Shown: in pieces, positions 1-64,000 of the stretch | Position numbering within the stretch: the stretch's first letter is position 1 | How the letters are laid out: the number at the start of each line of letters is the position of its first letter | Assembly: GCA_051294375.1 (NCBI GenBank) | Contig: CM119270.1 | Location: 14,146,179-14,210,178 of the forward strand | Length of the DNA stretch: 64,000 nucleotides | Direction: 5' to 3' | Source: Paraspadella gotoi | Lineage: Eukaryota > Animalia > Chaetognatha | The notes under the pieces: model-generated | The model's database searches: none | What the model was told of the DNA's origin: nothing | The model's input: only the letters and a program-made list of their open reading frames with translations | Program-made: the position numbers and the translations under genes

Positions 1-3000
1 CGAAANNNNNNNNNNNNNNNNNNNNNNNNNNNNNNNNNNNNNNNNNNNNNNNNNNNNNNNNNNNNNNNNNNNNNNNNNNNNNNNNNNNNNNNNNNNNNNN
101 NNNNNNNNNNNNNNNNNNNNNNNNNNNNNNNNNNNNNNNNNNNNNNNNNNNNNNNNNNNNNNNNNNNNNNNNNNNNNNNNNNNNNNNNNNNNNNNNNNNN
201 NNNNNNNNNNNNNNNNNNNNNNNNNNNNNNNNNNNNNNNNNNNNNNNNNNNNNNNNNNNNNNNNNNNNNNNNNNNNNNNNNNNNNNNNNNNNNNNNNNNN
301 NNNNNNNNNNNNNNNNNNNNNNNNNNNNNNNNNNNNNNNNNNNNNNNNNNNNNNNNNNNNNNNTCACAAAACCGTTTCTTTTCAGTCAAAACTTAACGCA
401 TATTTTTATTTTTGGGGAAAAAAAATAATAAAGTATAAAATGTTTAAGCGCATTTGTACCTGTTAAGTAATTAAATGATATTAAGAAAAATATTATTTTT
501 TTAGAAATTAATGAAGAAAAATTCCTGTATACACCAATTAATACTATCTTAAGCATAAAATACGAGTACTGCGACGCACCCTGTAATCGAAATAGCCTGT
601 ATTTAACTAAAAAATAAAAAGGGTTGAATCTCAATGACAAAAAATGAGCTCAATCGCCGCGTACATCCTCCGCCCCGAAGGATAAACGATGAAACCCATT
701 CAAATTAAATATTTTATTTTTACAATTGGAAACAAAAATTAAAAGGTTCCGTTCCCCGGATCGTCGTCGAAAAAAAAANNNNNNNNNNNNNNNNNNNNNN
801 NNNNNNNNNNNNNNNNNNNNNNNNNNNNNNNNNNNNNNNNNNNNNNNNNNNNNNNNNNNNNNNNNNNNNNNNNNNNNNNNNNNNNNNNNNNNNNNNNNNN
901 NNNNNNNNNNNNNNNNNNNNNNNNNNNNNNNNNNNNNNNNNNNNNNNAAAAAAAAACTCCACTCGAACGATCCGCTCCAGCGCTCGTCTACGTCACGAAA
1001 CCGACTGAGCCACATAGTCAACGACGGCGTTATGACGTCATGCCGGCGCGCCAAGACGGCGTCATATTGACGTGACAAAAGAAAAGAAGAATCGAGGCGG
1101 AATTCTGGTCACAATCACGTGATTCTGTTCCTTTCGATTGGGAAGAAGAAGAGAGAAAGAAAATGTGAGAACGATGATTGAATTTACCGTTAAAAAGAAT
1201 CTAATTATATAGAATAATAATAAATAATATTTCGCTCTCGAAACTAAACATCTGTACGTTAAACAACAAAAGTAACAATCGTTGTATCACGGACGCCAAA
1301 ACTTTCAGGCAACAGAAGTTAAAACCACGAGACCAGCGACGACAGAAACGACGACGACGACGACGACGACGACGCCAGCAATAATTCTTTTTACAAAAAA
1401 AAGAGAAATAACTCGAGAGTAACAGAGCCGCAGCGGAGCAAAGTAGCAGCAGCAGGAATAACAACAACGACTCTCGCACTAAAACTATTCATCTCTCTCG
1501 TGAAACAAACGCCAACGCTGACGCCACGGCGNNNNNNNNNNNNNNNNNNNNNNNNNNNNNNNNNNNNNNNNNNNNNNNNNNNNNNNNNNNNNNNNNNNNN
1601 NNNNNNNNNNNNNNNNNNNNNNNNNNNNNNNNNNNNNNNNNNNNNNNTTTTCGACAACCCGATGTTCAAAGTAAAAGAAAAAAAAATCATCTGATTCGAA
1701 TCTGAAAATGGTGAATTTTAATATTTTTAATTATTTATCGTGAACGGAGTTGATTGTTTTTAAATGGCGGGCGGCGCTCGGCCACGAACTTTTATTTCTT
1801 CCAATATACCGAATTTTATTACTATCGAAAATCATTTCACAAACTATCTCTCCCTCCCGAACTTAATGACCCCGACAATTACCCACCGTAACAACCTAAC
1901 AATACCGCCGACCGTTATCGGATTCCCGCTAACCGCCAAACATTCCGAATCATAAACAAACAAACAAACAAACAAAAAAATCTAAATGAAACGAACCTCG
2001 ATTTGCCCTCAAAATTATTGTCTTCCTCTTTTTTTCATCGCGCTCGTGATCGATACGAACGCCTGGAACAAGCGCTCGGTGCAGGCGTCCTCAAGCAGCT
2101 TGGTTGATGCGTCTTTTTTTTTTTATACCCGCGTCATATTCGATCAATGACGTCACTCTGTTCTTCGCCTCCTTTTTTTTATAACACCTTTTTTTTCACG
2201 TGAATTAAAATTCACCTCACGATGTGATACAATGCGTTTTTTATGAACAAAAAAAAAAAAAATTGTCGCTACAACTAAAACTACGAACGATGAGTCGACG
2301 ATAATTTCTCAATTACGTCACCGTTTATCTTTTTTTGGAAACAGCGCCCTCTTGAAAGAAAAAAAAAAGATTAAATAATACAAAAAAAAAATATCTAATA
2401 ATCGCGAAAGGAGAAGAAGAAAACTCGCGGTTGACGGCGGCCTTTTTCAAAAAAAGAAATCTCGACTCTCGGTGCTTCAAACATTTTTTTGTGATTTTCT
2501 TTTTTTACAAGAGAAAAAAAAAGTTGGTGCTTTGTCTACGATTGATCTTTACGAAACACGGAATATATTAGTTATAGAAACAAACAAACAACAACAAAAA
2601 AAAACCAAGAAAGAAGCGCACAGACTTCTCTTCAAACGCCATCTATCGTCATCGCTGCAGGGATTTCTCATTTATAATATCCACTCGTATTCTTATTCTC
2701 TCACCCCGTTTGTTACACGCTGTAGGAACTAATTTACCGCTTTTTCTGACAAAACAAAAAAATCCCCCAAAACAAAACAAAACACTTTGTTCGTTTTCGT
2801 GTTCGTTTCTTATTTCGATTTCGGTTTTTTTACTTTTCTCGTGTGTGTGCGTGTGTGCGCGTTTGTGTTTTGTGCGACGAAACAGCGACGAAACAGCGCA
2901 TCGCCCGAANNNNNNNNNNNNNNNNNNNNNNNNNNNNNNNNNNNNNNNNNNNNNNNNNNNNNNNNNNNNNNNNNNNNNNNNNNNNNNNNNNNNNNNNNNN

Positions 3001-5314
3001 NNNNNNNNNNNNNNNNNNNNNNNNNNNNNNNNNNNNNNNNNNNNNNNNNNNNNNNNNNNNNNNNNNNNNNNNNNNNNNNNNNNNNNNNNNNNNNNNNNNN
3101 NNNNNNNNNNNNNNNNNNNNAGAGAGAGAGAGAGAGAGAGAGAGAGAAGAAACTTAATTTTACAATTACATTTTTTGAAAATTAGGAAGTGGAAATTATA
3201 CCTAAATGCAAAACATACTTTTCGAAATTTATAATTATCAATGAATTAAGTTTATAATTAAATTGTTTAAAAATTAATCATAAAATCTAAACAAAATTCG
3301 CATAAAATACTGAAAGTCACGCACTCAATTGAGAAAGGGAGATATGGCTGAAGGCTGTANNNNNNNNNNNNNNNNNNNNNNNNNNNNNNNNNNNNNNNNN
3401 NNNNNNNNNNNNNNNNNNNNNNNNNNNNNNNNNNNNNNNNNNNNNNNNNNNNNNNNNNNNNNNNNNNNNNNNNNNNNNNNNNNNNNNNNNNNNNNNNNNN
3501 NNNNNNNNNNNNNNNNNNNNNNNNNNNNNNNNNNNNNNNNNNNNNNNNNNNNNNNNNNNNNNNNNNNNNNNNNNNNNNNNNNNNNNNNNNNNNNNNNNNN
3601 NNNNNNNNNNNNNNNNNNNNNNNNNGGGAAGAGGAGGAGTGCAGAATAAAGAACAAGGAGTAAAGAGAAAGGAAAAGAAGGAGAGAAATAAAATTAAGGT
3701 GGATTTGGGTATGAGATCGAGATAAATCGAAGGAAGAGAAAAAAAAAATTACGGTGGACATTAAAGGGTTCACCTGCGTGAAGGTTGGGTTGAGAGGGGG
3801 AGTGAAATGAAAAAAAAAAGGTAAGAGACTGAGAGGGTGAGGCGCGCAATAACGCGCAATAACTCCCTGATGATTATCACGTCAGATTATCACGCGGAAG
3901 CAAGACGGGCTGAAATTGCGTTGGAAAGAAAGGCGCTAGAACGGGTAGGTGAGGAGTAAAGGCGAGGAGAAAGAGGTCGGGACTCGTGATTCAACGGCCT
4001 TTATCAAGTTATCAAGTTATCTCGCTCTCGATTCGTTCCATTCGTCACACAAAAACAAGCGTGCACACACACAATCGAGCGCACGCTCGGTCGGACACAC
4101 GAAGTGGGTGTGAGCAAAGGGCCGAGAGAAGAGAAGAAAATAGACGAAGCAAAAGGANNNNNNNNNNNNNNNNNNNNNNNNNNNNNNNNNNNNNNNNNNN
4201 NNNNNNNNNNNNNNNNNNNNNNNNNNNNNNNNNNNNNNNNNNNNNNNNNNNNNNNNNNNNNNNNNNNNNNNNNNNNNNNNNNNNNNNNNNNNNNNNNNNN
4301 NNNNNNNNNNNNNNNNNNNNNNNNNNNNNNNNNNNNNNNNNNNNNNNTGAGTGAGAGAGAGCTCCTTTTCGGTCCTTCCCCTCCCATCCATTGACTTTTT
4401 CTCTCTATGCGGGCGCCCACGAAAGGGGCGGCCGAGCCTTTCAAATATCAACATCATTTTGCAATTATTTTTCCCCATTTCTTTTCTTTCATTTCTTTTC
4501 ATTCCTCCTTCGACGGAGAACTGTCTTCGATAATATTTTCCTCCATCCATTGTCTTCATTTCTGTTTGGCTCATTTTCTTTNNNNNNNNNNNNNNNNNNN
4601 NNNNNNNNNNNNNNNNNNNNNNNNNNNNNNNNNNNNNNNNNNNNNNNNNNNNNNNNNNNNNNNNNNNNNNNNNNNNNNNNNNNNNNNNNNNNNNNNNNNN
4701 NNNNNNNNNNNNNNNNNNNNNNNNNNNNNNNNNNNNNNNNNNNNNNNNNNNNNNNNNNNNNNNNNNNNNNTTTTTTCTTACTCTCTTCATCCCGTTCTTT
4801 GCTTTTTTTAAAGAAATAATTCCGCCCCCGAACCCGGGCGAACCCTGGCAAATATAACCTCTTGATCTTGGAGTAGAGAGTTTGGGTCCAAAAAACGTTA
4901 TCTCTTGATCAGTTTCTGGCAAAAGACCAAAGACGCCATTAAATCCACCAAAAACTCGTCGCGAAGAGTAAAGAACCGGGGATTCCAAAAGAGAGGCTTA
5001 TTCAGATAAAGAGAGAGAGAAAGAGAGAGTGGGAGTGAGAGAGAGAGAGACAGAGAGAAAGAGAGAAAGAACTTTGTGGATTGATAGGCAACCAGTCCGG
5101 AGGCTCTTGGCAGTCTGGCTTCGAATTACTTTTGGATGCTGCAAGTATTTGGACCGCGTGAATCGTTTAGGCTAACATGGATTCGAGGCCCCGCATATAT
5201 TGTCGTATAATTGTGGTATAATAAAAACTTGAATAAGCTTAATTGACGGTGAGCGCTTCGCCTAATTTTCCATGCACTGTCGACGCCATTTTTAAATTAA
5301 TGGTTAAAAAAAAT

Positions 5315-5500
5315 ACAGATTTTGAATATATATCTCAAATGACCATATTTTTGTTAAAACAATGTCTTATGTTTGGCTTAAATTTGAAAAAAAAAGAGAT
5401 ATGAAATTGGTTCAATAAATATATGTAAATTTAAAAAAAAAAATTTAGTACCTCGATTGAATGGATTGATCGATTGATTGGATGAAGGTTTATTGAAACG

Positions 5501-5582
<82 letters not shown>

Positions 5583-6330
5583 GCGTGGGAGGTTTGGATG
5601 ATGGGGTTGGTGCTTCGAAGACCGAAGAAGCCTGTGATGGTGTGACAAGTGAGGAGGAATGAGGCCGCGTGCAGTGATGGAGTTCTCGGGTGAAATCAAT
5701 TATGTAGTGGAGCAAGATAATGCGGAGCAAAGTTAGATGGGGCGAAGCGCATTGAGTTAGGGGCAGAGCGAAATGGGTTGTGGTGGAGCGAAGCGGGTTG
5801 GAGTGGAGCGGAGACAGATTTTGAATATATATCTCAAATGACCATATTTTGTTTAAAACAATGTCTTATGTTTGCTTAAATTTGAAAAAAAAAAAGAGAT
5901 ATGAAATTGGTTCAATAAATATATGTGTAAATTTAAAAAAAAAAATTTTAGTACCTCGATGAATGGATTGATTCGATTGATTGGATGAAGTTTATTGAAA
6001 CGTGAATGATGATGATGATGATGATATGATGATGAATGAGATGATGATTGATGAATGATGATGATGATGATGATATGATGATGAATGATGATGAATGATG
6101 AATGGCGTGGAGGTTTGGATGATGGGGTTGGTGCTTCGAAGACCGAAGAAGCCTGTGATGGTGTGACAAGTGAGAGGAATGAGGCGCGTGCAGTGATGAG
6201 TTCTCGGGTGAAATCAATTATGTAGTGGAGAAGATAATGCGGAGCAAAGTTAGATGGGCGAAGCGCATTGAGTTAGGGGCAAGAGCGAAATGGGTTGTGG
6301 TGGAGCGAAGCGGGTTGGAGTGGAGCGGAG
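5315..6330. repeat. ~500-bp tandem duplication containing (GAT)n; probably an assembly artefact
   Basis: 5315-5813 and 5814-6330 are near-identical; the second copy differs almost only by 1-2-bp indels. Confidence 0.8.
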
Positions 6331-6456
6331 GTGGGAATTGAGTTCGAGGAATGGAATTCCCCGGAGAAAAGGGGATGAGCTTCGGTCGCTTTACTGGGAA
6401 GGACTTCTCTGTGTGAAACCGCCTGTTAACTAAGACGATGGAGAATGAAAGAGAGA

Positions 6457-6508
<52 letters not shown>

Positions 6509-7409
6509 CGAGAGAGAAAGAGAGCGAGAAGAAACCAGGAGGCAGAGAGATAAAAAGGAAGGCGCAAGAAGAAGAAGAGAGAAGAAACTTTTCTTTNNNN
6601 NNNNNNNNNNNNNNNNNNNNNTTTTTTTCTCTCGCTTAATGATTTCAAAAAAGCGTCATTAGCAAATTTTGAAAGGCTCTTCTTTTCTCTTCCAAGTCTC
6701 CACCGCATAATCGCGGTTCTTAATTGTTCCGGTTTCGCTCGAACTCTGGAATCCGTCACATTGTCACTGAGAGAGCGGAGAGGGGGAGGCTCGTTCTACA
6801 CCCTTCTCTCTGACACGTCTCCTCCGCCGGGTCCTTCTCTCTCAACCCCGACCCTTTCCCGCCTGCCCCACATTTAGACCCCTCAAGATCTCCGAAAGGG
6901 CATCGAGATCGAGGCAGAGTTTATCCCGGTTTCCTTGGAGACGCTTTTGTCTGAGCTGACGGGAGGTTCGTCCGCGCGCCCCTCTGTCCCCCCACCGCTC
7001 GTCCAAGGTCCAAGGTGCGGCGTTCAATGATATATATCTTCCTATGGGTGAATGTTTGCCTCTCGCCGTTGTTGCTTCGTTCGCTTTAATCAAAAATATA
7101 GTAATTAAAAAGATATTTATTAATTTTCACTCGAATTTATTTGTTAATTTCGAAAAGGAATGACCCACCAGATTTAATGAAGGACGACGGAAAAACCTGG
7201 ATGTTGGTATCAATTGTGAAATATTCCGGATGTAACTACCGCGGAAGTAAAACTCGGGATGAAAAATCCCCGGATGTAAAAACTCTGGATTCGAAAACCC
7301 CGGATGTCACATAAAAGCCGAAGGAAGATTAAAGGGATGACCGAAACGCGGATATAAGATAATCCGCTTTGTAGTTTAGACATTGACGGGAAGATAGAAA
7401 GAAAGAGCG

Positions 7410-7472
<63 letters not shown>

Positions 7473-7564
7473 AAAAGAGAGAAAGAAAGAGAGAGAAGAG
7501 AGAGAGAGAGAGAGAAGAGAAAGGAGAGAAAGAGAGAGAGAGAGAGAAAGAGAGAAAGAAGAGG

Positions 7565-7600
<36 letters not shown>

Positions 7601-7732
7601 TGGGTCGTTAAAAGATTCTTGGACGATAATTCGTCGACGTCTCTCGTTGAAAAGGTTGATATCGCGTCTCTGTCGAACTTCTAATGTTTTTATCGGACAA
7701 GTGGGATCTCGAGCCGCTCAGTGAATCTTAAT

Positions 7733-7891
7733 TTCTTTTCTTTTCTTTTCTTTTCTTTTCTTTTCTTTTCTTTTCTTTTCTTTTCTTTCTCTTTTCTTTC
7801 CATCCTTTTATTCCTCCCTCTTTCTTTTCTCTCGTCCTCAATATTTGTTTTTTTCTTTCTTTATTTTTCTTTCTTTCTTTCATTCTTTCAT

Positions 7892-7963
<72 letters not shown>

Positions 7964-7975
7964 TTCTTTCTTTCT
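7733..7975. repeat. (TTTTC)n/(TTTC)n microsatellite
   Basis: Seen directly. Confidence 0.9.
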
Positions 7976-8561
7976 CTTTTCTTTCCGTCCTTGCCTTTCC
8001 TCTCTCCTTCCTTTCTTCCTGCCCCTTTCTTTTCTCTCGTCCTCAATCTTTGATAAACATCAAAGCCTCTCTCCGGTTGCCCTAGTTTCTTTCACTTTTC
8101 TCCTCATTATAGAAAAACGGGAAAAATAGAGCTCATATCAGTTATTATACAAAAATCTTAAAATTATCAATAAAACGTTAAAAAGCGTTTTGTAATTTTA
8201 AATTCGTTTTCATTTTAAAGAAATTAAAATTTCATGCATCTTCGTGAACATGTCGTTACAAATTACAATGATTTTTTTATTCTAGTATTTTTAAAGAAAG
8301 TAGGAGACGGATTAAAATATATAAAAAAATGTTTAAATTAAAATAAACAAATGAGGTAAAGAAAGTTTAAAACTAATCCTTCCCATCAATTCCCCAAACT
8401 TCCTTCCAACTCATCCCAGCTTCCAACCTACCATTCGACCATCCTCTTCCTCTTCCTCCTCTTCCTCCTCCGTTGAATCCTCTCTCTCTTCCTCTCATCG
8501 TCTCCGCCCGCCTCGGCCACTCCCTCTCCCTCTCGCTCTCCCTCTCTCTCTCTGACCCGCG

Positions 8562-8588
8562 ATGTTCACCAACACCTCGGGCGGCGGA

Positions 8589-8620
<32 letters not shown>

Positions 8621-8727
8621 ATTCGCCTTCCAATTGGCCGCCCACCGCGAGCGGCTGCGGCAGCACAACGCCAACTCGGCGAGGAGGTGGATGAACACGA
8701 CGAGGAGGAGCACGGTCGCCGGTGAGG
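8562..8727 (+). CDS. Candidate first exon of the Kv2 gene (MFTNTSGGGG...RRSTVAGE)
   Basis: ATG at 8562, GC-rich, strong donor gtgagt at 8728. It ends in phase 1, while the 9001 acceptor needs phase 0, so it is either 5'UTR/uORF or affected by an indel. Confidence 0.35.
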
Positions 8728-8739
8728 GTGAGTCTTAAG

Positions 8740-8741
8740 AA

Positions 8742-8772
<31 letters not shown>

Positions 8773-8784
8773 ATGAATAATGAA

Positions 8785-8816
<32 letters not shown>

Positions 8817-8818
8817 AA

Positions 8819-8878
<60 letters not shown>

Positions 8879-8890
8879 AATAAATAATAA
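8740..8890. repeat. (TAAA)n microsatellite
   Basis: Seen directly. Confidence 0.9.
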
Positions 8891-9000
8891 AAAAATAAAC
8901 CGATAAAAGGAATCTATCAATTAATTAATTAATTAATTAATTACTAAAACAATTCAAATACATTATCTCCAACTAACCCTCGCCCCCCCACGCAATCCAG

Positions 9001-11159
9001 TGCCCGTCCCCACTTCCCTTCCAACCCGACGCTCCCGCCACGGCGCCGCCAATGCTCCTTGACGACGTGTTCGACGGCGACGCCCCCTCCGCGCCCGTCG
9101 ACGCCAACGACGCCGTCGACGCCGTCATTTTGGCGAATCCCGGCGCCGGAACAGGCCCCGGCGCCCAACCGCCCGCCGCCAACCGCCCGCCGCCGTACGA
9201 ACCTTCCTTGAACGCTCTTGTCGTCGTCATCGACGGCGACAACGACCCCGGAGGCGACGACGGCGGCGGCGAAGGCGGCGGCGAAGGCGGCGACCCCGTT
9301 TCTCCAGCGGGAGAGCGACTAGATCCTCAGCAGCAGCAGCATCAACAACAACGACTACCGGAACCACAGCAGCAACATCAACAACAGCAACAGCAGCAAC
9401 ATCAACCGGCGGATGTGGGCTCGAACCTCGGATCGGGCGGCGTTCCGCCTTCGGGAAAAGACCCTCCGTCGCTTCAGTGGGCGACCCCGCCGACGGCGCC
9501 GGCTCCGCAGCAGCAACTTCCGCAGCATCAGCCGCCGCAGCCGGTGCGGCCGCAGTCCAAGTCGATGTCCTTCATGCCTCCGCAGCCTTACATGATCATG
9601 CGCAGCAAAGCGATGAGCCGACGCGTGGTCGTCAATGTGGGCGGGGTTAAGCACGAGGTGAGGTGGTTGTGGAGTGGGTGAAGAATCTGGGTGGGTTGGT
9701 AAGTTGGTTGGGAGGTACGGTTGGTTTGTGGTTTCCTATTTCTAACCATTTTAAATTTCATATAACTATTTTATATAACTATCTTGTAAGTAGTAGTAAA
9801 TGAATCAAAAATAAAATTAGAAGTATACGAGAAAATACGATATGAAATATCGTTCGTGTTTCGATTGATAATTTTAATTTATTTACCCTTGTCATCTCAG
9901 GTGCTTTGGAAGACCTTGGAGCGGCTCCCGCACACCCGGCTGGGCAAGCTGCGTGAAAGCAACACTCATCAGTCAATCATGGAAATTTGCGACGATTATT
10001 CGCTGGCGGACAACGAGTACTTTTTCGACAGACATCCGAGGTCCTTTGCCTCCATACTTAACTTTTACAGGTGAAAAAAAAAATAATTCTACGAATTTAA
10101 TCAATCTTGACGGATTGATAATGTTTTTTTTGTTTATATACTATTTTTAATCTTGAGAGATTGACGAAGTTTTTAGTTTGCAACGAATTTTATTTATATA
10201 AAAACAGACATGTTTCGACTTGTTTGTCAAGCCTTCATCAGCGTTATATAAATATAATATAATATAATATAATATAATATAATATAATTCATTATATAAA
10301 TAAAATTCGTTGCAAACTAAAAACTTTGTCAATCTCTAAACATTTCAAACAACGAAAAAGAAAGGATTAATACAATATTTTTAATCTATATTTTAACTTT
10401 TATTGGCTTCAGAACCGGCAAGCTCCATCTGGTGGAAGAAATGTGCGTCTTGGCCTTTAGCGACGACCTGGAATATTGGGGAATCGACGAACTCTACTTG
10501 GAATCCTGTTGCCAACACAAGTAAACGAGGAAGATGCATTTATCGAACGAGGCTTTGCTTAAGAATTTTTATCATTCATTACGAAAAATTGGACAAGTTA
10601 AGACTTAACTACAACTCATGAGAAAACTGAACTTCTTTCGTAAACGTGTTGTCAAGAATCTGAAGTAAAATTTTATTTTGGAATCATGTTACTTAGAAAA
10701 TTTATCAAAAAATAATTTGGTAATTGCTAGAAAGTTTAAAAATTGTTACAGATACAGAGATGACTTCATTACTTACTAGTAAAAAAACCCCAGATTGAAC
10801 AAAACTAAAAGCATTTTATAAATCCAGATTGTAAAAAATACCAAACATTTTCTGCTAAATCCTGACACCGTCGACCCACCCCGTACACAGATACCACCAA
10901 AAGAAAGAGTCCGTCCACGAGGAGATGCGCAAAGAAGCAGAGACCCTTCGACACAGAGATGACGAAGACTTCGGGACAGGAAGTTGCGCTCCCGTCCGGA
11001 AGAGGATGTGGGATCTGCTGGAGAAACCCAACTCGTCGGGACCGGCTAGGGTAGGAATTGCTGTGGTTGAAGCTGTTATATAATTATTATTTCAATTAAG
11101 TTTTCATTATCATAATTTATTGTGGTAGACACAACGCTGATTCACAAGCCACTGATCAA

Positions 11160-11237
<78 letters not shown>

Positions 11238-13419
11238 ATCCACTGTACTAACTCCCACTCGACTTCGCCCAGATCGTGGCCTTGCTCTCAGTGACCTTCA
11301 TCGTGTTGTCCACCATCGGACTGACCCTGAACACCATTCCCGCCATCCAAGAGGTGGACGAGTACGGTCAGCCCACGGACAACCACAACCTGGTCATGGT
11401 CGAGGTCGTCTGCATCGCCTGGTTCTCGCTCGAGTACATCCTCCGATTCTGGGCCTCGCCCAATCGCTGGAAGTTTTTCAAAGGTTGGTTGTGTCGGGTT
11501 GGGCCGATTGACTCCGTTGCTTGACAAATTTAAAAAAAAAAATTAGCTTGTGTTCGCTTGGCGATAATTTTGTTCTGCCAATTTTTCAGATGGTGATTGG
11601 GTGATTTCCGTTCGATTGATGAATTAATTGATTTTCTGAAAGGAAACAATAATACTATTATAGCCAATGCATTATAGCCAATTATAGCCTATTTGCCATT
11701 GTAAAATATCAATAATAAACCTTCAGAGAAATAAAATAAACAATTAATCCAAATCTAATCAGAACAGAACTACATGCAAATGAGAGTCTCATTTGAAATG
11801 ATTCACAAATTAATCTGCTTCACTAATTGCTCAATCATCATATGATTTTTGAAAGGTTAATTGATTGTTGGCAAGTTCGTTGCTGATCCTCCGCTCACTC
11901 TCACCCCCCCCCTTCCGCGAAGGCGCCCTCAACATCATCGATCTGCTCGCCATCCTCCCCTACTTCGTCTCCCTCGGTCTCGTGGAGACGAACAAATCCA
12001 CGGAGCAGTTCCACAACGTTCGACGCGTCGTCCAAATCTTTCGGATCATGAGGATCCTCCGTATCTTAAAAGTTGGCCCGCCACTCGACGGGCCTCCAGT
12101 TTTAGGATACACCCTCAAACGGTCCTACAAAGAACTCGGGCTACTCGTCATGTTCCTCGCCATCGGCGTGCTGCTCTTTTCGTCGCTGGCCTATTTCGCC
12201 GAAAAGGACGAGGTGCGGATGCGAGGGGGGAGAGGGGGGGGCGAATCGTCGTCGTCTCGGAGAGAAGCGTTGTCGTCTCGTTATATTGATGGTTATTGTC
12301 GAAGCTTTTTTTTTTTCGATTGAGCAGTTGACCTTGCGGAGGTGCCCAACTGCCCATCTTGTTATTGACTGGATTGTATTTTGTTTAAGAATTTTTTTTG
12401 TTACCAAAAACCAAAAATCAAAAACCAAAAATCAAAAACCAATTTTTTGTTAACAAAAAAATTCAAAAATCAAAAACCAATTTTTGCTACCAAAAAACTT
12501 ATCGAAAAAAAAAAATTGCCATGTACCTAGTCACATTTATATGAAATTACTAAAGTTTTTAAACACAAAACAAATACTTCAATTGAGAATGTATAATAGC
12601 GATTGTGTCCATATATTTTCCTTTCCTCTTTCACAAACCTTCCGTTTCCTCTGCATCCCTCCCTTTGGCCCTTCGCAGGAAGGCACCGCCTACACTAGTA
12701 TCCCCGAAGCTTTCTGGTGGGCAGGCATTACTATGACGACGGTGGGGTACGGTGATATCTACCCACAAACGGTTTTGGGGAAGATCGTGGGCGGCGTGTG
12801 CTGCATTTGCGGAGTCTTGGTCGTCGCGCTCCCGATTCCGATTATCGTCAACAACTTCGCCGAATTTTACAAGGTGAGGGACGAAAATTCGGTTGGGGTA
12901 AGTTAACAGGAGAGAAAAGGAAAGATCAGAAAGGGCGGCGACTGAAGAGTGAATGAAATAAATGTAACCGGGACATGTCATGTAAACTGTTACTCACTGT
13001 AATAGAAACAACGACATAAAAGGGTGAAAAAGAAAAATTATAGACATGATAGGTATATTTATGAATCTCAGTCAATATTAGAAAGGTTTAAAAAAGCAAA
13101 ACTCAGGCGAAGATTAGTTAAAATTTATAAGTTTAGCCGAAATAGAAAAGAAACTGAATCGCGATCAACGAGCAAACTATTCTTGATCTTCCATGAGCAA
13201 TGAGGATTGCAATTCTCCCATCATTCCCGCAACCCCAAAACGCCCTTCCTTTCTTCAGGACCAAATGCGGCGGGAAAAGGCCGTGAAGCGCAAGGAGGCC
13301 CTGGAGCGGGCCAAGCGGAGTGGCAGCATCGTGAGCTTTCACTCCGTCAACCTCAGAGACGCCTTCGCGCGATCGGTCGACCTTATCGACGTCATGGTCG
13401 ACGAGGAGAAGCAGGGCAG
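9001..13419 (+). CDS. Shab: Voltage-gated potassium channel, Shab/Kv2 (KCNB) family: N-terminus, T1 domain, S1-S6 and proximal C-terminus
   Basis: Phase-consistent GT-AG exons: 9001(ATG 9052)-9657, 9901-10070, 10413-10520, 10891-11050, 11273-11483, 11923-12212, 12679-12873, 13259-13419. T1: [30 protein letters not shown]...[11 protein letters not shown]...[29 protein letters not shown]. Also [10 protein letters not shown]; S4 [17 protein letters not shown]; pore [15 protein letters not shown]; S6 PIPIIVNNF (Kv2-type PIP); Kv2 C-terminal [17 protein letters not shown]...NLRDAFARS. Confidence 0.96.
10199..10246 (-). ncRNA. Minimal type I hammerhead ribozyme (Penelope-like element associated) in a Kv2 intron
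   Basis: Minus strand reads aacg-CTGATGA-a-ggcttg acaaa caagtc-GAAA-catgTC-tgtt: intact core, 6-bp stem II, palindromic minimal stem III, short stem I. Confidence 0.7.
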
Positions 13420-13820
13420 GTTAGGGTGGTGAGGGTGGTCAAGGGTGGTTTAGGGTGGGGGATTAGGAAGAAGTAGGGCGGGTTAGAAATACGTTCGTGG
13501 GGAGTAACAAGTGGAAGAGTGGAATGAGCCGAGGGTAAAAAATAAAAAGGGAGTTTCGACTATGAGAAAAGTGGGAAAAAGTTTCGTGGTTAAATAATTA
13601 TAACAAGCTATAATAAAGATAGTATTAATTAAACCAATAATTGTATTAATTTGGTCGAGGAATGAGAAGAAGCGTGGATGTTTAAAGAGGTAAACAAAGG
13701 GTTACACCTTAGAAAAATGATCAGGGAATGTTTAATTTCTTTAATTAACTACGTATTCTCCGTTCTCACCGTCCCCCCCCCAAAAAAAAAACATTTCCTC
13801 CTACTTTCCTCCCAATCCAG

Positions 13821-15551
13821 TCCCCCAATGAGCGGGAACGGACCCATCAACTGCCAATCGGGTCCTTCGCCCGTGACCCCCCAAGGCCACGGCGGTCAGG
13901 GAGGTCAGCAGCAACAGCAACAGCAGCAACAACAGCACAGCAACAACAAACACCTCGGATCTTCTCGCCCGCATCTCGCCTCCTCCCCCTCCCCCCTCCA
14001 TCCTTCAGCGAGACAAAACTACCCTCAACCCCCATGCCACCACAACCACCATCGCCACCACCGCTCGAGCGGCCCGCCGTCGACGTCGGCGTCGGCGTCG
14101 GCCTCGGCGGCCAAATCCAAAGACTCTCAATCTCTGCCTGGGAACATCAGGCCGGGAGACGAGGGGGCCTTCCAGGTGGAACACAGAGATCACATGACTG
14201 CCTCTCAACCAGCCTTAAAGATTCAGGTGGATTAAGGGGGAGAGGGGGTTTCGTTTGTTTATGTTTGTATTTGTTAGTGTATTACTTCTATTTTGGGCTC
14301 TCTTTTCCGAAAACGCTCCATTTCTGTTTCCTAAGAGTTATTCTTAAGACCTAACCCTAATCACTAACCCTAATCCCTAACTCTAATTATTATTAATATA
14401 TATATATATATATAATATTAACCTAATTCTTTATCCTAACCTTTAAACTTATTTTTGAAACTGAAAATTAACTAAATTCCAAATTAAAAGATAAAATAAG
14501 GCGATGTGGGAAAATAAGTCCTAATTTAGTTCTACAACTAATAATGAATTATTTATTTTTTTTGCTATATTACTAAGCAATCACCATATCTCGTTATTAC
14601 CCCCCCCCTCCACAGAACGACGACGAAAACCCAGAGGCCGTGGCTTTCGCCGCCGCCGTCGCCGACGACGATGACGACGACGACGACGACGATGACGACG
14701 ATGACGCCGCGTGGCCCCCCGGCGATCGAGTGATCGGCGGGGGCGGCGTCGGCGGCGTCGATCCCCGGTTTCCCGCTTCGGCGTCGGACTGTCAAGTCTA
14801 CAACCGGATCAACGCCACGCCTTCGCCGATCGGCGCCAATAAAGAGGGCAGGGGTGAGTTCAGTTCTTGTGAAAAACGTTTGAATAGTTTAAATTTAAGG
14901 TCATCTGTAATGAAATTGTTAGAATTTTAAAAAAATCATTTTATTAGCGATTAAATGGCATAACGAAAAATATTAAATAATTTTGATTAATAAAATTAGG
15001 TAACATGCGCATTCGCGCCCGGTTTTTTTTTATATTTTAATTTTTATTATCTATTCTTAACTCTTGTTTAACTTTTGTTTTGTTCCGCAGAAACAAAGGA
15101 CAGAGGTCGCGGCGGTTGGAGCAGATCTTCGGCAAAAAGCGCTAAACTAAGCGTCAAAAGCGGAAACAGATCGAGATCCGGCTCGGTGCAAAGTCAGACG
15201 AGGTAAAATTGTGAGAGAGACATGGGAAGCGTGAAAAAGCAGACATGGTGACTCACCATTGGTGAGAGGCAAAATGAATATGAGATAAGAGCTCCAAGAC
15301 GAGGTGAGAATATAAAAGAAGTCATGTCACTTTGGTGAATATGCAAAGTCAGACAACATGAGAAGGCAACCTTTAATAAGATACGATAATAAGTAAATTG
15401 AGGACTTTCAAAATATTAATTTAATAAAAAAAAAACTTGTCTTTAGAATTAGAGTACAAAATCTGAACTTGAGTTTCTGACTCCCCAAGGAGAACGGATA
15501 TTGTCGCGCCATTGAGAAACTCGCAGGTTCTAATGAAAATGCCATCGGTTT

Positions 15552-15639
<88 letters not shown>

Positions 15640-15751
15640 TTTCTTCTCTCTTTCCTCCCGATATATGTATCGCTCCCCAAAGCCCCTCCAGTCGCCACCA
15701 GAGCCAAAAAGGGTTGGTTGGAACTCGCTAACTAAATTATCGCCCACAGAT

Positions 15752-15835
<84 letters not shown>

Positions 15836-18507
15836 GTCTTCTCTGTCTCTTATCGACGGTCCGAGGGGGATTGAAGTTCAATGGTACCGTCGTAGCGTAA
15901 GAGGGTGACAGATGGAGAGGGCTCACGGGGTTTGCCCCCAAATGGGCTTCATACAGGGTGTGTAAAAATTTGGTTCACTCGTGGGATGCTCAAAGGGGAG
16001 GGGCGGAAAAAGTTGGGTGTTTAGCGCCAAGAAACAATTTGGCTTTAAATTGATGCCGTTAGTAGAGGATATAAATTTGGGGTGTGAGAGAGGAACTACA
16101 GATTAATCAAAGACTGACAGGGTCTCCAAACGGTTTACAGGCGAGGGCCTTCGTCCACAGGTGGTGGGCAAATGAATGGGTGGGTATGCGTGGTCTCCCC
16201 GTGGTATCTGCAAGAATCGGCCTTTGAAAGGACGGAACCCTCGGAAGCGGATTAGGGTTACCCACCGACCAGAATCCGCTTCTCCGAATCCGCTTCTCAG
16301 ATATTTGAGAAAAGGAATTTTCTTTTGTGTCGATTGGGGGTGAAAGGGATTACGGGGTGAGCAGCTAGGGTGATGGGATTATTGGACGATCGAAATTGCG
16401 AATAGTTGAGGAGAGAGGCAAGGGTGTTCCCGGATTGGGAGTTAGGAGTTGCGAATAGTAGTACGAAGAGAGGGCAAGGATGTTGCGATTATTCGGGAAT
16501 GTGAACTGCGAAGAGTTGAAGAGAGGGCCTCGACTTAGCGATTAATGTCGAATGGAAATTGCAGATGGCAATAATGGGTACCATTGCGCCCTTCGGAACG
16601 CGAGAATTGTGACTAATGCTAAATCATAGGGGAGCGGGGTGGCGGGGTGGCGCGAAGCGTGGCGTAGCGAGGTCGAAAGAGCTCGCCAGTTGCGGACCAA
16701 CCGGGTTCAAAGAGGATCCCGTCTTCTTCGAATCGGTCCTGAGGGAAAACGGTTTTGGTCGCTGTCGACGTTCAAGTGGCCGGAACGGGAGAGGGCGTCG
16801 GGTTTCGCATTGAGAGAGCAAAGAGCGAAACCCCTTAAACTCTTTTAAGACGATCCTATTACATCCGAGACTTTTAGCTTCATACGATACGGTAATTACA
16901 TCCGGTATTCGATCATCACGTACGAAACTCCTCGCGACGATCATTTAAAAAAAAAGGGTTATCGATCGTCCGACGTCGAAAGCGCCAAGAAAGGAAACCT
17001 TCTTTTCTTTGAGCGGATCGATTCGCATCGAGACGAAGAGAATGTCGAAAGGTTAATCCTCAATCGAGCGATTATTTCTCGCGGAAAAAGAAAGATGGCT
17101 TCCCCTTCGACGATTAAAGGAAATTAGGGAGTGATCGAACGTTTAGCTTCGTTGAACAATTTTGTCTTTGTCGTTGTCTTTATTGTCGCTTAGATACTTT
17201 TTTTCGTTATTATTACTCGCTTATTACACGCATTCCATCTCTCTTTACCGATCATCTTCGTTACATCTTCTTTGTATCTGCCTCATTCTTTATAATATAT
17301 TTGAGTTATTTCACCTTTCGCCCTTCTTTTCATTTTTTCCCCCCCTTCCATTTAATTTCTCTTCCATTTCTTTCATTTTTTTTCTTTTCTTCTTTCCTCC
17401 ATTTTTTTTTCTTCTCCTCGAGTCTAGTCGATGGCAGACTTGCCACCGTGTCTCCTCCGAAGCAGTGAGATCAAAATCTCAAGAAGGGATGAAATCTTGT
17501 TTCCTCGCTATGGAAAGAAGAAAGGAAACAGGGAGGCAAAAAAAGAGAGAGAAAGTGGAGAGAGAGAGAGAGAGAGAGAAAAAGAAATTAAAGAAAAAAG
17601 GTAAATGAACCACTTATTCTAAGTATGAGAAAATATAAAATCAATGAACGCCAGAAAAACGGGAAAAAAATAGAAAGAAACTCATTTGGATTTAAAACGA
17701 TAAATGACATGGAATAAAAAAGGAGAAAAAAAAGAAAGAAAACGAGAGACAGACTGGAAAGTTTAAAAAAAAAGGAAATATAACCGAAAGGAAATAAAAA
17801 GTATAAATAAAAGTGCTGGAAAAAAGGAAATTGAGAATGGAGAAAGGAAAAGGAAAGGAAATAAGGAATGAATAGAGGAAAAGGGAAGAAAGTCGAAGAA
17901 TATTCAAAGCAAAAATGAAAAGGGGGGGAGGAAAGAGGGCTGAATCGAAGGAAAGTTCATTCCGGAAGGACGGATTGTGAAGGTTTTGAAGTGCGGAAGG
18001 GGGGGGAAATTTGGAACCGAAGGAGCTCAGTTCATCAAGTTATTTTCTTTGCATTATTTGACGATAAATTTTTAACAAATAGAGACAGAATAATCTGGAG
18101 GAGATGAACTACGACAATTTCAAGGCAACCAACGGCCCCCGATATTTTCAACTAATAAAAATGGTCATATGATATAACAGTCAGTTACGAATGATAACTT
18201 TTTTTTTTTCATTGCAGTTCCGCTTTAAAACATCATATTTTAACGCCAAATTTCGATCTTCCCCCCCCATTTCCAAATCCCAGCTTCTCGTCGGGAAAGA
18301 AACACAAAAAGCCTCGCGCTCGCTTCACGGACAACCACTCGATCCGCAGCGTGTCGTCGACAGACTCCATCTCTTCCTTCTGCGCCTCCGCCGTCGCCAA
18401 ACCGCGCAAGTTCCGTCTGGGGCTGTTGGGCGCCGGAAAGACGAAGGGCGGTTGCAAGACGACGGGCGTGAGACTGGCCAACTACTGTCTCATCGCCGAC
18501 ACTAATG
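13821..18507 (+). CDS. Shab: Shab/Kv2 C-terminal tail exons (low-complexity; include a PRC-like Ser motif)
   Basis: Exons 13821-14226, 14616-14853, 15091-15202 and 18284-18507 have polypyrimidine-CAG acceptors and GT donors, and join in matching phases (2,0,1,2) after 13419 with no stop. Confidence 0.75.
16392..16565 (+). repeat. Degenerate ~55-bp tandem repeat
   Basis: Recurring gaa(a/g)ttgcgaa(t/g)agt...gagagggcaagg..gttgcgatt, 3-4 copies. Confidence 0.5.
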
Positions 18508-19011
18508 GTGAGCGCCCGGGAGTGAGGGCTTGGAGGGATCCGCGTGGTCCCGGCTAATCGGAAAGTCGGGGAAACTGGCAAAATGTTACGGTGGGGGCAA
18601 CTACTGTCTCGTTGTTGGTATTTATGGCGAAAGAGAAATTGTATTATTGTTATTGAAACTGGCAGGTCGAATGCCAGAGCCTGAGAAACGACAAATCAGA
18701 TGGTAGCCAAATAAATTTTTATTTGTTACATTTATTAGAAATCACAAACTTAGTATTTATATTGTAATATGTATACTGTTTACTGTTTAAATGGATTTTG
18801 GATGGAATTTTCTTGTCGTGCTTGGTTATTATTTCTAATTAGCTTCGGTTAAATTGAGAATACCATCGTTGTCCGCGACCGTGAGCATAAAATATCCGAG
18901 TTGCAATAAATTTCTCGATGCCTGGCGTGGAATTGGCCGGTGGCCAAACGTGACGTCAAAACCGATGTACTGAGATTAAGCGGTTCTTAGGGTCACGAGC
19001 CGTCAAAGAAA

Positions 19012-19072
<61 letters not shown>

Positions 19073-19168
19073 CTCTCTCTCCAAGAGCGTCGCCTATGGG
19101 GTTTCGTGGTTCAAGAATTCTCGCATAATTTTTCAGTTTTAATTCCATCGTTGGTTTTCTTTTGCACA

Positions 19169-19210
<42 letters not shown>

Positions 19211-20127
19211 CCATTCTTCTGATGCTTTTGAATGTCACTAAAATTCGAGGAGAGGAGAGAGAGAGAGAGAGAGAGAGAAGAGAGAAGAGAGAGAGATGAG
19301 GAGAGAGAGAGAGAGGAATTTCGTCGTTCCCCTGCTTCGTCGCCATCGGCTGGCAACAGCCTCGCCAACCATAAATCCCCCTCTTCTTCGTTTTCCATTT
19401 TTTTACTTCCTGCCATCTCGAGCCTCGTGTGTGTGTGCGTGCGCGCGCGCGCGCGGGATCTCGTTCAAAGCGCGCGCGCGGGTGCGTAGAGAGAGAGAGA
19501 TTGCGGTGCGCGTCGCGATTGGCGCGCCAATATTTATACGGCGACGCCGGGCGAAGCGGAGTTCGGTGCGAGGCAGCGTTGCGTCGCTCTCCGCGTGCAC
19601 CGAACGCTTCGCAACGCTTTACACGCCGGAATACATGAATACCGGGTCGTACACGCCGATTACGTAGATTGTCTACGGGCGTTGATTGGTCTGGGATATG
19701 GCGATCTCTGAATTGACTCATTTCTGTGAGCGATTTGGACCCTGATTAAGTAATGAGCATCGCTCTAAGAAAAAAAAAATGCTTATACTCAATAATACGA
19801 TACTTTTAGATTTTATCCAAATCTTTTTACCAATTTCACTTTCATTTGATTTTAAAATACACAGAATTAAATTCTTTGGTTGTCATGACTACCGCTCACA
19901 ATTCCGTCGTCGAAGTCCTTAGTTTCTCTTTGCAAATTTCCCTTTTGTTTCTTTTTTTTATTTCCGCCTCGAATCGTGGGCGTTTTGATCTTTCGCGCGC
20001 TCAACCATCGATGTTTTTTATGCAGTACTTGAAGCGCCATTTCTCGTTTTTTTTTCTTTCCTTTTTTCCCTTCCCGCCTTCCTCTCTCTCCTCCTCTCTT
20101 CCGTCTCTCTCTCTCTCCTCTCCTCTA

Positions 20128-20159
<32 letters not shown>

Positions 20160-20370
20160 ACAACAGGTACAAAATTGATGAAACTCAATAAAAAATTATG
20201 TTTTCCACATTTCTTACGGAAATTATCTGATTATACTAATTCGTTAAAGAAAATGTAAAGCATCAGAATAGCTATTGCTTTTTCATTATTAATAAATACG
20301 TCGTTAGTTTTTTTAAATAATCTCTTCTCTCCTCTCTCTCCTCTCTCTCCTCTCTCTTCTCTCTCTCTCC

Positions 20371-22799
20371 NNNNNNNNNNNNNNNNNNNNNNNNNNNNNN
20401 NNNNNNNNNNNNNNNNNNNNNNNNNNNNNNNNNNNNNNNNNNNNNNNNNNNNNNNNNNNNNNNNNNNNNNNNNNNNNNNNNNNNNNNNNNNNNNNNNNNN
20501 NNNNNNNNNNNNNNNNNNNNNNNNNNNNNNNNNNNNNNNNNNNNNNNNNNNNNNNNNNNNNNNNNNNNNNNNNNNNNNNNNNNNNNNNNNNNNNNNNNNN
20601 NNNNNNNNNNNNNNNNNNNNNNNNNNNNNNNNNNNNNNNNNNNNNNNNNNNNNNNNNNNNNNNNNNNNNNNNNNNNNNNNNNNNNNNNNNNNNNNNNNNN
20701 NNNNNNNNNNNNNNNNNNNNNNNNNNNNNNNNNNNNNNNNNNNNNNNNNNNNNNNNNNNNNNNNNNNNNNNNNNNNNNNNNNNNNNNNNNNNNNNNNNNN
20801 NNNNNNNNNNNNNNNNNNNNNNNNNNNNNNNNNNNNNNNNNNNNNNNNNNNNNNNNNNNNNNNNNNNNNNNNNNNNNNNNNNNNNNNNNNNNNNNNNNNN
20901 NNNNNNNNNNNNNNNNNNNNNNNNNNNNNNNNNNNNNNNNNNNNNNNNNNNNNNNNNNNNNNNNNNNNNNNNNNNNNNNNNNNNNNNNNNNNNNNNNNNN
21001 NNNNNNNNNNNNNNNNNNNNNNNNNNNNNNNNNNNNNNNNNNNNNNNNNNNNNNNNNNNNNNNNNNNNNNNNNNNNNNNNNNNNNNNNNNNNNNNNNNNN
21101 NNNNNNNNNNNNNNNNNNNNNNNNNNNNNNNNNNNNNNNNNNNNNNNNNNNNNNNNNNNNNNNNNNNNNNNNNNNNNNNNNNNNNNNNNNNNNNNNNNNN
21201 NNNNNNNNNNNNNNNNNNNNNNNNNNNNNNNNNNGAGAGAGAGAGAGAGAGAGAGAGAATGTATGAACAAGAGTCGGTGCAGACCAAATCGAAAGAGAAA
21301 ACGGAAATTGGGGAAAAATTCATAATATATTTTACTGGAATTGGATTGCCTCTACCAGTACACCATAGAAATAACCCTAAAATTTATTTTGTCTTTCTTG
21401 TTTTTATTGCGATTATTTTATCTCTAATATTTGGCATTGTTATCCTTTTTTTTTTCTAAAACATTTTTCTATCTTTGACGATTTTTTAAACAAAATTTTT
21501 CTTTTGAATTTTGATCCTCCGAGTTGATTTTTTTCTTTAACAACAGGGGAGTCCACCTTGTGAACTTTCCTGATCTCTCTCATTTTCACTTTCCCATTTC
21601 TTTCTTATCTTTTCTTTCCTTTTCTTCTTTTTTTCTTTATTAACTCTTCTTTCTTTTTCCTTTTTCCTTCCTCTGAGTTCCTATGCGCTTCTCAAGCTCG
21701 TTTTCCCCCTTTGCCCTCCCCCCCATCTCTCCATCCCTATATCGCTTTCTTTTCCCCAGCAAATGTATCTCTCTCTTCCGAACTCTCTCATTCCAATCCC
21801 TCTCGATCATGCTCCCTGCACGCCGCGCCATGCTCCTTTCATGTTTTCCTAATCTTTCCCCTCCCGCCCTCTCTTTNNNNNNNNNNNNNNNNNNNNNNNN
21901 NNNNNNNNNNNNNNNNNNNNNNNNNNNNNNNNNNNNNNNNNNNNNNNNNNNNNNNNNNNNNNNNNNNNNNNNNNNNNNNNNNNNNNNNNNNNNNNNNNNN
22001 NNNNNNNNNNNNNNNNNNNNNNNNNNNNNNNNNNNNNNNNNNNNNNNNNNNNNNNNNNNNNNNNNNNNNNNNNNNNNNNNNNNNNNNNNNNNNNNNNNNN
22101 NNNNNNNNNNNNNNNNNNNNNNNNNNNNNNNNNNNNNNNNNNNNNNNNNNNNNNNNNNNNNNNNNNNNNNNNNNNNNNNNNNNNNNNNNNNNNNNNNNNN
22201 NNNNNNNNNNNNNNNNNNNNNNNNNNNNNNNNNNNNNNNNNNNNNNNNNNNNNNNNNNNNNNNNNNNNNNNNNNNNNNNNNNNNNNNNNNNNNNNNNNNN
22301 NNNNNNNNNNNNNNNNNNNNNNNNNNNNNNNNNNNNNNNNNNNNNNNNNNNNNNNNNNNNNNNNNNNNNNNNNNNNNNNNNNNNNNNNNNNNNNNNNNNN
22401 NNNNNNNNNNNNNNNNNNNNNNNNNNNNNNNNNNNNNNNNNNNNNNNNNNNNNNNNNNNNNNNNNNNNNNNNNNNNNNNNNNNNNNNNNNNNNNNNNNNN
22501 NNNNNNNNNNNNNNNNNNNNNNNNNNNNNNNNNNNNNNNNNNNNNNNNNNNNNNNNNNNNNNNNNNNNNNNNNNNNNNNNNNNNNNNNNNNNNNNNNNNN
22601 NNNNNNNNNNNNNNNNNNNNNNNNNNNNNNNNNNNNNNNNNNNNNNNNNNNNNNNNNNNNNNNNNNNNNNNNNNNNNNNNNNNNNNNNNNNNNNNNNNNN
22701 NNNNNNNNNNNNNNNNNNNNNNNNNNNNNNNNNNNNNNNNNNNNNNNNNNNNNNNNNNNNNNNNNNNNNNNNNNNNNNNNNNNNNNNNNNNNNNNNNNN
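20371..22799. other. Two large assembly gaps (20371-21234, 21877-22799) in the last Kv2 intron
   Basis: Runs of N; additional exons could be hidden here. Confidence 0.95.
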
Positions 22800-25700
22800 A
22801 TCGCGTTCCCACTAAAAGGAAATAATGTTTTAAAAAATGAGTTCTGTTTGTTATTTGTTTCCATTGTTTTTTTAGTTTGTGTTTATGGTCGATTTTTATG
22901 CTCTCTGTCCCTCTCACTCTCTCATGTTTTTTTCAAATGTTATTATAAAACACTTTTTCTGTAATGAAATTTTTGCGTCGCTGGCTTTTCGAACAAGGAC
23001 GATATCTGGCTACAATTTTTAAAGAAATATAACAATTTGGTTTAATTTCATGAAGTCTTGCAAGCTTTTTCATGGGTCAGTTTCTTAATGATACCGTATA
23101 TACTCGTTTGATTGCCCGCATTTAAAANNNNNNNNNNNNNNNNNNNNNNNNNCGTGGATATATCGGGGCCCCCCCCCTTCCCCCGCCCCCCTCTCTCTCC
23201 GATCCCTCCCGCGCCGCCTCCCGTCGTCATGGTTCTCCCTCGTCGTACGCCCACCCGCGCTCCCTCTTCTGCCATCCGCTTGCCCCCTCGGCCCGTCCTC
23301 TCCCCCTCCTCCACGTCCTCTCCCCGCTGCACCGCGTCTTTACTGCGCCCCCCCATCCCCTCCCCTTCCCTGTCCCTTCCCCTCTGCCCGTCGCTCTCCC
23401 TCCTCCCTGTCCTCTGCCCCCGGTGCCCCGCTCTCTCCCCCCGTCCTCTCCCCCTCTACACTAATCGCTTTCCTTCCTCGAAAACATTTATTTATATTTT
23501 CATTCATTCGGTTTCATACTTTTAAAACCAACCCATAGTTTATCAAGTGCAGCCTACTACAAAATTTGTGCTTGTGTTTTACTTACCTAACTGTTAATGA
23601 AAAATACAAGCTCAAATTTATTACAGTTAACGGAAGAAATTTAAGGTAATTAAAAATGTAATTGCAGACTTTCCTCTTTCAATTTAGCAAAAAGAAAAAC
23701 AAAAAATGTTATATATGCCCTCATATGAGTCCGCCGAGGTTCCCCTAAGCAGGTGCTGTCCGGCCCCCCTCCACTCCCTCATCTCCCGTCCTTCTTCCCT
23801 GCCGCTCCCCGTCCTTCTTCCCCCCCATTCCCCTTGCCTCTCTTCTCCCTTCGGATCAACCGTTGTTATCCCATTTCAGCCAATCGGACTTCAATTTTCC
23901 TCACCCGCTTTCTTATATTGTTTTTCTTGCATTATAGATCTCCACCTTCGTTTAAACTTAACCATTTGCGCATTTGATTTTCGTCCCTTCCTTGTCAATA
24001 GCCTGGTGTCCTACTATATAACTGTTATGTGTGAGGTTTAATTATTGATTCTCTTCTCCTCTTCATCTCGTCCATCATTCCCATCTTAGCTATCTCCCCC
24101 TTTCCCCGCCCCACCTTCCCCTTTTTCACGTATTCCTTTTTTCCATCTTGTAATTTTCTTTCATTCTCCCCGGTATTTCTTATCCGACCTTTCTTAAGTT
24201 CCGTTTTTCCGCCTTCTTCCCCTTTTTTTTCTCATTCCGCCGTTTTACATCCTCCCATCTCTGGCCATTCATTGATTAACCCGTCATTTCCATCTCTTCT
24301 CTTTCCCCATTTACCAATCTTTCCATCTCCCCCGTCATTCCATTGTCTATTTCTCCCCGATCTTTCCATCGTGCCCCGTCTTCCAACATCCCCATTCCCT
24401 TATCTCCCCATCTTCCCATCCTTTTTCCTTTTCCCCCCCGCCCCCCCACTTTCCCCATCTTTCCCGATGTCTCCCCCCATTCGTTCTCATTATTCCTCGA
24501 TCATTCCCATCTCCCCCCCATCTTCTCATTCTCCTTTCACTTTGAGTTTCCATATAAAAAATGTGTTCTTCCTCCAGACGCGACAATGACCGTCTTGCGA
24601 GCGGTTGAGGCAGATTCTGTCCTGCTTGTTTAATGCCAAAAAAAAACAACTGTAATTATACCTGGGGGGAACTCGTATTTAAAGTAATTATATATTTTAA
24701 TATTAATATCTATATTTAAATTTTATCTAATATTATTGTATAAATTATTTTTATTAAAAAAACGATCGAGACTGTGTGTAGGTGGAGTGAAGAAAGAGAA
24801 GAAGAGAAGGAGAGTAGAGTCTAGAGTACAGAGAGGAAACATAGTGTAAGAAGAATAGAGAGATGATATATTAAATTCTAACTCACGATGGTTTTTCCAC
24901 TTTCTTAGTTCGTTTACAGCCTCGTTTTGTTCTTCTCTTGTTCTCAGTGTCATTTTTTTGATTATATTGCTACTCACAAGCCACTCGCTTGTTTTTGTGT
25001 ATAAACGTTTTTTGTTTTCTACTGTGCGGTCTCGCCTCCTCCATGTGTTATAATATTTTAGAGCTTTATTCCTATTTCTCAATTATTTAATTAGTAATTT
25101 CTATTATGTATTGATTATTATATTGAATTATTATTGATATATTTATTATTAATATTATTATTATTATATATTATAGGGATTATTGTAATATTATATTATT
25201 ATTTTATTATTATTATTAAATTATTTATTATTATTATTGATTATTATTATTATTATGTACTATTTTTCCTTTTATGATTATCTTTGTTATTTTCCTTGGA
25301 TGAGTCGTTAAATTTATCCAAGTCCTTATTCGTCACTATGTTGCTTCTTCCCTCTTTCCCATTTGCTTTTTTCTAATATTTTTCCCGTGTTTTCTCTTTC
25401 TTTCCTTTTTCCATTTTCTTTCTTTCCTTTCCTTCATTCTTCTTTCCTCTTCCTTCTTCTTTCTCTCTAATTTCTGTTTTCTTCCTCCCATCCTTCTCTT
25501 TCATCTTTTCTTTTTCTCTTTCCTCTTTTTTTTCCTCCTTTTTTTTTTCCTCTTTGTTCTTTTTTATCCCTGATTCTCTGATACTTTCCGTTCCTCTTTT
25601 CTTACTCGTCGGAGTTCGCTGCGTCCTCGCCGTGTGTGAAAAAGGAGAGAAACTAGTGAAGAAAACTTGAGCTATTCATTTTAGTTTTTTCCTCGGTGAG

Positions 25701-28700
25701 GAAAAGAATAGGGAGGGAAAAAGAAATGTTATGAGCAAAAAAAAAAAGAGAGATGCGACATAAAAGAAAAGAAAGAGGGAGGAAAGTAACCCGAGGGAAA
25801 AAAAAGTAGGTAAAAAATTAAAAGGGGGGAGCTACTTATACAAAAGAAAAAAGCGTAATTTCCCGGTATAGTGCAATCTGCAGACGGGTTGAGTCCATAT
25901 TATTTTTATATTATTTGCAGTGTGCAAATAATAGTATACGGATTGATTCCCTTACATTTTTCGACATTCCAAAATCGGATCTTGTTTTCATAATAGTTTG
26001 AAACAAAGTCTTTTAGATTTATTTGTTTTTTGGTATTTTAAAAGAAATACACATAACGCAATGCTGAAGTCTAAATTTTTAATGCACTAAATAAGATTAT
26101 TCTTTTATTTTTTTATAAAGTTAATTCAACTCTCTCATCAATCAAAGGCCCTTAAACCAGCAAACCCCGTCCAAATCTGCTTAGGGCAAGATAGTCTGTA
26201 TATTATTAAATAGAATGGATAATTTTTTGATTATTTGTTTTGCGGTACCATTTCATAGCAATTGAGCTTAAGAACTTCTTGAATCAATGATATACAAAAT
26301 AAGCGCACTTCACCTTTTCTAGAATATATTATACGGTGTGTGCCTATAAATGAATAAATAAGAATAAATATGCGAAAAACCAACCCTATTGAAAAATCGC
26401 CCGATTGAAAAAAAATATGAAAAAACTTTTCTAGCCGAAATGAAGATAATGGAAGTTGTGTTAACGATGCAAAAGGAGAAAGAGAGAGGAGAGAGAAGAG
26501 GGGGAGAAGAAGAGAGAGAAGAGATGAGAGGAGAGAGAGGAGAAGGAGGACGAGACGAGAGGGAGAGAAGAGAGAAGAGCAGAGAAGAGGAGGCAAGAGA
26601 TTCTGTATACAAGCGCTCACTCTGTTGTGACGTCCTGGCAAAATGTCTAATACTGCTTCGCTGGGTGTAGAGGTGGGATATACTGGTACTGGTCTTACTT
26701 CATGACTCTTGCTCTCCTTGTACTCTCCCTATATAAGGTCAACCTCATATGTGTGTGGGCTCTCTCCTTCGGTGATGCTCTCCTATTATGGACGACGAGT
26801 GAGCGAGACTATGCCTGCGCTCTGATGGCGCAGAGCCGTGCGCGTACGCTCATACTCGAAGTGATTTTCAATTATCGGACATGTAAATCGTTCGTGCGTG
26901 GATGGGATGATAATACTACCTCACTATATCATGTAGAAGGAAATGGGTATAAATAATATATATAATATATATAATAATATACTCTGTGTTCTCCTCTCAG
27001 ATGTACTCTCAATGTATTAATGAGGAGATTAATACATATATCAGACTCAACTGACTTTGGACAGGTATCTCTATTTTGGATTTTATGGTCCTCTCTGGAG
27101 GAACTCCTCAATAATAGATCATCCGAATAGCTCAAGATATCCCTATTAAGCCCGAGTCTTAAACAACAAGAGCCGGGGTGATTAACTAAATATTAAATAA
27201 TATGAATAATATACGAAGGAGTGAAGATCTTGTATTAAGAAATAGTGTAGCTATAATAGAACTCAGAGAGTACGATCGATACAAAATATAACAGGAGGAG
27301 CGATGATGACTCGCGTTTGAGACTAAATAGCTATGAAATTATAGTGGAGAGGACAAGGACATCAACGAGATTGGAGGAGTAGAAGAATGCAATTATGAAA
27401 ATCAGGAAAGCGAAATGGGTTGAAAACAAATATTCGGATTGGCATAAATCTTAAAAAATTATGCTTGATAGTGATTGAGAGCCTAAAAAGAGAGAATTTA
27501 AAGAAGTTGATAAAAGAGGTAGAGGCGAGATCTTTGATACTAGCGTCAAAGACCGACCATAGTGCAGTAATGATGGCGGTAGACTCTAAAATATCGCTCA
27601 GGTGGATAATGTTAAGTCTATTGGCTCGTGCGTAACTTACTTCCTCCCTTGTCTTCTTTCTTCTTGATTAGAAGCGACTAATGACGATAGGAAGAGGAAA
27701 TAGACATTCTCTCTATAATGCTAGAGATGCTAATTGTCATCTGATATCTCTATCAATAAATAATAACTCGAAGAATGGTAATAGAGATACGGTAAAACGG
27801 TAGAATGCATTAGAGACCTCACTTACGCATCAAACCTCCGCTTGAAGATAAATAGACAAACGACATAAGTGGAAGTATCGTCGGAAATAAATATAATCTT
27901 GCTTTAATGAGGAATGATCTCTGTACTCGATCTGGTCCTCATATGATATATTGAATATACTCTATATAAAATGTTATTAATATATGCCTCTCTTAACCTA
28001 CTAAATATCTTATGAATAACCCATTGTAATGTAGTGCAAGCAGTACTTAATCTATCTCTGTCTCATTGTCTGATATTATTAAGCGCGAGGTCTCACTCAG
28101 AGCTTATCGCTAAAATATCGCTCGATCTCTCGAGTGCAGAGAGAAGTGTTATATATTCTACATTTGAAATAGATTAAACAGTAAGATGAGTATATTGAGT
28201 GATCAGATGCGTCTACTCAATACGTCTCTCTTTTCTCTCCCCCTCCATCTCTCGCTCAATAGCCCCGTAATATTCAACGGCCTTGGGTATTGCTCGAGTA
28301 TATACGGTAAATGATCTTTTTTGTCGTTAGCAAAGTCATTCATCTTTAAAATCACCTAATCGTTCCGATGAATAAACGATATCATAAATATCAATAAATA
28401 ATAATATTTAACCGTTTTCTGCTTTTATGAATTTAAACATCTGTCGTAATACATCCGCTTTCATTTATAATACACTTTAACAAGAATCACCCTCGGAAGA
28501 CACTCTCCGAATGTATCATAATCGCAGATAGAGTCGTTTCTCATCATATTCAATATATAAGGAGCCATATATAGTTATATACTTAAATAAGATAATCATA
28601 AATAGCAGACAAGTTAAAAAAAATTATAACATTTTTCGAAAGCATTTTTAAATTGAGTTTGTAGCGGGCATTGTCCGGGTTTACATACCGTTGTTTATTG

Positions 28701-30010
28701 GCCCGACTGTGTAATGCACAGTCACGCCAATAGGCTAAGTTTCTCCTATCGTGGCCTGGTGGCTCGTTGCGTAAATCCGTCAGCTCATGACCACTATGAA
28801 CTCGAGTACAATCCCAAACCCATACCTGCCCTCAGGGGCGGCGAGAGGGGGGGTTTTATTCGTCTCAGGTGAAGGGCCCGGGATGGCCCTGAGAAGAGAG
28901 AAAAAAATGAAAAAAGAAGAAAAAAAAAAAGAAAAGAAGAAGAAAAAAATAATGGAAAATTTTTATATTGGGTGTACCTATTTCTTAAAATTCATCTCCT
29001 TGTATTTAGATGCTGGGCGGAGTACAATATAGAATTCCGCGATCTAATACTTAATGGAGTGGTCTTTTCATACAATTGAAACATTCTTTGAAATATTTTC
29101 CACTTCATTGATAGGGAAGCCAGGTACTCTGGGAAAGCTTGCAGGAACCCACTATGTCATTATTTTGTAAGAGTGATGGAGGCCTTAAACCACCAAAGCC
29201 TGTCCAAAGTCAGGGGCAAGATAGCTTATTTATTAAATGAATGGATAATTTTTATATTGGTTGTACCAATTTCATAAAAAAGAAGAAAAAAAAAGAAGAA
29301 AAATGATAAATTAAAGGAATTGAGTGATTATGAAATGCCAAGTTGCAAGTCCTAGAGGCAGAAGTTTGAGCACTGGAGCAATTTTCATGGCAGAAAGTCG
29401 GTAATCGAAAACTAAATTATGGAGAGCGGGTGTGGGGGCGCGAAATGGTGGAGAGAGGAAGGACCAGGGCGTTTAAACTTTTTTTAGATAATCAGGCAGT
29501 GTGGGGGGTGGGGGCGGCGAGGAGGCTAGTGGGGGGCCCGCCATTTCTCTCGCCGCCCCTGCCTGCCCTAAGGGAAGACATCAATGCCCGCTACAAGTTG
29601 ACCGACGTAAAATTTTGGAGGTTAGGTATGTACGTAGTAAATTCTTTCTTTCTTAGAATTCAAAGAAGTATGCCATATAAAACCAATATCATACTGTCGG
29701 AGCAGATCCGACTTGAAAGAACACATTGTCAAAGAAAACGTTTAAAAAAGTTTTAAAAGTATTACTTCTTTCGCCTCTAAAAACTACCTTTGATATCCGA
29801 TCGCATGAACGGAACACCGAATCAATACAGCACTTATCTTTATTTGTTATTGTTATGTTTGCTAATTCTTTATTTTCCCCCTTCCCTCCCTCTTTCAAAC
29901 CCTCGTGCCTCCTAAAACTTTTCCATCTTGTCGCTTCCCACCTTCTCCTCCGAAACCCCTTCCTTCCACGCCCACCATCTCCAACGCCCCGTGCCCAACT
30001 CCTCCTTCAG

Positions 30011-32085
30011 CGAAACCCGGCGTCGGCGACGACCCCGGCGTCGTGCCATCGGAGGTCGCTACGGTACCCCCGCTTCCGGTTCGCGTCGTCGAGGAGGTCG
30101 GCGCCCAGACGCGCGGCGCCAAGGGGACGGCCGGCGCGGTTTGCGGCGTCGGCGGGCCGAGCGCAGCCGGCGCCGTCGCTGCCGTCCCCGTCGCCGGTAA
30201 AAAGAGCCCCACAAAGAAGAGCATTTTGAAGAAGGAGGCGGCGCTGCACAAGGAGGAGACGGAGAAGCTGCTCGTCGACGCGACCGAGGTCGAACCCGTC
30301 GTCCAGATCGCGGGGCCGAAGCAGCAGCAACAGCAGCATCAACAACGGCAGCAGCCGAAACATTTCCCGCCCAAACAACCGCAGCGACAACTTCCAGAGC
30401 CTATGCAACAAATTCCCGACGCGCATCGATCCGTCGATCCCCGACAACAGCATCCTTACCTCCAGCATTCCCCAGCCGCGCCCCCTCAACACCATTCCCC
30501 GGCGGCCGCCCCTTCTCAGCAGCAACAGCAGCAACAACGCTATCCCCATCATCATCACCCTCCTCTTCCCTCCGCTCCCCATCATCATCATCATCATCAC
30601 CATCACCATCCCCATCATCCTCGCGCCCCCCGTCCCCCGTCCACCGAGGCGCCCCCACCTCCCGCTCCCCCTCCCCCTCCGCACTCTTCCTCCTCCTCCT
30701 CTTCCTCCTCCAAACCTCTCGAAGAGCCGGAGTCTCCCATCTCAGCAATAAAGGAAATGAAGAAGCTCATCAAAAACAAGTTGGAGGACGGCGAGGCATC
30801 CTCGACGAGCCGCTCGGGGACCCAGCCGACGACGGGCCTCGACGACAGCGGCGGCGAATCCGGCGCCGAATCTGGCATCGGCGACGCCGCGCCGTGGGAC
30901 GCTGGCGGCGTCGTCGCCAATTCGGTCGTCGTCGAAACGCCGCCCCCGCCGCATCACTCCTGCGGCGCGGGGCACGCGCCACTCCAGCAGCATCAGCAGC
31001 AATCTCCTTACCACCACCACCATCACCACCACCAACAGCCTCTCTGCGGCCACACCCACCACCACTCCTCCGTCAACGACGATTCGGCGGTGGTGGAGGA
31101 CGGCGACGACTCAATCGTCGGGGTCGCGTCGCAATGCGTCAGTCCCGTGCGAAGCGCGCGACACGCTCAGGGGTGCCACGTCGTCGGGCCGGCGTGTCAC
31201 GCTCCCGGGTGTCAAGCGTGTCAGACTTGTCACGCCGAATGCTGCGCGGAGATGGACCGGGCGAATCAGCATCAACATCATCGCCACGCTGGTTCGTGCC
31301 ACGTTGCCACGTGCCTCGTGGGTCAAGTCGGCCACGGCGATGGATGCGCCTCCTCCGTTCAGTGCTACTCGTCGCTGCCTACGCCGAGAAGGGCGTCGAT
31401 GTTCGACGTCAACGGCGGCGGCGGCGGCGGCGGCGACAGCGGCCCAGTGACTTCGCCCAAATCCAACGACGCTTCCCTCAAATCGCCGGATTTTTCCGCC
31501 GTTCGCCGACGCAGCGGCGGCGTCGGCTGCGTCGAGGGCCGACCCGGCGGCGAATACCGCCGAAGCACCGGCGGCGCCAGCAGCGTCGGCGGTAGCGGCG
31601 GCAGCGGCTACTTCGGCAGCGGCGCCGGCGTCGACAGCAGCGACGAGGATGACGACGACGAGGATGACGACGATGCCGAGGACGACGAGGATGACGACGA
31701 CGCAGACCGCGCCGACGTTCACGACTCCTCGTTGTCGCCGCTGAGAAATATGGCGCTGCTCAAATCCATTCCATTCATAGACTCTGGCGACTCCAACGGA
31801 GATTCGCCGCCCAACTCCGCCGCCGCCGCCGCCTCCAACGCCGACGTCGCCGGCCAGGCGCCGCTCGACTCTTCCGCCGGCGCCGGGAAGCGCGTCGCCG
31901 ACTTTTTCGCCGTCGTCGTCGACGACGACGACACGAAACGATCGTGCCAACAACATAAACAACAACATCCACAACAACAACAACAACCACAAAGACAACT
32001 CCAGCAACCACTGCAACCACAATCATCGCGCAATGACAATAATGTGAATGCGTTTTATGCTACCGAGCGTTCTTGCTTATCCTAA
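30011..32085 (+). CDS. Large terminal exon (Gln/His/Pro/Gly/Asp-rich), probably the distal C-terminus of the Kv2 channel
   Basis: 726-aa GC-rich ORF 29905-32085 with the same compositional style as the Kv2 exons. Acceptor ccttcag at 30010 gives phase 1, matching the donor after 18507. The link spans an 11.5-kb intron with gaps, so it is inferred. Confidence 0.6.
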
Positions 32086-33841
32086 CGTATGCTGTTCACT
32101 TTGACAAAAAAAAAAACAAAAAAAAAAATTTAACCACGACCAAACTAGTATTGCATTACAATTAAAGCGGAAATACAATTAAATAAAGCTTGCAATAAAT
32201 ATAACGGATCCTTTTCATGTTTTTCCCAGTCTCGATTTATTTTTGGAAGGAAATGGGGAGTGACAGCGAGAAATCGTTGTGAAATAGTTCCAACTTTAGT
32301 AAGTAACTTAAGTAAAAAGAACAGCTTAATTGTCTTCCCTGTCCAATAGGAAAGATAGGCAGATAGAGAGACAAGGAGAGAGAGAGAAACAACAACCAAA
32401 GATCCAAATCTTTCCTGTTGAGCGCGAGCTTGAATTCATTTGATACAGTGACTTCAGGGTAACGAAAAAATCATAAACAGAAAGTTCGAAGAAGTTGAAC
32501 CTGAAAGTTTTTACTCTTCTTCCTGAGTCTCGAAAGCAAACCAGTAATTAACGGGAAAAACGACCATTTTTAAAATTATCGTGTACAGCAGTTTAAAAAA
32601 AAATCGTCAAATAAAAACCAGCATAAATGTGAATTCAATTCATTCGTTTTCGCGTCGTTGATCAATTAATGATAACAGATTCGGAGATACTAATCGACGA
32701 AGTTTACTCATTTCCAAATTTAGAGAAGAACGACGTCAAGAACAAACGTTTAAAATTAAAAATAATAATTGTTTAAATATCTTCGAACAACTTTTATTAA
32801 AAGTAATATATCTTTTTTGGTTACTTGCACCAACGAAAGAATGATAGCTCGGTTATAACAACAGTTATTATCACTAATAGATCTTTTATCATAACGAACA
32901 AGTCTTTCATAACCGCTAATATATCTTTTATTATCAGTAACGTATCATTGAATAAGATCAATCTGAGGCGGCCTGTCTTGAAGAGCTTAATAATTTTCTG
33001 TCTGAGAGAAAAAACGCAAAATATCCTCTTCAAACTAGAATGTCTATTCTCTCAAAATAGCATTAAAAATAATATAATAATACAAAATAAAGGGAAAGGT
33101 CATGTCCGGACTGAACCCGACAACTACAACAATGACATCAACTCATAAAAGGCATGCCCGGACCGAAACCGACAATGTTTTGACGCAATATCAACAAAAA
33201 TTACATCTCGCGTAGAGACTATGATAACAACAAAGGCAATGATAAAAGAGCCGACGAAGGAAAAGTTAGTTTGTAAACGGCATCTTCAAATCGATAATTT
33301 TTATATTCGTTATATTAATTTTATAACATTGAATAAAAGTATTATTAAATGCATAATTCATATTGGTAGTAAAAATTTCATACCTTTCAATTTTAAAGAC
33401 GTTTAACGTTAAAGATTTTGGCTTACATTGCAGTTCTGTTGTTTTCAAATTAATTTTTGTATAATTCGACGTATGTGCTGACCTCTCGTAAACAAAAGAT
33501 TACGGCTCTTATTTTTAAAAATTATAAAGCGAACGGGTCACGATGCCCCTCTCTCAATCTCGACACTCGTTTGTCACCAAGAAGAAACCAAGAAACAAAA
33601 TAATTTACGACTAATTATGAAATGTAATACGAGAAACGTTTTTAGCATAACACAAACATAACCTTTTGTAAATATAGATCGGTTCAATCTTATTTTCTAA
33701 TAGTAGTAGTTAGTAACTACTATTGTATCTATGCAACTGCTAGTTAAAAATTGTTTGAAAAAAGAGCTTTAATCGTTTTAACAGTAAACGTAAATAGATA
33801 ATTTTGATAATTTTGATTATTTAAAAGAACCCTTCAAATGG

Positions 33842-33930
<89 letters not shown>

Positions 33931-33953
33931 TTCGTCTTATGCATTTCTCAGAA

Positions 33954-34037
<84 letters not shown>

Positions 34038-34229
34038 ATATTTGAAACTGAAGACCGTTCTTGTTATGTTGTTTGTTTCGCCATTTCAAAAAATAAGGCT
34101 CAACCGACTTCGTCCATTTATAGTTGTGCCCCGAGTACTCTACTTTCAAATGCACATTTTTTGTTTTTTACTAAAACTTAAGAGAAAAACAATTTTTATT
34201 TGTTTTGACAACGAATTTTAATGACAGTT

Positions 34230-34278
34230 TTTGACAGACATGTTTCGACTCTGCATTTTTAGAGTCTTCATCTAAAAC
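34230..34278 (-). ncRNA. Degenerate copy of the same minimal hammerhead motif
   Basis: Minus strand reads tAGATGA-a-gactct aaaaatgc agagtc-GAAA-catgTC. Stem II is perfect, but CUGAUGA is mutated to UAGAUGA. Confidence 0.5.
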
Positions 34279-34717
34279 TTACAAATATTAGAAAACGTAT
34301 AATATTAGTAGTATATATACAAGGGATGTGACGGCTAAATCACTGAGACCACGCCTGCCGCGGAATCAAAAACTCATACATTCAGAGGGCGTAATCAATG
34401 TTAAAATGCTATATATTTTTAATACCAAAATGAAGGAATTATTATTAAATTTTGGCTCATAAGGTGAATGGTCGTGGGCAGTGGCGACATGCTTGCGAAA
34501 ACTAGTTAAATGAATTTTTTAAACAAATTCTCATTTTCAAGATCATCGCAACGAACAATGAAAACTTTCCACCGAATTAAAAATACTTCGCAACTTGAAT
34601 TATAGAAAACCAGGATGTCCTCCCACCACTCGAAAATACATAAGAAAAACCATTTATACCAACATTAAACGAAACCGTCCGTCGGACCTCTGGCCCTGAT
34701 CCAGCCGCTCTCCCGCC

Positions 34718-37700
34718 ATGGCGCAAAGAGCCAACAGCGACGAGGAGGCCGAGCTTCGTTTCCTGCGTCTCATCCGCTTCGTGCTGTCGGAGGGACCGCC
34801 GGCGTTGCACGCCGATTTCGAACGCTATTTGCGTCAAGAGAACAAGAGTCTGGTCGAGTATCTCGCCGAACACAAGGAGACAATCGAGGCTAAACGCAAG
34901 ACTGAAACCAACAAGTCCGGATGCCTCTTTCCGCAGCAGTACGAACTGCTCTACCCCCCTCAAGGTTCCCCGCCAGAAATAAGCGGGTTCGACATCACAC
35001 TCATGGGTTTTCTCTATCAAAACGTCCGCTGCAAGGAGAACCCAAATGAAGCACCGACCAACAATGCCTGGAACCGGTTACCCAAAGACATGTCAATGAC
35101 TAAAGGGGATGATGTTGTTAGGGTGAGAACGGTTAGAAACGAGTTGGGACACTCGGGGAACTTTGGAAAAACTCAGCATGAATATGAGACGCTGTGGAAG
35201 ACGGTGGAGGACGCGCTGCTCCGTCTCTACGGAAGCGACGCGCCCGCCGGACTGAAGAAGCGATTTAAGCGAATCAAAAGCGAAGCCTTCGACGAGAGAA
35301 GTATCAAGATGCTGAGGGATACAATAACCGAGCAAGCTGAACAGGATGCCATCAACATGGAAAGCATTCATACGCAGCTGATGGATATCAAAGATGAAAT
35401 CAGCAAAATTGCAAGTGAGCGTTGATTGTCGATTCGTCATAAAATAAAAATCACATCAAAATCACATCACAAAATGACATCCTAATTTAATTACAATTTA
35501 ATTCTATTTTATGGTGAACTAAAATCCACCAACCGTTCATCAGCGGCCATTGGTGCAGGAGGCAAGTCATTAGCCTCCCAACCCAAAAGTACGGGGTTCT
35601 AGCCCGGTGGTCGCCTAGCAGTTTAGAGGTTCTGTCACTAAAACATAACAATAATTACTGTCTCTTCAATTTCATATAAAATAAAATAGAACATCATCAC
35701 GATTTTTCCACAGAACAACCTCGACATCATGTTGTATTCAACGTCTTCAACAACATCCAAGCGAGCATGAATGAAGACAATTATGATATTACAGGTAGGG
35801 ACCGTAGATTAACACGAATGATACAATATAAACTTTATCCTTCCTTACTAAATATCTAAATCTGGTTATGATTAATTTTATCATTTATTATGAATAAATT
35901 TAAAGGGAAAAATGTTTAAAAAAGGCCCATGAGATAAAGAATTCAAATACGGTCTAATCAATACTAAATGCAAAATCAAACAATATAAAATTACTTATGA
36001 AAAAAAATTTGTACTTCATTTATATTTATGTTTTTAAAACTTAAGGAATCTTATCCGGTAAAAACTGGTAAAGATTCGTTTTGAGTCATTCGCAACTGAA
36101 CATAGATTTTGCATATTTTAGAATTTTATAAAAGTTTATATACTGATTAGAAAAAGCTTTTCAACATAATTTATTATAAAACTTGCTTTAAACCTTATGT
36201 GTAAGACGATGCCACGAGTACATAAGTAACCCGGACATCCTGATGAGTTAGATGCCCGTCATACTTCTGTGAATCAGCGGGATTTAGATGAATGCTGACG
36301 GACGAGTTTTGGGATTACGATATACTAAGAGCAAACGCCTCAAAGATTTACTTAAATTATTAAAAAGAAAACATATTTAATATTTAGGTTCGTGCAATCT
36401 GCAGTCAAGCGTCATCAAAAAGGAATCATTACAAATACATGAATCAATCAAAGAAACGATCAACAACATCTTGCAATCAGCGACAAAAACTAATGGAGTA
36501 CTAATGTTGGAGCACCTGAACAACAGATTCGATGACATTACACAGGGCGAGCATCCTCAAAAGGAAAGAGAATGTTTTAGTTATTACGCTGAGTGTTCTC
36601 TTCTCAAATTTTTAAAACAATATCCCACTCTATTTTCATTGATAAAGAAAAAGGTTCACGGAAAGGAAAGAATTCTAGTTTCCATGGCAGATAATTCGTT
36701 GACAGATCCATATGCTGAACAATTAAAACCAAAGAGAAAACAAAATATTTCAACAATTAGGAAAAAGAAACCCACCAAGTTACTACCAGCAATATCAAAT
36801 ATTCCACCATCTCTAAATTCTGCCATCACACCTATCTCTCAACCTCCTGAACCGATAACTCCGAATTCTGATGAGATAAGATACATAGACGATATTTTAA
36901 AATCTCCATTAAGTTTCAATTTAGACATCGTCTCCATTTGGAACATTCCAAACAGGCATTCAGCGTATTGCTTAAGAATAAAAACTATATCTGACAGTAA
37001 TGATTTCAATATTGATTTGTTTAAAAAAAATTTAGAATCAATTTCCAATTGTTTTAACTATGTCCCACTGTATGAAATAGGTATAGAAGGAAGAAATGAA
37101 ATTGTGTTAAAGATATTATTATCTGAATCATTTGGGGAGCCATGTTTGGTTGTTGTTGATGAAGATGACGGCAAGATCAAAATTAAGCGAAATGAATTGT
37201 ATCAATACATTCATAATCAAGCGACATGCATTGAACCTACTCATCCAGATTTTAAAGACATTTTTCAGTGGTTTTCATATAAGCCTGTGTCTATATTTGA
37301 TGATATTGATGATCCAGATTTTGGAAAAGAGGCTGATAATTTCTTTCAAAAAATTAACAACTTCAAGACTGGAAATGCCCAAGGCCATTATGCTTTAATA
37401 CTAGGACGACAAGATCCTTCAAAAAAATATTTATATGAAGTTCTTTTGCGGGTGCCATGGTTAATCATATTTGATTTTGATATTGATTCAACGAATCAAG
37501 GGGTGCAATCTGTTGCTCATGAACACCGAGTAAATGCCGTTTTTACGAATACATACAAGAAATTTCCAATCAGCGTGAAGGACAATGTGACTCTCTGGTG
37601 TCTTGCTCGAGGCATAAAAGGTGAAGAGAGTGTTGCCCCTGGAACATCTAAAGAATGGTGGTCAAGGGTTGAAGATGGGATTATGAAATACATTAAGGAT

Positions 37701-40700
37701 TTAGCAAGGTTCTGTAATTCTTACACTGTATTGCAGTTAATCGTAGCTTGGCCTGATGAGGCAGAAGAAGATAGTCCACACTTGCAAAAGTTATTACTCA
37801 GAATATGTGATAAAATTGATCCTTTTCCGGAAATTATTCTCTGCATGGAAAATAAACATCAATCTGATTCTCTAATGGACTACTTAAAAAGGTCTGAGAT
37901 TGAGAGTGTTATAAGTTATAAAATTAATTTAGCAACTATTTGTTCAGGTATAAAACATATCATTCCAAACAAAGAATTTGAAGAGACACAATATTCTCTT
38001 CCAACTAAAAAAGGAGATAATTCACCTGGTTTTGTATTTAATGAGCTGGAAAGCTTAAAAATTCATTTCAATGTTTTGTTTCTTAACAATGATTTTAAAC
38101 AATACAGTACTCAAGAAATAGTTACTCAAGAACACAATTTTCATACAGGTGGATCTATTGAATGGGGCTTAAGATATAGTTGGCGGGCGGGTGATGAATT
38201 TGATATTCAAAGAGAACTTGCTCAGAAAATGAAAAAAGACTTGCTACATTCTCTTTCCATATATTATAAAACATATAAGAAAAATGGCTTGTTAAAGAAT
38301 CAAAAGATTCTTTTAAATCATATTCCGGGATCTGGAGGAAGTACACTTGCAAAACGACTTTTATGGGACATGCATGAATTGATCCCATGTGCTGAACTAA
38401 AAACTCCGCTTTCGTCTCTCGATTCACAAGATGCAGGATATCTAAAACAAAATATCAAACTTCTTCAAAGTAGAACCCAATTACCTATTTTAATACTGAT
38501 GGATGGTGCAAGCGATCTCATGATGAGTCGCTTAAGCAAAGAGTTGGAAATGGTTGGGGTGACTGCAATTTTTATCTGTGTTCATCAAAAGCTATCAATT
38601 CGTGATTCAAAGGGATCTAGGTGTGAAAATAAATATTTGCTGAGTGAAACTCTTTCATCCTCTGAATCTGAGTCGCTATATCATAAATTGAGGCATCTTT
38701 GTACTGACAAAATCTGTCGCTCCAATCTTATGGCTTTACATGAAGAGGTAAAAAAAGGCAACCAACATCACTTGATAGAATATGGATTGACTGCCTTTAC
38801 AACTGAATATAGAGGCCTACGACCCTATGTCGTTAGTTACTTGGAACCCTTAGATCTTGAGGCTTCACAATTGAAACTGTTAATGTTTGTTTCATTATCA
38901 CTGTATTACGGTCATACTGGAATTCCAATTCAATGGTTTTGTCCTCTGCTTTATTTACCCAAAAACCAAAAATTGAATTTAGAAGATATGAATTTAGTAA
39001 AAAGCTTTTTAAAGTTTGAATCAGATTCAAAAAACATCATTTTAAGACATACGTTAATAGCAAAAGAAATATTAGAAGTTTCCTTAAATCCAGAAAGTCG
39101 ATTAAAAGATATGGAATCAACTCCATTTTTATCTGAAAACGCACGACAAATGCTTTTTCCAATTTTAAAAGATTTCATTGAATTTTTAAAACGACAAAAC
39201 ACATCTAAAACAAAAGATGTGGTTTTTAAAATATTCATTCGACGAGAAGTTGATGGTAGATTTGCCAGAGTCATTCACGATATCCCAAGCATTGAAAGGC
39301 AAGAAGAGACACTTTCGCTTGTTGTTGAAAATTTTAAAGATGCTGAAACGTTACTACATTTGGGTAGATTCTATACTTACCAGAAGAAAGACAGAGAAAA
39401 GGCACAAGAATGTTTTGAAGAAGCGTTGCAAATTTGCAACCAGCGCGCTGTTTCTGACAATGAAGAAGAAACTGGTTTACAAGACACGTTTATGAGAGTG
39501 TACCACTCTTATGGCTATCATTACCTTCAGCAATTAGAAGAAATAACTGGCGGACCTTCTGGAACCAAACATTCTTCCACTAATAGAGATTCCAATGATG
39601 AAGATTTGCAGTTTAGTTTTCAATTCGCAAAAGAAGCTAGAGAATGTTATCAGAAAAGTCGCGGCTACACATCACCATGGAATATGAGTACAGGTTCTTT
39701 TCTTTTTGAAGTGAGAGTTATGCTGAATATATGCGATTTTGTTCATCGAAATTGGAGAAAAACAGAAAAACACACAAATGTCATCAAGGTAGTCTCTAAA
39801 GGAAACTTTTCAAATAACTCGGTAAAGGAATTTGTTATAGAATGTATTGGTGAAATAGATTGTCTCTTAAATGCTTGCTCTGAGTATGTTGATGGCAAGG
39901 ACTCAGAGTATGAATCCTTGTGCGATTGGAATCAGACTCTTTTTAAAAGTAGCTACATGGATCTTCAACAACTTATGCAAGGTTCAGGTGGTTCAAATAA
40001 CTCTGAAAGAAGAAACACAGTAGCTGCTATCAAATTGCATCACTCAAATTCAAGAGAACATCTGGCATCTTTACGAGCAGTAGATAAAATTAGACATATC
40101 GAAAGAATAGTTGATCTTCTTGGGCAAAACATCGACTATGTGCATCGGTATAGTAGAGAATTTGATTGGAAATACGAAAAAGACCTAAATGAATGGTTGA
40201 TAGCTATTAGGCACCCCTATTACAGCAAAACAATATCATTCAATGATGTTTTGGCAAAAGTAAAGTTGTGGTATGATAACAAAAAGTCATTGAATTCTAC
40301 TTTTTATTATTTAATTTTGCTAACCATTCAAGGTCTTGAAGGATACACACCTTCTTATCTCGAGGCAGAAATTAAGCACAAAGAACTTTTAGAGTTCAGA
40401 AAAAAAGGTTACATTCGGCATCTTCGATATCCCCGGGAATGGTTGGGCAACGGGAAGGATTTCAACTGCCTGGTTTCTGGAGCCCCGCCAAACGTGCAAG
40501 ATAATTCTCATCTTTTGCTCTTCAGACAACAAAGCGAGAAACTGAAAACAATGACTGGAAGCATTTGCGAGCCCAACGATGACGACCTGTCAGGATACAT
40601 CAGCGTCGATTTCCCAAAACAAGACGCTTTGGGACTCCGCAAAATAAGAGCCTTTTACCATCCACAAATAAATCAGCTCAACGACAAGATAAACGCCAAC

Positions 40701-40814
40701 AAGAAGGTTACGTTCAAATTGTGCTTCACGTTCAATCACGGTTATCACGCAAGAGACGTGGAGCTCATCAAGAAGAAGATAAATGAAGATCATGAATGCG
40801 TATATGATGATTAG
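34718..40814 (+). CDS. SAMD9-like STAND NTPase with N-terminal DZIP3-like HEPN domain (HEPN - coiled coil - LOTUS-like - degenerate AlbA-like - SIR2-like - P-loop - TPR - OB fold), ~1734 aa
   Basis: Exons 34718-35414, 35714-35794 and 36388-40814, all phase-1 GT-AG junctions, 5205 nt open. HEPN: FDITLMGFLYQNV...W..P...DDVVRVRTVRNELGH. SAMD9-family motifs: VPWLIIFDFDIDSTNQGV, FHTGGSIEW..DIQRE, LNHIPGSGGSTLAKRLLWDMH, PILILMDG, HLGRFY (TPR), and C-terminal KVTFKLCFTFNHGYHARDVE (cf. SAMD9 KVSFYLGFSIGGPLAYDI). Confidence 0.85.
35543..35615 (+). mobile_element. tRNA-derived (Gly-CCC-like) SINE head or tRNA pseudogene in intron 1 of the SAMD9-like gene
   Basis: Acceptor stem GCGGCCA/TGGTCGC, A-box TGGTGCAGGAGG, loop CTCCCAA, B-box-like GGTTCTAGCC. 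The anticodon stem pairs poorly. Confidence 0.55.
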
Positions 40815-40944
40815 AAAATAAGTAAACAAGTGTTAAGTCTACAGTTCTCGAACAATCAATAATTTTTCAAACAGTTCATTAATATTAAGTTTCCTTATTT
40901 TTTTTCAAATGAATTTTTTAATAATTATTATATAGTTTATCCAT

Positions 40945-41573
40945 TAAGGCGCAGTGAAAGTTGCAGATCAAAATTCGAATAGTTGATCATGAACAGTCTT
41001 GAACTAAAGAACATTGATATATAAAAAAATTATTTTTAAAATTTCTCAATTTTCGCTTACGCCCATATTTAATCATAGTACTCACCATAGAAAATGTCAA
41101 AATTTTTCTTAGTTTTGAAAGCACATTCGAATTCCGCATAGAAAATTTATAAAAGAAAATGTAAGTCTTAATCAAAAATTATTTCATTAAGTTAGCCAAA
41201 ATTCGAAAAACTATATTTTTTATACTAAAACTATATTTTTTATACTAAAATTTAATTATAGGTTAATAATAATAGTTTTTAGCATTTTGACCTACTTAAT
41301 GAAATAATTTTCTAAAAAGAGATATATTTCCTTTTATCAACTTTTCGTGAGAAATTCGAATCTGCTTTAAAAAAAAAGAAAAATTTTTTTATAATTTTGA
41401 ACTTTTCTATGGTGAGTACTATGTATAAATATGGGCGTATGCGAAAATTGAAAAATAAAAATTAATTATTTTTCATTTAAAAATCTTCACAGGTACAAGC
41501 CTGTTCGTGATCTACTATTCGAATTTTGAATTCAACTTGATTTTAATATTTTTGCTACGCTTTATTGTCCTTA
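40945..41573. mobile_element. Foldback/MITE-like element with ~235-bp imperfect terminal inverted repeats
   Basis: 40969-41205 (caaaattcgaatagttgatcatgaacag...cgcccatattt...catagtactcaccatagaaaa...ttatttcattaagt) is the reverse complement of ~41285-41528. Ends are TAAGG...CCTTA, and a 20-bp direct duplication lies at ~41207-41250. Confidence 0.75.
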
Positions 41574-42014
41574 CACAATTCGGTGAAGTGAAAAACTTAA
41601 AAACGCACATTCCTTTTTTGATAAAAAAAACATTCCTTTTGATTTTTTGTTATACATTTCTTGTTATGAATAAATAGTTAAACAGTTAAAATAAATATTA
41701 AAAACTCTATGATCATTATTTCTTGATTTTTTTATTATTTCGAATTGTTAGATGTTAGCTTTCTCTCTTATGTCTCTCTCTGTACGTCCATAATTCGCTC
41801 TTTCTGTCGATGAGCCGAAGGTATTGCGTTGCTAGGTGAGACGACAACAACAACAACGACGAAGCGGCGTGAAAGAGTTAAAGAGTGAAAGAATTACATT
41901 TTTTCAATCGATTGCACTTTTGTTCCCTTAAGAACTCCTTCAAGGGAAGAGAGTCGGAACTGCTCGGCGGGGCGTCTCACCGTCAAACCCAGTTATCCCT
42001 CAAACGACGAGGAA

Positions 42015-45000
42015 ATGAATCAGCTTAGGTTTAGAAATAAAATAAAATTTTAAAACAAAAGGATCTACAGGCATGTACCATTAAATGTACGTACTAAGTT
42101 AAAAGCATTAAACGCATGGACTCATCGAACGTTAAAGACATGAAAGTCACTGAGTGTTTTCATGATAACCGGTTTACCTGTACCTCTTGTTTCTACGTAA
42201 AAAATAATCGATGAAGAAACTTGTAAAGAACTTGAAGCTTCTTCGTTTCAAAGACAAAGGCTCTCGTGAAAGAAGAACGTTCGTCTCAAATCGATTCTCA
42301 GTTCATTTCCGAATCGAAAATTGAAGACTTTGCTTTTTTTGTCCTTCGATTTAATTTTTATTTAGCAACTTATATTCATTTATTTATGATTTAGCAGGGA
42401 CGCCATCCTTTCTCAATTCACCTCCAGGGTCCCTGTGAGTCATGACTCGTGACTCGTCCGCCGCGGTGACGATCGTGAGTGCGAAAAGTTTCGCACGGTG
42501 ACGTTAAACTGTTAAGTTAACATTTGAGACATTTAATGCCACGAATTTTGAAATCATTAAATAAATATCTAAAAAATGTAATATAAAGTAACAAAAAAAA
42601 CAAAAAAAAAAAACAGATTCGCTCGACGCGCCGATCTTTCCATCGGGAGAAGATGCCGGGGACTAAAAGGCAATGGTCTCTCGGGCAGGTAAGCACGAAG
42701 GAACAAATTTAGGATGGAAAATCAATTAAGAGAATTACTGATTTTTTTATCATCGTTAGTTGTGTGACTCTACTATTTCAAATATCTGTTCTTCAATTCT
42801 AACCGTTCCCTATTCCCTGCGTTTCACTTACCAAGGGCGCACCGGGGACGGTCGAAGAGCCTCCGCCTTATGGACACTCTCAGGCGCAGCCGCAGGCGCA
42901 CGGTGGGTCGTTGCAATTTCCCTCTGTGCTGCCGCCCTACCTGGACTCAACACTTATTTCGTACGAGGCTCTCAAAGTAAGTTCGTTCGACTCTGTGTTT
43001 AAGGATTGAGTTATTAATTTCCGTATCTTAGAGATACACTTTTTGATATTTTGTCCGTTTGTCTGTTTCAGTGTTTAAAGCTCTTTGACATCCAATATAT
43101 AGCGAGTACATCATTACTATTAAATATTCCTTCTTACTCCTCAGGATTCCACCAACTTGTACCACGGCCGAGAAATAGGAGAGGCGGACGTTGAAATGCT
43201 TGAACAACAACAGGTTAACTTTACAGCGTTCATTAATCTATTAGTAAACAAATTATCGCGAAATTAAATGCCGAATGATATTTCGTACGAATAATTAATA
43301 ATCGACGGTTTAATGGAACAAATCTTTGCCATCAAGGGTGAAGAGACTAAGAGAGAGTCGTTGCAACGCAAAGGATTTTTCGGTGGACGAATTACGACGA
43401 AAGGCGGACGAGGGGTTTACATGCTCAAGGTCGCTCAATTATTCATTTAAAGTAGAGTTTATGTTAACCATATTATTTTCATCGATATCCGTTTCTTTCG
43501 ACGGCGACAGATAACATTTCTGACCCTGGTTCCCATCATCGCTTTGATCGGAGTCAACATTTCTTCCTTAGTGTCAAACATAACGGAGACAATTCACGCC
43601 GTCGAGTTGAAAAAGGTTCGCCAAAAATAAATAAAATTATTCAATAGAGTCTTTGTGGGAATTTACAAGTGCATTTATTTTTTTGCCGATATTAAATAAC
43701 CTGCGCATGCGATGTCCTTACAACAATATTAATTTATTTTTAAAAAAAAGTAGTATAATTTATAGTATAATATACTATAAATGCATTTTTTTGATCCAGG
43801 AAATCGAGTTTTCCCTCGAAGTGGCGAAGGTCATTCAATACTTGGGGAAAGAAAGAGGAATAGCCGCCGTCGTGATGTCCAATTTAAACAGGTAAGTCAG
43901 ACGTTGGGTAAGTTTTATCACTTTTTTTTAGTCAATTTACCGAAATGGCTTTAAATCCAAGGGTGCAATGTTAACCGTGTGGGCCAGGTTCCCGCTCTAT
44001 TGGCAAATTGTAACGGGGCTGGTTGATACAGAGAGTGCGAAATTCAAGAAACTAATCACAGGGGCTCTGACCATTTTCAATGTGTCAAGAAATACTAATT
44101 AATTCAAAAGGAAATCGGCCGAGGAGTTGAAGCCACTCCTGAAGCAGCAGGTCATCCGGTATGAGGAGACGGACCGGGCGATCAACAACATGTCAGGCTG
44201 GCCGGCAGGAGTCTCCAAGGAACTGGAATTTGCCGGACACGAGTTTCGATCCAGGGTTTGACACTAATTTTAAAATTATTTTAAATGTTTATACTTTATT
44301 ATTTTACTAATTAAATATGAATTTTAAAATGATTTATAATAGGTTAATAAGTTCCCTGCTAAAGTTTTTAATTTTTCCTAATTTGTAAATTTTTCAACTT
44401 CATTACGTTTTTTGTTTTGCATAATGCACATTATGCTTCTTCTAAATTTTTTAAAACAAAAAAAACAAATTTAATGCACATACTGCAGAACATATTTAAA
44501 CGTCTCAATGTGTTTGTCTCCATTTTCTCTCAGGCGACGTTGCAACACTTTTTAAACGTTCATCGCGCCACAAAACGCAACACGACCGCGATCGAAGAAA
44601 TTAACTTTTATTCCCGGATCATCGTTGTTTTTCTCGATTGGCTTTATCACAACATCAGGGATTCAAAGGTACGAAACGGAAATGATTTCATTCATTAACA
44701 TCACTCATTCATTCATTTACTCATTCATTCACTTATTCATTCATAGAGTTCAAAATTACTTTAATATACATAGTTTTGCGTTTTCTTTCCTCTCCTTTCC
44801 TCTCCTTTCCAGTCCCACAATTTCACAAGCGAATTCCTTGATTCTTCTTCTTCTTTTGCCCCTCCCTCCAGAACGAGCAAAGCTGGCCTAGTCTGGTGGC
44901 CTACGAAATATTCACCTCGTCCCTGGAGAATATGGGAATGGAGAGATCACTCGGCCGGGTGTTCTACACCAACGGTCACTTTGACACTGACAACGATTAT

Positions 45001-46045
45001 CTCTCCTACATCAAGCAGTACCACGTGGGAAAGAACAACCTGGCTTTGGCAGGTCATTTCACGTCATGGGGCCAGTATTTTTCTTTTATTAAATTATTAA
45101 ACTAAAACATTAAAATTTCTTTTTGCGTGAAGGGATTTTGATGGAGTAAGAGATGTGCATAGAAAAGCTTCCTTTGAACGGACAAACGAGTCAGGAGACA
45201 GACAAACTGTGACAATGACAGGAAAAGAAAACCTTAAATTTAAAAATCGTTGATTTCTGATTTAATCTGAGACCATAGTCATCATTAAAGATTTCTATCA
45301 TTTAAAGAAAAGGATTCTTAAGGTCGTCCTTTGTGATCGGCGGAGCGCCGGTCCACTTGGGTCCGATGATCACGACGGGTTTGCCGTGGAAAGGTCGCCA
45401 CACGAGCATCTGAGCTACGTTGGCGTGCGGCGGAACCAGCACGTCTCGCGGGATCGATTTTGGAGGATCTTCTATGATCTGGGGAGGTGGTTTTCAAAAT
45501 TCGAATCCTCGGAGATTAGACGTCGTTTTGCTCGCTTTTGTGCTTGTAATGAAGCTCGTTTGGTCCAAAGTACACAGGTTTTGAGTTTTAGTTTCAGTTA
45601 CCTCTGGCTGCAGCTGTTTCACTGGCCCGATGACTTTGCAGCGCTGGCCGCACGATCTCTTCCTGTCAACCTTTATATCGATCACTACTCGCCATTTGAC
45701 GGTTTTAAGCGGGAACATCTGGTTTTTAGAAATCGTAGTAGTTCAAAACTGAATTTACTTAGCAAAAATGGTAACTGAATAATATTGACGTACTTCCCGA
45801 GTTTCCTCATTTCTCGCTACGACCCAGCAGAAAAAGCTGAAAAAAAGGGATTTAGTTAATAACGACTCGTGACAAAATTGTGAACATTTTTTGTAAACCT
45901 TTGATCCCGGTGAATCTCAGTCAACGAACATTGGCCAATGATGTATCGACTGCCGTCGGGTGGAACCCACGTAACCTTTATCGAGACGGTGGAAAGATGT
46001 GTGTGTGTGTGTGTTGTGTGTGTGTGTTGTGTGATGAGAGAGAGA

Positions 46046-46139
<94 letters not shown>

Positions 46140-49100
46140 CCTTGCCTGTGGAGAAAAAGAGTCGCTCATTTTAATGTTGAAAAACGTGTCATCATTCGTT
46201 GGTCCCCATAGCATCTGCGTCTCGTGACGTCCGCCGTACCTATTTTCACTACTTAATATTTTAATTTGGTTTCTTTATCTTCTTTTGTCCCTAGTTTTCT
46301 TTTCTTTCCTTTCCTTTCCTTTCTTTTCTTTTCGTTTTCCTTTCCTGTCATTTCCTTTCCTTTCCTTTTTCCTTTTCCTTTTCCTTTCTTCCTTTTTTCC
46401 TTATTCCTTTCCTTTCCTTTCCTTTCCTTTCCTTTCCTTTCCTTTCCTTTTCCTTTCCTTTTTCCTTTCCTTTCCTTTCCTTTCCTTTCCTTTTCCTTTC
46501 CTTCTTTACTTTACTTTTACTTTACTTTACTTTACTTTACTTTACTTTACTTTACTTTCCCCTTTCCTTTCCCTTTTCCTTTTCCTTTTCCTTTTCCTTT
46601 TCTTTTTCCTTTCCTTTACCTTCCTTGCCTGGCCCCGACTTCTACTTCCCTTCCTTTCTTTTTAAAAATTACTTTTCCTTTCCTTCCCAACCTTTACCTA
46701 GTTTACACTCCTCATTTCCCGTTTTGCTTCACCTTAATTTTTTTTCCTTTTCCTTTTTTCCCCCTATTTATTCCACTCTATCGCTTTCATTTCCCTTTCT
46801 TTTCCATTTCCCTTCACCACGGCAAATGCTCCCCGTCCGAGTCCGATAAGATCTTCTGCCCGCGATTGAGTTCCGGAAATTCCCAGCTCGACATTCCGTT
46901 GTCGCCATAGACGTTGATGAACTTCATTGTCGCGCAGCCTTGGATCCAACCGATGGTCCAGAACTCGCCCAAACCCAGTCGCGGAACTTCCACCTTTATC
47001 AACGTTCGTGCGGAAAAGATTTAATGTGAAATAAAAAGGCGTTAATAATAATATTAAATAATATTAAATGTAATGGGAGAGTAAAACGGTTGATCATTTT
47101 ACCAGCGCTTTTGCTTTGAAGGACGGCGAAGTATACTTGACGAAAATGTTGGACGTTTCGTCCACGCTAACGATTTTTTCTTGTATATAAGCTTGGACCG
47201 ATACCTTGCGTGCCAGATTTGTAGAGGTACAGGTACACTGGTACAGCGTAGCAAATGATAAGTGTAAACTTACCTTAATTTTGCTTGGGTCCAAAGTTGG
47301 GCCTCTTTTGTTTTGATTGATGTTCAGTCGAGGAGATGGAATCTCTCGTTCATCGTTTTCGTCGTCGTCGTCGTTGTCGTCGTCGTCGTCTTCATCGTCG
47401 CAACTGTCGTCGTCTTTGTTATTGATGACCCTGAGTCAATATCGGAGAGATAACCTGTATTTTAGACACTTTCATTCTATGACTTGCTGTTTACATTTTA
47501 ATTCGCCCCGACAGAGCTGTCGTTGAGCCGTTTGGTCATAAGGTAAGCTAAGTAAAAAAAATAATAAATAAATTAAAAAAAAAAATTTATGGATAAGAAA
47601 GCACGAAATCTACGGGAGAAAATTACAATAATATCCAAATTGATTTTTTGACTTGAAGAGTTATCAATTAGAAAAAAAACAAACCGTACAGTAGATCAAA
47701 TAAAAAAAAAATAAATAATTTTAGATAGATCATTATAAAAAATTGTTTATACTAACAATAATATATCCATTTTAATAATCAATAAGTCAATCAACGAACA
47801 AATCTATAAGTGTACAAATCAATCAATCATTATAATTCATTAATAATAATCAAAATCGATCAATCAGGTAAGTTTGACGGGTTCGTGAGAAAACGATACA
47901 ACAAACTGGCGGAACAACGTAAAGAAACTTTCGATCACCTGGCGGAGATGCGCCTGCACCTGTTGAACTCGCGGAATCGAACGAGATCGCCCTCGATTCA
48001 GCTGGCCAATTGGTGGTACGACAACGTCACCATCATGATAGGTAAGGAAAACATTTATTAATTTATTAAACGAATACAAATATTAAAACCTAACCTTTTA
48101 TATATATTATCACTTGTTCGTCCAAAATCACATGACTTCATATCTCGTCAGACATCATGAGTCAACTTCACAACGACTTTGCTCGACTCATCCTCGGCCG
48201 AGTGCAGGAAGAACTCGACAACATCTTCCAAGGTGAGGTCGAAATTACTAAGTTATAAAATGTAAAGAAAAAAAAAGCGGCATACTTTTCCAGTTCACGT
48301 GATATTTTTTTCTATTTTCCTATTTAGCTTTGACGGTGAACATCATCCTCTTCGTCTCGATGATCATCTTTTGTCCCATCACCGTCACATTCGTTCACGT
48401 CCTCACTAGAGATCTTCACAACTACGCGCTCACCCTCGTCGAGCAGACGCAGGTCAATAAAGAATAAAGAAACTAAAGATTAAATAAGTAGTAAGTAAAT
48501 AGCAATTAAATAAATTAAATTAATTAAATAAATCAAATGAATAACTTTAGAAACAATCTATAAGTCACTCAATTACCCATTCTATAAATCATTCAATCAA
48601 TCTATCCGACGTGACCACGCCTTCTTTTCAGGCATTAAATACAGAAAAAAAGAAAACGGATGGTCTTTTGTTCGAAATGCTTCCGCGCGCCGTCGCTCAG
48701 TCGCTGAAGGAAGGGAAACGGGTCGAGCCCGCCGCCTACGAGAGCGCCTCCATCTTGTTCGCGGGTACAAAGTGACGCGGCGTCTATTATGATACGGTGA
48801 TACAATTCACCAAACCCAAACCCTCTCAACTTTCCCAGATATCGTGGACTTTACCCGGCTGAGTTCGGAGTGCAGCCCGATGCAAGTCGTCGACATGCTC
48901 AACAACATCTACATGTGCTTCGACCTGCGGTTGCAGCAATACGACGTCTACAAAGTCGAGACCATCGGCGATGGCTACATGGTCGTTTCCGGTGGGCGAA
49001 GCGACTCCAAATTTTATTTGGAAATTCATAAGATTGCCTTTTTGTTTCGTTTCGTTTTGTTTCTTTTAGGCGTTCCCAAACCCAATGGAGATCGTCACGC

Positions 49101-51583
49101 CGGGGAAATTGCGACGTGAGTTTTTTCCCCATACATTTAAAAAACTATAATTAATTATCATTAATTTTTAAAGATAATTTATTCTTCTTCTCTTGACCCC
49201 GCTAAAACATAACCTTTCTTTTTTCCATTGCTTCTTTTTTTTTCAGAACTGCGCTCGACCTTCGGGAACACATTCAACGCGTTAAAGTTCCCCATCTCCC
49301 GACGAAGAGTCTACAAATAAGAGTCGGAATCAACACCGGTCTATATTTAGAATATTTATTAATGATATATAATAATCACAATCAACTTCAATCTCGATAC
49401 AACAAACAGGCCCGGTTGTCGCTGGCGTCGTCGGAATCAAAATGCCTCGATATTGTTTGTTCGGTGACGCAGTCAACACGGCGGCGAGGATGGAGAGTCA
49501 CAGTCTGCCCAATCGGTCGGTGATAAATGTTATTATAAATGGCATTTATAACATTGATATTTTCTCTTACACTCATCTCAAAATTATAATTAAACGATCC
49601 CAGAATTTTTATCTTGACGAAAACACTGCTTGATAAAGGTTATTTAACCTTTCTGCTTCAAACTAACCTGTAAAATCGTTATTTAACCTTTTTTGGTTCA
49701 AACTAACCTGTAAAATCGTTATTTAACCTTTTTTGCTTCAAACTAACCTGTAAAATCGTTATTTAACCTTTTTTGCTTCAAACTGACCTGTAAAATCGTT
49801 ATTTAACTTTTTTGCTTCAAACTAACCCGTAAAATCGTTGCAGCATTCAGATTTCCGAGGCAACTTTTCACGCGCTGGAAAAACTGGGCGGATACATCAC
49901 CGAGCTGCGCGGGGAAATCGAGATCAAGGGTAGGGGCGACATGATCACCTACTGGCTGAAGGTAAGGTTTATACATTGCGTTCACGGTTAGCTGTTGCTT
50001 TATTTCGATTAATAATTATCGTACATAAATTAACTGTCACTCTCAGGGAAAGACTTTTCACGTGAGCAGCTTTAATAATCCTCACTCGGCTCCGATAGAG
50101 GAAGAGACTCCCCTCATGTTTCCGCAACTCAAACCGCAAAGTTAGTTGACGACATTTTAAAACATTTTAAAACAAAATAAATTTAAATATAACGAGATAC
50201 TTTGGAATATACCACCTTTTGCGGAACAGTAGGTACTTTCAGTCGTCCTACTGTGAAGTAATATAGACTTTCTTAAATATTAAAGAACAATGCTAAGACT
50301 ACTCGAAGAATAAAGTGTGGAAGTAGATTGCCGCGACTTGTTCACCGTTCCGTTGAACACAAGGTCCGGAACTTCGGATCGGGCAGTAGTTCGTCACTAC
50401 AGGTGGGTTAGACGCCCCGTCCCGCTTTTACTTGTGTAAAACAGCAAGGCGTGAACCCAAGTCCTATGACTTGGGAGGAACTCGCGCAACCTCCGTCGCC
50501 ATATGAAATATTAGCCTTACAAACGTAACATTTTCAATGAGTGAAAAAATCCAATCGTCACTGTAAGATTCTTTCTCTTTCTTTCTCAGAGAACAAGAAC
50601 ATCAAACCCAGAGTCAACCAAGAGGATCGTCCGCTTATGTTTCCCCAACTCATGCAGTCGGCCAGTGAGTATCGTCTTTTAGATATATTTTAATATTTCC
50701 CTTGTGGCGGTATATTCACACCGCCTCACGTCCACCATCCGTCAGCCAAATCCATTGGCTCAGAGGGGGAACACACCATCCCAGGCGTAGTGTTCCATCC
50801 ACAGTCCTAATGACTTCCCTCTGCGTTGGCAAAGCGAGACCGTCCTAGGGTAACCGCGCCAGTGACTGGAGGCGTCACTGAGGGTCGGAAGCCCCCAAAG
50901 CCAACAGTGAGATGCCCCATCCCAATGGGCATCACAGGCAACCCGGCTGTTGCCATACCCTCTCCCTTTTATAATACGAATATTTTCAGTAAATACGTAG
51001 ATTTAAAATTTATTTATTGATTGATTTATTTTTTAAAATTTAGTTTAATAGAGTAGAACATTGAACAAGTACTTTTTCAATTTCCATAAATAAAAATATC
51101 TTCACGACCAAAAAGACCTAAACGAACGAACAAACGGACGAACAAACGAACAAACAAACAAACAAACAAACAAATTCTTTGTTTTTTTTTTCCGCATTAT
51201 TCGTTTCCTTACGTTGCGCACCATCCTCCTTCAAGCCGACTTGTATCACAACGAAGGAGCCCCGGGTCAGATTCCGCCCCAGCCGCATCACCCATCGCAT
51301 CCGGTGCCCCCGACCCAGGCTCACCCCGGCTACTTCCCTCCTCCCGCCGCGGTTCATCAAGGTGGGAGGTCGTTCGGTGAGTAATCGGTAAATGACTTGG
51401 GGCTCGTTGGCAGTTGGTTAATATGTCACTGGTCGCTGGTCAGCCATTCGCGGTTTTTTAAAAAAAAATTACGTTTCACGTGACAGTTATCGCGTTTGCT
51501 TCCCGATTACAGAAGGCGTGTCGGTGATAACCAAATCTGGAGCGGTGCAAGGAATCCGTAACGCTATCGCTTCCTTGACCTGA
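42015..51583 (+). CDS. NIT-domain (nitrate/nitrite-sensing) membrane guanylyl cyclase, ~825 aa, 24 exons
   Basis: Exons 42015-42028, 42398-42434, 42617-42688, 42836-42976, 43145-43213, 43337-43429, 43511-43615 (TM1), 43800-43891 (IQYLGKERG), 44111-44255 ([12 protein letters not shown]), 44534-44668, 44872-45052 ([10 protein letters not shown]), 47868-48041 (WWYDNVT), 48152-48232, 48328-48452 (TM2), 48632-48764 ([18 protein letters not shown]), 48839-48991 ([14 protein letters not shown]), 49070-49115, 49247-49338, 49410-49515 ([19 protein letters not shown]), 49844-49961, 50047-50140, 50590-50664, 51236-51361, 51513-51583. Total 2478 nt in frame. GTP-specifying Glu and Cys are present. The outermost exons are less certain. 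Confidence 0.88.
45302..47430 (-). CDS. FAM78: FAM78 (FAM78A/B) homologue nested antisense in the NIT-GC intron 45053-47867; start exon unresolved
   Basis: Minus-strand exons 47430-47274, 47204-47103, 46993-46818, 46239-46146, 45975-45899, 45836-45794, 45718-45602 and 45478-45302 join in frame. Translation: [116 protein letters not shown]. This is colinear with FAM78A motifs (GWIQAC, GMSSWELP, SDSDG, RDQSF, NANDAQVLMWRP). Confidence 0.9.
49639..49843 (+). repeat. Intronic minisatellite, ~40-bp unit x5
   Basis: Unit gttatttaaccttttt(g)cttcaaactaacctgtaaaatc is repeated five times and runs into the acceptor at 49843. Confidence 0.9.
50290..50502 (-). mobile_element. Possible tRNA-derived SINE in a cyclase intron
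   Basis: Minus strand starts ggcgacggaggttgcgcgagttcCTCCCAAgtcataggacttGGGTTCAcgcc, with the same CTCCCAA loop and a B-box-like motif, followed by a GC-rich body in AT-rich intron. Confidence 0.35.
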
Positions 51584-52923
51584 TCGATATATGAATCAAC
51601 AGGAAAACTCAAGAATCGGATTTTAAACGAATTTTGGACTCGATTATGAAAAGTGAACTAAATTAAAAGTTCGCTCACGTTCGAACTTGAGTAGGAACTG
51701 GACTTTGAGTACAAAATAATATTTTTTTTTTTGCTTTGTTTATACAAAATGTAACGGATGATGTTTAAGTATAATATTTATTATTTATATAACTCGTGCT
51801 CAAAGTTCCTAACCATCTTGCTCGAACTATTCTCTGCCTTTTTTTTTTCTCTGATGGACATTTGTTTTTTTAGCTCAATGTTTGAACAGCAGGATCTCTA
51901 CGAAACGTCGAATAAAACTCAATTTACAACCAAAAGAGCATCGCTTACGTGAAAAATATCGGAATATGTATTGTTTATTTTAAAAAATCGTTGTCCGGAG
52001 AGCGAGGGGGAAATTCCGCAATCGGCCAAAAAAAAATATTGTTTTCACTCTCGTCATACTCAAAGTAGTTGCTTCCTTTTTGTTGGTTCCGTGTTTTCCA
52101 AGCTGATTAGTTTCCTCGTGAATCTTGTCGTAACGTTGTCGTAACGTCGTTACGTTGCGTCGTAACTTGTGATTTTGATCGTGATATATATTTACCGAAA
52201 TAGAAATTCCACATTGTAACTCTTTGACTCTTTGACTTTAATCTTAATTTAAAAAAATTGAGCAGTCTAATATGAATGATAATACAGTAATACTCGCTGT
52301 CTATTTTCGAACTAACGGTGATTAATTTGAAATCAATTAAAAGAATTGAAAAAACAATATTTTCATACTCATTTTTTTTTATTTATTAACTTTATTCAAG
52401 CAATACGATTGAAATAGTTTAGTCGGGAGATAACATGAGGATTAAGGAATTCTTTATTGATACCGAAGGAGTATAAAAAAATGTTAAAAGAATTATTTAA
52501 CCATCAGTACAAAGTATCAAGGAATACACATATTTTCTATAGCGGAACAAGAATATGAGAGCGCTTAATGAGAGAGCATCGTGTCACAAAAATCACTGAC
52601 AAAAAGTGAAAGAAAGTGAGGAGAGTAAAACTTAGGACGTGGAAAAACTTATGCTAACCTTAAGATATCATCGTCAACGAAGAGAAACAATTAGATATAC
52701 TGACAAGTACAATACTGTTGCCTTTTGGCGGTTTCCTGACAATCGCTCTGTCGACGACATACAGATTGACGTCACCGTTTCCATAGCGACAGCAACAACG
52801 CCGATGTTTACTAGGCGGTGACGTTGAGTCGGCCGCGACGCCGCTCGGGTCAAAGACGCCGCAGGCGACGTCGTTTGCGGCGCTCAGTCGAAAGCGCCAC
52901 TTCCGAGTCGCAGCGTAAATCTT

Positions 52924-53058
<135 letters not shown>

Positions 53059-53420
53059 AGTCTTGTAAATCGAGTCTTGGAGTGAGGGGAAGAGAGGGTG
53101 AAGGAATATAAAGAGGATGCAATAGGGAGACGAAGAGAGCGAATGAGATGAAAGAGTCAGAGACAGATTCAGTGATAGAGAGATCGAGACATTTTTAGAG
53201 ATAATAATACACTAAACAGTTTTTCGAAAGAATTTTTTTGTTGACATCTTTTTCAAAATTGAATTTAACTTTGAAGAACGTGAGACAGAAAAAAAACACA
53301 AAAAAACCATGCCATCGTGCTTTGTCATGAAAAGGTTAGAAACAAACAGTTATGAATAATCGAAAAAGAATCAATAACAACGAATGTTAAACTGATATCA
53401 CCATATATATTACTAAGATT

Positions 53421-54899
53421 TCAGTTTCCTTCTCTCCCTTCGATCGCCGCCACTCCTCTCGTCAGCGCAGCAGCGCTTTCCTTCCCGTCTGCACCGAGCA
53501 GCCCATGCGCAGCCGGCGAGGCGCACTTGAAGGGACAAAAGGCGCAGCCCGTCAAGGATTCGAACCCGGGACCCAAGACGGCCGCAGCCGTGGCCGCCGT
53601 GGCCGCCGTGTTCTTGTTCTCTCCCACGCAGCCCAAGGAGAACGGAGCAGCGGATGCCGCCGCCGCCAGTAGCCCCTGCGGCGGCGAAAGCGCCACCGCG
53701 TCGAAAGGCGCGGCTGCGGCGCCAGCCGGCGCTCCCGGCGGCGTCATCGGCGGATAGAGATGGTTGAGTTTGGCGGGGAAGCCGAAAGGCGGCGGCAGCG
53801 GCGGCGGCGTCGATTTGGCGGCGTTGATGGCTCGGACGTTGGAAGCGGCGGCGAGGTGCGCCGACAACGCCGCCAGATAGGACGACTGCGAGGCGGCGGC
53901 GGGGTAGCGATGATGCGGCGGCTGCTGTTGCTGCTGCTGGTAATGATGGTACAGCGCCGCCGTTGGAGAATCTAGTCGTAAATTGGCAATGGGAGAAAAG
54001 GCGGACTTGGCGCCAAACGAGAAGGCGGCGTTGGAAGCGGAGGCGACGGCGTTGTGAGGAGAGGCGCCGTGAGAGCCGGGTTGTTGAGGCGCGCAGTTTC
54101 CGGGAGGTGAGGGTAGACCGACGTCGAGATTCTGTGAATTGTGAGAAAATAATTAAAATTTGGATTTGAATAGTAGATACTTTTTTTTATTAACTTTGAT
54201 ATTTTCAAACTATTGTAGTTTAAAACTTTAAATATATATATATATAAATAATAATCACGATTTTTAAATTAGTATTAGATTTAATTTTGAATCGAGGGAA
54301 TTTACCAGACGGACTGATATAGAGATCGATTTAGGGACAAACAAACATATAGACATTAGTCAAGCAGACCCCACTGTACCTGTCCTCTTGTTGAACGCCA
54401 TTCTCCAGTTCCGGCCATCGATGTCGTCGCCGACGTCGTCATCGCCGTCGTCGTCGTCATCGTCGTTGTCTTCCAACTTCCGGCGGCCAACGCCTCGATC
54501 GCCGTCACGACGTCGCCGCCAAAGTCGTCGAGTATCGATTCCAGCGCCGCCGACTGCAAATGAGGGAAGAGGCGACTCAGCAGATCCAGAGGGCGACGCC
54601 TGGCGGGGTCGGCCCGGCTCGGCGGCGGCTGGCGCGGCGACGGTCGCGCCCTCTTCGCTTCGCGCGGCAGTGTCAGGTTCTTGGGTTCGTCCAACGGAGA
54701 CGACGTCGCCAAGGAACGGGACGTCTCGTCGTCGTTGTTGTTGTCGTCGTTGTCGTCGAAGCGGCGATCGTCGTCGTTTTTCGTCGTCGTCGTTGTTGTT
54801 GTTGTCTTTTCAGCCTCCGTCGGTGAAGGGGATGAGTCTACGGAGAGAGAATTAGAGTCTGTGGATCTGGGACGATTGTTCGCTTCGTCGTCGTCTTCA

Positions 54900-54930
<31 letters not shown>

Positions 54931-55119
54931 CCCGTCGCGATCGCGTCGCTACTTCCTCGGGTTTTAGGGATTCCGCGACGCCGTGGTCTCCGGCGGCGGC
55001 GCTATCGGCGCCGTTTCTCTCGGCGGCGTCGACGCGATCTTTCAGCGCCAAATCGACCGGAAGTTCGAGACGCATCGGGTAGTCGGCGTCGTTGTCGACG
55101 TCGGCGAAGGGAGATGGCG
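53421..55119 (-). CDS. Dmrt (doublesex/mab-3-related) transcription factor of the DMA-domain class (DmrtA/93B/99B-like), last two exons
   Basis: Exons 55119-54380 and 54131-53421 join in phase 0. DMA domain RRPLDLLSRLFPHLQSAALESILDDFGGDVVTAIEAL; conserved KSAFSPI motif; C-terminal CAFCPFKC. The DM zinc-binding exon is not seen (probably beyond the window or in an N-gap). Confidence 0.8.
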
Positions 55120-55530
55120 CTGGTGGGGGTCGGGGTGGATGTGATAAAAATAATTTTAAAAACTCTATTTAAAAAAAATATTACGTGATTTAAAATATTT
55201 TTGAAATAAAAAGAATTTGGTATTCAAAAATAACTAAATGAGAGGGAGAGAATGTCTAAGAATATAGAGCTACATTTCTAATATTACCAAACAACAAAAT
55301 CTTTAAAATCAGTGAAGAAAACTAGTTCGTCTAAAATGTGAATGCATAAGGAAACAAGTTGTAAGCTCTCATTGAAACTCAACAATGATTTTTTTTCTCT
55401 CCTTATGGCCATTGGCCATTGGCCATAAAGAGAGGCCAATACTTTCGAAGGAGAAAATACTCATCGTCACTGAAACGGAAAACGCGGCTGCTCAAAGCGA
55501 CATTGTATTCAACGTAGTTGGTAACAAAGA

Positions 55531-55657
<127 letters not shown>

Positions 55658-56281
55658 CAATATTTCCCCTTTTAACGAGAATCGCAGGTGAAAACAGAGA
55701 TAAATCATCTCTTCCTCTTTTGTGTCTCGGCTCCATTTATTTCAGTTTCCTTCACCCGAAGCGTCGAGAATAACAAAAAAACGGTTGCCAAGGCGACGAG
55801 CGCGGTGGCGGCGACGATGACGACGACGAAGACGATGTCGACGATGGCAGACAACGACGAGAGAAAAAGCTGAAGATCTTAATGACGCGCGAAATCGCAA
55901 AAACGTGCTATAGTATAGTATTTTTTTTTCCAAATTCTAAAGTAGAGGCTATCTATATTAAAAATTAACTCTCGTAGTTCCTCTAAGTAAGATATTTCAA
56001 GTATATTAAACGTATATCTCGGATTTAGTTTTTAGAATATTCAAACGACAATGGTGATAAGCATATGGGTAAAGATAAGCTTGTGTGAGAAGAAAATGGA
56101 TGACGTCGAGAGAACGTACGACGAAAAAGACGAAAACAGCGACGACAAATAAAAAAACCGTCTCTATGGAAACGGAACATAAAAAACGCGTTTCTATGAG
56201 CGCAAAGTCGCTTCCCCTCTCTCTCTCTCTCTCTCCTCTGCTCCTTCTTCTCTTCTCCTCTCTCTCTCTCTCTCCTCTCTC

Positions 56282-56319
<38 letters not shown>

Positions 56320-57251
56320 CAAGCTCATTTTTTTGACAGGAAAGGGAGGGAGGAAGTTAGAAAGCAAACAAAGAGAGTAAAGAAAAAAAACTTCTTAAAA
56401 CAATCAACTGCCACTCATTTTTTGTACTTCACTCGTATTTATTTCGCGCTTTTCGACGTCATCATGGTCGTCGTCGTCGTCATCGTCGTCGTCGTGAACA
56501 TCGCTATCACCGTCATCGTTGTCTCCATTGTCAATGTTTTCATTCCCGTCGCGGTCACTGACCTCGTTATTCGGAACAATATTTGGAATTCTTTCAGTTT
56601 AATTCTGTCATGCTTTTCGTTCGAACAGTTTATTACTAATAGTCTTCTAATCAGGACTAATTTTAAATTGAATTTTAATCTTGCTTGTAGTAGCTCTCCT
56701 CTTTGCCTTATTTAAATATGCCTTTTTCCCTTTGCCATCCTGAACATTTTTCAACATGAAATAAAGTTGAATACTTTTTTTACATTTTGAACATATTCAG
56801 AATAGTATTTTAAAATTTCTAAATCCACTCAGTGACGTTTTTTTTTTGCAAATACATCGATTGATTTGACTTACCGTATTTTTTTCAATAGAAGGAATAA
56901 CAGATATCAATGGACGCGGAATAAAAAGACTCGAATTTTTCATTTCTTTTTTTTTTTCCTTTTCGCCTCGACGGCAACGCGTCGCCGCCTGCACCCGTTC
57001 CACGCCTACACGCGCCCGAGCCCACGGTTTCCGCCAGTCGCACGCAGCGCCTCTCTCGGCCATTTCTACGACCGTTTGCGGAAAACGCGCTTCAATATCA
57101 TCGTAACGACAACAGTTTTAGAACATCCATAACTTTTGGCGTCAGGCCATTTAGCGCTTCCCCTTTTTTAAAGCCGTTTGGAGGGAGGAGACTCCCCTCT
57201 TCCCGGTTTCTTTTCTTCTTCTTCCCGATTTTTCTTTTTCAGATTGCGTTT

Positions 57252-57286
<35 letters not shown>

Positions 57287-58023
57287 ATTCTCTTTCTTTC
57301 TTTCTTTTTCTTTCTTTCTTTCTCTTTATTCAAATTGCTTGTCTTCTCATTCTTTCCTTAATTTCCGTCATTTCTTGCGTCCTTCTTCTTCCTTCCTTCC
57401 TTCCTTCCTTCTTCCTTCCTTCCTCTCCCTTCCTTCCTTCCTTCCTCTCCTCTTCCTTCCTATTTTCCTTTCCTCCTCCCCTTTTTTTTAAACCTACTTT
57501 CTTTTCCTCTCTTTTTTTTCTTTTTTCCACCCTTTCACACTCCTTTCTTTCTCACTTACGACCGTACAATTCTTACCCACTTTCATATCCCTCACCCACA
57601 AACATCTCCTTTCCTCCTTTCCTCCTCTTCCTCCTCCTCTCTTCCTCCTCCTCCTCCTCTCCTCCTCCTCCTCCTCCTCCTCTTCCTTCGTTAACAACCC
57701 CGTCGTTCCCTCAAACGCGCGCGAAAACTGCAATGAGCAGTTTATCCTTCTTCCCTTTCGATAATTGTTCCGGCGAGGGTTCTTGTTATTCGTTTTTGTT
57801 CCCTTATTTTCCCCGCCTTTTTGTATGATGGGAGGCCATTTTAGCCACGAGCGCGGCGCGGGGGATGGGGGGGAAGGTTTTAGTTCCCGGGGAAGGGTGC
57901 GGGATAAGAGGGATTGGACGGCCAAGAGAGAGAGAGAGGAGAGAGAGAGACGAGAGAGAGAGAGAGAGAGAGAAGAGAGAGAGAAGAGAAGAGAGAGAGA
58001 GAGAGAGAGAGACGAGAGAGAAT

Positions 58024-58059
<36 letters not shown>

Positions 58060-58544
58060 GAGAGAAATACTGTTGTTCATCTGTCTATTTCCGTCGAGAG
58101 AGAATGATTTCTTGTTGGCCGCCCCGCTGCGCCGCCGAGCGGGTGAATAATGGTTCGAGAGGGGGAGGAGGAGGAAAGAAAGAGGATAGGAGGGAAGGAA
58201 AGAGAGGGAGGAACGCGAAGTATTTAGAGGAAGAAGTGGGAGAAAGGGGAAGAAGTTTAAAGTAGGAGGAGGTAAAGTATTAAATTGAATTTGTAGTTTT
58301 TTTGTAAGAAAACAAATAAGGAACTTATGATGTAAAAAAATAAACAAAACAAAAATAGAGCAGAGATTGTAAGGAATAAAAATAGAAAATAGGAAACTTA
58401 TAAAAGGAAAAGTGTTGTTTCATGTAAACATCATATAGTAAGGAACAAAAGAACCCCTTCCAAAAAGCGATAGAGATAGAGAGAAATGGTGTGAAGAATC
58501 TGTGTGTGTGAGAGAGAGAGAGAGAGGAAGAGAGAGAGAGAGAG

Positions 58545-58596
<52 letters not shown>

Positions 58597-59806
58597 ACAT
58601 TTGGACAAGAAGGACACAAAAAGTTGGATCGGAAGAAAGAAAATATTTGTTATTGTTATGTCCTCAATCGAGATGCAAAATGGGCGAGCGGAGAATGTTT
58701 TGGCCGAAAAAGAAGAAAAGAGAAAAAAGAGTTGGCATAAAATGTGACGAGAAAAAGAGATTTCTTTTTTTTTCTTTTAGAAAGAAAAAAAAGTCTTTTG
58801 TTTTCGATCTTTTGTCTCAAGAATTTTTTTTCTCGTGGGTGAGGAATTAATTAGAGAATTGGAAAAAGAAAAGTTTCAAAAGTTTCGAAAAAAATATTCG
58901 CTNNNNNNNNNNNNNNNNNNNNNNNNNGAGAGAAATACTGTTGTTCATCTGTTCATTTCCGTCGAGAGAGAATGATTCTTGTTGGGCCGCCCGCTGCGCC
59001 GCCGAGCGGGAAATAATGGTTCGGGAGGGGGAGGAGGAGGAAGAGAAGAGGAGGAGGAGGGGAGGAGAAGAGAGGGAGGAACGCGAAGTATTTAGAGGAA
59101 AAGTGGAAAGGGGAAGAATTTAAAGTAGGAGGTGAGGTAAAGTATTAAAATTGAATTTGTAGTTTTTTTGTAAGAAAACAAATAAGGAACTTATGATGTA
59201 AAAAATAAACAAAACAAAAATAGAGCAGAGATTGTAAGGATTAAAATAGAAAATAGGAAACTTATAAAAAGGAAAAGGTTGTTTCATGTAAACATCATAN
59301 NNNNNNNNNNNNNNNNNNNNNNNNNNNNNNNNNNNNNNNNNNNNNNNNNNNNNNNNNNNNNNNNNNNNNNNNNNNNNNNNNNNNNNNNNNNNNNNNNNNN
59401 NNNNNNNNNNNNNNNNNNNNNNNNNNNNNNNNNNNNNNNNNNNNNNNNNNNNNNNNNNNNNNNNNNNNNNNNNNNNNNNNNNNGAGAGAGAGAGAGAGAG
59501 AGAGAGAGACATTTGGACAAGAAGGACACAAAAAGTTGGATCGGAGAAAGAAATATTTGTTATTTGTTATTGTCCTCAATCGAGATGCAAATGGGAGCGG
59601 AGATGTTTTGGCCGAAAAAGAAGAAAAGAAAAAAAGAGTTGGATAAAATGTGACGAGAAAAAGAGATTTCTTTTTTTTTCTTTTAGAAAGAAAAAAAAGT
59701 CTTTTGTTTTCAATCTTTTTGTCTCAAGAATTTTTTTTCTCGTGGGTGAGAATTAATAGAGAAATTGGAAAAAGAAAAGTTTCAAAGTTTCGAAAAAATA
59801 TTCGCT
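58060..59806. repeat. ~850-bp duplication flanking a short N-gap; probably overlapping contig ends
   Basis: 58060-58902 is repeated at 58928-59806 with indel-type differences. Confidence 0.8.
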
Positions 59807-60099
59807 TTTGTTTTCGTCATTAATTATTCATTTAAAAAAAAAAAATAAAGAAACTGAGTTTCAAAGATGGAAAAAATTATTCTCAAATTTAAAATGAAAC
59901 TTGAAAGGCATATTTTTCGCGGCAAAGACTTTTTTTTTCGGTCTGAGCCTGAGTGAATCGTACATCGAACTTACAAACATTTGGTTGAAGTAAATATTAT
60001 ATTTTAAAGTATAAAACTTGAAAAAGTTTTTTAAGTTCGCTTTCTTCATCCTCAAGGCGTCTATCTGTCACCTGATGACAATCTCCGACTTTTATTCTC

Positions 60100-60151
60100 C
60101 TGCAAAATTGTCTGCGGTCCAGACTGCAAAATTGTCTGCGGTCCAGACTGC
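60100..60151. repeat. 24-bp perfect tandem duplication
   Basis: ctgcaaaattgtctgcggtccaga x2. Confidence 0.8.
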
Positions 60152-61879
60152 GTGAACTCGAAGTCGGCAACGCGACAGACGCTGTTGACAAAAGGCGACG
60201 CGAAATTAAGTGTCCGCGTTGACTCAAGACCTCATACGTCGCAANNNNNNNNNNNNNNNNNNNNNNNNNNNNNNNNNNNNNNNNNNNNNNNNNNNNNNNN
60301 NNNNNNNNNNNNNNNNNNNNNNNNNNNNNNNNNNNNNNNNNNNNNNNNNNNNNNNNNNNNNNNNNNNNNNNNNNNNNNNNNNNNNNNNNNNNNNNNNNNN
60401 NNNNNNNNNNNNNNNNNNNNNNNNNNNNNNNNNNNNNNNNNNNNNNNNNNNNNNNNNNNNNNNNNNNNNNNNNNNNNNNNNNNNNNNNNNNNNNNNNNNN
60501 NNNNNNNNNNNNNNNNNNNNNNNNNNNNNNNNNNNNNNNNNNNNNNNNNNNNNNNNNNNNNNNTCTCTCTCTTCACGAATCTCGCTCCCTTCTCCGTCGT
60601 TGACCACACGCGGAGTCATCACTATAATCGCGACACAATGAGAAACAACGACGACACAAAATTCGTCTCCACATTTAGTTTCAAAATTTGGAGGGACGAT
60701 ATTTCTTTTTATCGCTTGATATCAAATAGTTTTAGGGTTAGCTGAATTCTTTTGTAGTAATAACTGCCCGATTTATTTTAAAAAGTCTTTATTGTTTTAT
60801 GTTTAAAAATCAGGACGGCGACGACTTGGCAACCTTTATTTTATCGAGGAACTACAGTACTTCTTTCAACCCTACCGCCGCTCCCTTTCCTCTGCCTCTC
60901 TCTCCTTTGCCTCCTTTGTATTCTGATGTTTTTGATTTAAGTCCGATTAATCATAATCAGCGTAAACTAGTCCGTTTCGTCATTCAGCGTTAATGATTTA
61001 AGTCCCTTTTGACTTGGTTCTCTTTATTTCATAATCGTAAACATCATCCCCCTTTTTAAAGAACCTTGAAATTACAACATTTTAAAAAAACAAAACAAAA
61101 ACAAATCATTAAACAAATATTTTGCTTAACCCAAACATACACATCTCTATAAAGTTTACTGAATGGTTTATAAAAAGATCTTTCTCCCAGTTTTCTCGGG
61201 AAAGCATAATTTAAAAAAAAATCAACTTAATTTTTTAAATCTTCCTCAACCTTTTTTTCAACTCCCATCCTCTTATCCTCACCTTAAAACCTTTTATCCT
61301 CCGCTCCTACCTCACCCCACCCCCACCCACCCTTACCCCACACCTCCCCTTCCTCGTCGGGCGACTGACATCAAATTATCATGACAAAACTGTTATTCAG
61401 ACTCCATTTCCCTCTTCGCCTTTTCAAATCCTTCTTCGCCGCCGCTGCTGCTGCAGGCTTGGGTGCTGAAGCGTTCTCCCGCCGCCGCTGCTTTTTCGAG
61501 CGGCGGCGTTTGGGGTGAAAGTCGGACGTCGAAGGAATTTAATCTTTATTTTTTGCTTAAGAAACACAAGTAACTTTAAAGTTTGGGCTTTCAAATTCGA
61601 TTCTGTATATTCCTTTTTTTTTCTGTCAAAAATGTCAAGTTTTTGTCGAAAAAATGAAACTTGAAAATCCAACTCAGATGGTGTATAACTCAGATATAGA
61701 ATTCGAAGATCAAGTTAATATACAATTTTTCTTTGAAAGTTAGCCGAACGCGCTTTCGAGCTCAGGACGAGTGAAAGGCACAGGTCATGTCATGTCATGT
61801 CCCTGATTTTCGATTTAGGTTTTTGATTCTGTTTTTATTGTTTGTTCCATCGTCATCGTCAGCATCATCAAATTTCGGA

Positions 61880-61917
<38 letters not shown>

Positions 61918-63087
61918 CTTACGACGCGAGGGTTATTGTTTTGTTTCCTCCGTTTCTTCTCTTTTTTCTCTTTTGTTCGATTTTTTTTGGAGACAAAAGA
62001 TGACGAATTGGGAAGGAGAGAAAAAGGAGGAAAAAGAAGGAAAGAAGAATTAATAAAGGAGAAAAAGGAAGGAAAAGAAAGGAAAAGAAAAAGCGAAGAA
62101 AACAGAGAGAATGAAAATAATGAAGAAAGATGAACAAGAAGGAGGAACAAAAATTTAAATTGATAAAAAAATATTGCACACGATACACTTTTTTTTTAAA
62201 AGAGAGAAAATAGTAACGAAGTAAATAAGTGTTGTCTCGTGGACTTTACGAAAAGACGAATCGAATTGATTTTCTTTTGAACATCAATGTGATTCTCTTA
62301 TCACGAACCCCCTTTCCTTTAAACTCCTTTTTTTTAAACCTATTTCTCCTCCTCTTCCTCTTCCTCCTTTTTCTCCCTCTCCTCCGTCATAAACGCCGTT
62401 ACCTCCCTCAAGAAACCAGCGTCCCCGCCGCCGCCGCCTCCGCAGCTGTCTCAACGCCGGCAGCAGCCGCGGCGGAGAACCGCGGCCGCCGCAGCCGACC
62501 GCCGCAAGAACCGAGGATGGGAAAGATCATCAGTCATTTTGGTCAAAGGCCATTATTTTGTATTCAAGTGGCTGCGTCATTTCAATAACAATTCAAATAT
62601 GAATGATGATTCCTTGATGCGAGGAATTTTTTCGGTGGCACCCAAAGGGAAACCACCGGGGAAGGAAAGGAGGGATGGAGGAGAGAAGGAGGTAAGTGGA
62701 GAAGGGAAGAAAGAGGAAAAGGAGAAGAAGAGAAACGAGGAAAGACGGAGAGATAGGAAGGGAGAGGAAAAAGAAAAGGAGGACGATGAGGAGGGAGAAC
62801 GGAAAAGGAGATAAAAAAAAAGGAAGAGAGGACAGAGGGGTGAGAGGGAAAGGAAAAGAGGAAGAGGGAACGGATGTGGTTTGGGAGGATAGGAAAGAGC
62901 GAGGAGGGTAGTATGAAGAAAATAGGAAGAGGAATGATGAAGAAAGATAAAAAATAAGGAAGAAAAGAGGAGGGAGAGAGAAAGGAACAGGGGAAAGTAT
63001 GGCGAAAGTCAAATGCAGGCTGTAGGATTGCCGATTTGGGATCGGGTAAGTTAAGCGTTGGAAAGGTTTCCATGGAATCTTTTTTTT

Positions 63088-63119
<32 letters not shown>

Positions 63120-64000
63120 CGCAAATTCGTTGAGATGCGAATCCGAATTTCGGGCGAATTTATTCTCTCGTTGTTGTTCTTTTGTTGTTCTTTGGTTTTG
63201 TTCTTTTGTCCCGTCCGACGGACGAGCCCTTTTTTTTATTCTCTCTTTTTAGGTTTTCCATTTTATTTCTTGTTCATTTTTCAATCTCCCATTTTTTTTG
63301 ACTTTCCCCTTTCAATGGGTTTTTTTTTAACCCCGGTTATTTCGCCCCGTTTAAATTTTTTTTTCGGTGAAATGTGCCATTTCATTTTTATTTTTAAATC
63401 AGTTTCCTGTTTTGAGTTTTTATATTCTTAATATATCTTTCTTTTAATACATACGTACATTATTTCAAAACATCGTTGTGCCTCTTGTACTGTCCTCCTT
63501 GGCTACACCCACCCGGTCCCACCCATATTGTCCTTCCTTACCCTTACCCTCCACTTTCACCCCTAATTCCCGCCCCCCAATTTTAGCGGTCGCCGCATAT
63601 TTTCTTTTTCTTTGTTCTTTTTTTCTCTTTTTTTTCCATCGGAGGGCGAAATCGCGTCCCATGCATTTATGCGCAGAGATTTTGAGCGGTAGGGGTAAAC
63701 GGGTAGGAGGGGGATCGGGTAGGGGTCATTCGGGGGGGGTCGGGGGTGGCGGGCAGGAGTGACGGTTGGGTGGCGAGTACGACGCGGTTGGTGGGTGGTG
63801 GGCAAGTCCGACCTCCGACACATTGTAAATCCGTAATTTTTTTCGTTTACGAAACTAATTTTATCTTTGATTATATTCGTAGTTCATTATATATTAACAG
63901 AATACAGACTAAAGGAACAATAAAATGAATATTTATCCACACCTTTTGTCGCCTTCATCGCCTTCATCTTTTTCATTTTACATCATCTCAACAATCCCTT

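Follow-up and report, generated by a model that had tools for sequence, protein, structure and literature searches.

We describe an intact, spliced gene of the SAMD9 family from an invertebrate animal, the chaetognath Paraspadella gotoi. It lies on a 64,000-nt stretch of DNA (assembly GCA_051294375.1, contig CM119270.1, positions 14,146,179 to 14,210,178), here called the window. We give a probability of about 0.5 to the reading that its product is a cell-intrinsic defence switch, to which a HEPN head, a predicted RNase, has been added ahead of an AlbA_2 domain that is likely inactive. As far as we have searched, the new feature is the HEPN head on an animal SAMD9-family protein; other animal STAND proteins with HEPN, and bacterial proteins of the HEPN-STAND-TPR-OB type, are already published. 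The domain order is HEPN, linker, LOTUS, AlbA_2-like, SIR2-like, STAND, TPR and OB. The features, in window coordinates, are:

34718..35414, + strand: coding exon 1, with its ATG in gccATGg context, an in-frame stop ahead of it and transcript cover from 34515 or earlier
34850..35296, + strand: DZIP3/hRUL138-like HEPN domain, predicted RNase (Pfam PF18738, E 2.3e-26)
35135..35152, + strand: intact HEPN R-N-x3-H motif, RNELGH (motif as defined in excerpts of PMC3710099)
35415..35713, + strand: intron 1, GT..AG, containing a very high-copy repeat at about 35510-35669
35714..35794, + strand: exon 2, 81 nt, encoding the linker
35795..36387, + strand: intron 2, GT..AG, skipped in a 4692-nt contig
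36388..40814, + strand: coding exon 3, 4427 nt, LOTUS through OB fold and stop; transcript cover to 40971 or beyond
36414..36692, + strand: LOTUS/OST-HTH winged helix, predicted to bind RNA or a helicase (model pLDDT about 90; TDRD5 LOTUS 3s93)
36837..37292, + strand: AlbA_2/Schlafen-like domain without Ex4(E/D)xK, likely inactive (7ksp match, Foldseek, motif counts)
37377..37964, + strand, limits approximate: SIR2-like domain (profile alignment to human SAMD9), with PWLIIFDFD at 37455-37481
38112..39269, + strand, limits approximate: STAND/NOD module (profile alignment to human SAMD9; residue roles from excerpts of PMC13600222)
38319-38345, + strand: Lys-less Walker A with upstream His, HIPGSGGST, in the STAND/NOD module
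38490-38507, + strand: Walker B Asp, same module
38586-38588, + strand: Gln at the Sensor-1 Arg position, same module
39048-39050, + strand: WHD His, kept, same module
39270..40380, + strand, limits approximate: TPR-like helical repeats (weak TPR Pfam matches at residues 985-1020 of the exon 3 frame; profile matches to TPR proteins)
40542..40778, + strand, limits approximate: C-terminal OB fold, cold-shock-like (the human SAMD9 C-terminus, E 0.003, and CspA-like 3i2z, E 0.29, are both matched by profile positions 1119-1242)

The three exons translate as a single open frame of 1734 codons with one terminal stop. Four of the nearby splice placements tried keep the frame, and the reads favour the junctions 35414/35714 and 35794/36388. 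This bears out the first-pass annotation, which had joined two ORFs into one gene through the 81-nt exon at these positions: both junctions are present in contigs of one public run, X1, whose RNA status is presumed, no listed run being recorded as RNA. At junction 2 the 4692-nt contig omits 593 nt with GT..AG ends. At junction 1 two contigs leave the window at 35414, and their next 15 letters are those with which the 81-nt exon begins. The contigs form a chain whose ends share 30-nt overlaps. The main contigs show two listed coding differences from the window, both silent, and two other runs, X2 and X3, contain next to nothing. There is one copy of the gene in the 64-kb window. An exact look-up of the window's own ORFs in the collection gave no match, nor did PADLOC.

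It is very improbable that the fusion is an artefact, with separate genes linked by rare read-through or misassembly. Such a reading could draw on the single run, in which no one contig extends from HEPN to body, and on the composition of exon 1, which differs from that of exon 3 (GC3 0.63 versus 0.30). However, both junctions in the transcript contigs are canonical and in frame, no contig of X1 reads on into intron 1 past 35414, and the contig depths of exons 1 and 3 are similar (12 and 20). The composition gap, also seen in CpG o/e (1.14 in exon 1 and about 0.6 in exon 3, with neighbours at 1.2-1.8), might be taken to mark a recent fusion or transfer, but we did not accept this, because gene-body methylation, which is common in invertebrates, would give the same pattern.

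The HEPN head is identified directly by Pfam: residues 45-193 match HEPN_DZIP3 (PF18738) with 92.7 bits where the gathering cut-off is 27, and the Rx4-6H motif is present with a polar residue after the Arg. The DZIP3-like N-terminus with an intact RNELGH, as originally annotated, is therefore upheld. Excerpts of PMC3710099 define the R-N-x3-H-type motif as an RNase site, and in Las1 two HEPN motifs form one site (abstract of 10.1101/760058). Our search found no paper reporting RNase activity of a DZIP3-type HEPN, and no solved structural relative of the head was found in the PDB from the single sequence. Relatives of the exon 1 HEPN were not found in metagenome contigs, nor by tblastn in 94 loci. 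A weak Pfam match to Diphtheria_R (E 0.1) and a sub-threshold one to twister are regarded as chance.

The body has no Pfam match over the cut-off. With the single ORFs as queries, word-indexed homologue searches gave no match, whereas a profile search found four; a single-sequence search of the PDB gave no useful match, and a single-sequence model of the body (pLDDT 36) was discarded. At E<=1e-3 the body has 481 relatives, the top match sharing 32% identity across all of it. Profiles of the body and its relatives match human SAMD9 structures at E 1.9e-31 and 9.3e-58, and the body directly matches Lingula XP_013415988.1 (E 6e-70), a member of the family analysed by Mekhedov et al. 2017 (PMC5445408). 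The homology runs across the SIR2-like-to-OB core, an AlbA_2 domain lies ahead of the SIR2-like domain, and the C-terminal TPR array and OB fold give profile matches that are weak but ordered, the OB fold being supported by CSD matches in the relatives. The SAMD9 motifs PWLIIFDFD and HIPGSGGST, already recognised in the first-pass annotation, were found again at 37455-37481 and 38319-38345; the latter has the Gly for Lys (GGT/S) and the upstream His typical of the family. There is no match to the N-terminal SAM of vertebrate SAMD9/9L in either ORF, and the lack of both a NACHT match and the Walker A Lys sets the protein apart from NACHT-type NLRs.

Most of the nucleotide site is kept. The Walker A His is present in the query and in 135/135 relatives, and the WHD His and first Walker B acid are also in place. 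The exception is the Sensor-1 position, linked to human R837 via the profile alignment to human SAMD9, where the query has Gln followed by Lys and 131 of 135 relatives have Arg. According to excerpts of PMC13600222, human SAMD9 is activated as dimers that gather the nuclease heads, and R837A abolishes both antiviral activity and the asymmetric dimers.

Two domains between HEPN and SIR2-like were overlooked in the first-pass annotation. The model of the first superimposes on the LOTUS domain of TDRD5 (3s93; Z 10.1, rmsd 1.8, 79 aligned), and its nearest folds are TDRD5, MARF1, Tejas and TDRD7, although winged-helix matches in the Z 7-10 range are in part generic. The region also has a weak WH_Egal match in Pfam, and a LOTUS-like winged helix is found in many invertebrate relatives. 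The model of the second matches the human SAMD9 tRNase domain (7ksp; Z 8.6, rmsd 4.5, 148 aligned), and the top Foldseek ranks are AlbA_2/Schlafen (E 4e-3 to 0.09). The Ex4(E/D)xK motif, which is catalytic in Schlafen RNases (PMC13056530), occurs in 39/46 bacterial-side relatives and 0/35 animal-side relatives, and is absent from the query. Still present in the query are the invariant Asp of DIVS-x-WN and the invariant Asn and Trp, and the first acid column is occupied by a Glu in one alignment, but the second acid and the motif Lys are missing and the G-V-x-D/E strand has changed and become shorter. Of the acidic catalytic cluster of SAMD9-type AlbA_2 tRNases (Ex4(E/D)xK and further acids) this leaves one Asp. 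The acids of human SAMD9 (E184, E196, E218 and D241) depart from the Ex4Ex-K spacing, so that the motif test is indirect. The AlbA_2 domain of the query is thus retained yet degenerate, and likely inactive. The original proposal, a SAMD9 chassis carrying a different RNase, needs one correction: the HEPN has not taken the place of the AlbA_2/Schlafen domain. Since the domain is merely degenerate, HEPN occupies the place of the SAM, CARD, Death and RHIM heads.

None of the 115 protein relatives scanned has a HEPN head; they carry CARD, Death or RHIM heads, or have no head. Among the relatives with a name, the nearest come from bivalves, gastropods and a chiton, at 26-32% identity along the entire body. 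The query groups with all the named mollusc sequences (support 98-100) on a long branch (1.6-1.95), a length compatible with both relaxed selection and an arms race. HEPN-type heads directly on SAMD9-like cores without AlbA_2 are found in L041, L045 and L089, the last a Bacteroidota protein with a DUF4145 head on a STAND-TPR-OB chassis, and the pairing can therefore fill the effector slot. The pairing appears to recur, to judge from two contigs (weak matches), one Bacteroidota genome and an Atlas cluster of 84 members; in an Atlas search with a chiton relative, the HEPN-bearing cluster was not among the matches listed. Profile comparison of the L041 and L045 heads with the query HEPN gave only a weak match, with a probability of 1.3 and E 0.04, from thin profiles. 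Trees separate the HEPN heads, but a single clade is not rejected (p-AU 0.158, in a tree that leaves out P0046; in an earlier tree the P0046 row, cut at the wrong motif, distorts the drawn root).

The Sensor-1 Gln and the long branch count against our preferred explanation. They would also fit a STAND switch that is disabled or rewired, with a core that serves as scaffold or decoy and a HEPN that is constitutive, partner-controlled or only RNA-binding, and the loss of function caused by the equivalent human change and the degenerate AlbA_2 point the same way. We nevertheless consider this unlikely: the remaining nucleotide-site residues are all kept, the Lys after the Gln could stand in for Arg, a 4.4-kb frame has stayed open and is transcribed, and 4/135 relatives likewise have no Arg in this column of the alignment.

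The other two alternatives turn on the domains behind the HEPN. LOTUS proteins are germ-granule factors, and the fold resembles several of them, so that the protein might dock on germ granules or a Vasa-type helicase and survey RNA in the germ line, or act against transposons, rather than viruses. This we rate as quite improbable, because the same winged helix occurs in many CARD-, Death- and RHIM-headed relatives, which points to immune signalling, and because of the partly generic fold matches. We give similarly little credence to AlbA_2 as a still active tRNase with a variant site, with HEPN as a second nuclease or a SAM-like dimerisation head. The retained fold and invariant residues, and a HEPN at the position of SAM, CARD and Death heads, would suit it, but the missing acid and Lys and the altered strand do not.

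Returning to the defence switch, the HEPN is most likely the working RNase, which dimerisation of the core would turn on. At rest, the SIR2-like/NOD/TPR/OB core would be closed on ATP, as in human SAMD9. An infection signal would open it, and SIR2/SIR2 and OB/SIR2 contacts would gather copies. The tethered HEPN heads would then pair, two R-N-x3-H motifs forming one active site, beside which LOTUS and the degenerate AlbA_2 may hold RNA. Cleavage of tRNA, rRNA or viral RNA would halt translation. Both the antiviral function and the dimer-driven activation are what we infer for the query. A wider and tentative proposal, on which we would give somewhat unfavourable odds, is that most invertebrate SAMD9s of this clade lost the Schlafen-type tRNase and were re-armed with swap-in CARD, Death or RHIM domains for signalling and, more than once, with a DZIP3-type HEPN RNase. 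The query would then be caught midway through nuclease replacement, the HEPN shutting off translation and the dead ancestral nuclease kept as an RNA clamp, in parallel with bacterial Avs effector swaps.

If true, the defence-switch reading would add HEPN RNases to the effectors of animal SAMD9 proteins, alongside Schlafen-type tRNases and death-fold adaptors. The gene is a natural test of the SAMD9 core as a general proximity switch. It also offers a compact system for demonstrating RNA cleavage by the DZIP3-type HEPN that is expanded in oyster and coral immune genes; as far as we have searched, such a demonstration would be the first. The degenerate AlbA_2 motif in 35/35 animal-side relatives casts doubt on invertebrate SAMD9s being tRNases.

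Compared with human SAMD9/SAMD9L (PDB 9zjr, 9zjw, 7ksp; PMC10246899, PMC13600222, in excerpts), the order AlbA_2-like, SIR2-like, STAND, TPR and OB is the same, as is the Lys-less STAND with upstream His and WHD His, but HEPN and LOTUS stand in place of SAM, the AlbA_2 catalytic motif is degenerate and Sensor-1 is Gln. The invertebrate SAMD9-family proteins (PMC5445408) share the LOTUS-like domain and degenerate AlbA_2 but have CARD, Death, RHIM or no head; Mekhedov, Makarova and Koonin report SAM, DEATH-fold, kinase and glycosyltransferase heads, with no HEPN in the text and first supplement. We found no description of HEPN on animal SAMD9 in the literature searched, so that the claim of an undescribed architecture stands for this pairing but not for HEPN-STAND in general, which is known from oysters, corals and bacteria. 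In oysters and corals, STAND (NACHT) proteins with a HEPN head are frequent (PMC9646362, PMC8260672). These NLR-like HEPN_DZIP3-NACHT proteins of oysters and cnidarians (also in excerpts of PMC3710099) have the same HEPN family, N-terminal and with Rx4H, but on a NACHT core with LRR, TPR or WD40, whereas the query has a SIR2-like/Lys-less NOD/OB core. Bacterial HEPN-STAND-TPR-OB proteins were listed in 2013 (excerpts of PMC3710099). Such HEPN-STAND-TPR-S1/cold-shock proteins and Avs5, Avs6 and Avs9 (excerpts of PMC12680541) use other HEPN families, have no LOTUS or AlbA_2 remnant and group apart from the query, but they likewise carry HEPN or another swappable effector on a STAND-TPR-OB chassis.

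The gene proposed by the first-pass annotation has three exons separated by GT..AG introns, and the spliced frame of 1734 codons contains a lone stop, at its end. The window, animal DNA in which introns are small, has the following features.

9.8-12.9 kb: potassium channel (Pfam BTB_2 and Ion_trans matches), presumably Shab/Kv2-type
29866-32085: GC-rich, low-complexity ORF of 739 codons with no Pfam match, which may be the exon for the C-terminus of the potassium channel upstream
34718-40814, plus strand: the gene studied here (exons 34718-35414, 35714-35794 and 36388-40814)
35510-35669, in intron 1: repeat, SINE-like by appearance, with one copy in the window, very high-copy and transcribed (depth about 33,000 in sequencing run X1); tRNA and Rfam searches give no match
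42600-50100: multi-exon guanylate cyclase gene (HNOBA and cyclase matches; cyclase at 48.5-49.6 kb)
about 46800-47400, in a guanylate cyclase intron: short minus-strand coding-like stretches
about 54.4-55.2 kb, minus strand: DMRTA gene

The public run X1 contains 84% of the window's words. One of its contigs (4692 nt) covers 36386-40971 and is joined to exon 2 over a 593-nt GT..AG gap, thereby skipping the intron at the proposed junction 35794/36388; cover by the run is absent in the middle of this intron. At the proposed junction 35414/35714, two 121-nt contigs depart from the window at exactly 35414 and continue into exon 2 for its first 15 nt, and an 824-nt contig spans 34515-35338. Each overlap between pieces is 30 nt long, and the path from exon 1 to exon 3 is therefore continuous, being pieced from contigs none of which spans it whole. 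Both listed coding differences between the main contigs and the window are silent. The gene is real and expressed, with splice support from a single run that is guessed to be RNA. A second contig, of depth 4.75, shows six differences in 106 nt at 35309-35414 with the identical splice junction; four of its five listed changes alter residues of the post-HEPN linker, and it represents a divergent allele, a paralogue or an error.

The product of exon 1 matches Pfam HEPN_DZIP3 over residues 45-193 (E 2.3e-26), and the motif RNELGH lies at 35135-35152, so that the HEPN head and its intact motif are both as first described. The RNase site of HEPN domains is Rx4-6H with a polar residue after the R, and the animal fusion partners of the DZIP3 type are TPR, CARD, NACHT, DEATH and LRR (Anantharaman 2013, PMC3710099). 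In Las1, one site is built from two HEPN motifs (10.1101/760058).

The body encoded by exon 3 has no Pfam match above cut-off. A full HMMER scan finds 481 relatives at E<=1e-3, and the top ones among the best 150 are 29-33% identical across the whole body. Those named come from oyster, scallops, freshwater mussel, zebra mussel, abalone, snails, chiton, Lingula, brittle star, tunicate and lamprey, and many are labelled SAMD9-like. Against human SAMD9, profiles containing the query score E 1.9e-31 and 9.3e-58, the match beginning at the tRNase domain's end and extending across the TPRs; the OB fold is matched separately. Three quick trees place the query, on a long branch, in a clade (support 98-100) in which every named member is a mollusc. 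Because of these whole-body relatives, profile matches and tree placement, the body belongs to the SAMD9 family, as had been claimed.

In the exon-3 frame, residues 160-299 correspond to the part of the relatives that Pfam calls SLFN_AlbA_2. A model of 36390-37337 (30 sequences, pLDDT 75) contains a LOTUS domain (TDRD5 3s93, Z 10.1, rmsd 1.8, 79 aligned) and, C-terminal to it, an AlbA_2 fold (human SAMD9 7ksp, Z 8.6, rmsd 4.5, 148 aligned; SLFN12, Z 8.6); in a Foldseek search AlbA_2 and Schlafen entries take the top ranks, with weak E-values. The domains expected of the joined body are found, together with two that the first-pass annotation had missed, LOTUS and AlbA_2-like. The proposed exchange of AlbA_2 for HEPN does not hold: since the AlbA_2 fold is present after LOTUS, HEPN is an addition ahead of the ancestral nuclease domain. 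LOTUS/OST-HTH (36414-36692 in the window) likewise stands ahead of AlbA_2 in many SAMD9-family proteins from invertebrates (stored relatives P0004-P0164), and the portion of the SAMD9 literature searched makes no mention of it.

In Schlafen RNases the Ex4(E/D)xK motif is catalytic (PMC13056530). The count covers the 95 stored proteins, out of 163, in which there is an AlbA-like region, in rows with letters at the motif, with eight cluster mates dropped and sides assigned from tree and names; it is present in 39/46 bacterial-side rows and 0/35 animal-side rows, and is absent from the query. Judged by this motif, an indirect test since the acids of human SAMD9 (E184, E196, E218 and D241) are spaced differently, the query AlbA_2 is likely inactive. 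The acids of Avs9 are E14, D19, D45 and E65 (10.1101/2025.05.19.654893); the query keeps an invariant Asp ahead of W-N-x-P, which from its spacing is possibly the equivalent of D45, and one of two alignments puts Glu in the first acid column.

Human SAMD9 is closed on ATP, with H737 in place of the Walker A lysine; its activation goes through asymmetric dimers, in which the nuclease heads would be brought together, and R837A (Sensor-1) abolishes activity (PMC13600222). With H737 and R837 assigned to profile columns through the human SAMD9 profile-alignment numbering, the query retains the Walker A His, as do 135/135 relatives, and has Gly instead of Lys. Also retained are the WHD His and, in Walker B, the first acid. 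At Sensor-1 the query has Gln, followed by Lys, where 131/135 relatives have Arg; this Gln is the chief finding that argues against a canonical switch.

Pfam finds HEPN in 0/115 relatives (101 of the best 150 of 481, and 14 others), in whose records upstream exons may be missing, and the exon-1 protein matches none of the best 150 of 481. Among the clusters listed for a body-only query of the Atlas is one of 84 members (1444 aa, score 0.93), 45% of which carry HEPN_DZIP3. A Pfam scan covered 45 head stretches from a set of 94 loci with a SAMD9-like core. L041 and L045, which are 56% identical and have cores at E 1e-51 and 4e-50, show a weak HEPN_DZIP3 match under cut-off (E about 1e-3) and the motif K-N-x4-H. 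Their HEPN-type domain directly adjoins SIR2-like, with no AlbA_2 (L041:17-6079, L045:141-5405), in a long-branch lineage that is probably animal. L089 (Bacteroidota) has a DUF4145 head slightly over cut-off, and L039 an RNDLSH motif without Pfam match. Trees place all four away from the query, but grouping the query with L041/L045 in one clade is not rejected (p-AU 0.158). The Atlas cluster and these loci suggest that the pairing of HEPN with a SAMD9 core recurs. Low-GC bacterial SAMD9-like proteins (L042, L046, L047, L054-L059, L061, L093) have a helical head of 150-180 residues without Pfam family and with an N-x-x-K-H-like motif at its end, possibly a divergent HEPN. RHIM motifs near cut-off occur at the N-terminus of mollusc SAMD9-like proteins (P0007, P0016, P0022, P0027; L005:1277-1516), a head not among the types in the portion of the SAMD9 literature considered.

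Our best reading of the mechanism, which we put at about one in two, is that the SAMD9 core would dimerise and switch on the predicted HEPN RNase, while LOTUS and the probably dead AlbA_2 would hold RNA.

The first-pass annotation had called the protein a candidate undescribed effector, and in the mostly open-access literature searched, including PMC10246899, PMC13581612 and PMC8195603, no animal SAMD9 headed by HEPN is described. HEPN, DZIP3 and LOTUS are absent from the searched text and three supplements of PMC5445408 (whose Figure 1 and fourth supplement may show further heads), and HEPN occurs 0 times in the available text of PMC12680541. As far as this literature goes, a SAMD9-family member carrying this head is not described for animals. 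Pearl oyster has over 50 NACHT proteins with a HEPN head (PMC9646362), anthozoans have 17-83 each (PMC8260672), and bacterial HEPN joined to STAND, TPR and S1 or cold-shock OB is already listed (PMC3710099). Both building blocks and the effector-swapping logic are known, and a single gene so far exemplifies the combination. Its HEPN occupies the N-terminal slot in which SAMD9-family relatives have CARD, Death or RHIM.
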